A stretch of 64,000 nt of DNA from a virus, in the IMG/VR virus record IMGVR_UViG_3300044614_002195, positions 32,001 through 96,000 of that record; one strand, 5' to 3'. Shown here piece after piece: positions 1 to 64,000 of this stretch. The first letter of the stretch is position 1, and each line of letters opens with the position of its first letter. Under the pieces are notes generated by a model. The model saw only the letters and a program-made list of their open reading frames with translations. It had not been told where the DNA came from and made no database searches. Made by a program: the position numbers and the translations under genes.

Positions 1-1641
1 TTAAAAGACCTAATTTCTCCAATAGATAAAGAAAAGGTATGGAAAGACTTTGAGAGTTATAAAGAAAAAATAGAAGCTTCGTCGGATACTCAGCAGGTCA
101 AAGACCATAAAATATTTGATAAGTATAATCAAATGATGTCTGACATTGAAAAAGACATTCTTGATAAAGGACTAACTGAGAACAAATCTTTGGCTAAAAT
201 TATTCTAGCAGGGTCTAGAGGTTCACCTGCACAGTATAGAGGAACTATAGCCACTCAAGGTTTTGTGGTGGATGCAGAAGGCAAGCCTAAGATGGATATT
301 CCAATTAAAAGCTCTTATGCTGAAGGTTTATCCCTGCCTGAATATCTGGCTACTTCTTTTGGTACACGTACTGGAGAAGTCTTGAAAAAGATATCCGTTG
401 CTCAAGGCGGCTACGGGTCAAAGCAATTCGCCAGGGCACTTATGCCTTTACAGGTCGTAGAAAACGATTGCGAGACGCTAAACGGGATTACCGTATCTGT
501 AAGCGACAAGGAATCAGCAGGAGCATATTTAGCAAAGGCTGTTGAAAACTATAACAGGAACAATGAAGTAACTTTTAAAATGCTTAATGATCTTAATAAT
601 AAGAACATTAAGTCTATAGTCATAAGATCCCCGATGACCTGCCAATCTAACAAGAAGCATCATTCAGGCGGATTGTGCCAGATGTGTGTAGGTAAAAGAG
701 AAAAAGGTCTTGCAGCTTTAGATAGCTATATAGGCCTGGTGGCAGGTACGGCTGTAGCTGAACCTTTGACCGAAAGCGCCATGAAAGCAAGACATGGTGG
801 AGGTGCTGCGACATCACTAGCGGGGAGTCATTTAGGTTTTAAACTAATTAATCAGTTAGCTAACATTCCTAAGACATTTGTAGGTAAAGCCCCTCTAGCT
901 CAAGAAGATGGATTTGTAACTGCGTTAGAACCTGCGGCAGCTGGAGGATTTTTTATCTCGGTAAATAATCACGAGCATTATATAGGCATTGATCAGCAGC
1001 CTACAGTTAAACTTGGTGATCGCGTAGAACAAGGACAGGTACTCAGTTCAGGTCTGGTAGATCCCAGAGAAGCTGTTAAATATAGAGGTATAGGAGACGG
1101 TAGAAAGTATTATATGGAGGCCATGAAGAAAGCCTTCGACGATAGTGGTCTAGGAGTTAATAGAAGAAATTTTGAGCTTATAGCCAAAGCAGCCATAGAT
1201 CATGTAAAGATCACAGACCCTGAAGGTATCGGAGATTATCTTCCAGATCAGGTTGTATCATATTCAGCTATAGAGAAAGACTATACACCTAGAGCAGACT
1301 CTAAAATGCTTAGAGTAGATTTGGCTTATGGTAAGTATTTAGAGAAGCCTGAAATGCATTACACTATAGGTACAAGAATAACTACAGGTGTTATTAAAGA
1401 TTTAAAAGATCATGAGATCGAGGCAATCCTTGTTAACGATAATGAACCTAATTTTGAGCCTACAATGGTGAGGCTTGTAGATATTCCAGAACATCATGAC
1501 GATTGGATGCATGTACTTAACAGTACAAATCTAGCGAAAAGGTTCGTCAATATGGTTAACAGAGGGTCAACATCCGACACAAAGGGCCCAAGTCCAATTC
1601 CAGGTTTGGCCTACGGTGTAGGCTTCGGTCAAAAAGATTAA
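1..1641 (+). CDS. rpoC: Phage DNA-directed RNA polymerase beta' subunit, C-terminal portion (5'-truncated by window edge)
   Basis: Frame is open from base 1. Motifs match bacterial beta': GSRGSPAQYR (cf. GARGS), bridge helix GTRTG..GGY, Zn cysteines ENDCET / PMTCQS / GLCQMC, trigger loop EPLTESAMKARHGGG (cf. EPGTQLTMRTFHIGG), GDRVEQGQVLSSG, NRRNFELI (cf. DKHIEVI). Confidence 0.93.
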   Translation, partial: LKDLISPIDKEKVWKDFESYKEKIEASSDTQQVKDHKIFDKYNQMMSDIEKDILDKGLTENKSLAKIILAGSRGSPAQYRGTIATQGFVVDAEGKPKMDIPIKSSYAEGLSLPEYLATSFGTRTGEVLKKISVAQGGYGSKQFARALMPLQVVENDCETLNGITVSVSDKESAGAYLAKAVENYNRNNEVTFKMLNDLNNKNIKSIVIRSPMTCQSNKKHHSGGLCQMCVGKREKGLAALDSYIGLVAGTAVAEPLTESAMKARHGGGAATSLAGSHLGFKLINQLANIPKTFVGKAPLAQEDGFVTALEPAAAGGFFISVNNHEHYIGIDQQPTVKLGDRVEQGQVLSSGLVDPREAVKYRGIGDGRKYYMEAMKKAFDDSGLGVNRRNFELIAKAAIDHVKITDPEGIGDYLPDQVVSYSAIEKDYTPRADSKMLRVDLAYGKYLEKPEMHYTIGTRITTGVIKDLKDHEIEAILVNDNEPNFEPTMVRLVDIPEHHDDWMHVLNSTNLAKRFVNMVNRGSTSDTKGPSPIPGLAYGVGFGQKD

Positions 1642-1664
1642 CTTACGCTAATGTGAGAAGGTTC

Positions 1665-1693
1665 TTGATATACAAGAAGAAAATTCATAAAAT
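1665..1693 (+). promoter_or_regulatory. sigma70-type promoter TTGATA-17-TAAAAT
   Basis: Hexamers at 1665-1670 and 1688-1693 with exact 17-bp spacer, upstream of the 1715 gene; TTCTTG/CAAGAA inverted repeat overlaps the -35. Confidence 0.65.
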
Positions 1694-1714
1694 AAGTTAA
1701 ATATCGATATTATT

Positions 1715-3925
1715 ATGCGCAAAACAAATTTAAATAAAGCGGCTGCAGATGATCAAATTGAAGGAGCATTCTTCCAGCTGGCTTATCAGCGCCTGCAAGA
1801 TACTCTTAAAAAACTTATCCCATATCTCGTAGGTTTTGAGATTGTTAAAAAGAACGAGGATAATACAAAAGCTTTAGGTGTTTTTGGTTTTAGGTCCGAC
1901 GGAGGACAAATTCTTTTCGTTCCTGCCTTTTTTGTGGATGGTAAAGTAAAGCCATTGGACCTCCTATATAGTAAAAATAACGAGCAGTTCTATCCGTTAA
2001 ACGAAGATTTTGCTGAAATGTTTGTTAAGGAAGAAATGCTTGGACTAGGAGACAACTCCAAGGAAAACAGATCTGACATCATGCGTGATGCTACTCAGGG
2101 AGACTACAGACAAATGTCTGTACCTCCTCGTACAGGACGTTACGCAATAGCCTCTGTTATTGACTATGTTAAAGACGCAGGAGAGCCCACAAAGAAAGCA
2201 TTTACAGATCTAATTGAGAAAGACGCAGAGTTCTGCGAATCTCTGTTACGCTTTTATCCTCTAGAAAAAGTAGCCGAAGCTATTTCCCTTGAAGACGGCA
2301 AAGAATACCGCAAGTCCGATCAGGCAGCCAAGAAGATTGAATTGGTTAAACTTAAAGATAAGGGTAAGGTTAAAAAGCTTACAGATTCACAAAAAAAGAC
2401 CCTGCTAACCCAGGGTTATGTGATTGTAGACGATCGCGCCGCAAATGAGAAATCTACTTTTGGTGCTGTTGATTATCTTAAAAAGTTCATTAATCCTCCT
2501 GAGTCTGGCTTTTATTCTTATGTAACTAAACTAGGTGGCCTTCGCTACGGTCTTATCCTGGTGAGACCAAAGCAGCTCCAGCAGGATTTTGCCACTGACG
2601 ACGTACTTGTTTTAGATATCGAGTCCAAAGACGGCTCGACCTATATCAAAGATCACAAGCAGGTTTTTGTTAAAGATCAGATTAGAGTGCAGGACTATAG
2701 TGCTGTACATAAAATGATGGTGGACGCTGCTGAAGGTAAACCTGGGTATTCTAACGTTTACGTATTAATTAATGAAAATTTAAAGGCCACGCAGCCCTTC
2801 AGAATTAATGCAAATTTTAAAGACGCTTCAGGAATTCGCAGAATTGCAGTAGAGCCGCATAGCATATGGGCAGACTCATGCTGCGACGAAAAGGGAGGCG
2901 TAAAAGACAGACCAGGAAGCATTCATGATCTACCTAGAGGCAACTTCTACAACCACCCCAAGAAAGCTAGAGAAGTACATCTTGTCATGACCAAGAGACA
3001 AGGTGATCGCCTAGACTATCAGGATAATACCATTTACGTTCCTGCAGGATTTAAACTATTAAAGATTACTCCAGCATGCTGCTTTCCCGGCTGGAGAGAA
3101 ACAGGCTTCTCCGGCAATGAAAACGACGGAGACGCTAAAGCTCACGAACAAAAGCTTAGAGGTGAACCTGGCACACCGGGGAAACTGCACGCAATGCTGG
3201 AAGATAAAAACGTCTTCCCTATGACTGTACACACCAACGGCAGTGAATACTTCGTAGACATCAAGGGAGCAAAGAAAAAATACGAAGATCCGATTAAAGC
3301 TAAAATAGCGATGGTCATGGATATCGGACTAGACGAAAAGGCAGCAGAAGATCTACTGGATAGCCTGGTCCCAGGGTTTTCCAAAAAGGGGCACTTGAAG
3401 ATGGCCTATACAGGAGACATTTATCCTCAGCCTTTTGAAGAGCAGCCATACACCAACGAGTTTGGACAAAGTACGTATGTGGGTGTAGGACAGGAGAACA
3501 CACTGCCGACCCTGGATAGCTATGTTGGAAATCCTACCCGTCAAGATCTTGGCACAATGCCTGAGGTTAAGGGTATCGACCCTAGATACGTGCAACAAGC
3601 TATACAATTAGCCCAAAACGGACAAAAGGAAATTTTCGACACTCAAATGATTGGCGCTTTAGCCAAGTACGTTTCTGTGGGAGATAAAATTTCCGAGTAT
3701 TTACCATCTATGGTTGAGGCGATGGATAGACTTGGAAGAATCCTGTTTTTATTGCACTGGGAAACAGACAAGTTTAAAGAGATGTACGGCCGAGGGGATC
3801 TACCTGAGTTGGTAGAATTAGTGACTAGTGTTCTTAAGAATATTGGAGACCTGATCATTTTCTTGAAGCGGAAATCTCCCGAGTTGTCAATTAACATGAC
3901 CCAAACGGAAAGCACAGAAATTTAA
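1715..3925 (+). CDS. Uncharacterised head-cluster protein, 736 aa
   Basis: Long ORF opening the head cluster; carries K-x-A motifs (NKAAA, LKMAY). No function recognised. Confidence 0.75.
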   Translation: MRKTNLNKAAADDQIEGAFFQLAYQRLQDTLKKLIPYLVGFEIVKKNEDNTKALGVFGFRSDGGQILFVPAFFVDGKVKPLDLLYSKNNEQFYPLNEDFAEMFVKEEMLGLGDNSKENRSDIMRDATQGDYRQMSVPPRTGRYAIASVIDYVKDAGEPTKKAFTDLIEKDAEFCESLLRFYPLEKVAEAISLEDGKEYRKSDQAAKKIELVKLKDKGKVKKLTDSQKKTLLTQGYVIVDDRAANEKSTFGAVDYLKKFINPPESGFYSYVTKLGGLRYGLILVRPKQLQQDFATDDVLVLDIESKDGSTYIKDHKQVFVKDQIRVQDYSAVHKMMVDAAEGKPGYSNVYVLINENLKATQPFRINANFKDASGIRRIAVEPHSIWADSCCDEKGGVKDRPGSIHDLPRGNFYNHPKKAREVHLVMTKRQGDRLDYQDNTIYVPAGFKLLKITPACCFPGWRETGFSGNENDGDAKAHEQKLRGEPGTPGKLHAMLEDKNVFPMTVHTNGSEYFVDIKGAKKKYEDPIKAKIAMVMDIGLDEKAAEDLLDSLVPGFSKKGHLKMAYTGDIYPQPFEEQPYTNEFGQSTYVGVGQENTLPTLDSYVGNPTRQDLGTMPEVKGIDPRYVQQAIQLAQNGQKEIFDTQMIGALAKYVSVGDKISEYLPSMVEAMDRLGRILFLLHWETDKFKEMYGRGDLPELVELVTSVLKNIGDLIIFLKRKSPELSINMTQTESTEI

Positions 3926-3937
3926 GCTTTTCTGATT

Positions 3938-4882
3938 ATGGCGGAGCAGCAAAACACCTCATATTTAGAGAGGTTAGCCGCATTGAAGTTGTTGCGTGAA
4001 AACATGTATTACGCACAACCCTCTAGGTATGCGGCAACTGATTTTGCTGACGATTTACCAGGGCCACTTAGAGCTGTTGCACCTAACATAGGTGAGATAG
4101 CTCCTTCTATGGCGATTATTTCAAAAGACCCTGAGGAAAGGAAAAGTCAAATTCGTGAAGCCATAAATAGAATCAAACAAACAGGCAACGCTTCTACTAA
4201 CCTAGGTAAAGAGATTTTACATAACGTTAAAGACATGGGACTCGGCGCCATAGCCCCTGGGCTTGCACTAGCCACTGCCTTTAATTTAATGGGTTTTAGA
4301 TCGCCTGTAGCAAAACTTAAATCAGGTAAAAAAGTATGGAGATCCCCAGCAACTCCAATAGAAAATATTAAAAAGCTATTTAATAAGCCTGGTTACGCTA
4401 AAGAAATTGCAAAAGAAAGTGGAAAGGAAGCACTGACTGGTGCAGGAATCGCAGCTATATCCGCAGGAGCATATCCCATTTTCGCAAGAGCCACAAAACC
4501 TTCAGATAAAGCACTGAGTGAAGCCGCAAGCGTAATACAAGATCAGCCCAACCTCAGCGCTATTCCAGCCTCTGAGTATATGAGTATTATGCGTAAGAGT
4601 AAAGAAGACGCCGGCTCTCCAATCTCTCAAAAAATAAAAGCCATAGCACAGGGGACAGGAATAGGTGCAGGGGTTGGAGCAGCAGCCGCACTAGCCCCTA
4701 GCGCTTTAAAGGTACTTGCACTAGCCGCAAGGAATGCCATAACTAGAAGACCAATATCCGCCGATATGGGTGGAATAATTAAAAAAGATCTACCTAGAGA
4801 CTTGAGTCTCGGCAGCATTACCGGCGGAGCGCTAGGAGCAGCGGCAGGACCGTTTACAGAAAAGCTACCAGAAAATGAATAA
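3938..4882 (+). CDS. Gly/Ala-rich putative internal virion protein with hydrophobic helices
   Basis: 314 aa with GAGIAA/GAGVGAAA/GGALGAAAG segments; located in head cluster. Confidence 0.6.
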   Translation: MAEQQNTSYLERLAALKLLRENMYYAQPSRYAATDFADDLPGPLRAVAPNIGEIAPSMAIISKDPEERKSQIREAINRIKQTGNASTNLGKEILHNVKDMGLGAIAPGLALATAFNLMGFRSPVAKLKSGKKVWRSPATPIENIKKLFNKPGYAKEIAKESGKEALTGAGIAAISAGAYPIFARATKPSDKALSEAASVIQDQPNLSAIPASEYMSIMRKSKEDAGSPISQKIKAIAQGTGIGAGVGAAAALAPSALKVLALAARNAITRRPISADMGGIIKKDLPRDLSLGSITGGALGAAAGPFTEKLPENE

Positions 4883-5960
4883 GCTTAAGACTATTAGACT
4901 TAATCAGGTAGGCTCATTTTATAATTTTCCTAACTGGCGTTATCTTGTTTACCTAGAGCCTCACAGAGCAAATTTGGCCTACTGTAAAAGAAAACCAAAA
5001 GATGGTGCTAGATGTCTCCTAAGATACCTTAAAGACCATGAAGAAATATCAGAAAGGTCTGTGGTTTCCTTTTCATTTACTCCGAAGTTTTCAAAAGCGA
5101 TAGAAAAGTTAAACATAAAGCAAAAAGACACGTTCTATAAGTTGTTTAACAAAAAGTTAAAAATGCAGGGAGATAAAAAGGTATTCACTTCTTCATATAG
5201 AGAAGAGCACGTAGAGGTATGGAACGGTAAGTATATAGCTCTCGTACAAGACGTACCTCTTAAAGAATTTTTATACCACGTAACAAATATCAAGTACTCA
5301 AAAGATTTTGATTTTGCTGTAAAGTTTAGAAACTCACCAGAACACCAGCGCAATTTCTGCGTGATAGGTTACTGTATTTTCGCAGGGTTATCTGACGCGG
5401 TTATTGCTCACAGATATAAGCTATACCCCAAACAGGTAAAGGCCTTACGTGAGCTTTTCTTTGATTTCACAAATGCTCCCACTGACGTTGTCGCTAGGGC
5501 AGCGTATTTCACGCAACTCACAGACAATAACATTATCAATGACGTAGATAGGAGATATTTTAAAATTATTGGCGCCCTAGGAGAGCTAGGCCTAAAGGCT
5601 GAGGCTGATCCTTCAAGTCTAACAATAGACGAAAAAGAAAGGCTCAATTCCTATCTAGCGGACTCTATGCTGGATAATGTTACCTCTTTATACTTTAGTA
5701 TTGAAGATAAAAAAGACGCTTTAGCTTATAATGGTGTAATCAATAACCTAGCGTCATTCTTCATCAAGAAAGAAGAAATAAATTATTTTAGATCAAAAGT
5801 CAGGAATCTAGATGCTAGTACCGCTAGGATTGTTAACGAACGCACAGATTACACTACAGGAATACAAGAGGAGGATATATTGGCAATGGAAATGATCACC
5901 AAGCTGGCCTTGAAGGAAAATCCTCCTCCAGAATATAAAGTAATTACTGAATTGAAATAA
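4875..5960 (+). CDS. Hypothetical protein with HTH-like segment (small terminase is one possibility)
   Basis: 361-aa basic ORF; GLSDAVIAHRYKLYPKQVKALRELFFD resembles a helix-turn-helix. Function is a guess. Confidence 0.5.
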   Translation: MNKLKTIRLNQVGSFYNFPNWRYLVYLEPHRANLAYCKRKPKDGARCLLRYLKDHEEISERSVVSFSFTPKFSKAIEKLNIKQKDTFYKLFNKKLKMQGDKKVFTSSYREEHVEVWNGKYIALVQDVPLKEFLYHVTNIKYSKDFDFAVKFRNSPEHQRNFCVIGYCIFAGLSDAVIAHRYKLYPKQVKALRELFFDFTNAPTDVVARAAYFTQLTDNNIINDVDRRYFKIIGALGELGLKAEADPSSLTIDEKERLNSYLADSMLDNVTSLYFSIEDKKDALAYNGVINNLASFFIKKEEINYFRSKVRNLDASTARIVNERTDYTTGIQEEDILAMEMITKLALKENPPPEYKVITELK

Positions 5961-5980
5961 TTTTAAAATGATGGTATAAC
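5952..5980 (+). promoter_or_regulatory. sigma70-type promoter TTGAAA-17-TATAAC with extended -10 TG
   Basis: TTGAAA 5952-5957, TG 5972-5973, TATAAC 5975-5980; 13 nt before ATG 5994. Confidence 0.7.
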
Positions 5981-5993
5981 TGTAAACAATCAT

Positions 5994-7490
5994 ATGGACG
6001 AGCCTAACATTCTAATCAAAACAGCCCTAAGCGAAGCAGTGCAAAAGGTAAATGCCGGCATGTCTCCTACCGAGGCGCTAAAGAAAGTCGCAGAAGACTT
6101 GGACCTTAACCCCAATTATATTCAAAGAACCGGAGAAGCCTTGAACGTAGCTTTAAACTACAAGCATTTTAAGACAGCTTCAGACAGATCCACAGATTTT
6201 GAAATTGCAGACATCTCTAAAGCAATTCAAGACGCATTCACATTCACAGAAAAAACGGCAGCAGAAAAAATATCTGAGCGTTTCTCTGTAGCTGAAACAA
6301 ACGAGCATATTTTTAACTATAATAGAGCTCTTAGTAATCCCATGTACAAAAGAGCGTTTTTAGAAATTGCTAATGCTCCTGAAGTAAATGAAAGCTATCC
6401 AACAACTTTTAATACTGTCTACGAAAAGTCTGCAAATTATATTCAAAGCCTAAACAAGCAGGCAGAAGAAGCTGAAGTGGCTAGAGTTGAAGCAGAGTTT
6501 GAACTGAATGCAAAGTTTTCAGAGCTTTCAGACGCTTTTAGAAAAGACGCAGGATATAGAACATCTTTTGACGAGTTTGAATCACAGGTTTTCTCTAAGT
6601 ATGGACAAGCGGCTTTACCTTATCTAGATCTTTTACACAAGACTGCAGCCCAGCACGAAGAAAGAGGCGTTCACGATTCTGGCTATATTATGTTTGAGCA
6701 GTGCAAGGAAGCTCAAATGTTTGAAGGCTTAATGTCCGCAGCCAGCCAATGGACTGCAGCCACAAAGACAGCAGAAGAAATTTCAGAAAATTTAAATTTC
6801 GAAAAAGCTTATCTCAAAGACTCCTGCAGACTTCTAGGCAAGCAGTCAGCAACTAAATGCTGCGGAAAATGTACAGGAGAGTGTAAGTGTGGTAGTTCTT
6901 GCTCTTGTCAAAAAAGTGAAGACGCCGACAAAGAAAAGAGTGCAGAAGAATCCGTCCAGCCTCATATTGAAGCGGATCCTGTCCTTGAAGAGATTAAAAA
7001 AAAAGCTTCAGATGAAAGCTACAAAATAGCTAAAGACTATACTAAAGACCCTGTCCTGAAAGAAGCCATGGAAAAAGAGGCTTTTTTGGGTCTGGGAAAA
7101 TCCACTGGATTTGGGGGACTTATTAGCGAGCACGTTTCTGAAGCTTTTTCCGCAGGCTTTAAACCGCATAATACTGCACCCAAACCTAACATGACTTTAG
7201 ATAATATGGAGCGCAAGCTCTTATTACAAGAGCTCATGATGACAGATCCTATTTTGTCAAAAATAAACCCAGCCAGAGTCGCTAGAGCCTTTGAACAACT
7301 TCTGAGGTTATCTCCAGAAATCTCAAAAGAAAAAGAGGTCGTCAGGGCAGAATTAAGAGCCATGGTATCGTCACAGGCGTTAAGTAAGTTTGATGCAGAT
7401 CTTATGGCTAAAACAGATGTAGGAATGCTAAAGCGTCGAATAGCTACACAAAACTTTAACTCAGGTCATATGGACACCTTTAGAATATAA
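5994..7490 (+). CDS. Uncharacterised head-associated protein, K-x-A rich, with Cys-rich insert
   Basis: 498 aa; about 14 K-x-A tripeptides counted by eye; CCGKCTGECKCGSSCSC segment. Confidence 0.7.
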   Translation: MDEPNILIKTALSEAVQKVNAGMSPTEALKKVAEDLDLNPNYIQRTGEALNVALNYKHFKTASDRSTDFEIADISKAIQDAFTFTEKTAAEKISERFSVAETNEHIFNYNRALSNPMYKRAFLEIANAPEVNESYPTTFNTVYEKSANYIQSLNKQAEEAEVARVEAEFELNAKFSELSDAFRKDAGYRTSFDEFESQVFSKYGQAALPYLDLLHKTAAQHEERGVHDSGYIMFEQCKEAQMFEGLMSAASQWTAATKTAEEISENLNFEKAYLKDSCRLLGKQSATKCCGKCTGECKCGSSCSCQKSEDADKEKSAEESVQPHIEADPVLEEIKKKASDESYKIAKDYTKDPVLKEAMEKEAFLGLGKSTGFGGLISEHVSEAFSAGFKPHNTAPKPNMTLDNMERKLLLQELMMTDPILSKINPARVARAFEQLLRLSPEISKEKEVVRAELRAMVSSQALSKFDADLMAKTDVGMLKRRIATQNFNSGHMDTFRI

Positions 7491-7494
7491 TAAT

Positions 7495-7872
7495 ATGCCA
7501 GCACTATTAAAAATCAAAAGAGCTATAGATAACGACGTTTTTAAACTAACGTTTTCGCTAGACATCAATTCTTTACCTGAAAGCGATAAAGAGCTTATTA
7601 GGAAATTTGGCGAGCCTCAGATCAACATTGGTGGAGAATATCTACCAGAAACAGATAATACTTTTTCTCTTCCAGATAAATTTTTAAGAGTAAGATCAGA
7701 TTTACCATACACTCAGGAGTTTGATGCAAAATCGAATCTCCTTGGATTTGCTTCTACCGAAGCGCAGGCTTACGCATTTCAAGCTGAGTTTATCTCCAGA
7801 TACACTGACGCTTTTTTAACACTCAGGAGTAACGCAGATACCTTTACAGGTGAAACAGTTGAAAATATTTAA
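7495..7872 (+). CDS. Hypothetical protein, 125 aa
   Basis: ORF tightly packed between neighbours in the same operon. Confidence 0.7.
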   Translation: MPALLKIKRAIDNDVFKLTFSLDINSLPESDKELIRKFGEPQINIGGEYLPETDNTFSLPDKFLRVRSDLPYTQEFDAKSNLLGFASTEAQAYAFQAEFISRYTDAFLTLRSNADTFTGETVENI

Positions 7873-7877
7873 TACTT

Positions 7878-8255
7878 ATGGATGCTAGTATTCTTGAAAA
7901 TTCTTTTATAGCTGGTATGCAAAAAAGGGCTGAACAATTAGGTTTGGAAAAAGAAGCCTTCATGCCTTTCTTTATGCAAAATATTGCACCTATGTTCGGT
8001 GGAGCTGTAGCACAGCATTACGCAGCTCGAGGAATAAAAAATCTAGCAAAAAGAAAATTAGCAAAAGGAGTAAAGCCAGGGCTAATTACCCGCGCAGCCA
8101 GGAAAGCTCATGGACTTTTAGAAGCAAAAGGAATTCAAGGACCTTTAGCACAGACAGGCTTAATGATGGGGTCGTCCATGGCAGTTGAACCTGTTTTTAG
8201 CGCAATAAACAAAAAATTATACCCCGATGCACAAGAGCAGGAATACATGCAGTAA
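7878..8255 (+). CDS. Small putative internal head protein
   Basis: N-terminal SFIAGMQKRAEQLGLEKEA motif shared with other small head-cluster proteins. Confidence 0.65.
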   Translation: MDASILENSFIAGMQKRAEQLGLEKEAFMPFFMQNIAPMFGGAVAQHYAARGIKNLAKRKLAKGVKPGLITRAARKAHGLLEAKGIQGPLAQTGLMMGSSMAVEPVFSAINKKLYPDAQEQEYMQ

Positions 8256-8273
8256 GTTTAGCCACTGATTTAT

Positions 8274-10595
8274 ATGGAAAATAAATTTAAAAATATCAAT
8301 GAACTGCAGCGATTAGTTATGCAGAAAGCAGCAGGCGCGGAGTTAAACCGTTATTATGACGCAGCCAATGACGAGAATGCAAAGATTGGGTTACCTCAGA
8401 CAGGCAAGTTACCTGCAAGGGTCAGAGCAAAAAACCCAGCAAAAGCACGCATACCAGTCACCCAAGCTGCAGCACCAACTCCCGCGCCGGCCCCTGCACC
8501 AGCTCCTGCACCCGCGCCAGCCCCTGCACCAGCTCCTGCACCCGCGCCAGCCCCTGCACCTTCAGCAGCTACAAGCAGCGCAGCAAAGCCTAGACGCACC
8601 CAAGCAAGGAATAAACCGAGCGGAGCTTCACAAGCAATGCCTCCGGCGGCTCAATTTGAACAAAGAATGCTATCCAGGGGAGGCAAGGCAGCGTTAGGAC
8701 TTGGAGCAATGCAGGGCGCTTATGATCTATGGAACGCAGACGATAAAGTCGAGGGATTAGGTCAGGCTGTCGGAGATGTACTTCCAGGAGCAGCGATGTA
8801 TGGATTAACTAGACCAGGTACCGGAGCAGGCGCATCCAATATGGCCGGACGCGCAGGCAAAGCCTTAAGTAATTTATCACAACGTACAGGCTTAACGGAA
8901 ATGGCGAAGGATATAAATCAAAATGCTATAGCTCCAGCGATGAAGAAAATCACCCCAAGCCTTCAGGCGGCAGGGCAGACCATTAGAAATAAAATGCCTG
9001 CAGGAGCATCAACTGTCGCAAATAAAATTATGCCTAATCTAGGTAGAGCTGCAGGCTTTCTCGGAAAGAGATTAATTCCGGGACTTGGCGCAGGTATGTC
9101 CGGCGCCTCAGCTGTCAGTAGATGGAAAGAAGGCGACCGCCTCGGCGCATTAATGGACGCCGGACTGGGGGCAGCAAGCTTTATTCCAGGAGTAGGAGGA
9201 GCTGTAAATTTAGCAGGCTCAGGATTAATGGGACTTAGAGACAGTTATAGAAATAAAAATGCACCAACTCAAGAATTACCCAAAACTGGAGCATTCAACC
9301 TATACAAGCACGCCATATCGAATTTTAGGCGAGATATAGAAGATCCGTCTACAGGATATAATTCTGACTTACATCAAGCCATAGCGCCTATGGTTTCGCC
9401 AAATGTTCAAAATTTACCTGCAGGCTCTCCAGACGCAAAAAGAATTAGCGGGCTACAGGGAGATTTAAGAAAAGGCCTTGTAGGCCTTGAGTATCTAACA
9501 GGATTAAAGAAGAATACTGGCGAATCTTTTTATGACGAACATCCAGCTGAGGCAGTAGTAACCGATTTGCTAGGCAATTCCCCATTGATCGGCGCTGGGG
9601 TAGCTGGAGGAGGAATTGGATTAAATTATTTAAGACAGGCAAAAAACATGAGGATGACACAACCCTCAGCTATGTCTAGAGAGGGAAATATACAGGACCC
9701 TAGCAACTCTGCAAATCTCTTAGATCCTGCTAAAGGAAATTTACGAGCAGATGTTGGTCGTGTTTTCGGTGATGAAGAAAATGTTACTGCACGCTTAAAG
9801 ATATTAGATAGACTCAATAAGAATGCACCAGATAAAGGTTTCGAAAAACAATATCAACGTTTGGCTGACGCAAAAGCAGCTATAGAAAGAAAGAACAGTC
9901 AGATTTTAAACGAGCTTAATTCAAGCCTGGAATCTTCAAAAATCAGTGAAAAAGATATCAAGCGAATACAGACTAGAATTAATGCAATTGAAAAAGCTCA
10001 AGCTCACCAGACTGGGGCTATAGATAAGGATATAAAGGCTTTACTCACAAAGGCAAAAAGCTCTAGAGGGGCCTCAGCTTTACCTGAATACGCTAATTTT
10101 CATGAGTCTCTTCAAAAAGCAAATCGCCAGGGAGGACTTAAGAATTACATAGGAGAGGGTCTTCACGATTATCTCGGAGACGGAGAAATTGCTAGCTGGA
10201 TTAAGAAAAATATTCTTCCCGGAAGAGATCAAGCTATAGGAGATCTTCTTGAAAGGCATAAGTTGACAGGACAAAACCCTCATTTCGATGACATGCTCAT
10301 CAAGGATATTATAAGAGAAAACAAAGGAGGAGCACCACTTCATCCTGGGTTTAACGAAACAACCTTAAGGCGTATAGCCGACCCTGAGCACCAGTCTTCA
10401 GGATTGAGAAGAAGCTTTAGCAAGATGAAACTTCCTCTAGCTGCCGGCGCAGGGATTGCAGCAGGAGGCACAGGGCTTTATTATCTGCTCAAAGCAATAC
10501 AGAATCAAATGCATCCGAAAGAAAAAACCGATGAGTGGAAGAGAACTCTCTTAAAAGCTCGCGGAGATTTTGACGCAGCAAATAGAATAGGATAA
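8274..10595 (+). CDS. Putative internal/ejection protein with (AP)n linker and Gly-rich hydrophobic helices
   Basis: 773 aa; Ala-Pro repeat; segments such as IPGLGAGMSGASAVSRWKEGDRLGALMDAGLGAASFIPGVG and C-terminal LAAGAGIAAGGTGLYYLL. Confidence 0.6.
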   Translation: MENKFKNINELQRLVMQKAAGAELNRYYDAANDENAKIGLPQTGKLPARVRAKNPAKARIPVTQAAAPTPAPAPAPAPAPAPAPAPAPAPAPAPAPSAATSSAAKPRRTQARNKPSGASQAMPPAAQFEQRMLSRGGKAALGLGAMQGAYDLWNADDKVEGLGQAVGDVLPGAAMYGLTRPGTGAGASNMAGRAGKALSNLSQRTGLTEMAKDINQNAIAPAMKKITPSLQAAGQTIRNKMPAGASTVANKIMPNLGRAAGFLGKRLIPGLGAGMSGASAVSRWKEGDRLGALMDAGLGAASFIPGVGGAVNLAGSGLMGLRDSYRNKNAPTQELPKTGAFNLYKHAISNFRRDIEDPSTGYNSDLHQAIAPMVSPNVQNLPAGSPDAKRISGLQGDLRKGLVGLEYLTGLKKNTGESFYDEHPAEAVVTDLLGNSPLIGAGVAGGGIGLNYLRQAKNMRMTQPSAMSREGNIQDPSNSANLLDPAKGNLRADVGRVFGDEENVTARLKILDRLNKNAPDKGFEKQYQRLADAKAAIERKNSQILNELNSSLESSKISEKDIKRIQTRINAIEKAQAHQTGAIDKDIKALLTKAKSSRGASALPEYANFHESLQKANRQGGLKNYIGEGLHDYLGDGEIASWIKKNILPGRDQAIGDLLERHKLTGQNPHFDDMLIKDIIRENKGGAPLHPGFNETTLRRIADPEHQSSGLRRSFSKMKLPLAAGAGIAAGGTGLYYLLKAIQNQMHPKEKTDEWKRTLLKARGDFDAANRIG
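8472..8561 (+). repeat. 30-bp-period tandem repeat encoding (AP)n
   Basis: cccgcgccagcccctgcaccagctcctgca at 8481, 8511 and partially 8541. Confidence 0.95.
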
Positions 10596-10599
10596 CTAT

Positions 10600-12051
10600 A
10601 TGTACAAAGGCTTAATTAAATTTAGCAATACAAACGACTGGAATTGGGATGTGGAGCCCGTACAGCTTATCCGAAGCAGTAACACATTAACTAAAGCAGG
10701 CGCTGATAACTCTGAGTTAAAAACAGAAAAAACAGCCGGACAGACGGATGTTCTTGTGATCGCGCTTGGAGCCTACGAAGGAACAGGAGCAAATAGAAAT
10801 GGTGACATCTTCAAAGAAGCGTCATGCAAAGCACACTATAAAACTTTTGTTAAGTCAGGAAGCAAACGCAGTGATGGATCGTATGATGGCAGAGCAGTAA
10901 ATAGACATCATAAAAATAAGCCTGAAGATCCTAAATTTGGTAATATCAAAGCAGCTTCGTATAACGATAAAATGAAGCGCATTGAGCTAGTTATCGGCCT
11001 TGATAACGATAAATGTGCAGAAGAAATCCAAAAGCTAGCGGAAGGAAAACAGATTAATGTGAGCATGGCGGCCAAGGTTGCCTACGACAAATGCACCTGG
11101 TGCGGACACAATGCAAAAACAGACAACGATCGTTGTAAGCATATCCCAAAAGAACTTGGAGAAATCAACAAGCAGGGTGAAATGTGTAGCATGGATAACA
11201 TCGACCCTAAATGGTTTGAAATCTCTATAGTAGGCAGACCGGCAGATAGAATAGGTATGTCTCTCAAACTTGCTTCAGACAATAACTATATTAAAACAGC
11301 TAGTGATTACCGCGAAATGTACCCAGGATTTGTCGCACCTGCAGACGAAGAGCAGTTTTTAACTATTTCAAAATATGCCTCTGAAAAGAGAAGTCTTGTT
11401 AAAAAATTGGCCGCGCTAGAAAAGCATATTGATGCTGTGATGACTGGAGGACCTAAAAACTCTAAAGATAAATACCTGAAAGAGCATAGGTCTAAAATAA
11501 AGCACTCGGATAATATTTCTGAAGACACTATCGACGAGCTTAGAAATTTCGAACCTTCCAAGCTATTAAGAGCTTTAGCTGATAACGGAATTGTTTTTTC
11601 TCCTGAAGATTTTGTGAAATACCTATTCGGGAGCAGCAAATTCAAAGGATCTTCGTCAGACATGTTTAGCAAGATAAAGGATCATTTACCTTTGATGTTT
11701 TCTGACGCTGAAGATGATGGAGATGATGGAGATGATGTTGTTAACGAGGAAAAGTATGAACCTTCAAGTTCTGATGTAATACCCAAGGAATTATCCTCTC
11801 TAGTAAAAAAGCTTTTTGATGGTCACTCTATGTTTGACTCTCCAGCACATGGAAGAATTATGCGAATCACTATAGTCAAACGTATTCCAAAAGAACGAGC
11901 GCATGAGGATAAGGAGATCTCAAAAGAGGCAGCGATTAAGACGTTAGCTAAGCAATATGCTGCTTATAAACTCGCGGCCTTACGTTATATGGATGAGCAA
12001 AATAAGCTCGACGAAGATACAATGCTTAATATTTTAATGCAGAACAGATAA
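10600..12051 (+). CDS. Prohead maturation protease (HK97/assemblin-like serine protease) with Zn-ribbon insert
   Basis: NRNGDIF, AVNRHHKN (His), VSMAAKVAYDKCTWCGH...RCKH (Ser plus Cys/His cluster), FEISIVGRPAD; sits upstream of scaffold and capsid genes. Confidence 0.8.
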   Translation: MYKGLIKFSNTNDWNWDVEPVQLIRSSNTLTKAGADNSELKTEKTAGQTDVLVIALGAYEGTGANRNGDIFKEASCKAHYKTFVKSGSKRSDGSYDGRAVNRHHKNKPEDPKFGNIKAASYNDKMKRIELVIGLDNDKCAEEIQKLAEGKQINVSMAAKVAYDKCTWCGHNAKTDNDRCKHIPKELGEINKQGEMCSMDNIDPKWFEISIVGRPADRIGMSLKLASDNNYIKTASDYREMYPGFVAPADEEQFLTISKYASEKRSLVKKLAALEKHIDAVMTGGPKNSKDKYLKEHRSKIKHSDNISEDTIDELRNFEPSKLLRALADNGIVFSPEDFVKYLFGSSKFKGSSSDMFSKIKDHLPLMFSDAEDDGDDGDDVVNEEKYEPSSSDVIPKELSSLVKKLFDGHSMFDSPAHGRIMRITIVKRIPKERAHEDKEISKEAAIKTLAKQYAAYKLAALRYMDEQNKLDEDTMLNILMQNR

Positions 12052-12058
12052 AAAACAC

Positions 12059-12087
12059 TTGGAACAAACAAAGAAGTAAGTTAACAT
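12059..12087 (+). promoter_or_regulatory. Possible sigma70-type promoter TTGGAA-17-TAACAT
   Basis: Correct spacing, intergenic, 16 nt before ATG 12104; weaker consensus. Confidence 0.45.
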
Positions 12088-12103
12088 TTAAAAAATATAA
12101 ATT

Positions 12104-13228
12104 ATGTCAAACAACTACATGAAAACACTGGCCGCCTCTTTTCTGAGAGCTAAATTAGCAGCACAAACTCCAGAAGAAAAGATGCATGAACAAGCTGAAA
12201 CCCCTGAGCAAGAGCAACTCGAGCACGCTGCAGGAGGCTATGAAGAAGGTGGCGAACTTCCAGGCAACGAAGCTCACGAAGAAATGGAAACACCTGAGGC
12301 TGAAAGCCTAGAGCATGCTCCTGGCGGCTATGAAGAAGGCGGCGAAGAAATGCCTGCAGGAAACCCCGACGAGGACGCTCATCTTGATCAGATGTTATCG
12401 CAGCTATCTCCAGAAGAATTAGATCAACTCGCTGAGCAGCTTGCAGGCGAAATGCAGGGTGGTGGAGTAGCTGGACCTGGAGCTGAAGGCGAAGACGTCG
12501 GAGAACTTGCTCAAGCCATCGAGCAGCATTTAGCACAAAATCCAGAAGCAGCAGTACCCCAAGCAGAGCCACAAAAAATGGCAGCTCTAGAATTTGTTAA
12601 GTCCGCCTCATACATCGAAGGATTTTTAAATCAGGCAATTGAAAGAGGTGTAAGTGTCAAGCAGGCTGTGGATATGTATGACCAGTCTCTTACAAACACG
12701 ATTCAAGCACTTAAACAGGCAGAGTTGAAAGGTAATCAGCATAAATTAGATGTTGATCACGACGGTAAGATCGAAGCAGAAGATCTTAAAAAGCTTAGAG
12801 AAGGGAAAAAAGCTAAAACAGCTGAAGAATTAAGAGAAGAAATTAAGACTGCTGCCTACTACGAAGGCGTAATTGAAAGAGCCAGAGAATACGGATTTTC
12901 TGACTACGAGGCTGTTAATTTTGTTAAGCAAGCAGCAACCAAAGGTTTTAGCCAATACGGCTCAAAGGGACAAAAAGGAAGTATGTTTGCTAAGAAAGCT
13001 AAAACACAAGCTAAAACACAAGCTAAAACACAAGCTAAACCACAAGCTAAAACAAAAGATGCGCCAAAAGCCTCCCAACCAACTTCATCTTACGATAGAC
13101 TAAAGCAAGATGCTGCAGCAATGAAGAACAAGGCAGTAAAGTACGTCAAAGATAATCCAATTAAATCTACAATAGCTGGAGCAGGCGCAGCAGGTTTAGC
13201 TGGAGGTTACCTGAGCAGCAAAGATTAA
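12104..13228 (+). CDS. Acidic prohead core/scaffold-like protein with EF-hand-like loop
   Basis: Glu-rich, internal 30-aa repeat, DVDHDGKIEAED loop, many K-x-A motifs, directly after the protease. Confidence 0.65.
   Translation: MSNNYMKTLAASFLRAKLAAQTPEEKMHEQAETPEQEQLEHAAGGYEEGGELPGNEAHEEMETPEAESLEHAPGGYEEGGEEMPAGNPDEDAHLDQMLSQLSPEELDQLAEQLAGEMQGGGVAGPGAEGEDVGELAQAIEQHLAQNPEAAVPQAEPQKMAALEFVKSASYIEGFLNQAIERGVSVKQAVDMYDQSLTNTIQALKQAELKGNQHKLDVDHDGKIEAEDLKKLREGKKAKTAEELREEIKTAAYYEGVIERAREYGFSDYEAVNFVKQAATKGFSQYGSKGQKGSMFAKKAKTQAKTQAKTQAKPQAKTKDAPKASQPTSSYDRLKQDAAAMKNKAVKYVKDNPIKSTIAGAGAAGLAGGYLSSKD
12998..13057 (+). repeat. 12-bp tandem repeat (gctaaaacacaa) x5 encoding AKTQ
   Basis: Units at 12998, 13010, 13022, 13034 (one substitution), 13046 (degenerate). 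Confidence 0.95.
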
Positions 13229-13303
13229 TAATTACTAATTTAACTATTTACAAACAACTAAAACTGAAATAAAATCTAAAACAATAGGAGTAATCAAAAA
13301 TAT

Positions 13304-14221
13304 ATGGCTAAACTAACAAAACATGCAGAAGTACTTAACCAATTACATACCATGGTTAAGAAGCAGGCTGAAGAAGCTCAGAAGAATATTTCCGGCGTCC
13401 CCGGCGGAGATGTCAAATCTGTAAGCGTCAGCGATGAGCACGAAACAACAAATAAGAATTCGGTGGGTCCAGAGAATGTAGCTCAGGGATATCATCAAAA
13501 GCCATCAGAAGATTCTTCTAAACCTCTTGCAAACGCTAAAAGCGCCAGTGAGTTAGGTACAGAAATTTTAGACATTATCCGCAAGCAGGCTGAAGCTCAG
13601 GACAGCGTCACTGGCGCACCTGGCGACGTGAAGTCCGAAAGCGTTGGCGACAATCAGGAAAAAGTGGACAAGAACAGCGTCAAGCCTGAAAATAACAAGC
13701 AGGACTATGAGCAGAAGGCATCCACAGACGAATCAAAGCCATTAGCTTCAGCAAAAAAGGCAGAAGTTGAAGAGCTTGCAGCCAAAGTTGCCTCTTACGA
13801 ATTGGGTCGCCAGTTTTGTGCAGCACTTTTAAAGGCCGCTGGAGAAGACCAGAGACAAGATGAAGCAGAACTCATGAAGCAGGCAGGCCGCAGGGATTTT
13901 GATCTTTTAATCTCTGAAGCTGCTGAAAGTCTTGAGGCTCAAGCCGAAGAAGAGGAGCAGGTCAAGCAGGCAGAACAGGCAGGCGCCACTTATTTTGACG
14001 AATTACTCAAGGAAGCTGCACTACAGGAAGCTGCCGAAGAAAACAAGCAGCTCAAGAGTAAGCTTGCTGAATACGAGCAGTTCGTTAAAGAAGCTCAGGC
14101 TCAGCAGGAAGCAGCAGAATATCAACAGGCCTTTGAACAGCAGCAGGTCAAACTTGCAGAGTCAGTAGCAGCTACAGTTCTCGAAAGACTGAAGAGCGAA
14201 ATGGCTCAGCCTGCACAGTAA
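13304..14221 (+). CDS. Scaffolding-like protein (coiled-coil, acidic)
   Basis: 305 aa, E/Q/A/K rich, internal ~62-aa duplication, AGGAG upstream, between protease and capsid. Confidence 0.7.
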   Translation: MAKLTKHAEVLNQLHTMVKKQAEEAQKNISGVPGGDVKSVSVSDEHETTNKNSVGPENVAQGYHQKPSEDSSKPLANAKSASELGTEILDIIRKQAEAQDSVTGAPGDVKSESVGDNQEKVDKNSVKPENNKQDYEQKASTDESKPLASAKKAEVEELAAKVASYELGRQFCAALLKAAGEDQRQDEAELMKQAGRRDFDLLISEAAESLEAQAEEEEQVKQAEQAGATYFDELLKEAALQEAAEENKQLKSKLAEYEQFVKEAQAQQEAAEYQQAFEQQQVKLAESVAATVLERLKSEMAQPAQ

Positions 14222-14233
14222 TTTAAGCTTGTC

Positions 14234-14389
14234 ATGCCTGCTGACTCTCTAGATCCAATTTCTATAGAGCAGCAGGCATTGAACGCCTTAGATTATTTAA
14301 GTGACGAAGATAAGAGTAAGGTTCTCAAATACATTGAGAGCCTTATACAACTACAATCACCATCAAATGACAAAACAAGCGCTATATAA
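14234..14389 (+). CDS. Small ORF (51 aa) not in the ORF track
   Basis: MPADSLDPISIEQQALNALDYLSDEDKSKVLKYIESLIQLQSPSNDKTSAI fills the gap between 14221 and 14367. Confidence 0.5.
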   Translation: MPADSLDPISIEQQALNALDYLSDEDKSKVLKYIESLIQLQSPSNDKTSAI

Positions 14390-14762
14390 AGTAGAAGAAT
14401 TTGTTAAGGTTGCTCTTGATGAGATTTCTGATCTTCAACAAAAGCTAGCGCAACAAAAAACAAAGCAGGCAGAGCAACAAGCTGAACTCGATAAGAATTT
14501 AGACACGGCACTTAAAAAGGCTGCAGCTGCAATGTATAGCTCTGATTTTATTAATGATGAAGAAGAAAAATCTTTGTTCATTAAAAAAGCAAAAGAAGAC
14601 TCATGCTATCTAGCTAAAGTTGTAGAACGTGTTTGCCAGGCCGCAGATGTCGCATATATGGGTAAGTCGGCCAGCGTTAAATCCAGCAGCCAATCCGAAG
14701 ATCCTGTTATGCGTAGAGCTTTTGGATACGATCAAAATTACAGTCTTTTAGACGACGAATAA
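14367..14762 (+). CDS. Coiled-coil head-associated protein (probable start ATG 14367)
   Basis: MTKQALYK...; K-x-A motifs; the track's GTG start at 14301 is less likely. Confidence 0.7.
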   Translation: MTKQALYKVEEFVKVALDEISDLQQKLAQQKTKQAEQQAELDKNLDTALKKAAAAMYSSDFINDEEEKSLFIKKAKEDSCYLAKVVERVCQAADVAYMGKSASVKSSSQSEDPVMRRAFGYDQNYSLLDDE

Positions 14763-14766
14763 TATT

Positions 14767-15111
14767 ATGAATAACTATTTCTTGGTAGGCTTTTTAAAAA
14801 GAGCAGAACAGCATGGTATAGATAGAGATACTGCGATTAGACTTCACGAAAAATACGCAGGGCCTATCGAAGACTTTAAATCCATGCAATCTCCAGGAAT
14901 GCAGGTCACAGCACCTACACCAGCGGTAGGCACATTATCTACAGGGTCTACAGGTACAGTAGGTAAACCTGTCGTAAGAAAATCCACTAGCGTAGCACCA
15001 GGTACAGTCTCCGCAGGTACAGCAACCGCCACCCCAGGCTTAAGATCCGGAGTAGCAGGTATGCAGGGAGGACTGGACAATTTAAAAAACTTTTTCGGAT
15101 TAGGCAAATAG
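14767..15111 (+). CDS. Small putative internal head protein
   Basis: N-terminal YFLVGFLKRAEQHGIDRDTAIRLHEKYA motif followed by Thr/Gly/Pro-rich tail. Confidence 0.65.
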   Translation: MNNYFLVGFLKRAEQHGIDRDTAIRLHEKYAGPIEDFKSMQSPGMQVTAPTPAVGTLSTGSTGTVGKPVVRKSTSVAPGTVSAGTATATPGLRSGVAGMQGGLDNLKNFFGLGK

Positions 15112-15268
15112 TCTAATCTAAAAATATTGTTGACTCATAAGTATTTTTTTACGACAATATTAATATAACTTTTCAGCGGAACATTTCTGATGCGGTCTTG
15201 AACGACGCTCGGGGTAGGAAGCAACCAAACAAAAAACAAACTAAACAAAAATAGGAGAAAAACTTAAT

Positions 15269-15712
15269 ATGATTAATTTCAAAAAAGGTCCCGCTCTCAG
15301 TTTGCATCAAGTAAACTATATCGGTGCCGCAAAAACAAATGAAGGTGTAGTTGCAGGAATGGTTGTTGAAATCGACCCTACAACTAAACAAGTGGTTAAA
15401 GCCACTATCGGTTCAGGCGAAACCACAGGATTATACGGATTTGCAATCAACAACCAGTCCTCTGGAGATGTGATTGAGTCCGGCAAAATCGGAGTTTATG
15501 CCCTCGATGGCGCATCCGTGGTTGAAACAGATCAAGTCCTTGAAACCATTAACGGAACAAATTTCCCGATTGGGGCATTGGTTTCTGCTTCAGGTGGAAA
15601 AGTGACTAAGGATGTTGTCGGCAAAGCCATCGGTCAGGTCGAAGGCTTCCGCGATATCCCGAGAGGTTCCGAGCCTTCCGTGAAGGTGCTCGGCGTTAAA
15701 CTCTTCAGCTAA
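15269..15712 (+). CDS. Capsid decoration/cement protein
   Basis: 147 aa, Gly/Val-rich beta-type sequence immediately upstream of the major capsid gene; AGGAG upstream. Confidence 0.7.
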   Translation: MINFKKGPALSLHQVNYIGAAKTNEGVVAGMVVEIDPTTKQVVKATIGSGETTGLYGFAINNQSSGDVIESGKIGVYALDGASVVETDQVLETINGTNFPIGALVSASGGKVTKDVVGKAIGQVEGFRDIPRGSEPSVKVLGVKLFS

Positions 15713-15738
15713 TCTAACCAGGAGAAAAAATTAAATAT

Positions 15739-16698
15739 ATGGAAAAAATCGCAAATCAAAGAGTTTTCAACGATACGTTCGTTGAAATGGTTAAAGCTGG
15801 CGAAGAGAAGAAGGCAGCAGTGTCTGCACAGTCCTTCACCCGCAACAAGCTTCGTGAAGAAAGCTTCACGGAAAAGATTATCACCCCTATCGACATCAGC
15901 AATGATGACCTCGACAAGGCCCAGAATCCTGAGATGCTTGTTAAGTGGAATGATCGTGAGCCTGATACTGCACCTGCAGTGACAATCCCATTGGGTGTTG
16001 TTCCTGACATGTTCCAGTTCTCTGGTACGCGTTATCCTTCCTACTTCACTCGTATCACGAGCCCGAAGTTCAACAAGGACATCGATCAGCTCCGTAGCTA
16101 CGACTACGACATTCGTGCAATCATGCTCGAATTGAGTACCAAGGACATCGCGACCGAAATCGACACACGCTTCATGGAGCGCGTGGATAGCATCATCGGT
16201 CCAGTTAACGCAGCTAACACCCTCAACGGCCTCGAGCTCCCACAGAATGTCACCATTAGCGGTGGTATTACCCGTGAGAACGTCGCAGAAGCATTCAAGG
16301 TCATTCAGCGCTTGAAGGTGCCGTTTGGTCCTTCCCAGCCTGATGGCGGCGAAAGCAAGGGCGTTATGCTCATGAACAACGTCACTGCGCAGGACTTCGT
16401 CAAGATGAGCCGTAGTGAAGTTGGCGGCGATCTCGCACAGGAAATGTTCGTCAGCGGTCTTCCTTCCAAGACTCTCTTGGGGGTTAAGCCGATCTATACG
16501 ATCAAGCGCGATCTCGTGCCTGATGGCGTTATCTATCTGTTCTCTTCCGAAGAATTCTTCGGCAAGTACTACAGATTGCAGCCATTGACAGTGTTCATGA
16601 AGAACGAAGCTTACTTCCTCGAGTACTTCCAGTACATGAACCTCTCGCTCGCAATCGGTAACGTTAAGGGTGTTGTCCGCGTGGACTTCAACGCTTAA
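15739..16698 (+). CDS. Major capsid protein (HK97 fold inferred)
   Basis: 319 aa; LREESFTEKIITP and ITSPKFNKDIDQLRSYDYDIR resemble phage MCPs; visibly biased C-ending codons; followed by strong terminator; canonical position after protease/scaffold/decoration. Confidence 0.88.
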   Translation: MEKIANQRVFNDTFVEMVKAGEEKKAAVSAQSFTRNKLREESFTEKIITPIDISNDDLDKAQNPEMLVKWNDREPDTAPAVTIPLGVVPDMFQFSGTRYPSYFTRITSPKFNKDIDQLRSYDYDIRAIMLELSTKDIATEIDTRFMERVDSIIGPVNAANTLNGLELPQNVTISGGITRENVAEAFKVIQRLKVPFGPSQPDGGESKGVMLMNNVTAQDFVKMSRSEVGGDLAQEMFVSGLPSKTLLGVKPIYTIKRDLVPDGVIYLFSSEEFFGKYYRLQPLTVFMKNEAYFLEYFQYMNLSLAIGNVKGVVRVDFNA

Positions 16699-16724
16699 TC
16701 TAAACTAGAGCTAGTGATTTAATG

Positions 16725-16754
16725 AGGGGACCCTTTAACCGGGGTCCCCTTTTT
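16725..16754 (+). terminator. Intrinsic terminator after capsid gene
   Basis: AGGGGACCC / GGGTCCCCT 9-bp stem, 8-nt loop, followed by T run. Confidence 0.9.
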
Positions 16755-16770
16755 AATGCCTACATGCCGC

Positions 16771-16799
16771 TTGATATATAGTGATATTATATCTATAAT
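16771..16799 (+). promoter_or_regulatory. sigma70-type promoter TTGATA-17-TATAAT
   Basis: Near-consensus, just after the terminator, 7 nt before ATG 16807. Confidence 0.8.
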
Positions 16800-16806
16800 A
16801 GCTTTT

Positions 16807-17055
16807 ATGAACGAAAATATCCTTACAGAGTTTTTTAGCTTTCTAGATAAATCAGCGACTCTTAAAGCTGCGAACGAGGAAATAGGTACAAATCCTCCGC
16901 CACTACCTACAGGCAAAGAACCTAGGCACTCAGCTGTAGATCAGGTTAACAATACACAAGCCCCAGGATTAAATAATCCAAGCCATGGTGGAGCAGGAGG
17001 AATGCCCTTAAAAGCTCCAGCACTTAAACCTGTATCTTGGAATAAACCTTCATAG
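16807..17055 (+). CDS. Small K-x-A-containing protein (probable start ATG 16807)
   Basis: MNENILTEFFSFLDKSATLKAANEE...; Pro/Gly-rich tail; start follows promoter. Confidence 0.6.
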   Translation: MNENILTEFFSFLDKSATLKAANEEIGTNPPPLPTGKEPRHSAVDQVNNTQAPGLNNPSHGGAGGMPLKAPALKPVSWNKPS

Positions 17056-17057
17056 TA

Positions 17058-17504
17058 ATGGCTACTCCTATACTAACAAGCGAAGAAGTCAGACTCTTCC
17101 TACAGGATAGAACTGAATTGAATCCTCTATTATTGGGTATAAGATTTACACCTGAAATGATAGAGCAGGCGATGATTAATACGGTAGACTATTATAATCT
17201 AATGAATCCTCCTACAGGAGAAATGCATGCATTAGAAACGTTTCCGTACAGATCACTATTACTTCTAGGTACAGCTTCATATCTACTTAGATCAGGAGCA
17301 ATAAACGAAGCAGCCAATTCGTTATCATATGCCGCAGACGGCATTCAAGTTAACGACAAGGATAAAGCTCAAATATTTATGTCTTTATCTCAAAATCTGC
17401 AGCAAGACTTCAAAGAGTTAGCCCAGCAGATAAAGATGAATCACAACATTAGTCAGATTTACGGAGTCAAGCATTCAGAGTATATCTACAGAAGAAGATA
17501 CTAA
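17058..17504 (+). CDS. Head-tail adaptor (neck) protein
   Basis: 148 aa helical protein starting ILTSEEVRLFLQD, first conserved-looking gene after MCP; typical adaptor position and size. Confidence 0.65.
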   Translation: MATPILTSEEVRLFLQDRTELNPLLLGIRFTPEMIEQAMINTVDYYNLMNPPTGEMHALETFPYRSLLLLGTASYLLRSGAINEAANSLSYAADGIQVNDKDKAQIFMSLSQNLQQDFKELAQQIKMNHNISQIYGVKHSEYIYRRRY

Positions 17505-17710
17505 TGGACATACAACCTAAAAAAACGCTGGCGGATAATATTGCGCAGTTAAACACTGTTTTGTCTCAGCTGCCAAGCACGGCAGGATTTCAAAAGAATT
17601 TCAAAGCTAAGTTAAAATTCTTGCAGTTAAAGAGAACAGCCAAGCATTGGATAGACGCAGTGACTGGAGCACATCATAGTAAGCATAAAGCAGATCAGCA
17701 GCCTCATTAG
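17504..17710 (+). CDS. Hypothetical protein, 68 aa
   Basis: Overlaps the previous stop (TAATG) and abuts the next gene. Confidence 0.6.
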   Translation: MDIQPKKTLADNIAQLNTVLSQLPSTAGFQKNFKAKLKFLQLKRTAKHWIDAVTGAHHSKHKADQQPH

Positions 17711-17711
17711 C

Positions 17712-18539
17712 ATGTCCACTATTAATAAAGTGTTTAGTAAACTAGTAGTTATCCCAGATTGGGGAGAAGGACACTTTATACAGTGGGAGCTAGATACCTT
17801 TTTTAAAGGACTAAGACCGTACAATTTTTCTTTAGAGATTTCTGAAACTATAGATTTTTCAGAAATAGTCGCAGTTAAAGAAAATCTTGGAGATGTGTTT
17901 TTTACTAGAGACACGACAAACATCAAACAAAACTGGGGCCCCAACCATACATATCGTGTAGTTTTAAATACAGCTGACGGTAAGCGATATGCTTCTCACC
18001 CTATGACTTTTGGCAGTGCTCCGCAGGAAAAACAAAAGTATGCAATGGCCGCCGAAATTATTAGAAAAGAAATACTGATGTGTAGATATGCAGGCACATC
18101 TGGCTGGCTTTTAAAAAGAAAAGGCTATAGCGCTAAAAATAAAAAAACATTAAGCCGTAACATAGACCCTGTTTCAGGTATACCTATAGCAGATACAGCT
18201 TATGAGGATTATGGAGTAGGTATAGATGGGGGCTATTTTGATCCTGTACCTTGTGCTTTTTATGCAGACGCAAACAGTCAGGATAAACAATTAGACCCTA
18301 GCGGCCTTGGCGTTAAAGAAAACTATTCATCAGCTGTAAGGTCTCCTGGATATCCTTTAATTGATGTGCGTGATATTATCTGCTCAGCCGACGGAGGACA
18401 AAGATATAGTGTGCAGAGCAAAAACGATAAACAGTTACCAGGCAGCAATATAACAATACTGCAGAAGCTTACATTAAATCTGATTCCTCCATCCGATACA
18501 ATTTATTCAATAGCTATACCTCTTCCGTTATATGTCTGA
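17712..18539 (+). CDS. Putative head-closure/neck protein
   Basis: Position between adaptor and terminator; YGVGIDGGYFDP and PLIDVRDII..DGGQRYSV segments. Confidence 0.55.
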   Translation: MSTINKVFSKLVVIPDWGEGHFIQWELDTFFKGLRPYNFSLEISETIDFSEIVAVKENLGDVFFTRDTTNIKQNWGPNHTYRVVLNTADGKRYASHPMTFGSAPQEKQKYAMAAEIIRKEILMCRYAGTSGWLLKRKGYSAKNKKTLSRNIDPVSGIPIADTAYEDYGVGIDGGYFDPVPCAFYADANSQDKQLDPSGLGVKENYSSAVRSPGYPLIDVRDIICSADGGQRYSVQSKNDKQLPGSNITILQKLTLNLIPPSDTIYSIAIPLPLYV

Positions 18540-19254
18540 CGCTAATCACGATAATAATTATAATCAGAGAGAGTTGACTACTTGTGACGAGGAGTTTATT
18601 TCGCATACCTCAGCATATAGAAGAGAACAGGACGCAAAAGACGAGCGCGAGATGGTATTAACTCCGTGGACGGTTCAAAATATATGCTACGAGGTTATAA
18701 AAAATTATATGATTGCAAATCCTCCTCAAAAGCAAGGATATAGATTTGCTCAAACATACGACCCAGACGATTTAAAAACCGGAATTGCTCTTGAAATTGC
18801 TTTTGCCTACAAAGATACAGTAATTCAAAAAAGGCCTGCAATATATGTGGGGAGAGGCGAAGTGAACTACCAATTTCCTACAATCAATCAGACTATGGGA
18901 GGAAACTCGAAAGAATCTGAGAAAAACAGATTTGGTATGGGGCAGATGCCTATAAATATTTCAATCGTAGCTACAAACGTAGGTTTTGCAGAACAATTAA
19001 CAGACTATATATCTAAAGTATTTTTTAACTACCAAGAAATAATTAAAAATGATTTCTGTATACGTCAATTAAAGCTAGTAAGTATAAGCCCACCTAGCTT
19101 ATACTTAGAAAGTAAAGATCACATAGCTATAACCATTATGCTTTTAGCCACGTTTGATTTAACGGCGGTTATCAGAGGAGATGACTTAAAGCTAAAAACC
19201 GTAGCATACACAATATTTACAAATTGCCTGAACGGCACAGTATTTCATCAGTAA
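18532..19254 (+). CDS. Putative tail terminator/completion protein
   Basis: 240 aa immediately upstream of the sheath; KRPAIYVGRG and alpha/beta pattern typical of terminators. Confidence 0.6.
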   Translation: MSDANHDNNYNQRELTTCDEEFISHTSAYRREQDAKDEREMVLTPWTVQNICYEVIKNYMIANPPQKQGYRFAQTYDPDDLKTGIALEIAFAYKDTVIQKRPAIYVGRGEVNYQFPTINQTMGGNSKESEKNRFGMGQMPINISIVATNVGFAEQLTDYISKVFFNYQEIIKNDFCIRQLKLVSISPPSLYLESKDHIAITIMLLATFDLTAVIRGDDLKLKTVAYTIFTNCLNGTVFHQ

Positions 19255-19267
19255 AAATCAAAAATAG

Positions 19268-19296
19268 TTGCAACACTAAAAAAATTCAGTTAAACT
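19268..19296 (+). promoter_or_regulatory. sigma70-type promoter TTGCAA-17-TAAACT
   Basis: Intergenic, exact spacing, upstream of the sheath gene. Confidence 0.7.
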
Positions 19297-19338
19297 TATA
19301 TAGTATAAATCAAAAAAAATACACAGGAGAAATAAAAT

Positions 19339-22300
19339 ATGTACATCACACCTAGAGTCTTAATTCAACAGGAATTCGCACAAGTCGCAGTATACAGGGA
19401 ATTCCCAATGCCTGCTTTCATTATTGGGCCACATTATGGGTTGACCCGTTATAATGTAAGTAGTGAAAAGCCTAATACGATTTTAAACTCCCTTGATGGA
19501 GAACTGCTCACTTCGGGCAATTCTTACATTGCTGACCAGGATACGCGCTACAGCTTTTCAAATATTAAGCCTGGAGGAGAAGTAGATCACACCTTCACTA
19601 AGGTTTATGCGGAAGGTGTCGAAGCCCAGTACTTCCCTAACGAAGATTTAGGTTCTGACGACATCGCATTTTTGGATGCCGTAGAATTAATCGAAGGACC
19701 TGTAGGTAAGCCTTACGCCAACAAAGTCAGATTTTCAAATTTGATTCTTAAGACAGAAAACGGTTACGATCGCTCTGAGTACTTCTCAAACCGCGACGTA
19801 AATGTTGGCGATTTGATTAACATTACAGATGATCTCGGCAATACTCTCAAGGCCAGAATCACTGATCTGGTTGCCGAAACGTCAGACACAGATGTCAGCT
19901 TGGCTTCAGAAATTGCTGAAGTTAAGTACGACGGCAACGACGGAGTAACCAACGGCACGAGAACGTTTGTCTCCGCTAGCGCAGACTTTGCGGCCTCCGA
20001 AGTGGTTGGGCAGTACATCACAATCTATCATATCGAAAATACTCCAGGAGTATTTAAGATTTTAGCTTGCACAGACAATCATACGCTTGTGCTTGATAAG
20101 GTGGCGCCCTCCCACTCCAATCGCGCATGGTCAATAGGAGGCGTATATAACGATGTAAACAATACGGCCTGGCAGTCCTCGAGTTACAACAGCGCTCCTG
20201 TCAGTATAGGCACAACTAACGCAACCGTTGTTGTTGATAATGTATCTGAGGCTTATGTAGGCTACGCAGCCAAAGGAATTGTAACTGACACCTATACCGC
20301 GACAGTCACAACTTCCGGTAACGCGACCACCGCGCGTTTCTCGGTTTCTTCGGCAAACGGAGCATTCTCGACAAAGACAGACCTGTCTCTTGATGACCTG
20401 TTCCTTAGCCTTGATGAAGCAAACGGCAACGCTGCTGGTATTGAATTCACCGAAGCCGAAGGAGCAACACTAGCTTTCGCCAAGGGGAACTCCTGGTCTA
20501 TCGGTCAGTTCATTGCTGCCGTTGAGCCTACAAATCCAACAACTGACGGAGAATACACCGGCACAGTAGACGCCACATATACAATCCGAGTAGATCGTGG
20601 CGGCGCTTTCTTTGACGGAAGCAATGCAGCTACCTGCGCCAGAATTACCATCAATTCGTCCAGCGTGGATGCATCTACGACAATTCTTCCCCGCATCGAC
20701 ACTTCATTCAATGTTGGAAGTCATGGTGTGACTGCTATGTTTGAGTCCGCCACGAATAACGGGGGTTTAATTGTAGGGGACACGTACTACATCCCAGTTA
20801 GATCAGCAAGATTAGGCGCAGTTAGAATTGTAGAGCTTTCCGAGGCCCTGCCACAGGTCACACTGGAAGCAGCCTCATCACTCACAGTCACACTGGCAAT
20901 CCATCAGGCAAGCATCAACATTCCGGAAATGCGTAGCCTTGTGGATGATTCGGTTAACTGGAGTCAGGAAGAAAACTACATCACCATTAATGCAGGAATT
21001 ACTTCCTATAACTCTTCCTTGCTAAGCTCTACATTAGAGCCTGCAAGATTACCGATTAACAGCGCTAAGCTTTTTGCGGAGCACAGAGACTTGTTACAGG
21101 ACTACGTAAATGCTATTGATGACGTGAGAAGCCTTGCAGATGTGGAGCGTAAGTTGGGAACAATTCATCCTGATAACCCATTAGCGCAGGGTGTATATGA
21201 CGCTGTCCTCAACGCCGCAAACGCTATCGTTTACTTCATCGCAGTAGAGACCGATGACTTAAGTGGTTATGCGAAGAGCATAAAGATCTCTGAAAAGAGC
21301 GATAAGGTTTACAGCTTTGTGCCTATGACCTTCGACAGAACAATTCAGGATGCCGTGGTGTCACATGTGAATGCCTACAGTACACCTGAGGTTGGTCGCT
21401 GGAGAATTTGCTGGCTTGCCGCTAAGGACGAGCCCACCAGATTAATATACGACCTCAAGGAAGACGGTAGCGACTACCAGGCCACAATCACAGACGACAC
21501 GGCTGTTTCAGGTACACAGAATAAACTTGTCACAATTCAAGGAGCTAAATTTATTGAAGACGGCGTACGTCCAAATGACACACTCAGAATTAACTTCAGG
21601 CTCCGCGCGGACGGTAAGCGTACATATGACGAGTATGTTGTTGACCGTGTGAGAACAAACACAACTTTAGTATTAACGAGGAGCTTAGCCACACCTATCA
21701 GCTCGCCTGTTAAAGCTCAAGTTGTGCGTAACTTCACTAAGTCCGAAAGGGCAACAAACATCGCATACACTGCAGGAGAGTACAATAATCGTCGTGTGCG
21801 TATGGTGTTCCCTGATACCTATAAGTATGGAGGGGTTGTGAAGCAGGGTTATTTTGCAGCCGCAGGATTAGCAGGATTACGCTCCGGCGTGGTACCTCAC
21901 CAGGGTCTCACAAACTCTGAGTTCCTTGGAGCTGACGATTTAACTAAGGTGGTAATAGACTTCACTGCGGATGACCTCAATACAATCGCAGAGCAGGGTG
22001 TGTGGGTTATTACCCAAGAAGTGATTGGAGCTACCCCATATGTAAGACACCAGCTTACAACCGACGAGCGTAGCTTAAATACCTCGGAAGATTCTATCAC
22101 AACAAACGTCGATAACATCAGCTACGCGCTCAAGCACACGCTGACTCCGTTTATTGGCAGATACAACATAAATGACGACAACTTGCTCGCCGTTTATGCT
22201 GCTGTTGTCAAAGAATTAACATTCAGAGCCTCTAGTACTAGAACCATCAGAGCAGGTAACCAGCTCACAAGCTTTACGCCTGCAGACGATATTCTTCTAT

Positions 22301-22401
22301 TACAAGTCAATCCTACCTATAAGGACAGGATTGATGTAGAAGTCAGGCTCAATGTTCCATATCCCTTGAACTTCATTAACTTGAAATTGATAGTGGAGTA
22401 A
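19339..22401 (+). CDS. Contractile tail sheath protein with inserted beta domains
   Basis: N-term MYITPRVLIQQEF, C-terminal sheath core (HPDNPLAQGV, AAAGLAGL..PHQGLTN, VRHQLTT, DRIDVEVRLNVPYPLNFINLKL). Confidence 0.92.
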   Translation: MYITPRVLIQQEFAQVAVYREFPMPAFIIGPHYGLTRYNVSSEKPNTILNSLDGELLTSGNSYIADQDTRYSFSNIKPGGEVDHTFTKVYAEGVEAQYFPNEDLGSDDIAFLDAVELIEGPVGKPYANKVRFSNLILKTENGYDRSEYFSNRDVNVGDLINITDDLGNTLKARITDLVAETSDTDVSLASEIAEVKYDGNDGVTNGTRTFVSASADFAASEVVGQYITIYHIENTPGVFKILACTDNHTLVLDKVAPSHSNRAWSIGGVYNDVNNTAWQSSSYNSAPVSIGTTNATVVVDNVSEAYVGYAAKGIVTDTYTATVTTSGNATTARFSVSSANGAFSTKTDLSLDDLFLSLDEANGNAAGIEFTEAEGATLAFAKGNSWSIGQFIAAVEPTNPTTDGEYTGTVDATYTIRVDRGGAFFDGSNAATCARITINSSSVDASTTILPRIDTSFNVGSHGVTAMFESATNNGGLIVGDTYYIPVRSARLGAVRIVELSEALPQVTLEAASSLTVTLAIHQASINIPEMRSLVDDSVNWSQEENYITINAGITSYNSSLLSSTLEPARLPINSAKLFAEHRDLLQDYVNAIDDVRSLADVERKLGTIHPDNPLAQGVYDAVLNAANAIVYFIAVETDDLSGYAKSIKISEKSDKVYSFVPMTFDRTIQDAVVSHVNAYSTPEVGRWRICWLAAKDEPTRLIYDLKEDGSDYQATITDDTAVSGTQNKLVTIQGAKFIEDGVRPNDTLRINFRLRADGKRTYDEYVVDRVRTNTTLVLTRSLATPISSPVKAQVVRNFTKSERATNIAYTAGEYNNRRVRMVFPDTYKYGGVVKQGYFAAAGLAGLRSGVVPHQGLTNSEFLGADDLTKVVIDFTADDLNTIAEQGVWVITQEVIGATPYVRHQLTTDERSLNTSEDSITTNVDNISYALKHTLTPFIGRYNINDDNLLAVYAAVVKELTFRASSTRTIRAGNQLTSFTPADDILLLQVNPTYKDRIDVEVRLNVPYPLNFINLKLIVE

Positions 22402-22405
22402 ACAT

Positions 22406-22639
22406 ATGACCTCCTTTTCAGCAGGGTTCATAGCTGAAGCCGCAGTAATGGGGTTGTCCTCTTCGGAGGCAACCCAGTTACTTAAAAGAGCTGCAGAATA
22501 TCCAGGGATGGAGCAATTAACATCTCATGAGCACAACACTGAAGAAGACCCTTCCTCCATGGATGTGTTAAAAGAACTTCTACAGCAGGACATGATAAAC
22601 AAAAATTTTGGTGGGTATAAACACAAAATTAATATCTAA
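22406..22639 (+). CDS. Small protein with head-type N-terminal motif, between sheath and tube
   Basis: SFSAGFIAEAAVMGLSSSEATQLLKRA matches the motif in 7878, 12104 and 14767. Confidence 0.65.
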   Translation: MTSFSAGFIAEAAVMGLSSSEATQLLKRAAEYPGMEQLTSHEHNTEEDPSSMDVLKELLQQDMINKNFGGYKHKINI

Positions 22640-22842
22640 TGAAAGTAGTAGTCACAGGCGATTTCAGAGAGCCTATCTTGCTTGATACAGATAAAGCCAC
22701 AGGTCTTTTAATATTCTCTGACGAAGGCAGGCCTAATGTAATATATAGGATAGTCGGAAAAGGAAGAGCCTGGGTTAGATATACTAAAGGCGAAGATGAA
22801 AATTTTGACGAAGTAGCAAAATCTCTAGGACTATTAAAATAA
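22639..22842 (+). CDS. Hypothetical protein, 67 aa
   Basis: TAATG overlap with the previous gene. Confidence 0.6.
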   Translation: MKVVVTGDFREPILLDTDKATGLLIFSDEGRPNVIYRIVGKGRAWVRYTKGEDENFDEVAKSLGLLK

Positions 22843-22853
22843 AACTAATACCG

Positions 22854-22882
22854 TTGCATTTAAATAGTAAAAGAGCTATAAT
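22854..22882 (+). promoter_or_regulatory. sigma70-type promoter TTGCAT-17-TATAAT
   Basis: Near-consensus, intergenic, upstream of the tube gene. Confidence 0.8.
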
Positions 22883-22914
22883 ATTAACATCAACAACAAA
22901 CCTAATAAAAACAT

Positions 22915-23337
22915 ATGGCAGATTTATATAAACATCAACACGCAACAGCAATAGCGCCATTTACGACAGACAAGTGCGCCATAAATTGGGGAGGACCTGT
23001 TTTCGCAGCAAACCAGGTATCTGTATCCTATACGCAGCAGGTGCAACGCAGACGTACTATTGGAAATAAAAACGTTATGCTCTGGGCAAATTTACCTAGC
23101 GGTCAGATTACTATAGCTAGAATGATGGGAGAAAACTCGAAAGAGATTTACAGTAAAAATGGCTGGAACATGTGTACCCCTACAGATATCACGCTTGAAA
23201 CAAAAGGCTGCAAAGGCTCAGTTAAATTTACAGCCAAAGATTGTCTTGTTGTCAATTATCAGATACAGCTTGAAACAGAAGGATTGACTGTTATCGATAA
23301 TCTTACTGTCGAATTCCTTGAGTTATCCCAAGGGTAA
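22915..23337 (+). CDS. Tail tube protein
   Basis: 140 aa after the sheath; VSVSYTQQVQRRRTIG...PSGQITIARMMG beta pattern. Confidence 0.75.
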   Translation: MADLYKHQHATAIAPFTTDKCAINWGGPVFAANQVSVSYTQQVQRRRTIGNKNVMLWANLPSGQITIARMMGENSKEIYSKNGWNMCTPTDITLETKGCKGSVKFTAKDCLVVNYQIQLETEGLTVIDNLTVEFLELSQG

Positions 23338-23363
23338 TTCTGAAGTACTTCTAGTATATTTCC

Positions 23364-23392
23364 TTGCAACAATAGCCCTAGCCTTATATATT
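23364..23392 (+). promoter_or_regulatory. sigma70-type promoter TTGCAA-17-TATATT overlapped by a hairpin
   Basis: -35 at 23364-23369, -10 at 23387-23392 inside the loop of the 23371-23407 inverted repeat. Confidence 0.55.
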
Positions 23393-23407
23393 GAGGCTAG
23401 GGTTATT
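23371..23407 (+). terminator. 14-bp hairpin after tube gene (terminator or regulatory)
   Basis: AATAGCCCTAGCCT / AGGCTAGGGTTATT with one G-U pair, 9-nt loop, T-rich tail. Confidence 0.65.
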
Positions 23408-23411
23408 TATT

Positions 23412-25760
23412 ATGTATATTAGAGAATATCAATCTGCAGACGTTTTTACTGCTGTCGTAATCACTAACAACGCAGGCACAGGAATAGTAAGTGTAATCAG
23501 GGAGTCTTATGGTGGAGCGGAAGCCGACTTTGGCTTTGAAATGCAAGGTATCCCATTAGGTTCGACTATTGCCACCTATCTAGGCTTTAAAGAATCATGT
23601 TTACCTCAACCAGGCTCTAGAGTGGTATGCATCAAATTTGCTTCGACTCATTGCTATATTATAGGCGTAATTCCTGAGGAAGCTGTCGGAGGCGAAGCTA
23701 TACCTTTAAGATCTATGCTGGGAGCCGGAGACGCGTCAAACGACTCTGCGAACAACCAAGGAATTACAGATAGAATAAGTATAGTAACAGACTTACAGAA
23801 ACCTTCCGACGTAGTTGATGGTGAGCACGTAGTCAGTAATGAGTTTGGCGTTTTACTTGGGTTATACCAACAGCTAGCCAATTTAAAAGGCTCTGAGCTA
23901 GCGCAAATTCAATGCTTCCTGTTGGATGATTTGGTTAGAGTTGTAAGCCATAATTTTCAACATTACACAGCTCTAGGCGAGTATAATATATATCACGACG
24001 GTAAAAAAATAATGGCCGAGTTCGGTGCCACGCATTTACCGAAAGAATCTTACGGAGCCACGGACTCTCCAACATTTCAAACAGACGAAGGCGCCTCTAA
24101 AGATGACTCTAAAGATCATTATAAGATAGAGGGAGACGAGCGCTTAAAGGCAATAGAAAGATTTAAGATTTTCCTGGGAGGGCTAGGAGATTTCCTTCAT
24201 ATTTTTCTAGTAAAACCTGCTGAAGAAGCCAGAAAACTAGACCCAGGATCTAGCGTAAGCGAGCCTGATAGAGGTCTCTTTAATATGCATGTGGGTACAG
24301 ATGGGGGACTACATTTAAGAAGCCTAAAGGAAGTATTTATTGAAAAAACTAATTGGATCAGGGTGCCTATCAGAAAAGCTGCTCCTGATGACCCAAAAGG
24401 AGATGATGCTGGGGAATTAAACTACGAAAAAAAGAAAAAATTTGAATTTGATGACTCAGTTAAATATCTAGACAACCCTTTTGCTTACAGCTTACAGCTT
24501 AAAGACTATGTAGCTTATGTTAACGAAAAACTAGGCTATCAGAATTTTAAAACACACGAAAAAGATTTCGACGTAAACGACAGTATAGGTAAAGAGAAAA
24601 AAATACCCGAAATAGACGAAATTGATGAGGAAACTAAATTAAATTTATCTGAGTATAAACTACGCACAGCGGGCATATATCTGATGCCTAATGGCGGTAT
24701 CACGATCAGAGACGCATGGAACTCCTCTATTGTTCTAGAGGGCGGAAACATCTATTTACAGCCAGCCAAAGATCTCATGTCTCTACCTTTAAGACATGAT
24801 ATAGTTAAAGCTGGAGGCTCTGTAAGTATTGCAAGTAGAAAGCACATGGATTTATCATCTACCGATGAAGGTATTAGATTAAAGGCTGAGAAATCAGCAT
24901 ACATCTACAGCAATAAAGGTGGAATTGTACTGGAATCTGCAGGAAACGAAGACACTCCAGGCACCCCAGAAGAGGAAGCACTGGAGTATGTGGGAGGTAT
25001 AGTACTCAAATCGGCTTTAGGTATATACAACTACGCAGCTGGAAATATATTGAATTATACTGTTAAAGACTTTTACATAGAAGCCACAGAGGCACTATAT
25101 GCAGTAGGTTCAAATGTGGTTCTTTTTGGCAAGAAAGGCTTTCTTGTGCTTGCAAAGAAAGGCTTTGATTTAATAAGTAAAACAACCACAACTTTAATGA
25201 GTGTAGGTAATGCAATGTTTGGCGGAATAGGCGCCACTTCTTTAGGAATGAAAGACCAAAAGCTAGGAATCAAAGCAACTCCAAAATTTGGGTGGCTAGA
25301 CGGAAAACCTCCCGAAGGTGTTGTAAACTTTCAAAGCTACTACGACGGTTATGAGGCAGATAAACAAATGAATGAGACCTTCGACTCTCTCCTTAAGTTT
25401 ACTGTGTTTGAGGAAAAACAAAAGTTTGAAGACTTAAAGTTTAGATTTTTAAAATCTCTAAAATACAACTTATCGGACGAGGAAGATTGTATAGTTGGGT
25501 CGCTAGCCCAGCAAGACGACCTAGTAAGTAATGCATTGAAACTTGAGACTTGGACTGAAAAAGAAGTAAATGAAACCATGCCTTTTCCAGGCAAAGAAAA
25601 AGGAGAAAAATATTACTTTTCTCCAGGCAAACTAACTAACCTAGAGAAAAGCCCTGACGACAAAGACCTTATTAACAAGGCGGACTCGAAAGAAAAAATG
25701 GAAGATAAAGCCAAAAAGGTTTCGTTATTTACAGAATATAAAGTACAAAAATCAAGTTAA
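23412..25760 (+). CDS. Central spike / gp5-gpV-like baseplate protein (probable start ATG 23412)
   Basis: N-terminal OB-like region (LPQPGSRVVC) and C-terminal short beta-strand repeats (GGITIRDAWNSSIVLEGGNIYLQ, GIRLKAE, GGIVLES). Confidence 0.65.
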   Translation: MYIREYQSADVFTAVVITNNAGTGIVSVIRESYGGAEADFGFEMQGIPLGSTIATYLGFKESCLPQPGSRVVCIKFASTHCYIIGVIPEEAVGGEAIPLRSMLGAGDASNDSANNQGITDRISIVTDLQKPSDVVDGEHVVSNEFGVLLGLYQQLANLKGSELAQIQCFLLDDLVRVVSHNFQHYTALGEYNIYHDGKKIMAEFGATHLPKESYGATDSPTFQTDEGASKDDSKDHYKIEGDERLKAIERFKIFLGGLGDFLHIFLVKPAEEARKLDPGSSVSEPDRGLFNMHVGTDGGLHLRSLKEVFIEKTNWIRVPIRKAAPDDPKGDDAGELNYEKKKKFEFDDSVKYLDNPFAYSLQLKDYVAYVNEKLGYQNFKTHEKDFDVNDSIGKEKKIPEIDEIDEETKLNLSEYKLRTAGIYLMPNGGITIRDAWNSSIVLEGGNIYLQPAKDLMSLPLRHDIVKAGGSVSIASRKHMDLSSTDEGIRLKAEKSAYIYSNKGGIVLESAGNEDTPGTPEEEALEYVGGIVLKSALGIYNYAAGNILNYTVKDFYIEATEALYAVGSNVVLFGKKGFLVLAKKGFDLISKTTTTLMSVGNAMFGGIGATSLGMKDQKLGIKATPKFGWLDGKPPEGVVNFQSYYDGYEADKQMNETFDSLLKFTVFEEKQKFEDLKFRFLKSLKYNLSDEEDCIVGSLAQQDDLVSNALKLETWTEKEVNETMPFPGKEKGEKYYFSPGKLTNLEKSPDDKDLINKADSKEKMEDKAKKVSLFTEYKVQKSS

Positions 25761-25811
25761 GCTCGACAAGAACAATAAAATTTAGTCAAATCATTAAACC
25801 ACAAATAAAAT

Positions 25812-26327
25812 ATGGAAGAAACACAGCCATTCAATCAATCTATAGAAATGAATCCAGAACCTCCTAAGCAGGATTTAATTACCCCAGAAGACAAGGAAAG
25901 GTTCTTTAAAAGTATTCTAGCAAATACACCTTACGAAGAAACTATCAGTCTGTTTGACGGGCAGATGAAAGTACGCTTTAGAGCCATGAGTGTTAAAGAA
26001 AACAACGACGTGGTTGAACAGATTATCCAAGATAAAAAAAATGGTATGGCTGCCGATAATGACGCGTACTTCATCACCATTTCAACTTACAGACTAGCTA
26101 CGTCGCTTGTATCTATAGATGACAAGGAGTATTCAAGCGTCACTAAAGACAATTTTTCTGAAACGACAGAAAAAGATACATATATTCTAGCGAGAGCAAG
26201 GCCCATGCAAGCCTGGGCCACACCAAAGCTGTCCTTATTCTTGGATGCCTTTCAAAAATTTGAGGCAAAATTAGTTAAACTAACTAATGAGGTGCAGACT
26301 GCAAATTTTTGGAAAGCCAGCGCGTAA
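25812..26327 (+). CDS. Tail assembly chaperone
   Basis: 171 aa, two genes before the tape measure, ending at a slippery site. Confidence 0.75.
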   Translation: MEETQPFNQSIEMNPEPPKQDLITPEDKERFFKSILANTPYEETISLFDGQMKVRFRAMSVKENNDVVEQIIQDKKNGMAADNDAYFITISTYRLATSLVSIDDKEYSSVTKDNFSETTEKDTYILARARPMQAWATPKLSLFLDAFQKFEAKLVKLTNEVQTANFWKASA

Positions 26328-26361
26328 AATGCCTTACTGAAGGTTATCTGCGTGGCTGGCT
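26303..26361 (+). promoter_or_regulatory. Programmed -1 ribosomal frameshift signal
   Basis: A_AAT_TTT heptamer in phase at 26303-26309; 5-nt spacer; stem AGCCAGC (26315-21) / GCTGGCT (26355-61) enclosing a CCTT/AAGG hairpin. Confidence 0.8.
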
Positions 26362-26680
26362 AAATTTTGAATATCCTCTCAACACGTCTAAATTAAGAGA
26401 AGATCTTATTTTAGACTATATTGAGGAAGATAGGCTATTTCAACTACTACAGCACAAGCTGTTCATGGAAACAGTTATTAGAAGCTCCCCAGGACCTGGG
26501 GCAAAAACGTTAGATCCTATATTCGAAGTGTCTAGATCGCTTATAGGATTAAAATTGCCTTCTGCGCTACCAGCAGATAAAATAAAGAAAGCTGGCAGTG
26601 CAGGAGGTTCAAATAAACCCCTCACACCTGAAGAAATTGAAGAATATAAAGCTTTACTAAAAGAGTTAAATAAAAAATAA
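26309..26680 (+). CDS. -1 frameshift extension of the tail assembly chaperone
   Basis: In the -1 frame relative to 25812, no ATG near its start, open from 26291, stop abuts the tape measure ATG. Confidence 0.75.
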   Translation: MESQRVKCLTEGYLRGWLNFEYPLNTSKLREDLILDYIEEDRLFQLLQHKLFMETVIRSSPGPGAKTLDPIFEVSRSLIGLKLPSALPADKIKKAGSAGGSNKPLTPEEIEEYKALLKELNKK

Positions 26681-29600
26681 ATGAACGAGTACGGGGATCA
26701 AGTAGGCAGTTTTAGACCATACGGAGCGTTTTCCGAGTATCACAGTATGGGCAGAAACTACGGTGATCCCCGATTAAACATGCTAGGGCAGGTTTTGTTT
26801 GGGCATGCTTACATACCTAAACCAGAAAGCGGGCAAAGCGCATATGACGCCTTTCTTCAAAAAGAAAGATCTATGCATTTTATGAATTTGCAAAAAAGCC
26901 AGTTTGCAAATAACCCTTTTTTTCAATCTATAGGTGTAGGCAAAGATAACAAATTTTTAAAAAGCTTTGGCATGGCAGCTTCGCCGGACAGTACCATCAG
27001 CAGGTTCATGTCACCAATGATGGGAGGAAATCCGATGGCCGCGTCAATGGGTATATACGCTAGCATGGCAGGAGCTGGAGGGATGGGTAATTTTGGAAGA
27101 ATTAGTAGCATTTCTGAGGAAGAAACAGAATCAGTCATGCAGAACATAGCTAGCGAGTTTTATAAAACCCAGAAATACGAAGGCCCTGAAGGTTATAGGG
27201 AAAAACTCAAAAATAAAACTGCCGATTTTCTATCAGATCAATTAAAAACAGGACCTGCCGGCGAGAGATTTCTTCAAGACTTAGGTATAAAAGTAGAAAA
27301 GGATAAAAATGGCAAAGTTACACAAGAAACTAAAGACAGAATACGGAGATTTGATGTAACAGGTACCGAAAGCGATATAGCTCAGGAAGACGTTAAGTCC
27401 ACGGTATCTTCAAATATTAAAGCGGATATTGATAAAGCTATAAAAGAAAGCGATAGTAAAACAAAGAAGGCTCTTGATGAGCGTATTAAAAAGCAGATCT
27501 TGGCGCATGGAGTCGCAGCAGCAGACGAAATAGAAGAAGCCGCCAAAGATACTAGCGGAGTCAAGCTTAAGGAATTAGTTTCCAGGTACGACAGTAAGGG
27601 CGAAGTAAGAACAGGAAAAGAAAGCCAGGCGGCGCGAGAAGAAATAGCCAAAGATTTAGGCACCAGTATAGCTGGCCTTAAAAAAGCCGAAAAGAACTAC
27701 TCCGAGGCTTTAAGTCCTCCAGAAGTCGAGGCCGAAAAACGATCCGACAAGCCCTCCGAAACAACCAGGAAGCTAGTAAACCCTGAAGGAGAAAAACAAG
27801 AAAAAGAGTCCTTTTTTTCGAGGTTTTTAAAAGGATTTACAAAAGAAAAAACAACACAACCAATTGAGCAATCTGCAAAATACGATCCTCTGAAGCAGGA
27901 GGTTGCGCTAGAACAAAGACCTAACGCAGCTACAAAACTTACAAGCCCTTCTGGAGAGCAAAAACAGACTCAAGAGCAATCTGCAAAATACGATACTCTA
28001 AGGTTTGATAAAGATGGTGTATCCCTTGAAGCCTACGGCTCAGGAATTAAAGAGCAATTAACACAGATAAGAAAAGCCAAAGAACTCGGCTTACTCCCAA
28101 AAGAATCGAATGATTTTAATTTCACAGGATACCAGCTTACTGATAAAGAATTAAAACCTATTTTACCTGATGAAAATAGATCTAAGCTTAAGTCTGTATT
28201 GGCTGCCAGGCAGGCTGCAGCGATGATGACCGGAGACACTCAAGAGCTAGAAAAGATTCAAGCGGAGACAAAAGATGTTCTTGAAAAATATCCGAACATA
28301 AAACCAGAAACGGGAACATCCAATCAGCCTAACCAACCCAACCAACCTAACCAACCTAACCAACCCAACCAACCTAACCAACCCAACCAACCTAACCAAC
28401 CCAACCAACCTAACCAACCTAACCAACCTAACCAGGCAAATCGTAAAGCTTTAGAAGATGCTGCACAAGAAAGGAAAAAAGCTAGCTCAGAGGTAGCCAA
28501 GAAGCTTTTAGGTATAGGTGTACCTGAACAAAAGATTAAAGAAATAACATCAGAAGATGGAATCATATCTACGGATAAAGCTGAAGACTTGCTAGACTTC
28601 TATAAAAAAGGAGGTGTAGCTAAGGAAAATACAGGGACAGACGCAAAAAAAATAAGAGACAGTATCGAAGCGCAGAGCTATCTAGCTAACGAGATAGACA
28701 ATTTGGCCAGAGACGTAGATACAGCCAAAGATAGTAAGACTAAAAACATAGCGCAAAAAAGTCTAAAAAATAAACTGCAGAGCCAGCTCGGGTATGCCAG
28801 CAATCAATACCAGGACCTTTTAGATTCCGACGGAAATGTAGATACAGCTAAGGCTAGAAAATATGCAGAAGGAGCTAGAAGTTTAAATCCACTGCAGAGA
28901 GATTTCATGGACGCGCAAAACAAGGCGGACAGATATAATGGGATTAATTTTCAAAATACCCGAGGCTATAAAATAGAAGACTATACAAGTGCTTTCCAAA
29001 AAGCTTCAGAACTTAGAGCTCTAGGTGAAAAGAAATATGCAGATCCAGGGCAGACGGCAAAAGATTTCCAAAAAAATGCAGGGCAGTTCATGGATGCTGC
29101 AAAATCTTTATTTGGAGATAAGTCAGGTGCTGAATTAGTTGAAAGCGCCAGTAAGTTGGTAGGAAAAGATAAATTAGACCTTTCCTCCGCAAAAGGTACA
29201 AGCGAGATAAGCGAGCTGCTCAGAAAGGCAAAGGCAACCGCAAGAGTTGCAAATATGAGCTTGAGTACAATGTTTTCAATCATTGACGCAACTACGGACC
29301 TTGTCAGAAATAATCCTCAGTTGCAGTACATGAGCCAGGCAAGTGTTTCCAACATGGCCTTAAAGTCTATTGAAACTGCCGCAGATCTAGGATCCTCAAT
29401 GGGGGCCGCAGACTACAGAAAACTGGGAGGAGCTCAAGGAATAGCAACTACGGAAGCACAGGAAAATTTAAATTTTGCACAGTCTGAAAAGGGAGGAGCC
29501 ATAGCTGCCTTTATGCTAGCAGGCAAAGGAGTAGACGTGGACCCTCTTACAGGTAAGGACGCTTCAGATAGGATTAAAGATATGTTTGAAGCAGGCGAAT

Positions 29601-31267
29601 TGGACGCTAGAAGCATATATTCAGGAAAAGGATTGGATAAGGTGGCAAAAGAGTTAAAGACAAATATAGCTAGAGTACACACTATTGCGGGTGACGAAAT
29701 AATGCAGCAAGAGGCATTCAAAGACACCAAAATTTCTGACACTATCATGCAAGGCAACAAGAGAGATCGAGTTAACGATTTCTTTACATTAAATGAACAG
29801 CAGGGAGAGCTCTCAAAAGCTGTAGAGCAAGTTAAGGACGCTCAAGGTAATGTACAGTACGATGAGAATGGTAACGTCAAGACTAGGACTGTATATAAAA
29901 ACACTAAAAACAAAGAAGAAACTATAAAGAGGTTCAAAGAAGCCTACGCTAAAGGAGAGAGTATCAGCGACTTCTTTCAAAGAGAGTTTATTACAGGAAA
30001 TACAGGCAACGCTGACGCACAAACCGCAGCCAGACAAAGCAGACTGGCAATCATGGAGGAGATGCTGAACTCGGTCAGGTCCGAACCTGAAAAAGAGCGC
30101 GTTAAAAAGAGGATAAAGGCAGAGGCGGACGCACAAGAGGTAACGTCGAAAAGATTCAGCGCCATACAGGCCCCGGTGGTAACTCAAGCCATCAACGCAT
30201 TCATGCAGGGCAAAGTTGATGGAAATTTGACAGAAGCTTTAACAGGTATATTTGCGATTAAAGGAGAAGACGACGTCAGAGCAGAGCCTTTAAAAAATGC
30301 ACAAAAAGCAATGGAAAGTGCAGCCTCAAAAGTTCAAAAAAATGTAGGCACGCAGCAGGATTTAATTAGAGGAACGGATGTCACTAAAGACATTAATGAT
30401 ATAGTACAAGCAAGAAAAGATGCCGCATTTGCCGAGGGCGACATGGCGCAGGCTTCAAAATTAGGCAATGTAACAAAAGAAGAACTAGAGAACCTTGTAA
30501 ATACCGGCGGAGCTTTAAAAGCAGATCCAAACCTAGACACTGCAGAAAAGCGCAGAGATAGACTAAGCCAGCTTAGAGAAGAAGCTAAAGGAGGGTTTAA
30601 GGGAAGCAGCAAAGAGCAGGCCAGAATTAAAAAAGACATGCTTAAGGCTCTCGAAGCTCATGAGAAGCTAGGTACTCTTGATATCGATGAGGCATTTAAA
30701 GCCGCCAATAGCGGTACGGTTTCTGGTGTATTGGCTGGCGAAGCTATAGCTCACACTGAAACAGAAAAGAAAAAATTACTGCAGGCGTCTAAAAACGAAA
30801 AAGTTAAGACCATGAGTGAAACCCTGACAGAGCAGGCAGGCAGGGTACAGGGAGAATCTTCGGAAGAAATCAAGAAGGCTAGAGAATTCTATATACAGAA
30901 ATATGGAAAAAAGGACGCAGACTCAAAAATGCTTGAGGATTTCACAAAAAGAGGCAAGGAAGGAGACGAGCAAAACGATAAAGATAACTATTTTAGACAA
31001 AAAGAAGTTCAGGAAAAATTAAAAGACACCGGCAAAAAGGGCAAGGGAATGCGCGATTTGAGTGACATATTGACTAACACTCAAGATCAAATACAGGGAG
31101 AAAAAGACAGACTATCAGCGTCAGGCGGAGGAAAAGGGCCAGGAGACGGAGGAGCAGCAGGACTAAATGCAACCATGGAAAAAATAGCGACCATGTTAAG
31201 TGCAGACTCCGGCCTAGGTGGACAATTAGGTCAGCTAGTCATTGCTCTACAGCAACTCAAAAACTAA
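26681..31267 (+). CDS. Tape measure protein
   Basis: 1528-aa helical K/E/A/Q-rich ORF directly after the chaperone pair and before baseplate genes. Confidence 0.85.
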   Translation: MNEYGDQVGSFRPYGAFSEYHSMGRNYGDPRLNMLGQVLFGHAYIPKPESGQSAYDAFLQKERSMHFMNLQKSQFANNPFFQSIGVGKDNKFLKSFGMAASPDSTISRFMSPMMGGNPMAASMGIYASMAGAGGMGNFGRISSISEEETESVMQNIASEFYKTQKYEGPEGYREKLKNKTADFLSDQLKTGPAGERFLQDLGIKVEKDKNGKVTQETKDRIRRFDVTGTESDIAQEDVKSTVSSNIKADIDKAIKESDSKTKKALDERIKKQILAHGVAAADEIEEAAKDTSGVKLKELVSRYDSKGEVRTGKESQAAREEIAKDLGTSIAGLKKAEKNYSEALSPPEVEAEKRSDKPSETTRKLVNPEGEKQEKESFFSRFLKGFTKEKTTQPIEQSAKYDPLKQEVALEQRPNAATKLTSPSGEQKQTQEQSAKYDTLRFDKDGVSLEAYGSGIKEQLTQIRKAKELGLLPKESNDFNFTGYQLTDKELKPILPDENRSKLKSVLAARQAAAMMTGDTQELEKIQAETKDVLEKYPNIKPETGTSNQPNQPNQPNQPNQPNQPNQPNQPNQPNQPNQPNQPNQANRKALEDAAQERKKASSEVAKKLLGIGVPEQKIKEITSEDGIISTDKAEDLLDFYKKGGVAKENTGTDAKKIRDSIEAQSYLANEIDNLARDVDTAKDSKTKNIAQKSLKNKLQSQLGYASNQYQDLLDSDGNVDTAKARKYAEGARSLNPLQRDFMDAQNKADRYNGINFQNTRGYKIEDYTSAFQKASELRALGEKKYADPGQTAKDFQKNAGQFMDAAKSLFGDKSGAELVESASKLVGKDKLDLSSAKGTSEISELLRKAKATARVANMSLSTMFSIIDATTDLVRNNPQLQYMSQASVSNMALKSIETAADLGSSMGAADYRKLGGAQGIATTEAQENLNFAQSEKGGAIAAFMLAGKGVDVDPLTGKDASDRIKDMFEAGELDARSIYSGKGLDKVAKELKTNIARVHTIAGDEIMQQEAFKDTKISDTIMQGNKRDRVNDFFTLNEQQGELSKAVEQVKDAQGNVQYDENGNVKTRTVYKNTKNKEETIKRFKEAYAKGESISDFFQREFITGNTGNADAQTAARQSRLAIMEEMLNSVRSEPEKERVKKRIKAEADAQEVTSKRFSAIQAPVVTQAINAFMQGKVDGNLTEALTGIFAIKGEDDVRAEPLKNAQKAMESAASKVQKNVGTQQDLIRGTDVTKDINDIVQARKDAAFAEGDMAQASKLGNVTKEELENLVNTGGALKADPNLDTAEKRRDRLSQLREEAKGGFKGSSKEQARIKKDMLKALEAHEKLGTLDIDEAFKAANSGTVSGVLAGEAIAHTETEKKKLLQASKNEKVKTMSETLTEQAGRVQGESSEEIKKAREFYIQKYGKKDADSKMLEDFTKRGKEGDEQNDKDNYFRQKEVQEKLKDTGKKGKGMRDLSDILTNTQDQIQGEKDRLSASGGGKGPGDGGAAGLNATMEKIATMLSADSGLGGQLGQLVIALQQLKN
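28322..28438 (+). repeat. 9-bp tandem repeat encoding (NQP)12-NQA
   Basis: aaccaacc(t/c) units from 28322 to 28438. Confidence 0.97.
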
Positions 31268-31273
31268 CAACAT

Positions 31274-31717
31274 ATGTCAGCATACCTAGCAACATCAACA
31301 AAGAATGACCTCTATAAATCTGGAGGCACAGCAGATCATTTAATTAAAATATCCGGAGTAGACGATATCGTGGGCGAGGAAGGCTTGGCCATTTACAATA
31401 CAATCACAGGTAAAATAAATGACACCCTGCAGTACTTCTTAACTTACGACGACGTAATTAAAGTTGTGTGGTTTGGCAAGGGTGTAGGCTCTATCACAGC
31501 AGAAGGCACAATGTTTTCAGATTGTGACGGAGATATTCCAGGCATAAATAAATTCCATTCAGCTATATCAGGCTTGAGAGGTACCGTGTCTTCAGCCACA
31601 ATAGGCAGTCTACATTTTGATGTGATGATCACGGACGCCAGCGTATCTGTTTCCGGCGATCCTGACACATTGGCAAACTTTCAGATCACCATGGCCGTCC
31701 TCAACCATAACATGTAA
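31274..31717 (+). CDS. Putative tail tube initiator / tube-fold baseplate protein
   Basis: 147 aa right after the tape measure; LQYFLTYDDVIKVVWFGKGVGSITAEG beta pattern. Confidence 0.55.
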   Translation: MSAYLATSTKNDLYKSGGTADHLIKISGVDDIVGEEGLAIYNTITGKINDTLQYFLTYDDVIKVVWFGKGVGSITAEGTMFSDCDGDIPGINKFHSAISGLRGTVSSATIGSLHFDVMITDASVSVSGDPDTLANFQITMAVLNHNM

Positions 31718-31722
31718 AACCT

Positions 31723-32682
31723 ATGGTAAATCATTTTGCTACATTATTGATAAATCTAGACCTTAAGGAATTTAACGCCTTACGTGAGCGCTATCTACTT
31801 GCTGATAATTCTGATTTATTATTATTAGCTCAAAGTAATAACGATAGAAGTTATAAAATAGCGCTAGGCGATTATTACACAGAATTAGAATATATGGATA
31901 AGGTGAGTCTGTATATTAATAGAAAGTTTAAAAAAGTAGCACTGCCAGAACCCTTGACCAAATTTTATGAAATGCTTTTTCCAGCCGAAGCATCATTTCA
32001 TTATAAGCATTTTTTGCTATATAGTTGTTTACGTTTAATCGCTGCGACAGTATACTCTGATGATGTTGCAGTTTACGATAACCGCTTAACGTACAGCCTG
32101 GATGATTCGATAGAGTATTTCAGATTTTCTAAAATTTTTACACCAGCAATAAGCTCTAACGCTTACGATATAATCGTTACAGGTCAGGTTGAAACCTTAG
32201 AGAATATAGAAGAGTCTAAAAATAGCTTTATCGTTAGACAAGTAGGCAACACACCCAGCGTAACAGTTTTCTCAGCTACCCAAAAAAAATATTACAAGGC
32301 AGGTAAAATACCTACACAAAAAGCGAAAGACATGGAGATCCCATTAATTTTTCAAGGCAGAAACTCAGCCCAGATACCTGTAGGCGATGTAGGTCTGAAA
32401 TTTTCATTTACCGGAGACATGACTAATTTTACTGGTACAGCTAATAAAAATTGGCGCTTTGCTGTGCAAGCTCCATTTAATTTTAAGTTTCAAAAAATAA
32501 TGCAAACTTTTAAAATTAGAGAAGACGTAGTGACTAATATGCTGCGTTATGCTGAGGATAAATGCAATTCGACTTACTCTAATTTATGGCTAACGCATTA
32601 TAATGACGTATATCGTTTTGCTGGCTTGCTTATGGCTTATGTAGAAAGGGTTAATTCTGTATGGCTGGAAAATCGTGGGTAA
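31723..32682 (+). CDS. Hypothetical baseplate-region protein
   Basis: 319-aa ORF within the baseplate operon. Confidence 0.6.
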   Translation: MVNHFATLLINLDLKEFNALRERYLLADNSDLLLLAQSNNDRSYKIALGDYYTELEYMDKVSLYINRKFKKVALPEPLTKFYEMLFPAEASFHYKHFLLYSCLRLIAATVYSDDVAVYDNRLTYSLDDSIEYFRFSKIFTPAISSNAYDIIVTGQVETLENIEESKNSFIVRQVGNTPSVTVFSATQKKYYKAGKIPTQKAKDMEIPLIFQGRNSAQIPVGDVGLKFSFTGDMTNFTGTANKNWRFAVQAPFNFKFQKIMQTFKIREDVVTNMLRYAEDKCNSTYSNLWLTHYNDVYRFAGLLMAYVERVNSVWLENRG

Positions 32683-34334
32683 CTTTAGATGTCACAGGAA
32701 TAGACGGAGTTACAATTACAGGCGTAACCATAAATTACGCTGTAGGAAGTATACCTACAGCGATGATAGACTTTGTGCCAGGGACAGCAGGACAGATCGA
32801 TGTATCTAAGGCAAGTGCAGGAGTATTACAGGACGTAGAAAGCAAAAAAAGAGACGACGTTAGCATTAATCTCAGTGTACGTACCTACGCCTCGTCAGGC
32901 GGCGGCTATACCAGAAAGTTGGAATTCAAGGGTCTTCTTGACGGTATGAATGTCTCCAATTCTGTCGGCCAGAATAGATATCAGGCTGTAGCTAAAGGTA
33001 AAGCTCAAGTACTTAGAGAGCTCACCAAAATTACACCAGGCCTTTATCCTACATCTATCAACATATACAAAAATCCAGGGTATTCGGGCAATACATCAGC
33101 ACAGAAAGGCGACAACCAGGGACATACAGCCCTTAACGGTATGATGCATAAACTGGCAGGAAAAGGTGAGACCCCAGAAAACACAGATCCTATAACGTTC
33201 TATACAGATCTATTAAAGGAATTAATGGAGATGCAGGAAAATGAATGGGAAAAATTTATAGGTACTGAAAAGCTTGTACAGGGAGGTATACCTTTAAAAG
33301 AGGTTTTTGAGTCCCAAGGATACAAAAAAGGACTACAAACAGGTAAGCAGTTTTTTGAAAACAGAGACTTAAGTGCTGTTACCGGAGGCAGCATGATGGG
33401 ACAGGTAAGTAGAAAGGATATCGCCAATGGTATCATGAAGCATTTCATTGAAGGGCCAGATAATATATTAGATAACTATCTCTCATTTTTAGCTGAGATG
33501 AATTGCTCTGTTATATTCGGCAACTCTAAAATGATAGTGGTACCCTCAAACTCTGTACTCAAGCAAGAACTTACACCTCCAGGGGATCAAGAATCTCAGA
33601 CAGAACCCAACAAAGCAGGCCCTGCAGATTACAATGGTTATGTTTACAACGACAACGGCTATAAAGATATCGCACATGTTCTTGTGTTACGTACAGGTGC
33701 TGTTGGAGGATACTCAAACGGTTCAGTTACGAAAGAGAGAATGGTGATAGGGCAATACAGTAATAATGAATCAAAGGCTAGTGGAGTTTTGGCTGTTTAC
33801 GGTAACCCATGGATGGTTACGTTCCCACACACAGCTCAACCTAAAGATGCACAGGAAGTAAAAACCTCTGCAGAGTCAGGTAATGTTTTACCTGCTGGAG
33901 CAAAGGGCAAATCCGGCGGTGAGGGTGAGGCAGCCAAAGGAGAAGCAAGAGAAGATGAAAAGAATAGCTCCTACGAAGAGGAACTCAGTGAGTCTGTAAA
34001 AAATTACGCTGAAACAATGTACTACCACGCTAAGTACTTTGATAGGCAGGGTTCAATAAACCTAGACTTTAACCCGCAGTGGGCACCAGGCACAGGAGGA
34101 TGGCTATACATCAAAGAAGCCAAGACATTCATTTCATTTTATGTGACCAGCGTAACGCACAGAGTAGATATGTCGCCGCCAGCCAACGGAACAGCAATAA
34201 CCACTATCAGTTTCTGTTCAGGTAGGCTAGGGTCAACCCCATCAGGAACATCCGAAGATAAATACCTAGGCTACGACATAGGCAAAGAAAAAGGCGCACA
34301 GCAGTCTTTCATAGGCGACATAGGCGCACAATAA
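32661..34334 (+). CDS. Baseplate hub protein (gp27/gp44-like)
   Basis: VTINYAVGSIPTAMI N-terminus, GSINLDFNPQWAPG and FYVTSVTHRV C-terminus. Confidence 0.7.
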   Translation: MAGKSWVTLDVTGIDGVTITGVTINYAVGSIPTAMIDFVPGTAGQIDVSKASAGVLQDVESKKRDDVSINLSVRTYASSGGGYTRKLEFKGLLDGMNVSNSVGQNRYQAVAKGKAQVLRELTKITPGLYPTSINIYKNPGYSGNTSAQKGDNQGHTALNGMMHKLAGKGETPENTDPITFYTDLLKELMEMQENEWEKFIGTEKLVQGGIPLKEVFESQGYKKGLQTGKQFFENRDLSAVTGGSMMGQVSRKDIANGIMKHFIEGPDNILDNYLSFLAEMNCSVIFGNSKMIVVPSNSVLKQELTPPGDQESQTEPNKAGPADYNGYVYNDNGYKDIAHVLVLRTGAVGGYSNGSVTKERMVIGQYSNNESKASGVLAVYGNPWMVTFPHTAQPKDAQEVKTSAESGNVLPAGAKGKSGGEGEAAKGEAREDEKNSSYEEELSESVKNYAETMYYHAKYFDRQGSINLDFNPQWAPGTGGWLYIKEAKTFISFYVTSVTHRVDMSPPANGTAITTISFCSGRLGSTPSGTSEDKYLGYDIGKEKGAQQSFIGDIGAQ

Positions 34335-34349
34335 CTAGATACTATTTAT

Positions 34350-34982
34350 ATGAACGACGTAGAAAAATTAATAAAAGAAAATAAAAAATTAATAGATCTT
34401 GAAGCCTCTAGATATGCAACAAATCTACCGCTGATAACTGTGCAGATTGAGGCCTATAAGCTTGCTCGTGAAGCTGCTAAAACATACAATCCTGCTGCAG
34501 GCTTTAAGTTCAGTACGCACCTTGTAAACAGTCTAAAGAAATTATCTAGACTATCGACGCAATATGGAAACGTATTAAGGGTACCTGAAAATGTGCAGTT
34601 TGGAGTAAATAAAGTTCAAAAGGTGGAAAAAGATTTGGAGCATACATTAGGAAGATCTCCGACACTTGAAGAAATTTCTCATCATTCTGGATTTTCTCCA
34701 AAAGCAGTCACGAACATGCTTAGCACAAGAAAAACGTCTACAGGCATATCCTCAATGTTTGAAGCACCAGCTTTGTTTGATAGCTCCAATGACGAATGGG
34801 TGCAATTTGTGTATCATGATTTATCTGATACAGATAAGCTAATATTTGAGCACAAAACAGGGTTCAGTGGTAAGCAAATACTAGACAATAGTGCGTTATC
34901 TAAAAAATTAAATTTGTCCCCAAGCACTTTAAATAATAGAATAAAGTTAATAAATACAACTTTATCGAAAGGCTGGAAGTAA
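34350..34982 (+). CDS. sigma70-family RNA polymerase sigma factor
   Basis: Region 2 EAAKTYNPAAGFKFSTHL, LRVPE, region 3 LGRSPTLEEIS, region 4 LSDTDKLIF..LSKKLNLSPSTLNNR. Confidence 0.88.
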   Translation: MNDVEKLIKENKKLIDLEASRYATNLPLITVQIEAYKLAREAAKTYNPAAGFKFSTHLVNSLKKLSRLSTQYGNVLRVPENVQFGVNKVQKVEKDLEHTLGRSPTLEEISHHSGFSPKAVTNMLSTRKTSTGISSMFEAPALFDSSNDEWVQFVYHDLSDTDKLIFEHKTGFSGKQILDNSALSKKLNLSPSTLNNRIKLINTTLSKGWK

Positions 34983-35404
34983 TGAGCACTAAAAAAGAAT
35001 TAAAAGATTTAGTTAAGGCAATATCAAAATGGGCCGAAGAAGGCATTCCTCCTGCCCGCTTAGGTAACGACGCGTCTACACCTAGACCCTGGTACTGCAA
35101 GACTAATGAGTATGAAAAGTCTTTTAAACTTGAGGATTTAAAAACCGAAACAGATAGAGAAGAATTAAATAATAAGTACGTCGAAAGGTTTCATGAAATA
35201 GATCCTAAGTCTAGAAAGGGAATAAGTGCTCTCAAGTCTGAGATATCTGCACTATATAGTTATCAAAAATGCTTTACGCAAAGATACAAAGGCAGGATGC
35301 ATTTTTACCGAGATGATTTATCGCAAAAAGGCAAGAGAACAGGGCACGCTTACGGGCGAGGCGCAAAGCGATTTGAAGGTTTTAAAAGCCAGCTAGACTC
35401 ATAA
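34982..35404 (+). CDS. Hypothetical protein, 140 aa
   Basis: TAATG-coupled to the sigma gene. Confidence 0.65.
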   Translation: MSTKKELKDLVKAISKWAEEGIPPARLGNDASTPRPWYCKTNEYEKSFKLEDLKTETDREELNNKYVERFHEIDPKSRKGISALKSEISALYSYQKCFTQRYKGRMHFYRDDLSQKGKRTGHAYGRGAKRFEGFKSQLDS

Positions 35405-35409
35405 TTCTT

Positions 35410-35892
35410 ATGCCGGTAAATTCAATAATATCAGACTATACTGGCCGAAAGAAAGATCTGAGCATCCTTCAAAACCCTGACGCTTCGCTAGTAGGAGCAC
35501 AGACAGTTACCCCTTCGTTTGGTGCTCCTAGTAGATTTTGTGCAGGTATACAAAAATTAATACAGCGCTATGCTATAATACTTCTCACAAACCTAGAGTC
35601 ACAGCAAAACTATCCAGAATTTGGTACGCGTTTCATAGCAACCTTAAGTACAAATAGCAGTATAGATAGAATATTAGCCAGACAAATATTCACACTCGCA
35701 AACGCCATAGCCGTCAAAACATTGCAAAATTATCAGATAAAGAATAAAAATATTCCTAACGACGAGCGCATAGATAGCGCGACTTTAAGAAATATTGTTG
35801 TAGTGCCTAGCCTGGGATCTGTTTCTTTTGACATTGCCATAACTTCCGAGGCAGGACAAACCGTAGACTTTTTATTACCTTTACCTAAATAA
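35410..35892 (+). CDS. Baseplate wedge/sheath initiator (gp25/gpW-like)
   Basis: GIQKLIQRYAIILLT..YPEFGT and DERIDSATL; precedes baseplate J. Confidence 0.8.
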   Translation: MPVNSIISDYTGRKKDLSILQNPDASLVGAQTVTPSFGAPSRFCAGIQKLIQRYAIILLTNLESQQNYPEFGTRFIATLSTNSSIDRILARQIFTLANAIAVKTLQNYQIKNKNIPNDERIDSATLRNIVVVPSLGSVSFDIAITSEAGQTVDFLLPLPK

Positions 35893-35896
35893 ATTT

Positions 35897-37558
35897 ATGG
35901 CAGAAACAATACAAACAACAGCGTCTAGACTAGAGGCTTTCATAGCACAGAATTATACAGATGTAGAGACTGGCCCAGGCTCAGTAATCAACGAATTACT
36001 CATCAAATTAGCTGCGTCTATACAGAACGAGCAGTATAATAAGATTAACGAGCTTTCACAGTCTTATACCTTTAATAACGCATTAGCGTCCACAACAGAT
36101 ACTTATTCTCCTGTGATTGATGCAGTGGCCTCTAATTATAATACGGTAAGAGCCCAGGGTAATTATGTACGAGGAAAAATAAAAGTCACGGTAAGTTCTG
36201 GAGGCATGTTTGCTTTTCAGCAAAGCTCTCTAATATTCACAGATGTCTCTTTAGGTTTAAACTTTATATTAGAACAAGCTGTACGTGTGAATGTCACACC
36301 CATAGCTGCCCTTAATGAAGGCCAAGTTTACAGCACTGAAAACGGGATGTTCTATTATATTCTTCCAGTTATTGCCGAGCAGCCAGGCACAAAATACCAA
36401 TTAAACGCAGGCTCAAAGTTTTCTATAGGGGCTAAAAATTACATAGCGGGGTTTGTATCGGCTGAAGCTTATGGCAATTTCTCTTCAGGTAGCGACACCG
36501 AAACAGACAAACAATTAATTTCTAGAATAAAAACAACCTTAGGTAATTCAAGAGTCGAATCGGCTGCAGGAATATATAATAAATTCAAGGAGAGCTTTCC
36601 AGGGTTTCAAACACTCTCTGTTTGCGGAGCAAACGATCCAGAATTACTTAGAGCAAAACAAAACGCGCTAGGTATATCTACATTTGGAAAGGCTGACGTG
36701 TATGTGCGCTCCAGCCTTGGGTTAGAAACAAAAAAAATTATCAAGAAAGCTAAAAAAATTTCAAGCAACTTGTGGCGTATAGCCATGCTTAATACGGACG
36801 TTCCTGGTTTTTATCGCATACGCTCCATATTGCCTGTAGTCTCTAACGTAAACTTAGGAGGAACTTTAAATCCTTCTGCATTAAAATATGGTTATAGCGT
36901 TTACTTAGATAAAAGAAACAACGAGATTACCAGCTATAATTCTAGAAATGGTGTAGTTGACGATCGTCAGGCAATACAGAATGCCCGATTCACAAAATAT
37001 CAAACCGCCTCTTTTGAGTTTGCGGCAGAATATTTTCCAGATGTGCTAGTAAACAACACAGCAGATTTTGAGGTTGAAGTCATATATCAGCCATTTATAG
37101 CAGAAATGCAGGATCTATTATTATCTGAAAATAACAGGCTTGCTTGCGCTGATTATTTGGTGAGAGCTGTAACTCCATGCGAAGTATCTTTAAATATCAA
37201 GCTATTAAAAAAACGGCCAATCGACACCTATTCTTCCTTAAACCTAGGAGGACTAAAGGCAGATATTTTTAAATATATAAACACAATACCTTTTGGCGAA
37301 GATTTACAAGCTTCAAGTATAGTAGATATATGTCATAACTACGGCATTAAAAGGGTCGACCTACCAATCAAAATGTCCGGATTGATTCTGTCCCCTGACG
37401 GTACAAATATAGAACTTAACGGAGAGGACGTTTTATCTCTACCTAATTTACCGCATAAAGGAGTTACGCCAAAAACTACATTATACTTTGTAGACTATTA
37501 CAGGCAAGTAGCAGGAGAAATACAGCCTATAGATAATATAGGTCTAAGCATTGCCTAA
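35897..37558 (+). CDS. Baseplate J / gp6-like wedge protein
   Basis: DVETGPGSVINELLIK, VIAEQPGTKY, GSDTETDKQLISRI, GKADVYV. Confidence 0.85.
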   Translation: MAETIQTTASRLEAFIAQNYTDVETGPGSVINELLIKLAASIQNEQYNKINELSQSYTFNNALASTTDTYSPVIDAVASNYNTVRAQGNYVRGKIKVTVSSGGMFAFQQSSLIFTDVSLGLNFILEQAVRVNVTPIAALNEGQVYSTENGMFYYILPVIAEQPGTKYQLNAGSKFSIGAKNYIAGFVSAEAYGNFSSGSDTETDKQLISRIKTTLGNSRVESAAGIYNKFKESFPGFQTLSVCGANDPELLRAKQNALGISTFGKADVYVRSSLGLETKKIIKKAKKISSNLWRIAMLNTDVPGFYRIRSILPVVSNVNLGGTLNPSALKYGYSVYLDKRNNEITSYNSRNGVVDDRQAIQNARFTKYQTASFEFAAEYFPDVLVNNTADFEVEVIYQPFIAEMQDLLLSENNRLACADYLVRAVTPCEVSLNIKLLKKRPIDTYSSLNLGGLKADIFKYINTIPFGEDLQASSIVDICHNYGIKRVDLPIKMSGLILSPDGTNIELNGEDVLSLPNLPHKGVTPKTTLYFVDYYRQVAGEIQPIDNIGLSIA

Positions 37559-37562
37559 TCTT

Positions 37563-39578
37563 ATGAGTGTAGAATTTATAACAAAAAATTATCCAGCCAA
37601 TGACGTCACAGACGGACAATTTCTGTACAGATCGCTGGGCTCTTTTTGGACGTATATTTTTTCAGATAAAAATCTACTCAAAGGTTATACAACAGGTATG
37701 GCCGAAGAACTGATTCAGGCATATTACACACTCACGGAAGTTATCAACCAGTATTCAGTAAAAGATGTGCCTATACTGCATAAAGAAAAATGGTACCCTT
37801 TAAAAATAAAAAAATCTGAGTTTAATAAAACTAAGTTTATATTCGAACCAGGCGGCGCGGTGTTCGGTCCACAATCCAACGAAGATGAGTTTTATCCGAA
37901 CGCCCTGTTCAGGTTTGGTTATCCTAAAGAAACGTCAGGTACTGTTTACAGCTTTCAGCCGTCAGATGAATTAAAGAAATTTGGAGCTATATCCAATAAG
38001 ATCATAGCTCCTTCGTTATTACTTCTACCTGGGGTAGATGTAATTGTTAACGGCTCAACATTATTCTTTAACTTAGACTTATTTAATCACCCTAATATTC
38101 CAAAAGTTAAATTAGTTGAAGATCTGGGGGAGTACAAAACGTATACAGACAGTGAAGGCAACACCGTCATTGACGAGTATATTGTTCTATGGGTTTATAA
38201 CGCAGAGATAGACAATAAGCAGTTATACCAAAATTTTGGAGTACTGTTTGATATAAATATGCCTTCAAATGAAGCTTATAAATCTCTGCTAAAGACTATG
38301 ATGAACATGGCTGTTGAGGGGCCCACAATGGCTGCACTAAAAGCAGCGTTTGCTTCACTGGCAGGCATACCATTCATCATCGAATCTGAAGAAACTATCG
38401 AGGATATATACTCTGATGAAAAAAACACCTATATTATCACAGATAGTCACGTTTATAAGGTAGAAATTGACAGGCCTTTAAGTCGCAATGCACGTATAGC
38501 CGCAAAGCTGTATGCTGGAGATATACTAACTGACGATGTTAAATTATTAGACACCGTCACCTCAGGAGATTGGTGGAGTCGAGAGATAGAGTCTAGTAAA
38601 CTAGGCTTTTCTTCTCATATATTTTTAGCAGATATTAAAAAACAACTCTTTTTTGAAAATGGTGCCGCTTTAATAACTTACAGGCGAGGCAAATTAAACT
38701 TTCCAGTTATGGGAGATAGTAAAGATATCCAAGCTTTCAATGACTATATAAATATTCCTGTGAATAGGGTAAACATCATTGATTCGCTAGGGCTATACGA
38801 TCAACTGCCAATAACTATAGAAGATGAAACAATTTTAGATATACGTAAAGGTCCTGGATTTGAGCAGTATATAATTACAGACCATAACGCTTATCTTATA
38901 CCCAAAGACAGGATACTCATACCTTCTGTAGCTTTGCAGACTAAAATAGCAAAAGGCACAACCATCGTCGAATTACATCCAGAAGAATTAGTGGAAGATT
39001 TATACCCCCTTGGAGAAGCCAGGGTTTTAAATATCAACCCAGTAGATTTTGTTTTTAAAACGCTAATTAAAAACAATACAGCCTTACTTAAGTTAAAATT
39101 TTATTCAGAACCGCAGCTGAATCTATTCTTTAAACTGCTACCACTATTGCGCACATATTTACCTCCCCATGTATATGTACTAGTCTACATGAACTATAAC
39201 TTACCTACAGAAGTTTGGGAAAATTTTAACCTAGGCTTAACCATACTAGATTTCCCAGGACAGAAATTCAGTTTAGATGGATCAACAAAAACAGGGGAAA
39301 GACCAGGAAGCCTAGAGGACGGAAAATATTATAAAGATTATAAAAATCGATTATTTTGCGTATCTGTAAGTCCTCAAAAAGACGGTCTACCTCTTCATGA
39401 CAATGCGAACATAGATACGCTTAATGTAGACAATTCGAACAACCCAAGCTCTTCACCTGGAATAAAGTGCGGTATGTTGCGTACAGAGATTCCTTCCCAG
39501 GTAACACCTCCAGGACAAACAACAGCCAGACGCCCATCTACCAGAGAAATTCAGTCTATCTTATTAATCGACTTTTAG
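37563..39578 (+). CDS. Baseplate wedge protein (gp7/gpI-like); ATG 37563 or TTG 37551
   Basis: Follows baseplate J; LGSFWTYIF, EGPTMAALKAAFASLAGIP, LRTYLPPHV. Confidence 0.65.
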   Translation: MSVEFITKNYPANDVTDGQFLYRSLGSFWTYIFSDKNLLKGYTTGMAEELIQAYYTLTEVINQYSVKDVPILHKEKWYPLKIKKSEFNKTKFIFEPGGAVFGPQSNEDEFYPNALFRFGYPKETSGTVYSFQPSDELKKFGAISNKIIAPSLLLLPGVDVIVNGSTLFFNLDLFNHPNIPKVKLVEDLGEYKTYTDSEGNTVIDEYIVLWVYNAEIDNKQLYQNFGVLFDINMPSNEAYKSLLKTMMNMAVEGPTMAALKAAFASLAGIPFIIESEETIEDIYSDEKNTYIITDSHVYKVEIDRPLSRNARIAAKLYAGDILTDDVKLLDTVTSGDWWSREIESSKLGFSSHIFLADIKKQLFFENGAALITYRRGKLNFPVMGDSKDIQAFNDYINIPVNRVNIIDSLGLYDQLPITIEDETILDIRKGPGFEQYIITDHNAYLIPKDRILIPSVALQTKIAKGTTIVELHPEELVEDLYPLGEARVLNINPVDFVFKTLIKNNTALLKLKFYSEPQLNLFFKLLPLLRTYLPPHVYVLVYMNYNLPTEVWENFNLGLTILDFPGQKFSLDGSTKTGERPGSLEDGKYYKDYKNRLFCVSVSPQKDGLPLHDNANIDTLNVDNSNNPSSSPGIKCGMLRTEIPSQVTPPGQTTARRPSTREIQSILLIDF

Positions 39579-39602
39579 CTTAAAAACAATATAATGTAAT
39601 CT

Positions 39603-40181
39603 ATGTTAACTACAGAAAATATGAACATCAGCAACTCTTTAGAAGGGTTTATAAAGATATGGCAGACCGACCCAAAGTCTGGAGAAATAAAGCTGCTGGT
39701 AGACAAGCGCAACCTTATCCTTAAAGGTGGAGCAAAAATAATTGCTAGCGCGCTAGGAGGTAACGTTGACTCTAAAATATGGGGTATGTATATAGGCTAT
39801 AGTAATGATCCTAATTTCGATTTAGTTACTGACGCTCCGGCTATTGACGTAGATTACTCTAACAGGTTTATTAACTTTGAATCTCCTTTAGGTTTTTTAA
39901 GAGAACAGTTAACTTTTTCTCCAACATATATGTCCACAGCAGGTTACGAAAGTAACACTGTATTATTTTCAACCATGATTACCTCTGCAACCAGTGCAGG
40001 AGGAGCTGAGTTTAACACAGACAGCCAGATCTATGAAGTTGCCTTAATTTCAGCGGCAGATCCCACGGCAGCTTTATACGATACGGTTTTCTCTAGAACA
40101 AATTTTAATCCGGTGCAATACAACTCCAACTATAACTTTACTATTACTTGGGGTATACGTATATTAGTACCTTCAGCTTAA
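39603..40181 (+). CDS. Tail collar/fibre-attachment protein
   Basis: KRNLILKGG..IIA, IYEVALI, FSRTNFNPVQYNSNYNFTITWGI pattern seen in myophage collar proteins. Confidence 0.6.
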   Translation: MLTTENMNISNSLEGFIKIWQTDPKSGEIKLLVDKRNLILKGGAKIIASALGGNVDSKIWGMYIGYSNDPNFDLVTDAPAIDVDYSNRFINFESPLGFLREQLTFSPTYMSTAGYESNTVLFSTMITSATSAGGAEFNTDSQIYEVALISAADPTAALYDTVFSRTNFNPVQYNSNYNFTITWGIRILVPSA

Positions 40182-40187
40182 TAACTT

Positions 40188-42575
40188 ATGAGTATTACAC
40201 CATGGCTTCCAGCGGTCAGAAAAATTAAAGACGGTGAACCTGTAGATCAAGCTACAGTCAACGTACCTATAGACCAGCTCACACAGAGAGAGCAGCATCT
40301 CTATGAGAAATTTAACGATATTCTAAATAAGTCAGTGCTCGTAAGCTTCAATCAGCCTATTCACCCACAAGAATCTCTGGGTGCCAACGAGCTCAGTATA
40401 GTTTATTATAAAAAAGATTTATTTGGTGAAGGTGTGGCAAAGGGTGTAACTGGCTTTACTTCCAGCAAAGCCTCTTCCATGTTTAAACCCAAAGAGTCCA
40501 ACTATGCTTTTGGTCTTTTAAAAAATATCTATACTGAAAGCTCCACCGTGGACATTTTTACTGAAGGTTTGTGTGAATTGCCTGTGGATTTAGACGACGA
40601 AACTCGCGGAGCAATTAAAGATGAGACGTTCGAGGTAGGTCCTTACTTCCTATCCCCGAAGCATCCGGGCAAGATCACAAAAGATCCTTCAGGCATTCCT
40701 GTATATGTAGGATACGCTATAAGTAAAAGAAAATTTTTATTACACACTAATGTAGATGAATTTTCTCAGTTCTTTATAAACTATAGGTACCACTTACTGG
40801 ATAGAGTCGCAGGAGAGCCTGTATTAAGCGATAATACATGGACAATTAACGTTAAGGATTACACAGATCCTCCTAGCTACGTTCAATTCTCAGGAGCTAA
40901 TAATAACGTAACCGTTGCGAACACATCTTCCAGTTATGTAGGTATTCCCGCTAAAAGTAAATTTGCGGATGTGTATACAGTAACTGTAACCACCGCAGGT
41001 AACACTTCGACGGTAAGATTTTCAATAGCCTCGGCCAACGGAGCCTTTTTAACCAAGTTTGACCAAGCATTACAATCTAGTGTTTTAGTTTTAGATACAG
41101 CCAACGGAAACAATATCAGACTAAACTTCACCGGGTCCACTAGTTTTACGGTAGATAGCCAGTGGACATTGCGTGTCAGTGCTAGGCCGAATAAATTAGG
41201 CTGGGTACCGGCCAGCGCCGCCGCCGCAATCCCTCCAGCTGGCGCAGTTTTTTATTATAATATACCTAATCTCACCGACATAGACTCGGATTCCGGTCTT
41301 GATTACGACCTGGATTCAAACGACGAAAAAATAGAGTATGAAAAAAATGAGGCGATCGAACTCAGGAAGTATATTCCTCCTGTGCCTGCTAATTTCATAC
41401 AGCTCTATGTCGATGGCTCTCTGGTTAGATATAATGACACCTTTGATACTGAAGGTTTATTTTCGGTTAACGAGTACGGCTTGTGGTGGCACAGTGCAAA
41501 TGATGGAGAGCAACCATGGGATTCTAATTATCCCCAGGGGGCATTAGGGGCACCATACAAGTGGAGAGATAGTATAAAACCCAGCTTAACTAGAAAAAGA
41601 ATTTTTGCCAGTTTTTCAAAGTTTAACCCGGCTTTACGTACTCAGCTGGTCAGCTCTTTAACTCCGTTCAATACTGTAGATAATAAAGCTGCAAACTTTA
41701 TAAAATTCTATAGCTCTGACAACCCTGATCAAACAGCCGGCACTGGAGATCTTTTAGTAGATATTTTAGCTCCAGTAAATTTGGTCGGCTATAAGTCCAC
41801 AGTACTAGATCCTCAAGACTTAACGGACGACTTCGTGTATCCGGGAGAATCCTTCACAGGAGAAGCCTCAAGATCTTCATCTTTTTCCGCAGGCAGAGCA
41901 GTAGCCGCAATAAAATACTCCAAACCTGATGGAGCGTTTAAAGTGGCGTTGACTTCAGTAGTTTCAAAGCTAGAAGGAACAGGAGGAATAACGGTCACAC
42001 CTAACCCCTTAACTGGCGCATATACTATCAGTTATATGTCTGAAGGATATGTAGGTCAGGTTGATTCCATAGAACCAATTAATGCAAGACTTGAGTTTCG
42101 AGGGCTTTCTTCTTACATAAAGTTACCTACACCGTCTACGACGCCATACGGGCTGATAGGTAAAATTGTAGTACCAAAGGGATATATTAATAACAAACCT
42201 CTCAGGGTAATTTTTCACCTTTTTGGAGATTCAGCTATAACTGAAAATGCTGTGGCTAGGAATGTGGCGTTTAGCTTTGAGTATTCAGCAATATCTGCAG
42301 CCAATTCAGCAAACCCTTCAAACTACAATGTGGTAGACACCTCAACTTATGCTCCAAGCATTAATCCTGTTGAGTTTGAGCTGCAGCCTACGACTCAAAG
42401 CTACACCAGCTACACATCCAGGAAAATCTCCGATAATTTTATAATTCCTGCAAACTTTATGCGAGAGGACTCTGTGGTTAACTTTAAGATACAGCGAGTA
42501 TCAGTATCTTCTGGAGCACAGAGCTACACAGGTAATATAGGTGTATTAGGAATTTACTGGGAAGTTATTAACTAG
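40188..42575 (+). CDS. Baseplate/fibre-associated structural protein carrying a sheath-like beta module
   Basis: IKDGEPVDQATVNVPIDQL N-terminus; residues encoded at about 40899-41175 align with sheath residues at about 20218-20505. Confidence 0.65.
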   Translation: MSITPWLPAVRKIKDGEPVDQATVNVPIDQLTQREQHLYEKFNDILNKSVLVSFNQPIHPQESLGANELSIVYYKKDLFGEGVAKGVTGFTSSKASSMFKPKESNYAFGLLKNIYTESSTVDIFTEGLCELPVDLDDETRGAIKDETFEVGPYFLSPKHPGKITKDPSGIPVYVGYAISKRKFLLHTNVDEFSQFFINYRYHLLDRVAGEPVLSDNTWTINVKDYTDPPSYVQFSGANNNVTVANTSSSYVGIPAKSKFADVYTVTVTTAGNTSTVRFSIASANGAFLTKFDQALQSSVLVLDTANGNNIRLNFTGSTSFTVDSQWTLRVSARPNKLGWVPASAAAAIPPAGAVFYYNIPNLTDIDSDSGLDYDLDSNDEKIEYEKNEAIELRKYIPPVPANFIQLYVDGSLVRYNDTFDTEGLFSVNEYGLWWHSANDGEQPWDSNYPQGALGAPYKWRDSIKPSLTRKRIFASFSKFNPALRTQLVSSLTPFNTVDNKAANFIKFYSSDNPDQTAGTGDLLVDILAPVNLVGYKSTVLDPQDLTDDFVYPGESFTGEASRSSSFSAGRAVAAIKYSKPDGAFKVALTSVVSKLEGTGGITVTPNPLTGAYTISYMSEGYVGQVDSIEPINARLEFRGLSSYIKLPTPSTTPYGLIGKIVVPKGYINNKPLRVIFHLFGDSAITENAVARNVAFSFEYSAISAANSANPSNYNVVDTSTYAPSINPVEFELQPTTQSYTSYTSRKISDNFIIPANFMREDSVVNFKIQRVSVSSGAQSYTGNIGVLGIYWEVIN

Positions 42576-42585
42576 ATATTAAATT

Positions 42586-43479
42586 ATGCCATGGATTGAT
42601 AGTCTAGACTGGTCATCATTAAACGCTCTTCGGAGATATCCTATAAGAGAGGGTCTTAGTGCTCAAAGTATTGACGAAATATTTAACATTCCTGACACTC
42701 TAATAGTGGATTTTTCATTATCTGCTTCAAGTAATGTCGAAGACAGATTTTACATATCTAAAGTATTTAATAAAATATCTTCCGTAGTCATAGAGGTCAG
42801 TGACTGGGGAGATAACATTGTAGGTACATTTCAAGCATCTTCTTCAGATAGCCTTGATACTGATTTTTACATGACCGCAACTAGCGACTATACAGGAGCT
42901 AACGGCAAAATAACTATAGGTACGCTGGCAGATCTAGCCAATCAACCTGCTGGAGTATATACATTTTCAAAATCTGCCACAGAACTAGAACCCAGGACAA
43001 TCATTCCAGGATTACAGGGAATTGATAGGATTTCGTTCATTGACGTAAATGCAGGTACATCCACAATGACAGGGCATGTCAAGTTGGCTTCTCGTAGCAA
43101 TCTAAGGTTTTCATTAAGCCTCACAGAAGACAATAGTATACTACTTGACGCTGGAGATGATCTAGGTCTGAATAAACAGTGCGGTGTGACCAACTGTGTT
43201 AAGAGAATTAATGGTGTTGCTCCAGACCCAGCTACAGGAAACATTAGTTTACTGGGTATTGATTGCGTTACAGTGAAAAACAATGAACCCTACACTTTAG
43301 ATATTGAAGACACCTGCTGCTCTCCATGCGTAGGCTGTAACGACCTACAAGAATTGACTCTAAGACTCACCTCGCTAGAGAATAACTTTTTAAACTTAAA
43401 AAATAATTATAATAATGTTAATAATCAACTATCTACTTATCTAGCCACCACAAACTCCAATTGCGAATGTCCTGCCTAG
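42586..43479 (+). CDS. Fibre-associated structural protein (paralog family member 1)
   Basis: LDWSSLNALRRYPI N-terminus, RINGVAPDPATGNISL, C-terminal Cys cluster plus coiled coil. Confidence 0.65.
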   Translation: MPWIDSLDWSSLNALRRYPIREGLSAQSIDEIFNIPDTLIVDFSLSASSNVEDRFYISKVFNKISSVVIEVSDWGDNIVGTFQASSSDSLDTDFYMTATSDYTGANGKITIGTLADLANQPAGVYTFSKSATELEPRTIIPGLQGIDRISFIDVNAGTSTMTGHVKLASRSNLRFSLSLTEDNSILLDAGDDLGLNKQCGVTNCVKRINGVAPDPATGNISLLGIDCVTVKNNEPYTLDIEDTCCSPCVGCNDLQELTLRLTSLENNFLNLKNNYNNVNNQLSTYLATTNSNCECPA

Positions 43480-43489
43480 CTGTTAAAAT
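43461..43489 (+). promoter_or_regulatory. sigma70-type promoter TTGCGA-17-TAAAAT with extended TG
   Basis: Exact spacing; 11 nt before ATG 43501. Confidence 0.65.
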
Positions 43490-43500
43490 AGCAAAATATT

Positions 43501-46500
43501 ATGGCAGCTCTGGAGTACTTAACGCAAAACAGCTTAACAGCATATCCGTTCAGGAGAAGCAGGCCTGCGTTTACAACAAACCTGCAGCAAGAAAATTATA
43601 CAGAGTCTCTAGTAAGTGACGAGTGGTTTTACGATATAATCTTTGTTTCTTACTCGACCAGTATACGAAGTGTATATGTTTCGAGTATAGAAAAAACAGA
43701 AGACGGACGGCTTATACTAGGCTTCAGTAACGCTGAAACTTTACAATTAATAGATAATCGTTTAATTGAAGTACCCGCCGATAAACTAGAGAATCATTTA
43801 AACAACAGGGCCCAAAGTTTTTTTCCTGTCACAAGTACATCTTTTTCAGTAAAAATTGTTTTTGGCGCGGGGCTGGTGGGCAGTACTGCTTTTAGCTATA
43901 CTTACAACTTAGCACAAACATTATTAGCGGCTAGCGCGGTAATACCCTGCCCTCCAAAATTATTAAGTTTAACTTTTAAAGCATTTCAATCTGAGAGAAA
44001 TGAGTCTGGTCAGGTCATTTCAGAGCTAGTACCCATAATAACCTATACTCCTAGTGACTACTCTCCTATATGGAGATTTGGACATAATCTGAACTTTGCT
44101 TTAGAGAGTTTAAATTATGGAGGGATCTCAGTTGAACCAGGAGGAGGGATGGGACTGTTTGATAGCTGTACTCCTGCAGGAGATATTACAGATGTATACA
44201 CCGTATCAAATGTTAGTCCAAACGATGAGGGAAGTTTATTTTTAAACACACTTGCCTGCCAAAGTTTAAATCTTTTATCAGAAAACGATAAAAGCTTTTT
44301 AACGCTGACCAATCAGTTAGATAATTACTCTGAAGATATTATTATTGCAGGGCATTCATTAACTTTAAAAAACTTTTGTGAAGCTAAATGCCCTAGGGAA
44401 AATATTAACGCTTTTGCGCATTATATTAATCGTGTAGCTGACGCAGCTTCAGAAATTAGTAAAATAGCTTTTCTCGATAAAGAAACAAGAGGACTAGGGA
44501 CACCCACAACAGACATATTCAACGCTTCTTCTTTTTGCGTCAGCAATTTAGCCGAAGCTGGGGCAACAGGCGCCTCCAGTCAGTTCAATAATCCTTTTTT
44601 ACGCTGTACTGAAGTTACAGAACCTATAGATACATTTATAGACTGCAACGCGTCCTTCATAAAATATTTCCATGAGTTTAGAACTTTGCAAATATTTTAC
44701 AATAGCGTAACCACCAGAAGTTTCATTATTCTGGAGGTTATTGATGAGAACACTGTAAGATTAAATGAATCCCCTACAGCCGGCCAAAATTTATGGTTTA
44801 GAGTAAAAGACAATGGAGTAATTAGTAATATGAACTGCGCTACTTTAGCGCATAACCAGAAAATTGAGCTAGCAAAAAAAACTTACTTTAAAGTCAGATA
44901 TACTACTAGTGAAACTCAGGATTACGACGGATCGCAAGTCACAGTCACATCTTTGTCCATAGGAATATATAATCCTTCAGCTTTAGGTATCACAAGTGTG
45001 CGTGTAGATTTCAATGTGTCACCAAAGCTCACACAAGTAGGTGCAATTAAAGTTAGAAAAAAAGAAACTGTAGACTTGATGAATACTGCAGAAGCAGTGT
45101 TGGGTTGTAAAGAGTACGCTATAGTAGAAGTAGCGTATAAAATAGCTTGCGGAGAAGTTGATGCAGACATAAGCATCCAAGTCATGGATACCACCGGCGC
45201 TGTTGAAGAACAGATAGGTGAAACATACTACATACCTAGCATCAACGGAGCGTTATGTGTAGACAGTCCTATAGGTGCAACAAAAGTAACAAGACAATTA
45301 AAACATTCACAGGTCACATCTGACTTTGTATACCCGCCATTACCTAGCGTAGTAACACCCCAGGAGGAGTGGACAACGTCTAACGTCACGATAATAGGGG
45401 ATGCGCCTGCAGGTTTTGCGGTATCTGCGTATCAGCCGTGGACATGGCCAAGCCAGCAGAACGCTGTGGAAATTTGCCAGACCTATCCAAAATACTGTTT
45501 ACTCAACGGGAACCCCTTGTTGGCATGCGGCTGGATTAAATTGTTCTACGCCCTCGTGCCTAGTGAAATACCCGACAACAATAAAAGCAAAAGATATGAA
45601 ATTATTTTTAGAAATACGACGGCCTCAGCAGAAGAACTTGGCAATCTTGGGGCGTATGCCCCGCTTCCAAAATACAATTATTCTAAAGTTGTAATAATAT
45701 GGTTAGCTTCGCCGGTCATATTGTCACCCTTAGGTGTGAATTACACTGAAAGTAACCCAGCACTTATAGACTACGACACCACATACACTGATGAAAATCC
45801 ATTACTCACTGTGTCTGTTGATAATATGCTACGCTTCTCGGAAGCTTTTCCGGGAGATGACGAAGCGTATTATTATATTGTCACAGGACTGCCTGCAGGG
45901 CTTACGTTCAACGAAGCCACCGGAGCAATAACAGGTAAAATATCTTCTGATGCTCCATCTGGCGAAAAGATAGCCATAACAATATCTGCTCATAATCCTG
46001 ACGGATATGCTCAAAACCCGCAAACAATTTACCTACAACCTGAGTTACGTGCAGTTCCAGAAATATCCCTGGACCTCACCACGCCTGGGCCTACATTTGA
46101 TATCGACAATCTGACAGTGTACACCACGGTCGCATCTTTTTATAAGATAAATACCGTAAATCTACCTATACTATATTACAGAATATATTTTGGTGCAGGG
46201 CAAAGCTTACCTAACGGACTATACTTTGACCAGGCTGTGGGGTTGATTACCGGCAGAATTACTTCAAACACCGCAGGTAGCTTAAGTTTTGAAATCACGG
46301 CAATCAACCGTTTTGGAGAATCTGATAGGCTGGCTATAAGTATAAATTACGAAATATTTTCTAGACCTCAAATAACGGCACCAACAGCTTCACAGTACTT
46401 CAATCTCTTATTCAATTCAGTATATACTATAGAATCTCCACTATTTACTATAACAGCCACGCAGGCTTTTGGAGGAACAGATAATTTTGCCGAGGGGCTC

Positions 46501-49500
46501 ACAGATTTAACTAGAAACAGCTACACGGCTGACGCATGGAACGGCACCTCAGGCATACCTCCGGGTTTTTTCTTAGATCAATATACTGGTAAATTTTACG
46601 GTGTATTAGATAGCGCAGAAATACCTACAGATTTGGTACCTGTAACTTATCCTATATTTTTAAAAGCTACAAACCCACTAGGGCAGTCGGAGAAGCTGGT
46701 TTATCTTGTTCTTGGTAGTCCTGAGGGTGCACCAGTAATATCCACAGGTAGCACAATTACAATCGCAAGAAACACGGAATATACATTAGCGTCACCTTTG
46801 TTCACAATATCTGCAACAGGGGATCCTGATACTTATGCAGCTACAGGATTACCTGCAGGTTTGACTTGTGACGAAAGTACAGGAAAAATAATAGGTAGCG
46901 TAAACTCATCGCTATACGCTGGAGTTTATACTGTAACGTTGGAGGCACAAAACGACTACGGCTCAGCCGCACCAATAACGAGGCTTATTAAAGTTCCGTT
47001 AACTTCTCCAACTATATCTCCAGCTGACACTTATACAATATTTGTAGGTGCAACTTATGCAAATATTTTTACAGTAACCCCTCCTCAAATAATAGGTGGA
47101 GAAATTTCAAACATATCTTTGTCTCAAATACCTCCAGGTTTAAGCTTCACAAATAATACGCTCTCAGGCATTCCAACCAATACAGGAAATTTCAACATAT
47201 CTGTTACAGCATCATCTCTTACGCTAGGGATTTCCAGATCAACTGTAGCTATAAGCATAAGCAGGCAGTTATACACTATGACAGGTAGCGTTCTAGACGA
47301 CCAGGGCTCTGGTGTAGCAGGTGTAGGTATAGTTATGCGAGGAGCCACAGGAGCTATAACCAGCAATGATGGCACGTATAGTTTAAGCGATATACCGTCA
47401 GGCACTTTCAATGTTACCGCAGTTAAAGCCGAGGCAATCATTACACCAACGAGAAAAAGCGCTACGTTTCCACCAACAGGAGGAGGATCAACACTTAGTG
47501 GAATTAACTTCACTGCTGTAGGCCCTCTACGATTAATCACAGGAACTTTAAAAAACAGTGTAGACCAGACGCCTATCGCGAATGCAGTGATAAATGACAG
47601 CTTTCAAATAGTAAGAACTAATTCATACGGGCAATTTGAATTGTATACATCTAGGAATGCGGTAACATTGACGTTAACCGCTTCAAATTACATAATCCCT
47701 GACCAACAAGTAAACGCAGGCAGCACTAGTGTAATTTTGAATATGCTCGGCAATCCAATCTACTCATTGGCAGGAACTATAACCGCCGAAGAAAACATAC
47801 AGGGTAGTATTCAGGTGACTGCAATAAATACAGTCACCGAAGAAGAATTTTCTACACAATCGCTAATAACAAACAACACAGCTTACTATTATTTAGACCT
47901 TAAATCAGGTACATATACTATCTTACCTAGTAGTAATAGCCCTCAAGGATTTTCTTTTTTTGGCCTACCTGCCAGTGTTACGATGAATGTATCCCGCATC
48001 GTAAACTTTAGTGCAAATAAGCCTGGGAAAATATACGGTACAGTAGGATACGTGCGTACAAATAGCCAAGACTATACATTCCCACTACCTGGTGCAGTCG
48101 TATCGGCCTCTTTGAATACTAACGCACAGGCAGGACCAGGACTAAGCTATATTGGAAACATCGGGTCAACAGGCTCAGCATCAGCCACAACTAACAGCCT
48201 AGGTGAGTATATATTAGAAAATTTAACTTACGGAACTTATATCATAACTACCCAGCTAGAGGGTTATACATTTGCAGTAGGCTCTGCAGAATTAGGAACA
48301 CAAGCAACAGCTTTAGTTAATTTTATACCATCGCAGGCATTTGATATCTCCGGTAGAGTTTACGGAGACACAGCAAAGTCTATAAATTTATATATTGCCA
48401 GGGTGTATTTAAAAGAGGTATCTACAGGAAAATTATATCGCACAGGAACAAATTTAAACGACGGCACATATATAATACGCAACGTACCCTCAAGCGTAAA
48501 TTATTCTGTAGAACCTCTGGATTATGTTTTAAGTGCAGAGTTAATAGGATGTACTTTTACACTTGAATCAGACCCATCAGGCAAAGTATCCGTGAACAAT
48601 TCGAGTTTATTTGCCAAAGACTTCATACTGGACTCAGTATTACCCATATTACCTCCGACCCCCGAGATAGAGAACATTCAGCTAGCCTCAAATCGCGAAG
48701 CCACAGTATACTATAACATAGGTACAAGCAACGAAGGTTGCCCAGTAATAGAAAAGTATTATGCTATAAGCGAAACACCGGGAGCAACAGGAGCAACAGG
48801 AGCAACAGGACCATCATGGGTACTTATACCTAGTGCATACGGAGCAACAGGGGCAACAGGATCAACTACACCCGGGTTTGAAGGAGGCGTGGCAGGAGCA
48901 ACCGGCTCAACAGGAGCAACAGGAGCAACAGGAGCAACAGGAGCAACAGGAACATTTTTCATAATACCTAACACGTCTATAGTCCTAGGTAAAGATTACG
49001 ATATAAAGCTTAAATCTGTAAATTTATACGGTGAAACAATTTCAAGCCAATATTCTCTTACAACTCCGAAACCTCCTGAGGCCCCAACAATCACATCCTC
49101 TACGGTATTATATACTGTACCTCCAGGCTTAAGTGTGGAATATACGGCTCCGACAGAAACTTACGGTTATTCTATAACTAGGTATGAATGGCGCTACAGA
49201 GTTACTGCAGACTTATTGACTGGCGCAGTATTTAATTCTCCTGCATGGACAGCGTGGGTAGCAACACCAAGCTTAAGTCCGTCTCCTTTAATAATAACCA
49301 ATATTCCTACGGCGCGAATAATCGATATTCAATTGAGGGCAGTTTCAACGATAGGCTCAGGAGTATCTTCTAATATTTTACAAGATATAACCGTCGCAAG
49401 CTCCCCTGTAACGCCAAATAATTTCATATTTCCTGAAGGGTACGATAAGCGGACACCGGAGATGCTGGCTGAAGGAGGAGGTATAAAAGTATATTTTTAT

Positions 49501-52500
49501 CAGGGCGCAAATGGAGGTTCAGAAATAACCGATATTGAATATAGCCTGGACGGCGAAGTAACCACTGTTTCAACAGGACTACAACCGCAAATAAATACTT
49601 ACAACTATTTCATAATTCTCGGTTTAACGGGAGGACAAACTTACACTGTTAAAATACGTGCTGTAAACGCTAGAGGTTACAGTTCATGGCTTACATATAA
49701 CTCTAAAAAAATTATAGCTAAACCTATAAGCTTGGCGCTTAAACCAGAACATTTGGTGGTACATAGCCCTAATCTATATTTAAATTTAAGTTCCACTGAC
49801 GATATTTTTGATACAGGAGGAGCGTTGAGAATAGCTAGCTGTGTTTTTGACATAGCTGTAGATAACGATAGTTGGTCTCCTGATCCGTTAAACCCGGACG
49901 AAGCAAGAACTTTAGAAAATTCAGGACTAGTAATGCTTAGCGATAACCAATCGTATGGAAATTATTTTTCACCCAAAACTATAGTGCTCGCACCATTAAA
50001 CACAACCTATACTCAGTTATATTCTTTTTTAGATGATAGAACTTATTATGTGCGCTGCACTCCTACGAATAATGAAAACCTGACAGGGGAACCTTCACCA
50101 TTCACCAGTGTAACAATAGCTGCCTCTCTACCGACTATCGCTGCCCCGATAAAAATTAGAACCGTGCCAGGCGAAGGATCCCTTAGAGTTACAGCCGCAA
50201 CCGCAGCAAGAAGTATACTTTTAGAGGAAGCAGGAGGTGCTGAACCGAATCTTTATCCTGGCAGCTGGGAGTTCATTAATACACTACCCCCTCTAAGGTC
50301 TGAAGCTAATGAAACTTTACGTTTTGCCGTGGAGGTCAGAGATCCTTTAGACCTTGAAACGTTAATAAGTACGCATTACATATACCCAACTTATACTTAT
50401 GGAGGAGATTTTGACTTACCTAGCTCTGTGCGTAGGTATTTAAGACGGTCATATTTTGCCCCTCCTGTCGATGACTTTTGGGGAAATATAACCGGACTCA
50501 GCGAAGGTCAGCAATATAAGTTGACGTATTATATGGAGAACCCTATAGGGCAGGGCCCTAAATCTAACATATTTATAACAACCAGCCGAGTTGGCACCCC
50601 TCAAAGTTTTGTAGGTGTAACGTTTGGTACGCCAGACATGTTCAACACTATACCTGTATCTTTTAGTCTATCTTATTACATATCCACAGACTACCCTAGT
50701 AGTTTAGTGCAATACGCAGTATATCCTAACGACGAAAGCACTAGCTTATATTATTCTATAGACGACGGGGAAACCTATATATTAATTGATAACTATGTAG
50801 CATCCGAAGGAGACATCGACACAGCGTGGCTAGGTGTATTAGAAGAAAATCCAGATTGGTATCCATATGAGTTATTAGAGACTGTAGATTGGACTATATT
50901 TGCTCCAGACTTTGTAGGCTATGATTGGGAAAGAACGTTAGAAAACGGAGGATTAATTTATCCTCCTGAAGGAACTATAAGAACACTCGATAACGGCGGC
51001 TACTATCCAGGCGCCCTTCGCGAAAGAAGACTAGATAACGGCGGATATATTTATAATTTATCAGAACCGCGCACAGTTGCAAATGGTGGCCTTTTACCTA
51101 ATACGGCAAAATTAAATTGCATGCTACCTACACCAAATAACGGTGCATACCAAGCGACATATTTAATTAAAGCTAGCAACAACCTAGGCGACGGTGTTGT
51201 GCTTTCGTTCTACTCGTTCAGGCGTACACCTACTGAAGCAGTTTTACCGACAAGCCTTTCAGACATACAGCAAGCGCAAGGGCAATTAACCTTTAGTGCA
51301 AGCGATCAAGAAAACTACAGCTCGCCTACAATGCTGCGATGCAGCTTCGCCAATACTCTTATTGTCTACGAAGCCCCGCTGACAAACCCATTTGTGTGGA
51401 CAGATATACCTAGCGGTACATACTCAGGTGGGATTATAATTGAAGCTTACAACAACGCAGGCACAGGAGCCAGAAGCGAAATATCTGGAACTGTAGTTAT
51501 AGCTACACCGTCTCAGCCGATATTAACGTATAACGCTACATATAACGGTCCTATAGATCTTGTTATTGGTAGACCTACCTCAACAGCAGGACAAGCCATA
51601 ACTTTCTACGAAATAACTGTAACTACACAGGAGGAATATGGCGATAGCTGGCAAGACAAGGGCATTAGACAAGCTTCAGTCGCCTACACTGGGCAAATAA
51701 CAAATTACACAATAAACACAACCGGTTATGTTGTAAAAATAAATACTAGATTTTTAGTTGTTGCACGGGCCAGGAACCAGTATGACACAGGTATAAGCGC
51801 CAGTTTGTTTGTCTACCCTCATATGTACGGGAGCATTCCAAGCAGCTACTCGGTAACTCCGGGTGCCGACAAGTACACTTTATCATGGAGGCTAGGGTAT
51901 ACCGGCAATCTTCCTGGAGGGTTTAAAATAAACGGAGAAATCTTAGGTACCCCTCACACATTTACAGGTGAGCCTGGATTATTAAATCGCCTTTATACCA
52001 AAGAGGTACCTACGCAGATATATACAACTCAAACATACGTATTAGAACAATATAATTCGGCAGGATTATCTGTAAATACTAGCGGGCAGCCACAGCCGCT
52101 AACTGTTTACGCTCAAGGGGCGTATAGCCCTGCGCCTCCATTAATAACTCAAGCCTTACAATATAGTGAAAACACCTATCAAATTAATATAGCGGTAAAC
52201 CCTTTATGGAAAACAACTATAAACAACAAAACTATAGAATATAAATTTTGGGTAGAAAATGAGACAAATTTCAACGATGCACCTGTGCAAGGACCATATC
52301 CGTGGGGTTCCACAAATACCAATGAATTGTACCTTCCCGATCTCGTACAGGGAGTCACATATAAATTTGCCTGCAGACTTGCATACGCATATGGCGGTTA
52401 TGGCTTGAGATACACTGAGTACACAGAAGCGATAAGTATAAGTCTTATGCCAAATACCAGCATATCCGGCATATCTATGGACCAATACGCTAATGCTTTG

Positions 52501-53958
52501 ATAGTAAGAATACTAGCAGAAAATGCTGTAAATCTTAGCTACTACATTAATGATGCATACCAAGGCGCAATACCTTACCCTCCTGATGGGTACATAGCCA
52601 TTTGCCCGAGTGAATTTCCAGATGCAAGTATAAGCTTTTTGAATGGGGGAAATTTACAAATTAAAGCAACCACCAGCAATGTGAGTGGTACGTCGGCTGA
52701 GGTTATACAAGACTTTACATATCAGCCTGCAGCAAACGTACTTAATTTTACTCCTCCCCTCGTTACGCTATTATCTGCAACTGCAGGCGTAAATAACTGC
52801 GCAATAACGTTCAGTACGTCCTGTGGGTTAGCGGGCTCAATAAGCTACAAGTGTCGCATAACCGAAACTGATACATTTACATTCAGGGAACTCAGTGTTC
52901 CGACCCCCACGTTTTCCAACGGAGTTTTCAGTGCTACAATCCTGAATCTAATTACAGGTGTAAATTACATAATAGAATTACAGGCTGACTACTACGGAGT
53001 ACGTTCAGTAGCTTGGAGTAAAGGTCTGCATTCAGGAATTATAGTTGGTCCTCCTACAGCCCCTAAAAATCTGTCAGTGGTACCTGCGAATAACTCACTA
53101 ATAGTTAGCTTTCCTGTAGTCAGCGCAGCCACCAGCTATAGGTACAACACCAAAACAGGAACAAACCCAGCAACACAAGATCAAACAGTAACCCATACTA
53201 CGACCGCAGGAATTGTCAGCTTTACAATACCTAATCTAACTAACGGAACACTGTATCTAGTTAAGGTCAAAGCTGTAAATTCTTACGGTGCAAGCCCAGA
53301 TAGCTCAGGAGCAAACGGCATCCCTGCAAATGTACCGTCTACAATAAACACTGATAAGATAGCATTAACTCGTGGAGACCAACAAGTTAATGTCAATATC
53401 TCCCCGCTTCCAGCAAATAATGGAAGCCCTATACAAAAGTTTAAATATTCGTTGGACGGGGGCAGCAATAGTGTTTTGACCGTAAGTACATCGCTACCCA
53501 TAACAATCACATCATGGCAAGGGAGTCCTCTACAAAATGGAGCAAGTTATTCTTTGATTATTGCAGCTGTAAATGCCGCAGGAGCTGGAGTCTACTCGAA
53601 CGTAGTCTCTTTTGTTCCAGCTAAAGTTCCCTCAGCGCCTGCACTAAATGAATCTGTAATTAACGGAAGCTTGAGTGCGATTATACGATTTACAGCCCCC
53701 ACAGATGCAGGCGGCCTGGAAATAACAAATTACGAATACTCGACAGACAATGGCGCTACTTACAAGGCCCTTAGCCCAGCAAGCGCAGTCCCGTCAGTTG
53801 AAGGTTATGCCGGGTTGGCCATAAGAATCACACAGAGGTCTTCTGGTGTAGGCTTATTACTACAGGCTAATACTTTTTATGTTATAAAAGTTAGAGCAGT
53901 GAACGCTGTAGGTCCTGGAGTAGCCTCAAACTACGTAGTAGCTCAACCTACAGCTTAA
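43501..53958 (+). CDS. Giant tail fibre/adhesin, 3485 aa: putative-Ig repeats, carboxypeptidase-regulatory-like repeats, FN3 repeats, collagen-like GAT triplets
   Basis: Five GLPAGL..TG.I.G-type repeats (about 45880-47170), about five .G.V..GTY-type repeats (about 47280-48600), many FN3-type repeats (PxAP, NGGSEITDIEYSLDG, YxxRAVN) to the C-terminus. Confidence 0.85.
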   Translation: MAALEYLTQNSLTAYPFRRSRPAFTTNLQQENYTESLVSDEWFYDIIFVSYSTSIRSVYVSSIEKTEDGRLILGFSNAETLQLIDNRLIEVPADKLENHLNNRAQSFFPVTSTSFSVKIVFGAGLVGSTAFSYTYNLAQTLLAASAVIPCPPKLLSLTFKAFQSERNESGQVISELVPIITYTPSDYSPIWRFGHNLNFALESLNYGGISVEPGGGMGLFDSCTPAGDITDVYTVSNVSPNDEGSLFLNTLACQSLNLLSENDKSFLTLTNQLDNYSEDIIIAGHSLTLKNFCEAKCPRENINAFAHYINRVADAASEISKIAFLDKETRGLGTPTTDIFNASSFCVSNLAEAGATGASSQFNNPFLRCTEVTEPIDTFIDCNASFIKYFHEFRTLQIFYNSVTTRSFIILEVIDENTVRLNESPTAGQNLWFRVKDNGVISNMNCATLAHNQKIELAKKTYFKVRYTTSETQDYDGSQVTVTSLSIGIYNPSALGITSVRVDFNVSPKLTQVGAIKVRKKETVDLMNTAEAVLGCKEYAIVEVAYKIACGEVDADISIQVMDTTGAVEEQIGETYYIPSINGALCVDSPIGATKVTRQLKHSQVTSDFVYPPLPSVVTPQEEWTTSNVTIIGDAPAGFAVSAYQPWTWPSQQNAVEICQTYPKYCLLNGNPLLACGWIKLFYALVPSEIPDNNKSKRYEIIFRNTTASAEELGNLGAYAPLPKYNYSKVVIIWLASPVILSPLGVNYTESNPALIDYDTTYTDENPLLTVSVDNMLRFSEAFPGDDEAYYYIVTGLPAGLTFNEATGAITGKISSDAPSGEKIAITISAHNPDGYAQNPQTIYLQPELRAVPEISLDLTTPGPTFDIDNLTVYTTVASFYKINTVNLPILYYRIYFGAGQSLPNGLYFDQAVGLITGRITSNTAGSLSFEITAINRFGESDRLAISINYEIFSRPQITAPTASQYFNLLFNSVYTIESPLFTITATQAFGGTDNFAEGLTDLTRNSYTADAWNGTSGIPPGFFLDQYTGKFYGVLDSAEIPTDLVPVTYPIFLKATNPLGQSEKLVYLVLGSPEGAPVISTGSTITIARNTEYTLASPLFTISATGDPDTYAATGLPAGLTCDESTGKIIGSVNSSLYAGVYTVTLEAQNDYGSAAPITRLIKVPLTSPTISPADTYTIFVGATYANIFTVTPPQIIGGEISNISLSQIPPGLSFTNNTLSGIPTNTGNFNISVTASSLTLGISRSTVAISISRQLYTMTGSVLDDQGSGVAGVGIVMRGATGAITSNDGTYSLSDIPSGTFNVTAVKAEAIITPTRKSATFPPTGGGSTLSGINFTAVGPLRLITGTLKNSVDQTPIANAVINDSFQIVRTNSYGQFELYTSRNAVTLTLTASNYIIPDQQVNAGSTSVILNMLGNPIYSLAGTITAEENIQGSIQVTAINTVTEEEFSTQSLITNNTAYYYLDLKSGTYTILPSSNSPQGFSFFGLPASVTMNVSRIVNFSANKPGKIYGTVGYVRTNSQDYTFPLPGAVVSASLNTNAQAGPGLSYIGNIGSTGSASATTNSLGEYILENLTYGTYIITTQLEGYTFAVGSAELGTQATALVNFIPSQAFDISGRVYGDTAKSINLYIARVYLKEVSTGKLYRTGTNLNDGTYIIRNVPSSVNYSVEPLDYVLSAELIGCTFTLESDPSGKVSVNNSSLFAKDFILDSVLPILPPTPEIENIQLASNREATVYYNIGTSNEGCPVIEKYYAISETPGATGATGATGPSWVLIPSAYGATGATGSTTPGFEGGVAGATGSTGATGATGATGATGTFFIIPNTSIVLGKDYDIKLKSVNLYGETISSQYSLTTPKPPEAPTITSSTVLYTVPPGLSVEYTAPTETYGYSITRYEWRYRVTADLLTGAVFNSPAWTAWVATPSLSPSPLIITNIPTARIIDIQLRAVSTIGSGVSSNILQDITVASSPVTPNNFIFPEGYDKRTPEMLAEGGGIKVYFYQGANGGSEITDIEYSLDGEVTTVSTGLQPQINTYNYFIILGLTGGQTYTVKIRAVNARGYSSWLTYNSKKIIAKPISLALKPEHLVVHSPNLYLNLSSTDDIFDTGGALRIASCVFDIAVDNDSWSPDPLNPDEARTLENSGLVMLSDNQSYGNYFSPKTIVLAPLNTTYTQLYSFLDDRTYYVRCTPTNNENLTGEPSPFTSVTIAASLPTIAAPIKIRTVPGEGSLRVTAATAARSILLEEAGGAEPNLYPGSWEFINTLPPLRSEANETLRFAVEVRDPLDLETLISTHYIYPTYTYGGDFDLPSSVRRYLRRSYFAPPVDDFWGNITGLSEGQQYKLTYYMENPIGQGPKSNIFITTSRVGTPQSFVGVTFGTPDMFNTIPVSFSLSYYISTDYPSSLVQYAVYPNDESTSLYYSIDDGETYILIDNYVASEGDIDTAWLGVLEENPDWYPYELLETVDWTIFAPDFVGYDWERTLENGGLIYPPEGTIRTLDNGGYYPGALRERRLDNGGYIYNLSEPRTVANGGLLPNTAKLNCMLPTPNNGAYQATYLIKASNNLGDGVVLSFYSFRRTPTEAVLPTSLSDIQQAQGQLTFSASDQENYSSPTMLRCSFANTLIVYEAPLTNPFVWTDIPSGTYSGGIIIEAYNNAGTGARSEISGTVVIATPSQPILTYNATYNGPIDLVIGRPTSTAGQAITFYEITVTTQEEYGDSWQDKGIRQASVAYTGQITNYTINTTGYVVKINTRFLVVARARNQYDTGISASLFVYPHMYGSIPSSYSVTPGADKYTLSWRLGYTGNLPGGFKINGEILGTPHTFTGEPGLLNRLYTKEVPTQIYTTQTYVLEQYNSAGLSVNTSGQPQPLTVYAQGAYSPAPPLITQALQYSENTYQINIAVNPLWKTTINNKTIEYKFWVENETNFNDAPVQGPYPWGSTNTNELYLPDLVQGVTYKFACRLAYAYGGYGLRYTEYTEAISISLMPNTSISGISMDQYANALIVRILAENAVNLSYYINDAYQGAIPYPPDGYIAICPSEFPDASISFLNGGNLQIKATTSNVSGTSAEVIQDFTYQPAANVLNFTPPLVTLLSATAGVNNCAITFSTSCGLAGSISYKCRITETDTFTFRELSVPTPTFSNGVFSATILNLITGVNYIIELQADYYGVRSVAWSKGLHSGIIVGPPTAPKNLSVVPANNSLIVSFPVVSAATSYRYNTKTGTNPATQDQTVTHTTTAGIVSFTIPNLTNGTLYLVKVKAVNSYGASPDSSGANGIPANVPSTINTDKIALTRGDQQVNVNISPLPANNGSPIQKFKYSLDGGSNSVLTVSTSLPITITSWQGSPLQNGASYSLIIAAVNAAGAGVYSNVVSFVPAKVPSAPALNESVINGSLSAIIRFTAPTDAGGLEITNYEYSTDNGATYKALSPASAVPSVEGYAGLAIRITQRSSGVGLLLQANTFYVIKVRAVNAVGPGVASNYVVAQPTA
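48781..48954 (+). repeat. ggagcaaca repeats encoding Gly-Ala-Thr triplets
   Basis: Three clusters of GAT/GST triplets within the fibre gene. Confidence 0.92.
50932..51100 (+). repeat. Four degenerate peptide repeats R-[TR]-[LV]-x-N-G-G
   Basis: RTLENGGLIY, RTLDNGGYY, RRLDNGGYIY, RTVANGGLL. Confidence 0.8.
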
Positions 53959-54006
53959 ACGTAATTTTTCTTGATCACTAGCGTCCTTAAGTAATATTAT
54001 AAATTT

Positions 54007-56487
54007 ATGTCCATTATTGCCTTAGGATTTAACAATAAAAATCAATTCAGGAAATTTCCTCTTAAGCAGGGCAGCATTTTTAAATCAACGTCAGGCCACA
54101 TAGTTCCAGACGAGCTATTGGTAAATTGCTCATTAACATCTGTGTATGGTAGACATAGAGTATACATTAAACAAACAACTTTCATAAAAAATACTTTAAG
54201 TATAGCTATAGCGTCCTGGTTTGACGGCAGTCTATTAGGTGTTTTTTCTGGCCAAATAAGCTCAGAAGGTAATACTGTATTAACATTAAAAGCGTTTGAG
54301 CGGTTTGTTTCAGGTAATATCTCTATAGGTAAAATAGATAACTTTATACTCTTGCCTTCAGCTTTAACATTTGAGCGAGAAGCCACCGAGCTAGAAGAAT
54401 CAGTCATATTCTGCTATACTCCACCGGCAGTTAAAAGTATATCAGATAAACTGAATACAGAGCTTAGAGGTAGTGTAAATTTTGGAAACTTATTAAATTT
54501 AACAAAAAACACAGAGAATAAATTTACTAAATTTGCAGTTAATAATTTTAACAACATTATCAATAGCGCAGACAAGTCATCTTATTTAGACAATTGCGAT
54601 ACACCAAAAATTAAAAGTATAAATAATGCAAAGCCAGCTGTGCTTGGGGGAGATTCGACAAATACAGGAAACATTTATTTCATAGGAGTTAAACCTTTAA
54701 CATTTTCAGGTATACCTGCGGGAAATACCAACACGCCTGAAAACGGCTCGATTTTTGTGGACTCTCCAGATTTAACACTTAATGATGTGTGCGTTTTAAA
54801 GCACAGTATATTACCTCCTGTAGATATATCCGGGTTCTCGCTGAATAGCTCGGAATTTATAAATAAATATTACAGTAAGCCGGCATTACCAGCTGTACCT
54901 GCCAACCCTGAAGATAAAAATTATCCGTTATATCGTCCACAAAGATTTGCGGGGAATGTATACTCTACAAATTTACCTGAGTTCTATTACTGGCCGCAAT
55001 TTGCGCAATCGGAATACTATTACAGCTGGAACACCCCAGAATCACCAGGAGCAACAGGCGCTACCGGCGCCACCGGCGCAACAGGCTCATCCGGCTCAAC
55101 AGGAGCAACGGGAGACCAAAACCCAGCCTACGGTACTCCACTGCAGTTAGGTGTTACCAGTTATATATCAATAGACGGAAAAAACTACAGAAATGGTACT
55201 TATACTGTTTTTGCGGACGGTAATGGAGGCACCTATACAGGTAATTTCGTTAGACCTGTGAGCGGAGTTGTCTTAGGTATAGAGTTTAATTATCTTATAA
55301 TTGAAGAAGAGAATGTTAAAGTAATCAATGGAAGAAAAACATATACAGCTGATGGCCTAGGAGGATACAGCACTCAAACGCAATGCCCTGAAAGCGGCAC
55401 GCTACTTTTTTCTAGAGATAATGGAGATCTTTATACAGCCAATGGTGAGTGTGGTAGTTTATTTACTTCAGGGCTATCAGAAAATAGAACCGAGAGTCTT
55501 TTGACAAATTACGCAGAAGTAGGCGGTGAAATTTGCGCACTGAGCCAGTTAGTAGTTAATACTGAAAATGGAGAGCAAACATATCTAGTTAAAGATTTGA
55601 CTGAAGGGCAGATAGTTAGGTCTGTTAATTATTATATAACTGACAGTAATAACCCTGAGCGTATAGGTGGAGCGTATACACGTATAGACTATATCTTTTC
55701 AGAAGGACAAATTGTCGCAGAACAAATATGCCCTGATGCGAATGTGGAGCTATTCAGATCTCAAGATGGTTATAAATATGTAACTGACGGTAGCTGTAAT
55801 TACAGTGTGGCTAGGCTTCTGCCTGAAGACTTTGAAGGAAACCAGTACCCATCGAAGGGCACCTCGCTAGGGTCTCAGCGCTGGCTTGTATACGTATTAG
55901 ATGAGACTTTTGATATAGGTGCAATTGAAAAGATAGCCGACGGCAATGGTGGCTACTCTGAAGTGCAAACAGTAGAGCGTGTCGGGTATTTAAAAACAAA
56001 AGATATATTTACTAAAATACAAGAAAACTACTTCAAAGTAGGTACGGAAGATTACGCTGTGAATCCAGACGGATCCTTATATTATACTACTACGTATATT
56101 CCGGTTAATACCTTCCTGTGGGCGTTTGCAGGAGTATATTACTACACGAACGGTTTTGGAGGGTATAATGAAATTGACACGCGTAGCGCTCCCGCAACAC
56201 CTTCCCTACTAAATGTAACCAGCGAAAACGGAAATATACTTATAACCTTTACAATAGGACAAAATGAGAGTCTAAAGAACCCAAACTACATGTACAGTAC
56301 TGACGGCGGCGTAACGTACGTAGACGTAAGCCACATAATGCAAGACAACACCGGCAGTATTTCTATTACATCACAGAGCAATAATGCTCAACAATTGAGA
56401 ACAAATATTCTTTATAGGGTCAGAATCAAAGCGTATAATCAATACGCAACAAGCCCCGCTAGCTCCGTAGTCACAATTACTCTGTAA
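54007..56487 (+). CDS. Fibre-associated protein (paralog member) with GAT triplets, DGxGG repeats and C-terminal FN3-like domain
   Basis: FNNKNQFRKFPL N-terminus; GATGATGATGAT; repeated ADGNGG/ADGLGG; PATPSLL..YMYSTDGG..YRVRIKAYN. Confidence 0.7.
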   Translation: MSIIALGFNNKNQFRKFPLKQGSIFKSTSGHIVPDELLVNCSLTSVYGRHRVYIKQTTFIKNTLSIAIASWFDGSLLGVFSGQISSEGNTVLTLKAFERFVSGNISIGKIDNFILLPSALTFEREATELEESVIFCYTPPAVKSISDKLNTELRGSVNFGNLLNLTKNTENKFTKFAVNNFNNIINSADKSSYLDNCDTPKIKSINNAKPAVLGGDSTNTGNIYFIGVKPLTFSGIPAGNTNTPENGSIFVDSPDLTLNDVCVLKHSILPPVDISGFSLNSSEFINKYYSKPALPAVPANPEDKNYPLYRPQRFAGNVYSTNLPEFYYWPQFAQSEYYYSWNTPESPGATGATGATGATGSSGSTGATGDQNPAYGTPLQLGVTSYISIDGKNYRNGTYTVFADGNGGTYTGNFVRPVSGVVLGIEFNYLIIEEENVKVINGRKTYTADGLGGYSTQTQCPESGTLLFSRDNGDLYTANGECGSLFTSGLSENRTESLLTNYAEVGGEICALSQLVVNTENGEQTYLVKDLTEGQIVRSVNYYITDSNNPERIGGAYTRIDYIFSEGQIVAEQICPDANVELFRSQDGYKYVTDGSCNYSVARLLPEDFEGNQYPSKGTSLGSQRWLVYVLDETFDIGAIEKIADGNGGYSEVQTVERVGYLKTKDIFTKIQENYFKVGTEDYAVNPDGSLYYTTTYIPVNTFLWAFAGVYYYTNGFGGYNEIDTRSAPATPSLLNVTSENGNILITFTIGQNESLKNPNYMYSTDGGVTYVDVSHIMQDNTGSISITSQSNNAQQLRTNILYRVRIKAYNQYATSPASSVVTITL
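55048..55113 (+). repeat. Gly-X-Thr/Ser triplet run
   Basis: GATGATGATGATGSSGSTGATG. Confidence 0.9.
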
Positions 56488-56492
56488 AAAAT

Positions 56493-57221
56493 ATGGCCGT
56501 ATATAATTCACTAAGCTGGCAAAATGAAAATGCGCTATCAGGCTATCCCTTTGACGAGGATTTTGAAGTTAACGATTTTATTGTAGATGCGACCTTTATA
56601 CAATTTGACGGATATATACCTACATTGAGCTCTGTCTTTGTAGACAAAGACTATATATCTCTTGATATTATTTTTGATACAAAAGAAACACTCACAGTTA
56701 AATTTCATAAGAGTACCTATAACCTAGGTGTAGCGTACCGAAAAGTTAAAATATACGATCTTGTAACAGATAGGTATTTCGGAGTGATAACGTTCGGTGC
56801 AGGCGCAGAAACCCTGTGGAGCACGTATGTAGGTAGAAAGATAACGCAAACCAGAAAATTTTTACCTTCAACCGTAAGAAGCATACCATTCAACGATGCT
56901 GTTTATCTTTTTGACGGTATGTTTGGAGATTTATCGCTATCTAGAGTATTAGAAGATAAAGCTATTTTCTATAATACATATAAAGATACCGTTAATAATA
57001 AGTGCTCGATTGTGTTCAATGCTGTCTATGGTCACGCACCACTTGTCGCTGACCCCGGTGTGTTAAGAAAGATAAACCTTGTTGGTCCTGTTAATAATAA
57101 TATAAATTTAGCTGCCAACGACGTTATTAAGATTACGCAGGTAGACAACGCATATTTAAGCATGGATCTTGTCTCAGGAGCTTCGGACAAGACGTTTTCT
57201 TTACCTACGCTATTCTCATAA
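56493..57221 (+). CDS. Fibre-associated protein (paralog member)
   Basis: LSWQNENALSGYPF N-terminus; LRKINLVGPVNNNINL. Confidence 0.65.
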   Translation: MAVYNSLSWQNENALSGYPFDEDFEVNDFIVDATFIQFDGYIPTLSSVFVDKDYISLDIIFDTKETLTVKFHKSTYNLGVAYRKVKIYDLVTDRYFGVITFGAGAETLWSTYVGRKITQTRKFLPSTVRSIPFNDAVYLFDGMFGDLSLSRVLEDKAIFYNTYKDTVNNKCSIVFNAVYGHAPLVADPGVLRKINLVGPVNNNINLAANDVIKITQVDNAYLSMDLVSGASDKTFSLPTLFS

Positions 57222-57233
57222 CAAATTAGTACT

Positions 57234-58136
57234 ATGGAACAGGTTTTAGATTGGCTTAACGAAAATGAAAACAGGGCTTATCCTTTATTGGAAGAAAGCA
57301 ACAATAGAAATTTTAAACTTTTTGATAATACCTATTGGTTGATGCCGGACAACTTTATACTAGATGCTCAATTAATATATTTAAAAGACAAGTTAAATGC
57401 CCCAGTGATAATTAAAAAAATAGCATCATCATCCACTCTAGGAGTTGAGGTAGTGTTTGGTACACAGGTAAGCAACATAGCCAAATTCAACATATCATTA
57501 GCTACGTTAGCCTCAGCTGAGTTTCCTTTATATGTAAGAAAATCTTCAGGCTCCCTGGCCGTGTTTGGTGAAGGTATTCTAGACTTTTTTAACTTATGTG
57601 GAGACAGGGAAGTCGAGTTATATCCCAATGCACCTTTAGAGCCTGGCGTTTGCTTTGAATTAAACGAGCCATGGTTAGGAGTAAACAGTATACAAGTGTC
57701 TCCTGAAAAATTAAGCAATTTAAACAGTGTGTCAGTTTTTCGCCCTCTGTTAGATGTAGGATTACCGACCTCGGCGGTGGGAGACGTTAAATTTTTAGAA
57801 GGCTATCATTTTAATGTAGTGGTTAGGTCAGGTTTAGTAGACCTTGCTGTAGGGAGAGATTACGGCATACCTATCGACTGCTCTACATCATTTTTACTTG
57901 AAAAATATCTTGATTGTTCAAGTATTATTTCGTACATAAATGGAATACCTCCTACAGACAATGGAGACTTCACCATATTTGCAGGAGCTAACATAACAAT
58001 AACCCCAGGAAATATTGCAGGTAACTTTGAAGATCCGTTTTTAGAGAGCGCTCAAAACAACACATTGTTTATAGGGCTGAACTTTAAAGCTGAAGAAATC
58101 TGTAAACCGGTCAACATCATACCGTCATTAGTATAA
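57234..58136 (+). CDS. Fibre-associated protein (paralog member)
   Basis: LDWLNENENRAYPL N-terminus; ISYINGIPPTDNGDFTI. Confidence 0.65.
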   Translation: MEQVLDWLNENENRAYPLLEESNNRNFKLFDNTYWLMPDNFILDAQLIYLKDKLNAPVIIKKIASSSTLGVEVVFGTQVSNIAKFNISLATLASAEFPLYVRKSSGSLAVFGEGILDFFNLCGDREVELYPNAPLEPGVCFELNEPWLGVNSIQVSPEKLSNLNSVSVFRPLLDVGLPTSAVGDVKFLEGYHFNVVVRSGLVDLAVGRDYGIPIDCSTSFLLEKYLDCSSIISYINGIPPTDNGDFTIFAGANITITPGNIAGNFEDPFLESAQNNTLFIGLNFKAEEICKPVNIIPSLV

Positions 58137-58137
58137 T

Positions 58138-58473
58138 ATGGCTAACGTAGACAATAACCCAAAAGTAAAGCGACTTGTTTTTACAAGCGTATCTCAAATA
58201 TTACATCTAGTTAAAAACAACCCAGAGGTAATTAAAGCTATACCTAAGCTTGCAGGATTACAGGACGCTCCGAGCCAAACACCGCAGCCTTCCTGTAACT
58301 GCAAAAAAAATGTAACTGCACTAGACGCGCAAAAGAAACAAACTGTAGAGCAGGCATTGAATTCGTTAGAAGCTTCAGATTTTTTAACTATTAAAAATAT
58401 TTTACAGCTAGATCAATTATGTTACTATAAAAGGAACGCAACCACAAAAGCGTTGGATCTAATCTGTATTTAA
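58138..58473 (+). CDS. Hypothetical protein with CNC motif
   Basis: 111 aa, PSCNCKK plus two further cysteines. Confidence 0.65.
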   Translation: MANVDNNPKVKRLVFTSVSQILHLVKNNPEVIKAIPKLAGLQDAPSQTPQPSCNCKKNVTALDAQKKQTVEQALNSLEASDFLTIKNILQLDQLCYYKRNATTKALDLICI

Positions 58474-58474
58474 T

Positions 58475-59191
58475 ATGCCTGATAATATAACACCGCAGTT
58501 TTTTACACCAGATGCGCAAGGAGATCCTGCTTACGTATATAAGGTAATAGAGAATAACGCGGAGTTATTTAAAAAATCAGAAATAAGAGTAAGAGGCAAT
58601 CAATCAGAGCTTTTAAACAGGCAGAACGCAGCTGTGGACCATATTCCAGGTATTCCATTTGAACGTGGAATACCTAACCCAGCTCTCTTCTATCAGGGAG
58701 AAGATATGGTGTACGATCTGTTTTTGTACGACGCAGGTGCCCCTGCGTCCTTCGAGGACTATGATATAACTGCACTAGTTAAAACAAGCCCTAGAGCAAA
58801 AAATGTCGTATGGCAGGGTAAAATTGATTCAGGTATTTTTACGAATAACGACAATCTGCCTGGGTATTATGAGCTGTGGATTCCTGCCTCAGCTACAGCA
58901 TTAATGCTTGCAGGTACTTACTATATAGATATTCTGCTCACGGAAAAGATGGGTAAGACAGGGGGCAGATATGACCGCAAGAAGGTGCTGCTGCAGACTG
59001 TGTTTAATATTGAGTACAGTAACTTCTCACCAGCACCAGAGGCTGTAGGTAGTGACAATACCGCCCCCAGCAGATCTTCGGTAGAGGAAACGTGGCCTAA
59101 TAAGCCTGATACCGTAGGAAGATCTATAGATAAGTTAAATCAGTATACTGCGCCAACCGGGAAAGGCACAGATGTGACTGCTAATCAATAA
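58475..59191 (+). CDS. BppU N-terminal-like baseplate/fibre adaptor
   Basis: GEDMVYDLFL..YDITALVK..YELWIPASATALMLAGTYYIDI pattern. Confidence 0.55.
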   Translation: MPDNITPQFFTPDAQGDPAYVYKVIENNAELFKKSEIRVRGNQSELLNRQNAAVDHIPGIPFERGIPNPALFYQGEDMVYDLFLYDAGAPASFEDYDITALVKTSPRAKNVVWQGKIDSGIFTNNDNLPGYYELWIPASATALMLAGTYYIDILLTEKMGKTGGRYDRKKVLLQTVFNIEYSNFSPAPEAVGSDNTAPSRSSVEETWPNKPDTVGRSIDKLNQYTAPTGKGTDVTANQ

Positions 59192-59221
59192 GTCACCCCA
59201 GGAAGGTATTCATCCTTTTTG

Positions 59222-59230
59222 TGGTATAAT
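59222..59230 (+). promoter_or_regulatory. Extended -10 promoter TGGTATAAT
   Basis: Perfect TGn-TATAAT, no recognisable -35; context nearly repeated at 59751. Confidence 0.7.
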
Positions 59231-59284
59231 ATATTGAACCCGCTGCTTTGCTTTCAGCAGAGTAGTTGAAACCTAATAAATCAA

Positions 59285-59458
59285 ATGAATAAAATTGAAA
59301 AAATCCAAGAGATGGCGGAAGGATTGCCTACCTCTGAGATTGATAAATTGCTTGAGCAGCTAAACCTGCTTAAGCAGGTAAGAAAGAGCACCCATACGAG
59401 AGTAAAGGCCAGGGTAGTACTGGCGAGCAATTCCATTCATCCAGCTTGTAAATCATGA
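59285..59458 (+). CDS. Small ORF (57 aa) not in the ORF track
   Basis: MNKIEKIQEMAEGLPTSEIDKLLEQLNLLKQVRK...; ATGA overlap with the next gene; follows promoter. Confidence 0.6.
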   Translation: MNKIEKIQEMAEGLPTSEIDKLLEQLNLLKQVRKSTHTRVKARVVLASNSIHPACKS

Positions 59459-59724
59459 ATACTTATTACAGACTGAGTCTATTGACTGCGCTAGTCACGC
59501 TAGCCATATCCTTCTACACTGCAGGGTATATCCACGGCGTAAAAACCGCAGAAAAAGGCTGGCAGGCAAGATTAATCTCGGCGGACTACGCAGAGTACAA
59601 CAAACGCACAGGCGGATGGGAACTGCGTAACATGGATGAAGTTGTCACATCGGCACTAATCCTTGGAAGAGGCAAACTTCCAGAAGAGAAAGAGAAGATC
59701 GAGCATTCTTTACTCAAGAAATAG
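59455..59724 (+). CDS. Small membrane-anchored protein
   Basis: Hydrophobic N-terminus LSLLTALVTLAISFYTAGY. Confidence 0.65.
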   Translation: MNTYYRLSLLTALVTLAISFYTAGYIHGVKTAEKGWQARLISADYAEYNKRTGGWELRNMDEVVTSALILGRGKLPEEKEKIEHSLLKK

Positions 59725-59750
59725 ACCTTCTCTCCGTTTTATATTATTTT

Positions 59751-59759
59751 TGGTATAAT
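59751..59759 (+). promoter_or_regulatory. Extended -10 promoter TGGTATAAT
   Basis: Perfect TGn-TATAAT; no + strand gene between it and the terminator. Confidence 0.7.
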
Positions 59760-59765
59760 ACTATA

Positions 59766-59892
59766 GAACGGAAACGTTTCTGCTGTCGCATGACAGCTAG
59801 CTGACCAGGCAGCTAAAAATAACCTGGATATTTTCTGGTGGTAACGGGTTCCCTCTCCCTGCGAGCATCTTGCTCCAGGGAGAGGGTTTTTT
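59766..59892 (+). ncRNA. Candidate structured small RNA, family unknown
   Basis: Bounded by promoter and terminator; four contiguous hairpins, GAAA tetraloop, complementary loops CCAGG/CCTGG; only a 4-codon ORF. Confidence 0.6.
59851..59892 (+). terminator. Intrinsic terminator
   Basis: CCCTCTCCCTG / CAGGGAGAGGG 11-bp stem plus inner GAGCA/TGCTC, then TTTTTT. Confidence 0.9.
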
Positions 59893-59907
59893 CAACACCC
59901 TATTTTC

Positions 59908-61188
59908 TTAGCTATTGGCTTTTACGATCTTTACGTTATGACATGTAAGCTGAATCATTGTAAGCAACTGCCTTACGTACTTTTCATTTATGAAGGGTAT
60001 ACCTAAGCCTAAAGACAAAAACATTTTACGGATACCTTTAGTGAACAAGAAGCATGACGTAAGATACTTGTCTTCCATCTCGAAAGGCACAGCTGAATCT
60101 TCAAAATAAACCATACCGCACCAAATAAACTCTTCTTCATTTTTTTTACGTATCTCGGTGATATCTAGAGTAAAGTTTGTGAGCATCTCTTCTTCATTTC
60201 TCTTAATTAGAAAATAAGCTCTATCTCTTTTAACGTATGTTTTTCCATGTACATTAAATTGCTGTTCTCTGGTTTTCATCCAGTACGACATAAGCTCTTG
60301 TCCGCTGTTTTTCTCCAGCTCCTGCACTTGCTGGTAATTCAGCATAGCTACATGGTTCTTAAGGTCTTCGCTGCCCTGCTTACCAAGCATAAGCTCTTTA
60401 ATGTCTTCAGAAAATTTAGAGTGATTACTCTCGCTCCATATCTTAATTAGCTGCTCTGTTGTAAGCATTTCAGATAAGGATACAGGAGAATTGTTCCAAT
60501 AGTCGTTTTTATAATTCCAAGTATTTCCCGCTTTTATTTTTAGCTCATTCATATCCCTAACAATCTCCACTCCCTGTCTACCGTACCAGCCATACTCACC
60601 ATTCAAAAAAACATTCTCTCTTTGATTGATGTCAGCGATTCTTGCCACCTCTAATGAGCATATATGTTTGGGAGAGCAAAACGACGGCACTACTAGGCTT
60701 TTTTTGTACTTATACTTGTTCTCCAGTTCAAGTCTAGGGAAAGCCTTTATAACCTTCTCTGACAAGTAACCAAATCTATTATTAAGTAATGCAGGCATAC
60801 CCATCTCTTCTAGTACTTCAGTAAAGTATGCTAAGCCATCTTTATGTCTAACTCTAGCAGCCTGGGCCTCCTGTACACTCAGTAACCATGCAGACTGAAA
60901 CTGCATAATTCTGGTTTGGTTTTTAAAAAGTTGCTTTTCAGCATACTCGCTGTATGGTAAATTAAAATCAAAGCAATCTGAAAAGTCTTTGCAAATTATT
61001 CCATATAACCTAGACCAATCAGATATAGGGAAAAAATCAAAAATATTTCCAATAAAGTCTGAATTTTTAGATCTAGCATACCAACCAAACAAAGGAACAC
61101 GTATAAAGTCATATTCTGACGTATTTGCCCCTAGCTTACCTACCACACTGGGTAGGTTTATTTTAGAATTGAACGAATTTAGTAACAT
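59908..61188 (-). CDS. Hypothetical protein, possibly primase/replication-associated (probable start ATG 61188)
   Basis: Only substantial minus-strand ORF; C-terminal LTNFTLDITEIRK..FIWCG loosely recalls domains attached to phage primase-helicases; weak. Confidence 0.55.
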   Translation of the reverse strand: MLLNSFNSKINLPSVVGKLGANTSEYDFIRVPLFGWYARSKNSDFIGNIFDFFPISDWSRLYGIICKDFSDCFDFNLPYSEYAEKQLFKNQTRIMQFQSAWLLSVQEAQAARVRHKDGLAYFTEVLEEMGMPALLNNRFGYLSEKVIKAFPRLELENKYKYKKSLVVPSFCSPKHICSLEVARIADINQRENVFLNGEYGWYGRQGVEIVRDMNELKIKAGNTWNYKNDYWNNSPVSLSEMLTTEQLIKIWSESNHSKFSEDIKELMLGKQGSEDLKNHVAMLNYQQVQELEKNSGQELMSYWMKTREQQFNVHGKTYVKRDRAYFLIKRNEEEMLTNFTLDITEIRKKNEEEFIWCGMVYFEDSAVPFEMEDKYLTSCFLFTKGIRKMFLSLGLGIPFINEKYVRQLLTMIQLTCHNVKIVKANS

Positions 61189-61196
61189 AGTATAAT
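61169..61196 (+). promoter_or_regulatory. Promoter TTGAAC-16-TATAAT
   Basis: -10 ends 10 nt before ATG 61207, overlapping the start of the divergent gene. Confidence 0.5.
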
Positions 61197-61206
61197 AAGA
61201 ATAAAT

Positions 61207-62262
61207 ATGAAAATTGCATTTGACCAACAGACCGACTACTCAGGTAAACAATTGTACAGCATGCTTTCCGGGGTAGATGTCCCTGAATATGTAAAAACTG
61301 CAGAAGTCGAAGATGCTCACGAGCTTAGACAGTTGCCTAAGACTGCTTTCGCTGACCCTGAAAGAATGATTTACCCTATTAACACTCCTGCTAGGGTTTA
61401 TGTGAGTAACGCGCATTTTGTTAATAAGAAAGCTGATATCACCAAACTATACGGTGAAGACTACTCTAGTCAATTAGAAAACAAGATCGCTGAAGCTGCG
61501 GAAGTGTTCGGAATCTCAGATGATCTCAGCAATTATAATAGTGAGCTTAACGTAAAGATTGCTGCAGACTATGAGGAAAAGTACATGGTGGACTTTGAAG
61601 CCCCAGGAATGGATGCATCCATCAAACTTTTCCCTGTGAAGACAGCATCAGATTTGAGCGAATCCGCTGAAACTTTCGCTAAAAATATCAGTAATTTCCC
61701 GTTCGCGGTAAGAATTAAATCTGCTGAGAATTTCGTAAAGGCTGCTGGTGAACTAGGGGTAGACGATATGCCTGAGCTTATCCTTAAATACGCAGGCCTG
61801 TACTACCCAGACTTGATTAACCTCGACCAGGAACTCTGGCGCAGATCTACAAAATTGGCTAACGAAGCGCATCATGAAATCTATGACAAGATCCGTGATG
61901 ACCTTTCTAATATGACTAGTGTTTCGGAGGTCATGAAGGTCGCGGAAACCTGTTTCAATATTGAAAATATGGAAGGCCTTTACGACAACGTTAAAGTAGC
62001 TCAGATTCTAGGTGACCCTGTGGACAGAATTTTCACAGAGCCCGTCACCAAGATTGCTGGCGACCTTAGCTATGTTGAAGTTCATGGCGATAAGTACAAG
62101 CTCGACGATCTTACAAAGATCAGCAAGGATAAGTACGAAGAAGCATTCGGAGACTGCGGGATTGACCCTGCAGACCCTGTGAAGATTGCGGATATTCTCC
62201 CCACCATGCCCAGAAGCGATGTAAAGCTTCTCGAGGAAATCACAGGTTTGAGACCTATCTAA
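61207..62262 (+). CDS. Putative abundant virion protein with K-x-A motifs
   Basis: LPKTAFADPERMIYPINT motif; YVKTAE, VKIAA, VKTAS, TKLAN; codon usage visibly like the MCP. Confidence 0.65.
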   Translation: MKIAFDQQTDYSGKQLYSMLSGVDVPEYVKTAEVEDAHELRQLPKTAFADPERMIYPINTPARVYVSNAHFVNKKADITKLYGEDYSSQLENKIAEAAEVFGISDDLSNYNSELNVKIAADYEEKYMVDFEAPGMDASIKLFPVKTASDLSESAETFAKNISNFPFAVRIKSAENFVKAAGELGVDDMPELILKYAGLYYPDLINLDQELWRRSTKLANEAHHEIYDKIRDDLSNMTSVSEVMKVAETCFNIENMEGLYDNVKVAQILGDPVDRIFTEPVTKIAGDLSYVEVHGDKYKLDDLTKISKDKYEEAFGDCGIDPADPVKIADILPTMPRSDVKLLEEITGLRPI

Positions 62263-62295
62263 TTAACAAACTTAAACAAACTAAAATTAAATAAC

Positions 62296-62329
62296 AACCC
62301 GCCAGGCTAAAACTTGGCGGGTTTCTTTT
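62296..62329 (+). terminator. Intrinsic terminator-like hairpin
   Basis: AACCCGCCA / TGGCGGGTT stem followed by TCTTTT. Confidence 0.8.
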
Positions 62330-62893
62330 ATGTCAACACATACAGAAGAAGACGTACATGTAGAGTGGGTGCATGGAGGCAAACACTATAAGAAAAGGAA
62401 AAGCCTACCGTCACTTAATTCTCCAGAAGAGTTTTTCACTAACGCTTTAAGAGAGAATAAAGCTATAATTGTTAAAGCTTTTAATATAAGGAAAAGTAAA
62501 TCTAGTATATCTCGATATACTATAAATCTAATTGTAGGATATAGGCAGGATTTTGAGTTTAAAGACCCCAAAATATTCATAAACTACTGGAGACTGTGGC
62601 CATATGCTACTCCTCCGGAAGAGACTATGATTGCTTCTAGGTACCTGCCGGCACCATTCAGCAACATCTACGCAATTCTACCTTGTAGTAAATTTACACA
62701 TAATGAACAACCTGTATCAAAGTACCTTAGAGCACCTAGAGTAAGTTTATTTCCCAGATATGGTGAGGAGTACATATATAATCTTAACGCTAGTATTAAC
62801 TCAGATGATCTTGCTTCTTGGATGACTATAGTTAATCTGGCTGTTCAGAAAGTTCACAAACAGTTTGTGGATGAGAACGGTGAGATTGTATAA
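62330..62893 (+). CDS. Hypothetical protein, 187 aa
   Basis: ORF from track; no motif recognised. Confidence 0.6.
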   Translation: MSTHTEEDVHVEWVHGGKHYKKRKSLPSLNSPEEFFTNALRENKAIIVKAFNIRKSKSSISRYTINLIVGYRQDFEFKDPKIFINYWRLWPYATPPEETMIASRYLPAPFSNIYAILPCSKFTHNEQPVSKYLRAPRVSLFPRYGEEYIYNLNASINSDDLASWMTIVNLAVQKVHKQFVDENGEIV

Positions 62894-62900
62894 TGCTTAT

Positions 62901-63449
62901 ATGAAGAGTAAAAAAGAAATATTAAAAGATGAGAAAGCTCCTGTACTGGTCTTGCTTGCGCTCGTAACTAAAGAATACGGTAAAGAGTGCTATGAGTGGG
63001 AACCTCTTGTTTTAAAAGCAGAACTGCAGGAAGATTTTGATGTAACTATCTCAGATTTGCAGTCAGATAAAATACAAGCAGGCATCACAATCTTAACCAC
63101 AGATCAGTACGAAACAAACGTGCCTGTTTTTGAGACTCTCAACTATCTACTAAACAATCAGCCTGACGACCTGCAAGACTTTAATCCGCTTGAAGCAGAA
63201 GAGGTGATATGTGGATTAACAGAGGCGTATCTGATCCGAGGAGAAAAAATGCACTTCTCTCCTGAAATTAGGGTGTACACAGGATTAATATTTGAAGATT
63301 ATGGTATGCACAAGCCGCCTACGTTGTTCCCTGAAGCCTTAATGAAAGAGCGCGACGGCAATGATGAAACCAAGAACGATGCTCTCCAAGAGTTGTTTGA
63401 CGAAAAAATTAAACTTGTTAAAAAATACTTAGACAATGCACATTTATAA
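62901..63449 (+). CDS. Hypothetical protein (probable start ATG 62901)
   Basis: YEWEPLVLKAELQEDF..DKIQAGITILTTDQY; acidic helical protein. Confidence 0.65.
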   Translation: MKSKKEILKDEKAPVLVLLALVTKEYGKECYEWEPLVLKAELQEDFDVTISDLQSDKIQAGITILTTDQYETNVPVFETLNYLLNNQPDDLQDFNPLEAEEVICGLTEAYLIRGEKMHFSPEIRVYTGLIFEDYGMHKPPTLFPEALMKERDGNDETKNDALQELFDEKIKLVKKYLDNAHL

Positions 63450-64000
63450 CGCGCAGCTTCATGATATTTATGAGAAGCCCAACGCCAAAAGGTTGGAGCA
63501 TCTGTATAACAAGCTTTTTAAAACTATACCCACCACAGTCAGCTTTTCTGATAACTTTGAGATGGATTCACTGAAGGCTATCGAAGAGCACTTTGATATC
63601 TTCACGAGTGATATAACGGTAGTAGGTTCTAGACTTGTAGAGGAAACAGTGTGGGTAGGCAAGGCTGGTAAGTACGAAGATATCCTACTACATTCCTCGT
63701 ATAGGTCTCCAGATGGAGACCATCCTATGCTGGGTTCAGTATTTGGTAGCAGTATTAAAAAAGAAGAGATCGATAGCTTGCATGTAAGTGTTAGAGCTGC
63801 ATGTAAAGACAGAGAAGAGGCCAAGCTGTTATGCGATCTTTTGTTACCGTTTAAACTGCAGCTTAAAAATAAGATTTACATGCTTACAGCTAGCTATGGA
63901 GATCTCAGCCTATCTCCGTTGCCCACAATGGATGTAAACGGTAATTTAGCTCTAAACTATGGCTCAGAGTTCGAAGCTTTTCATGAAAAAATCATGGATA
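63436..64000 (+). CDS. Probable AAA ATPase, N-terminal part (3'-truncated; absent from ORF track)
   Basis: Open from ATG 63436 to the window end; ends LNYGSEFEAFHEKIMD, resembling the segment just before the Walker A of a widespread AAA family. Walker A itself lies outside the window. Confidence 0.6.
   Translation, partial: MHIYNAQLHDIYEKPNAKRLEHLYNKLFKTIPTTVSFSDNFEMDSLKAIEEHFDIFTSDITVVGSRLVEETVWVGKAGKYEDILLHSSYRSPDGDHPMLGSVFGSSIKKEEIDSLHVSVRAACKDREEAKLLCDLLLPFKLQLKNKIYMLTASYGDLSLSPLPTMDVNGNLALNYGSEFEAFHEKIMD

Follow-up and report, generated by a model that had tools for sequence, protein, structure and literature searches.

A hairpin-pseudoknot RNA module tied to phage tmRNA operons in one clade of freshwater phages and carried as a separate transcription unit in one genome

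Little is understood of phage tmRNAs and of the small RNAs that accompany phage tRNA genes. A tmRNA carries a resume codon and a tag frame ~11-12 nt after a pseudoknot, the frame ending in a degradation signal. T-box RNAs capture the NCCA of a tRNA 3' end with a UGGN discriminator. Type III antitoxins (ToxI) are small pseudoknotted RNAs encoded as tandem ~34-36-nt repeats beside an endoribonuclease toxin gene, and some phages carry mimics of them. We know of no function assigned over the decades to RNA C and RNA D of phage T4. These two are small structured RNAs of unknown role that are encoded and co-transcribed with stable-RNA genes (PMC3014915). The pseudoknot in the gene 32 mRNA of T4 nucleates protein binding (PMC3014915), and in E. 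coli the pseudoknot PK1 of tmRNA can be replaced (PMC2481249).

Here we describe a compact, covarying pseudoknot module that accompanies tmRNA genes in one clade of lake phages. The window, i.e. the whole stretch of 64,000 nt that was analysed, corresponds to bases 32001-96000 of an IMG/VR phage record of 198,289 bp with 40% G+C. An earlier note on this DNA had proposed a novel small RNA made of four contiguous hairpins, set between an extended -10 element and a strong terminator and held together by kissing loops or an H-type pseudoknot; the sequences that it quoted are all present at their coordinates.

The transcription unit and its fold

The stretch 59751-59892 on the plus strand is a complete transcription unit that runs from a consensus promoter to a strong terminator and would give an RNA of ~127 nt, with transcription from the promoter P2 predicted to start near 59766 (Table 1). 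Both flanking signals were confirmed. A simple promoter/terminator scanner listed neither of them, which we assume to reflect the missing -35 element of P2 and an interrupted terminator stem that falls outside the rules of the scanner. The terminator doubles for the convergent 439-aa gene, the end of which is at 59908. MTAS is the sole ORF in the ~127-nt stretch, in agreement with the coding capacity proposed before.

Table 1. Features of the transcription unit and of the upstream promoter (positions are those of the window)
Feature	Position	Strand	Description
Promoter P1	59222..59230	+	TGGTATAAT; upstream of the small ORFs 59285-59458 and 59455-59724
Promoter P2	59751..59759	+	TGGTATAAT; extended -10 (TG-G-TATAAT), TG at 59751-52, TATAAT at 59754-59; no -35
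Hairpin 1 (5' leader hairpin)	59766..59780	+	GAACG-GAAA-CGUUU; -3.3 kcal/mol
Hairpin 2	59782..59797	+	GCUGUC-GCAU-GACAGC; -8.1 kcal/mol; abuts the pseudoknot
H-type pseudoknot	59798..59827	+	S1, L1, S2 and L3
S1 (hairpin 3)	59798-803 with 59810-815	+	UAGCUG/CAGCUA, 6 bp; hairpin -6.4 kcal/mol
L1	59804	+	one A
S2	59805-809 with 59823-827	+	CCAGG/CCUGG, 5 bp; duplex -6.7 kcal/mol
L3	59816-822	+	AAAAUAA, 7 nt, A-rich; L2 is 0 nt
U-rich trailer	59828..59835	+	A-UAUUUUC (A, then U-rich)
G/U-rich box	59836..59850	+	UGGUGG-UAAC-GGGUU; predicted single-stranded if the pseudoknot forms
Intrinsic terminator	59851..59892	+	interrupted stem, 11 bp + 5 bp (16 pairs), then UUUUUU; -30.6 kcal/mol

P2 is an extended -10 promoter of the host type and belongs to a consensus class of the phage's own. 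The nonamer TGGTATAAT, which P1 contains as well, is present in nine copies in the 198-kb genome, all of them on the plus strand (genome positions 1012, 6064, 8427, 91222 (= window 59222), 91751, 136342, 145189, 157282 and 163277). Most copies are followed by a hairpin within a few bases on the 3' side, and mostly they continue as AUAUUGA or AUUAUGA. Since the nonamer is recurrent, confined to one strand and mostly trailed by a hairpin, the set looks like a promoter class of the phage with a built-in 5' stabiliser. Equivalents of hairpin 1 lie directly 3' of P2 in the relatives L010, L018 and L011 and behind most other TGGTATAAT promoters of the genome; hairpin 1 is a generic 5' element that is not specific to this RNA. 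P2 is kept at the equivalent position in relatives, where it drives a tmRNA. The second tRNA cluster of the genome is also driven by one TGGTATAAT promoter.

The earlier note had considered that the RNA might be nothing but the 3' UTR of the operon at 59285-59724. It does have a promoter of its own, P2, yet no terminator was found between that operon and P2; because the ORFs lack a terminator on their 3' side, the RNA probably doubles as the end of their transcript, and transcripts from P1 should, as far as the sequence tells, run through it. The first of the two ORFs encodes a helical protein of 57 aa with the C-terminal motif HPxCK(S/T), and the second a protein of 89 aa with an N-terminal hydrophobic stretch. 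No family is known for either; both are conserved in L004/L010 and L027, where the layout of P1 and two ORFs is repeated, and both are absent in L038.

With regard to the fold, three of the four proposed hairpins held (hairpins 1 to 3, Table 1). The fourth (AAAAUA/UAUUUU) did not: its energy is positive (+1.1 kcal/mol), it is missing from the minimum-energy and centroid folds, and relatives do not conserve the helix. The kissing-loop topology was rejected on these grounds, hairpin 4 being both unstable and unconserved, and the topology is that of the H-type pseudoknot with a 1-nt L1 and an A-rich L3 that the earlier note had offered as its other choice. The complementarity of the two loops, on which both topologies were built, was borne out and covaries in relatives (see below). 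The RNA of 127 nt folds at z = -5.2, and at z = -2.5 when the terminator is removed. Conventional folding, which cannot draw pseudoknots, chose S1 in some lineages and S2 in others, indicating that each helix is favourable alone. The pattern of GC-rich S1 and S2 combined with an A-rich L3 has a single site genome-wide (198 kb, both strands). No second copy of the module was found near the genome's own tmRNA and tRNA islands; the module is single-copy in the genome, and there are no tandem repeats at it.

The RNA had previously been left without a match to a riboswitch, ribozyme, tRNA or SRP consensus, and database searches likewise gave no match. Rfam returned no family in the window at the gathering threshold and nothing relevant at E <= 10 (three local searches), ARAGORN found neither a tRNA nor a tmRNA in the window, and blastn detected no similarity in 50,697 phage records (distant mode) or in 72,556 plasmids.

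The locus and the module in related phages

To compare the locus between phages, the 238-aa gene upstream and the convergent 439-aa gene downstream were used as anchors, and ~20 distinct related contigs from freshwater viromes and metagenomes were retrieved. A tmRNA gene lies beside the 439-aa gene in 15 of the 17 relatives checked with Rfam and ARAGORN, often together with tRNAs and in some cases with group I introns, and more distant relatives have tRNA arrays at the locus. The closest distinct relative, L010/L004 (86% identity in the 439-aa protein), has the same order as the window, i.e. the 238-aa gene, P1, the 57-aa ORF, a small membrane ORF, P2 and the leader hairpin. There P2 is followed by tmRNA, a spacer hairpin, UGGUGG, hairpin 2, the pseudoknot, tRNA-Met and the terminator, with only 8 nt and no terminator between the end of the pseudoknot and tRNA-Met in L010. 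The window genome has its tmRNA at genome positions 134682-135073 with tRNA-Met immediately 3' (the pair spans 134682-135154), 43 kb from the module and within a tRNA cluster. Taken together, the operon order in L010 and the displaced tmRNA and tRNA-Met show the 127-nt unit to be the shell of a tmRNA operon around the hairpin and pseudoknot only, and the stand-alone form to be a derived arrangement special to the window genome.

In relatives, the module is encoded in the sense direction of the tmRNA/tRNA operon, where it comes after the tmRNA and is the last or next-to-last element before the terminator. A structured RNA other than a tRNA on the sense strand of a stable-RNA operon was found in seven relatives, and in the window the operon is reduced to the module alone. 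In L012, L015 and L020 the tmRNA is followed directly by the terminator module, without a pseudoknot. The earlier description as a novel small RNA is therefore in need of division: the promoter and terminator of its own and the new motif stand, whereas in relatives the element is part of the trailer of a tmRNA/tRNA operon and does not stand alone.

The 439-aa gene (window 59908-61227, minus strand) always borders the RNA island. Its product is 71-86% identical within the clade and 33-59% beyond it; no Pfam or PHROG family was found for it, and its AlphaFold model is poor (mean pLDDT 47.7). PHROG and Pfam searches were uninformative for the genes neighbouring the module, none of which gave a known family, and neither SmpB nor a CCA-adding enzyme was found in the genome. 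Outside the window, an identical 19-nt leader, GUGUGACACUGGGAGAGAC, stands before the tmRNA (134650-134681) and tRNA-Asn (135406-135433) of the same genome; it may be a processing signal, or a recombination site that brought the tmRNA into the tRNA cluster.

Using nhmmer, a custom pseudoknot scanner and a covariance model, we recovered the module in five other lineages (L010, L014, L018, L022 and L038); L031 and L039 have divergent forms, in which S1 is 3 bp long and L3 carries an inserted hairpin. S1 appears as UAGCUG/CAGCUA, CGACUG/CAGUCG, AGACG/CGUCU, UGACUG/CAGUCA and AGGUG/CAUCU, and S2 as CCAGG/CCUGG, CCGAG/CUCGG and CCAGA/UCUGG. The check for covariation in homologues that had been suggested earlier came out positive, both stems being compensated across a six-row alignment, in which standard pairs occupy 90.9% of the cells as compared to 27-41% when the partners are slid by 1-3 columns. 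Changes on both sides were seen in 7 of 11 pairs (S1, 5/6; S2, 2/5), and none of 500 shuffles reached the observed covariation score, although six distinct sequences give limited statistical power; it should also be pointed out that the pairing and covariation figures are an undercount because MAFFT shifted the partner strand of L014 by one column.

Further features point to the same fold. The module of the window and that of L010 have only 12 identical nt, and still both stems are perfect, which argues for selection on structure. G-U pairs are confined to the sense strand, indicating that the fold belongs to the RNA of this strand. Single positions are conserved as well: L1 is a purine, L3 contains an A-run, S2 is followed by an A in 7 of 8 lineages, and a U-run lies another 2-4 nt away. 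In every pseudoknot-bearing relative a hairpin of unrelated sequence is located 0-2 nt 5' of S1, and the flanking spacer can no longer be recognised, whereas S2, L1 and the A that follows S2 are retained.

On a tree of the 439-aa protein, which resolves the ingroup poorly, 8 of 16 ingroup lineages have the module and all four outgroup lineages lack it. Two scans of IMG/VR with IUPAC patterns gave only the known clade plus chance matches in GC-rich DNA. Among the matches listed from a pattern scan of bacterial genomes (at least 120), five had a 5-bp S1, all of them resembling coincidences in coding sequence, and neither a prophage nor a host came out of a protein-based scan of bacterial genomes. 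Being absent from half of the clade, from the more distant relatives and from IMG/VR outside the clade, the module is dispensable. These results show that the hairpin and pseudoknot are a conserved RNA module of one clade of uncultured freshwater phages with genomes of ~170-205 kb, and that they form a small new RNA motif family which is tied to phage tmRNA operons and restricted to that clade.

The elements 3' of the pseudoknot, namely 22 nt that are first U-rich and then G/U-rich, and the terminator, are less specific. A U-rich run follows the pseudoknot in all relatives, and U-rich trailers are also found after all eight tRNA/tmRNA genes of the window genome. The trailer of the pseudoknot, UAUUUUCU, is identical to that of tRNA-Thr, and in L010 trailers of the CUUUCGG type lie on both sides of tRNA-Met; such common trailers suggest that RNA modules are gained and lost by recombination at them. 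A comparable G/U-rich box and a long terminal hairpin occur in most of 14 aligned relatives, with or without a pseudoknot. As box and terminator are thus common to pseudoknot-less relatives, specificity and conservation are limited to the ~55 nt of hairpin 2 and the pseudoknot.

Structured RNAs are unusually frequent in these phages. A second pseudoknot motif, here called PK-B, was found in the same RNA islands of at least seven lineages, including contigs detected by pattern scan alone (L018 ~5640-5480 (-); L027 ~3990-3850 (-); L011 ~5520-5410 (-); L039, L031 ~4420-4370 (-); L123/L134; L130). It consists of AAGUCGUGAGU, a hairpin, S1, a loop ending in (U)CUCCA, S1', the invariant linker CGYCUAACCACGAM and a GGAGA that pairs to the loop. 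Both of its stems covary (S2 as UCUCC/GGAGA, ACUGC/GCAGU and GCUGC/GCAGC), a UCGUG near its start could pair with the CACGA of the linker, and it has no match in Rfam. An insert of ~380 nt lies between the module and the terminator in L039 (~4230-3850 (-)) and L031 (~4245-3900 (-)); it is closed by a 22-bp stem of CGGAGGUAGAGUUCGGUAGACC with its complement, has no Rfam family at the gathering threshold and may be a large structured RNA. Group I introns stand beside the tmRNA in L013 (5909-6118) and L017 (5957-6166), a 99-nt tRNA match in L014 (4833-4931) probably contains an intron, L021 has a true Pistol ribozyme at 8520-8587, and abiF-motif RNAs occur among the relatives; L012, L018, L044 and L047 are listed with these carriers of structured RNAs.

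Candidate roles of the module

On balance, and with modest confidence, we favour the view that the module acts in trans: the stand-alone unit and the conserved fold point to a stable small RNA that binds a factor of tmRNA/tRNA processing or of ribosome rescue. The promoter, leader hairpin and terminator of an old tmRNA operon would now express the module alone in the window genome. S1 and S2 would stack coaxially with the A-rich L3 in the groove of S1, and the resulting compact, nuclease-resistant fold may accumulate as a stable RNA of small size; in relatives it would be set free by 3' processing of the tRNA type, and in the window genome it is probably transcribed directly. The module could then serve as a binding surface in trans for a host or phage factor that takes part in tmRNA/tRNA processing or ribosome rescue. 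We infer that it is not an antisense regulator, a riboswitch or a ribozyme. None of the roles suggested earlier (protein decoy or antitoxin mimic, RNAP/sigma regulator, packaging RNA) gained support from the analysis.

Action in trans is favoured because the transcript in the window keeps no other cargo that could be acted upon in cis, but the constant position of the module by the 3' end of its operon also fits a cis role. The small size and the dispensability of the family weigh against the favoured view too, as do the lack of SmpB and of a CCA-adding enzyme in the genome and of any known family among the neighbouring genes. A cis-acting element and a functionless relic are the main rivals. 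The first of these, to which we assign a low though appreciable probability, would be a maturation or stability element (one that blocks 3' exonucleases, for instance, or directs the cuts of RNase E or RNase P between modules) of which the window copy is a leftover after tmRNA and tRNA-Met moved away. The module being always inside the operon in relatives, last or next-to-last before the terminator, is in keeping with such an element, and so are the U-rich trailer that it has in common with tRNA genes and the absence of the module from half of the clade; in L010, an RNase P cut at the tRNA-Met 8 nt further on would leave the module at a 3' end. The window copy, however, has an intact consensus promoter and terminator of its own and no cargo, and its stems are perfect despite the strong divergence from L010. 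Moreover, the 3' end is already protected by the terminal hairpin, and tmRNA operons do without the pseudoknot in L012, L015 and L020.

The same window copy could be a neutral relic, i.e. a rearranged tmRNA-operon spacer that ended up as the 3' UTR of the 59285-59724 operon. A patchy distribution, a unit that resembles an L010-type operon minus tmRNA and tRNA-Met, and the open passage from the upstream ORFs to P2, where no terminator intervenes, are all what such a remnant might look like. We nevertheless regard lack of function as improbable, since the stems show compensatory changes across six canonical lineages in which the neighbouring protein is 71-86% identical, and since the spacer has become unrecognisable while S2, L1 and the A after S2 persist.

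The strand next to hairpin 2 suggests a more elaborate form of a role in trans. In L014, L018, L038, L031 and L039 an invariant UGGUGGA directly joins an upstream hairpin to hairpin 2, with no spacer on either side, and its counterpart in L010 is UGGUGGC. UGGUGGA is exactly complementary to UCCACCA, the sequence in which both tmRNA and tRNA-Ala end, with the U of the G3-U70 pair included, and in the minimum-energy fold of L010 the strand pairs with the 3' end of the tmRNA just upstream. TGGTGG is ~5x enriched in the RNA islands, with some copies inside tmRNAs. By direct reading of the sequence, the UGGUGG of the window is likewise complementary to a 3' CCACCA end, but it is displaced to 59836-41, 3' of the pseudoknot and without flanking helices, and none stands before hairpin 2; the window could therefore hold a reduced or decaying version. 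The pairing of UGGUGGA with UCCACCA should be taken as a lead only, since with an invariant 3' end covariation is no test of it. One may speculate that UGGUGGA captures the UCCACCA of tmRNA or tRNA-Ala in a 7-bp coaxial helix, as in a T-box, while the PK1-like pseudoknot docks on a partner or rescue factor, so that the phage tunes or senses the charging of ribosome rescue, with the window carrying a stripped-down version expressed alone; we hold a device of this kind to be quite improbable.

Capture of a tRNA 3' end is the principle that the UGGUGGA of the relatives would share with the T-box. The RNA itself was rejected as a T-box: there is no Rfam match, Stem I with specifier, antiterminator or regulated gene, and its hairpins have 5-6 bp. 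The box GGUGGUAAC is T-box-like in this genome only and is not conserved. Another stand-alone small RNA built from island parts was seen in L020 (~5965-5805 (-)), where a ~140-nt unit upstream of the tmRNA, with its own TGGTATAAT promoter and terminator, contains hairpin-UGGUGGA-hairpin without the pseudoknot.

Three further explanations fare worse. That the RNA is an anti-defence decoy, for example a mimic of a type III antitoxin pseudoknot, is very unlikely. Type III antitoxins are indeed small and pseudoknotted, phage mimics of them exist, and abiF-motif RNAs occur elsewhere in the relatives. Against this, the module is single-copy without tandem repeats, resembles no antitoxin family in Rfam and is constantly associated with tmRNA and tRNA genes, not with defence genes. 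An actual type III antitoxin was rejected for want of tandem repeats and of any such family among the neighbouring genes, the module being present in one copy.

A degenerate or variant self-cleaving ribozyme of the pistol type is still harder to believe. The L018 copy matches the 5' part of the Pistol model (RF02679, model positions 1-26) with 19.9 bits and E of 0.07-0.19, and a true Pistol ribozyme exists in the relative L021. The layout of a P1 hairpin, a loop pseudoknot and an A-rich linker is found in both L018 and the window; the Pistol 5' domain and the module are alike in having a hairpin with a 6-nt loop that pairs downstream, followed by an AUAAAUA-type linker which is identical in L018. 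But the score does not reach the gathering cut-off (34.5 bits), and the module lacks the P2 helix, the P3 hairpin and the G-U cleavage site, the 3' strand of S2 following directly after the linker. The window had no Pistol match at E <= 10, and the best score in its own genome (9.1 bits) lies elsewhere.

Least probable of all is a ligand-sensing pseudoknot riboswitch in the style of preQ1-I, SAM-II or guanidine-III that controls the terminator, for although the H-type shape, the A-rich third loop and a terminator downstream are present, no family matched even at E = 10, the loop is fully paired and L2 is absent (hence no evident ligand pocket), inspection revealed no alternative, antiterminator pairing with the terminator, only the end of the convergent gene lies downstream, and in L010 the module is followed by a tRNA after 8 nt with no terminator in between. 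PreQ1-I and other pseudoknot riboswitches were rejected likewise (no family match at E <= 10, L2 of 0 nt and no gene downstream on this strand).

The work defines a compact, covarying pseudoknot as a companion of phage tmRNA genes in a single lake-phage clade. The one genome that expresses the module alone, from a strong promoter, is a clean construct for studying the function of this companion RNA. Should the module bind a factor of ribosome rescue or tRNA processing, phages would be seen to control host translation at a further, new level; otherwise it adds one more to the small structured RNAs that are confined to single lineages.

Comparison with described RNAs

The RNA is neither a tmRNA nor a mini-tmRNA (RF00023), as ARAGORN and Rfam found no alanine-acceptor tRNA-like domain or CCA end. 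There is also no resume codon or tag: in the window the pseudoknot is followed only by UGG-UGG-UAA, and frames and stops are not conserved in relatives.

In relatives, the module is like T4 RNA C and RNA D in being a structured RNA other than a tRNA within a stable-RNA operon. Unlike them, the module of the window has its own promoter, and the partner gene of the module is a tmRNA. No homology to T4 rnaC or rnaD was detected (blastn in distant mode, 50,697 phage records). The gene 32 mRNA pseudoknot of T4 and T2 is, like the module, an H-type pseudoknot of a phage, with two coaxial stems followed by an unstructured U/A-rich strand. The gene 32 element, however, belongs to an mRNA leader and controls translation, whereas the module has no ORF on its 3' side and no gp32-like partner known.

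The architecture of the module is closest to that of tmRNA PK1. It differs from PK1 in being located outside the tmRNA, without a tRNA-like domain, resume codon or tag, and in having an L2 of 0 nt, and the covariance model of the module matched no tmRNA PK1 in the loci. The loop of the L038 module reads UUAAAAAU and is followed by CCUGGAC, and PK1 of the L018 tmRNA reads UUAAAAAU-CUGGAC. Both are H-type pseudoknots with an S1 of 5-6 bp, an S2 of 5-6 bp and an A-rich third loop, and both are encoded in the same operon.
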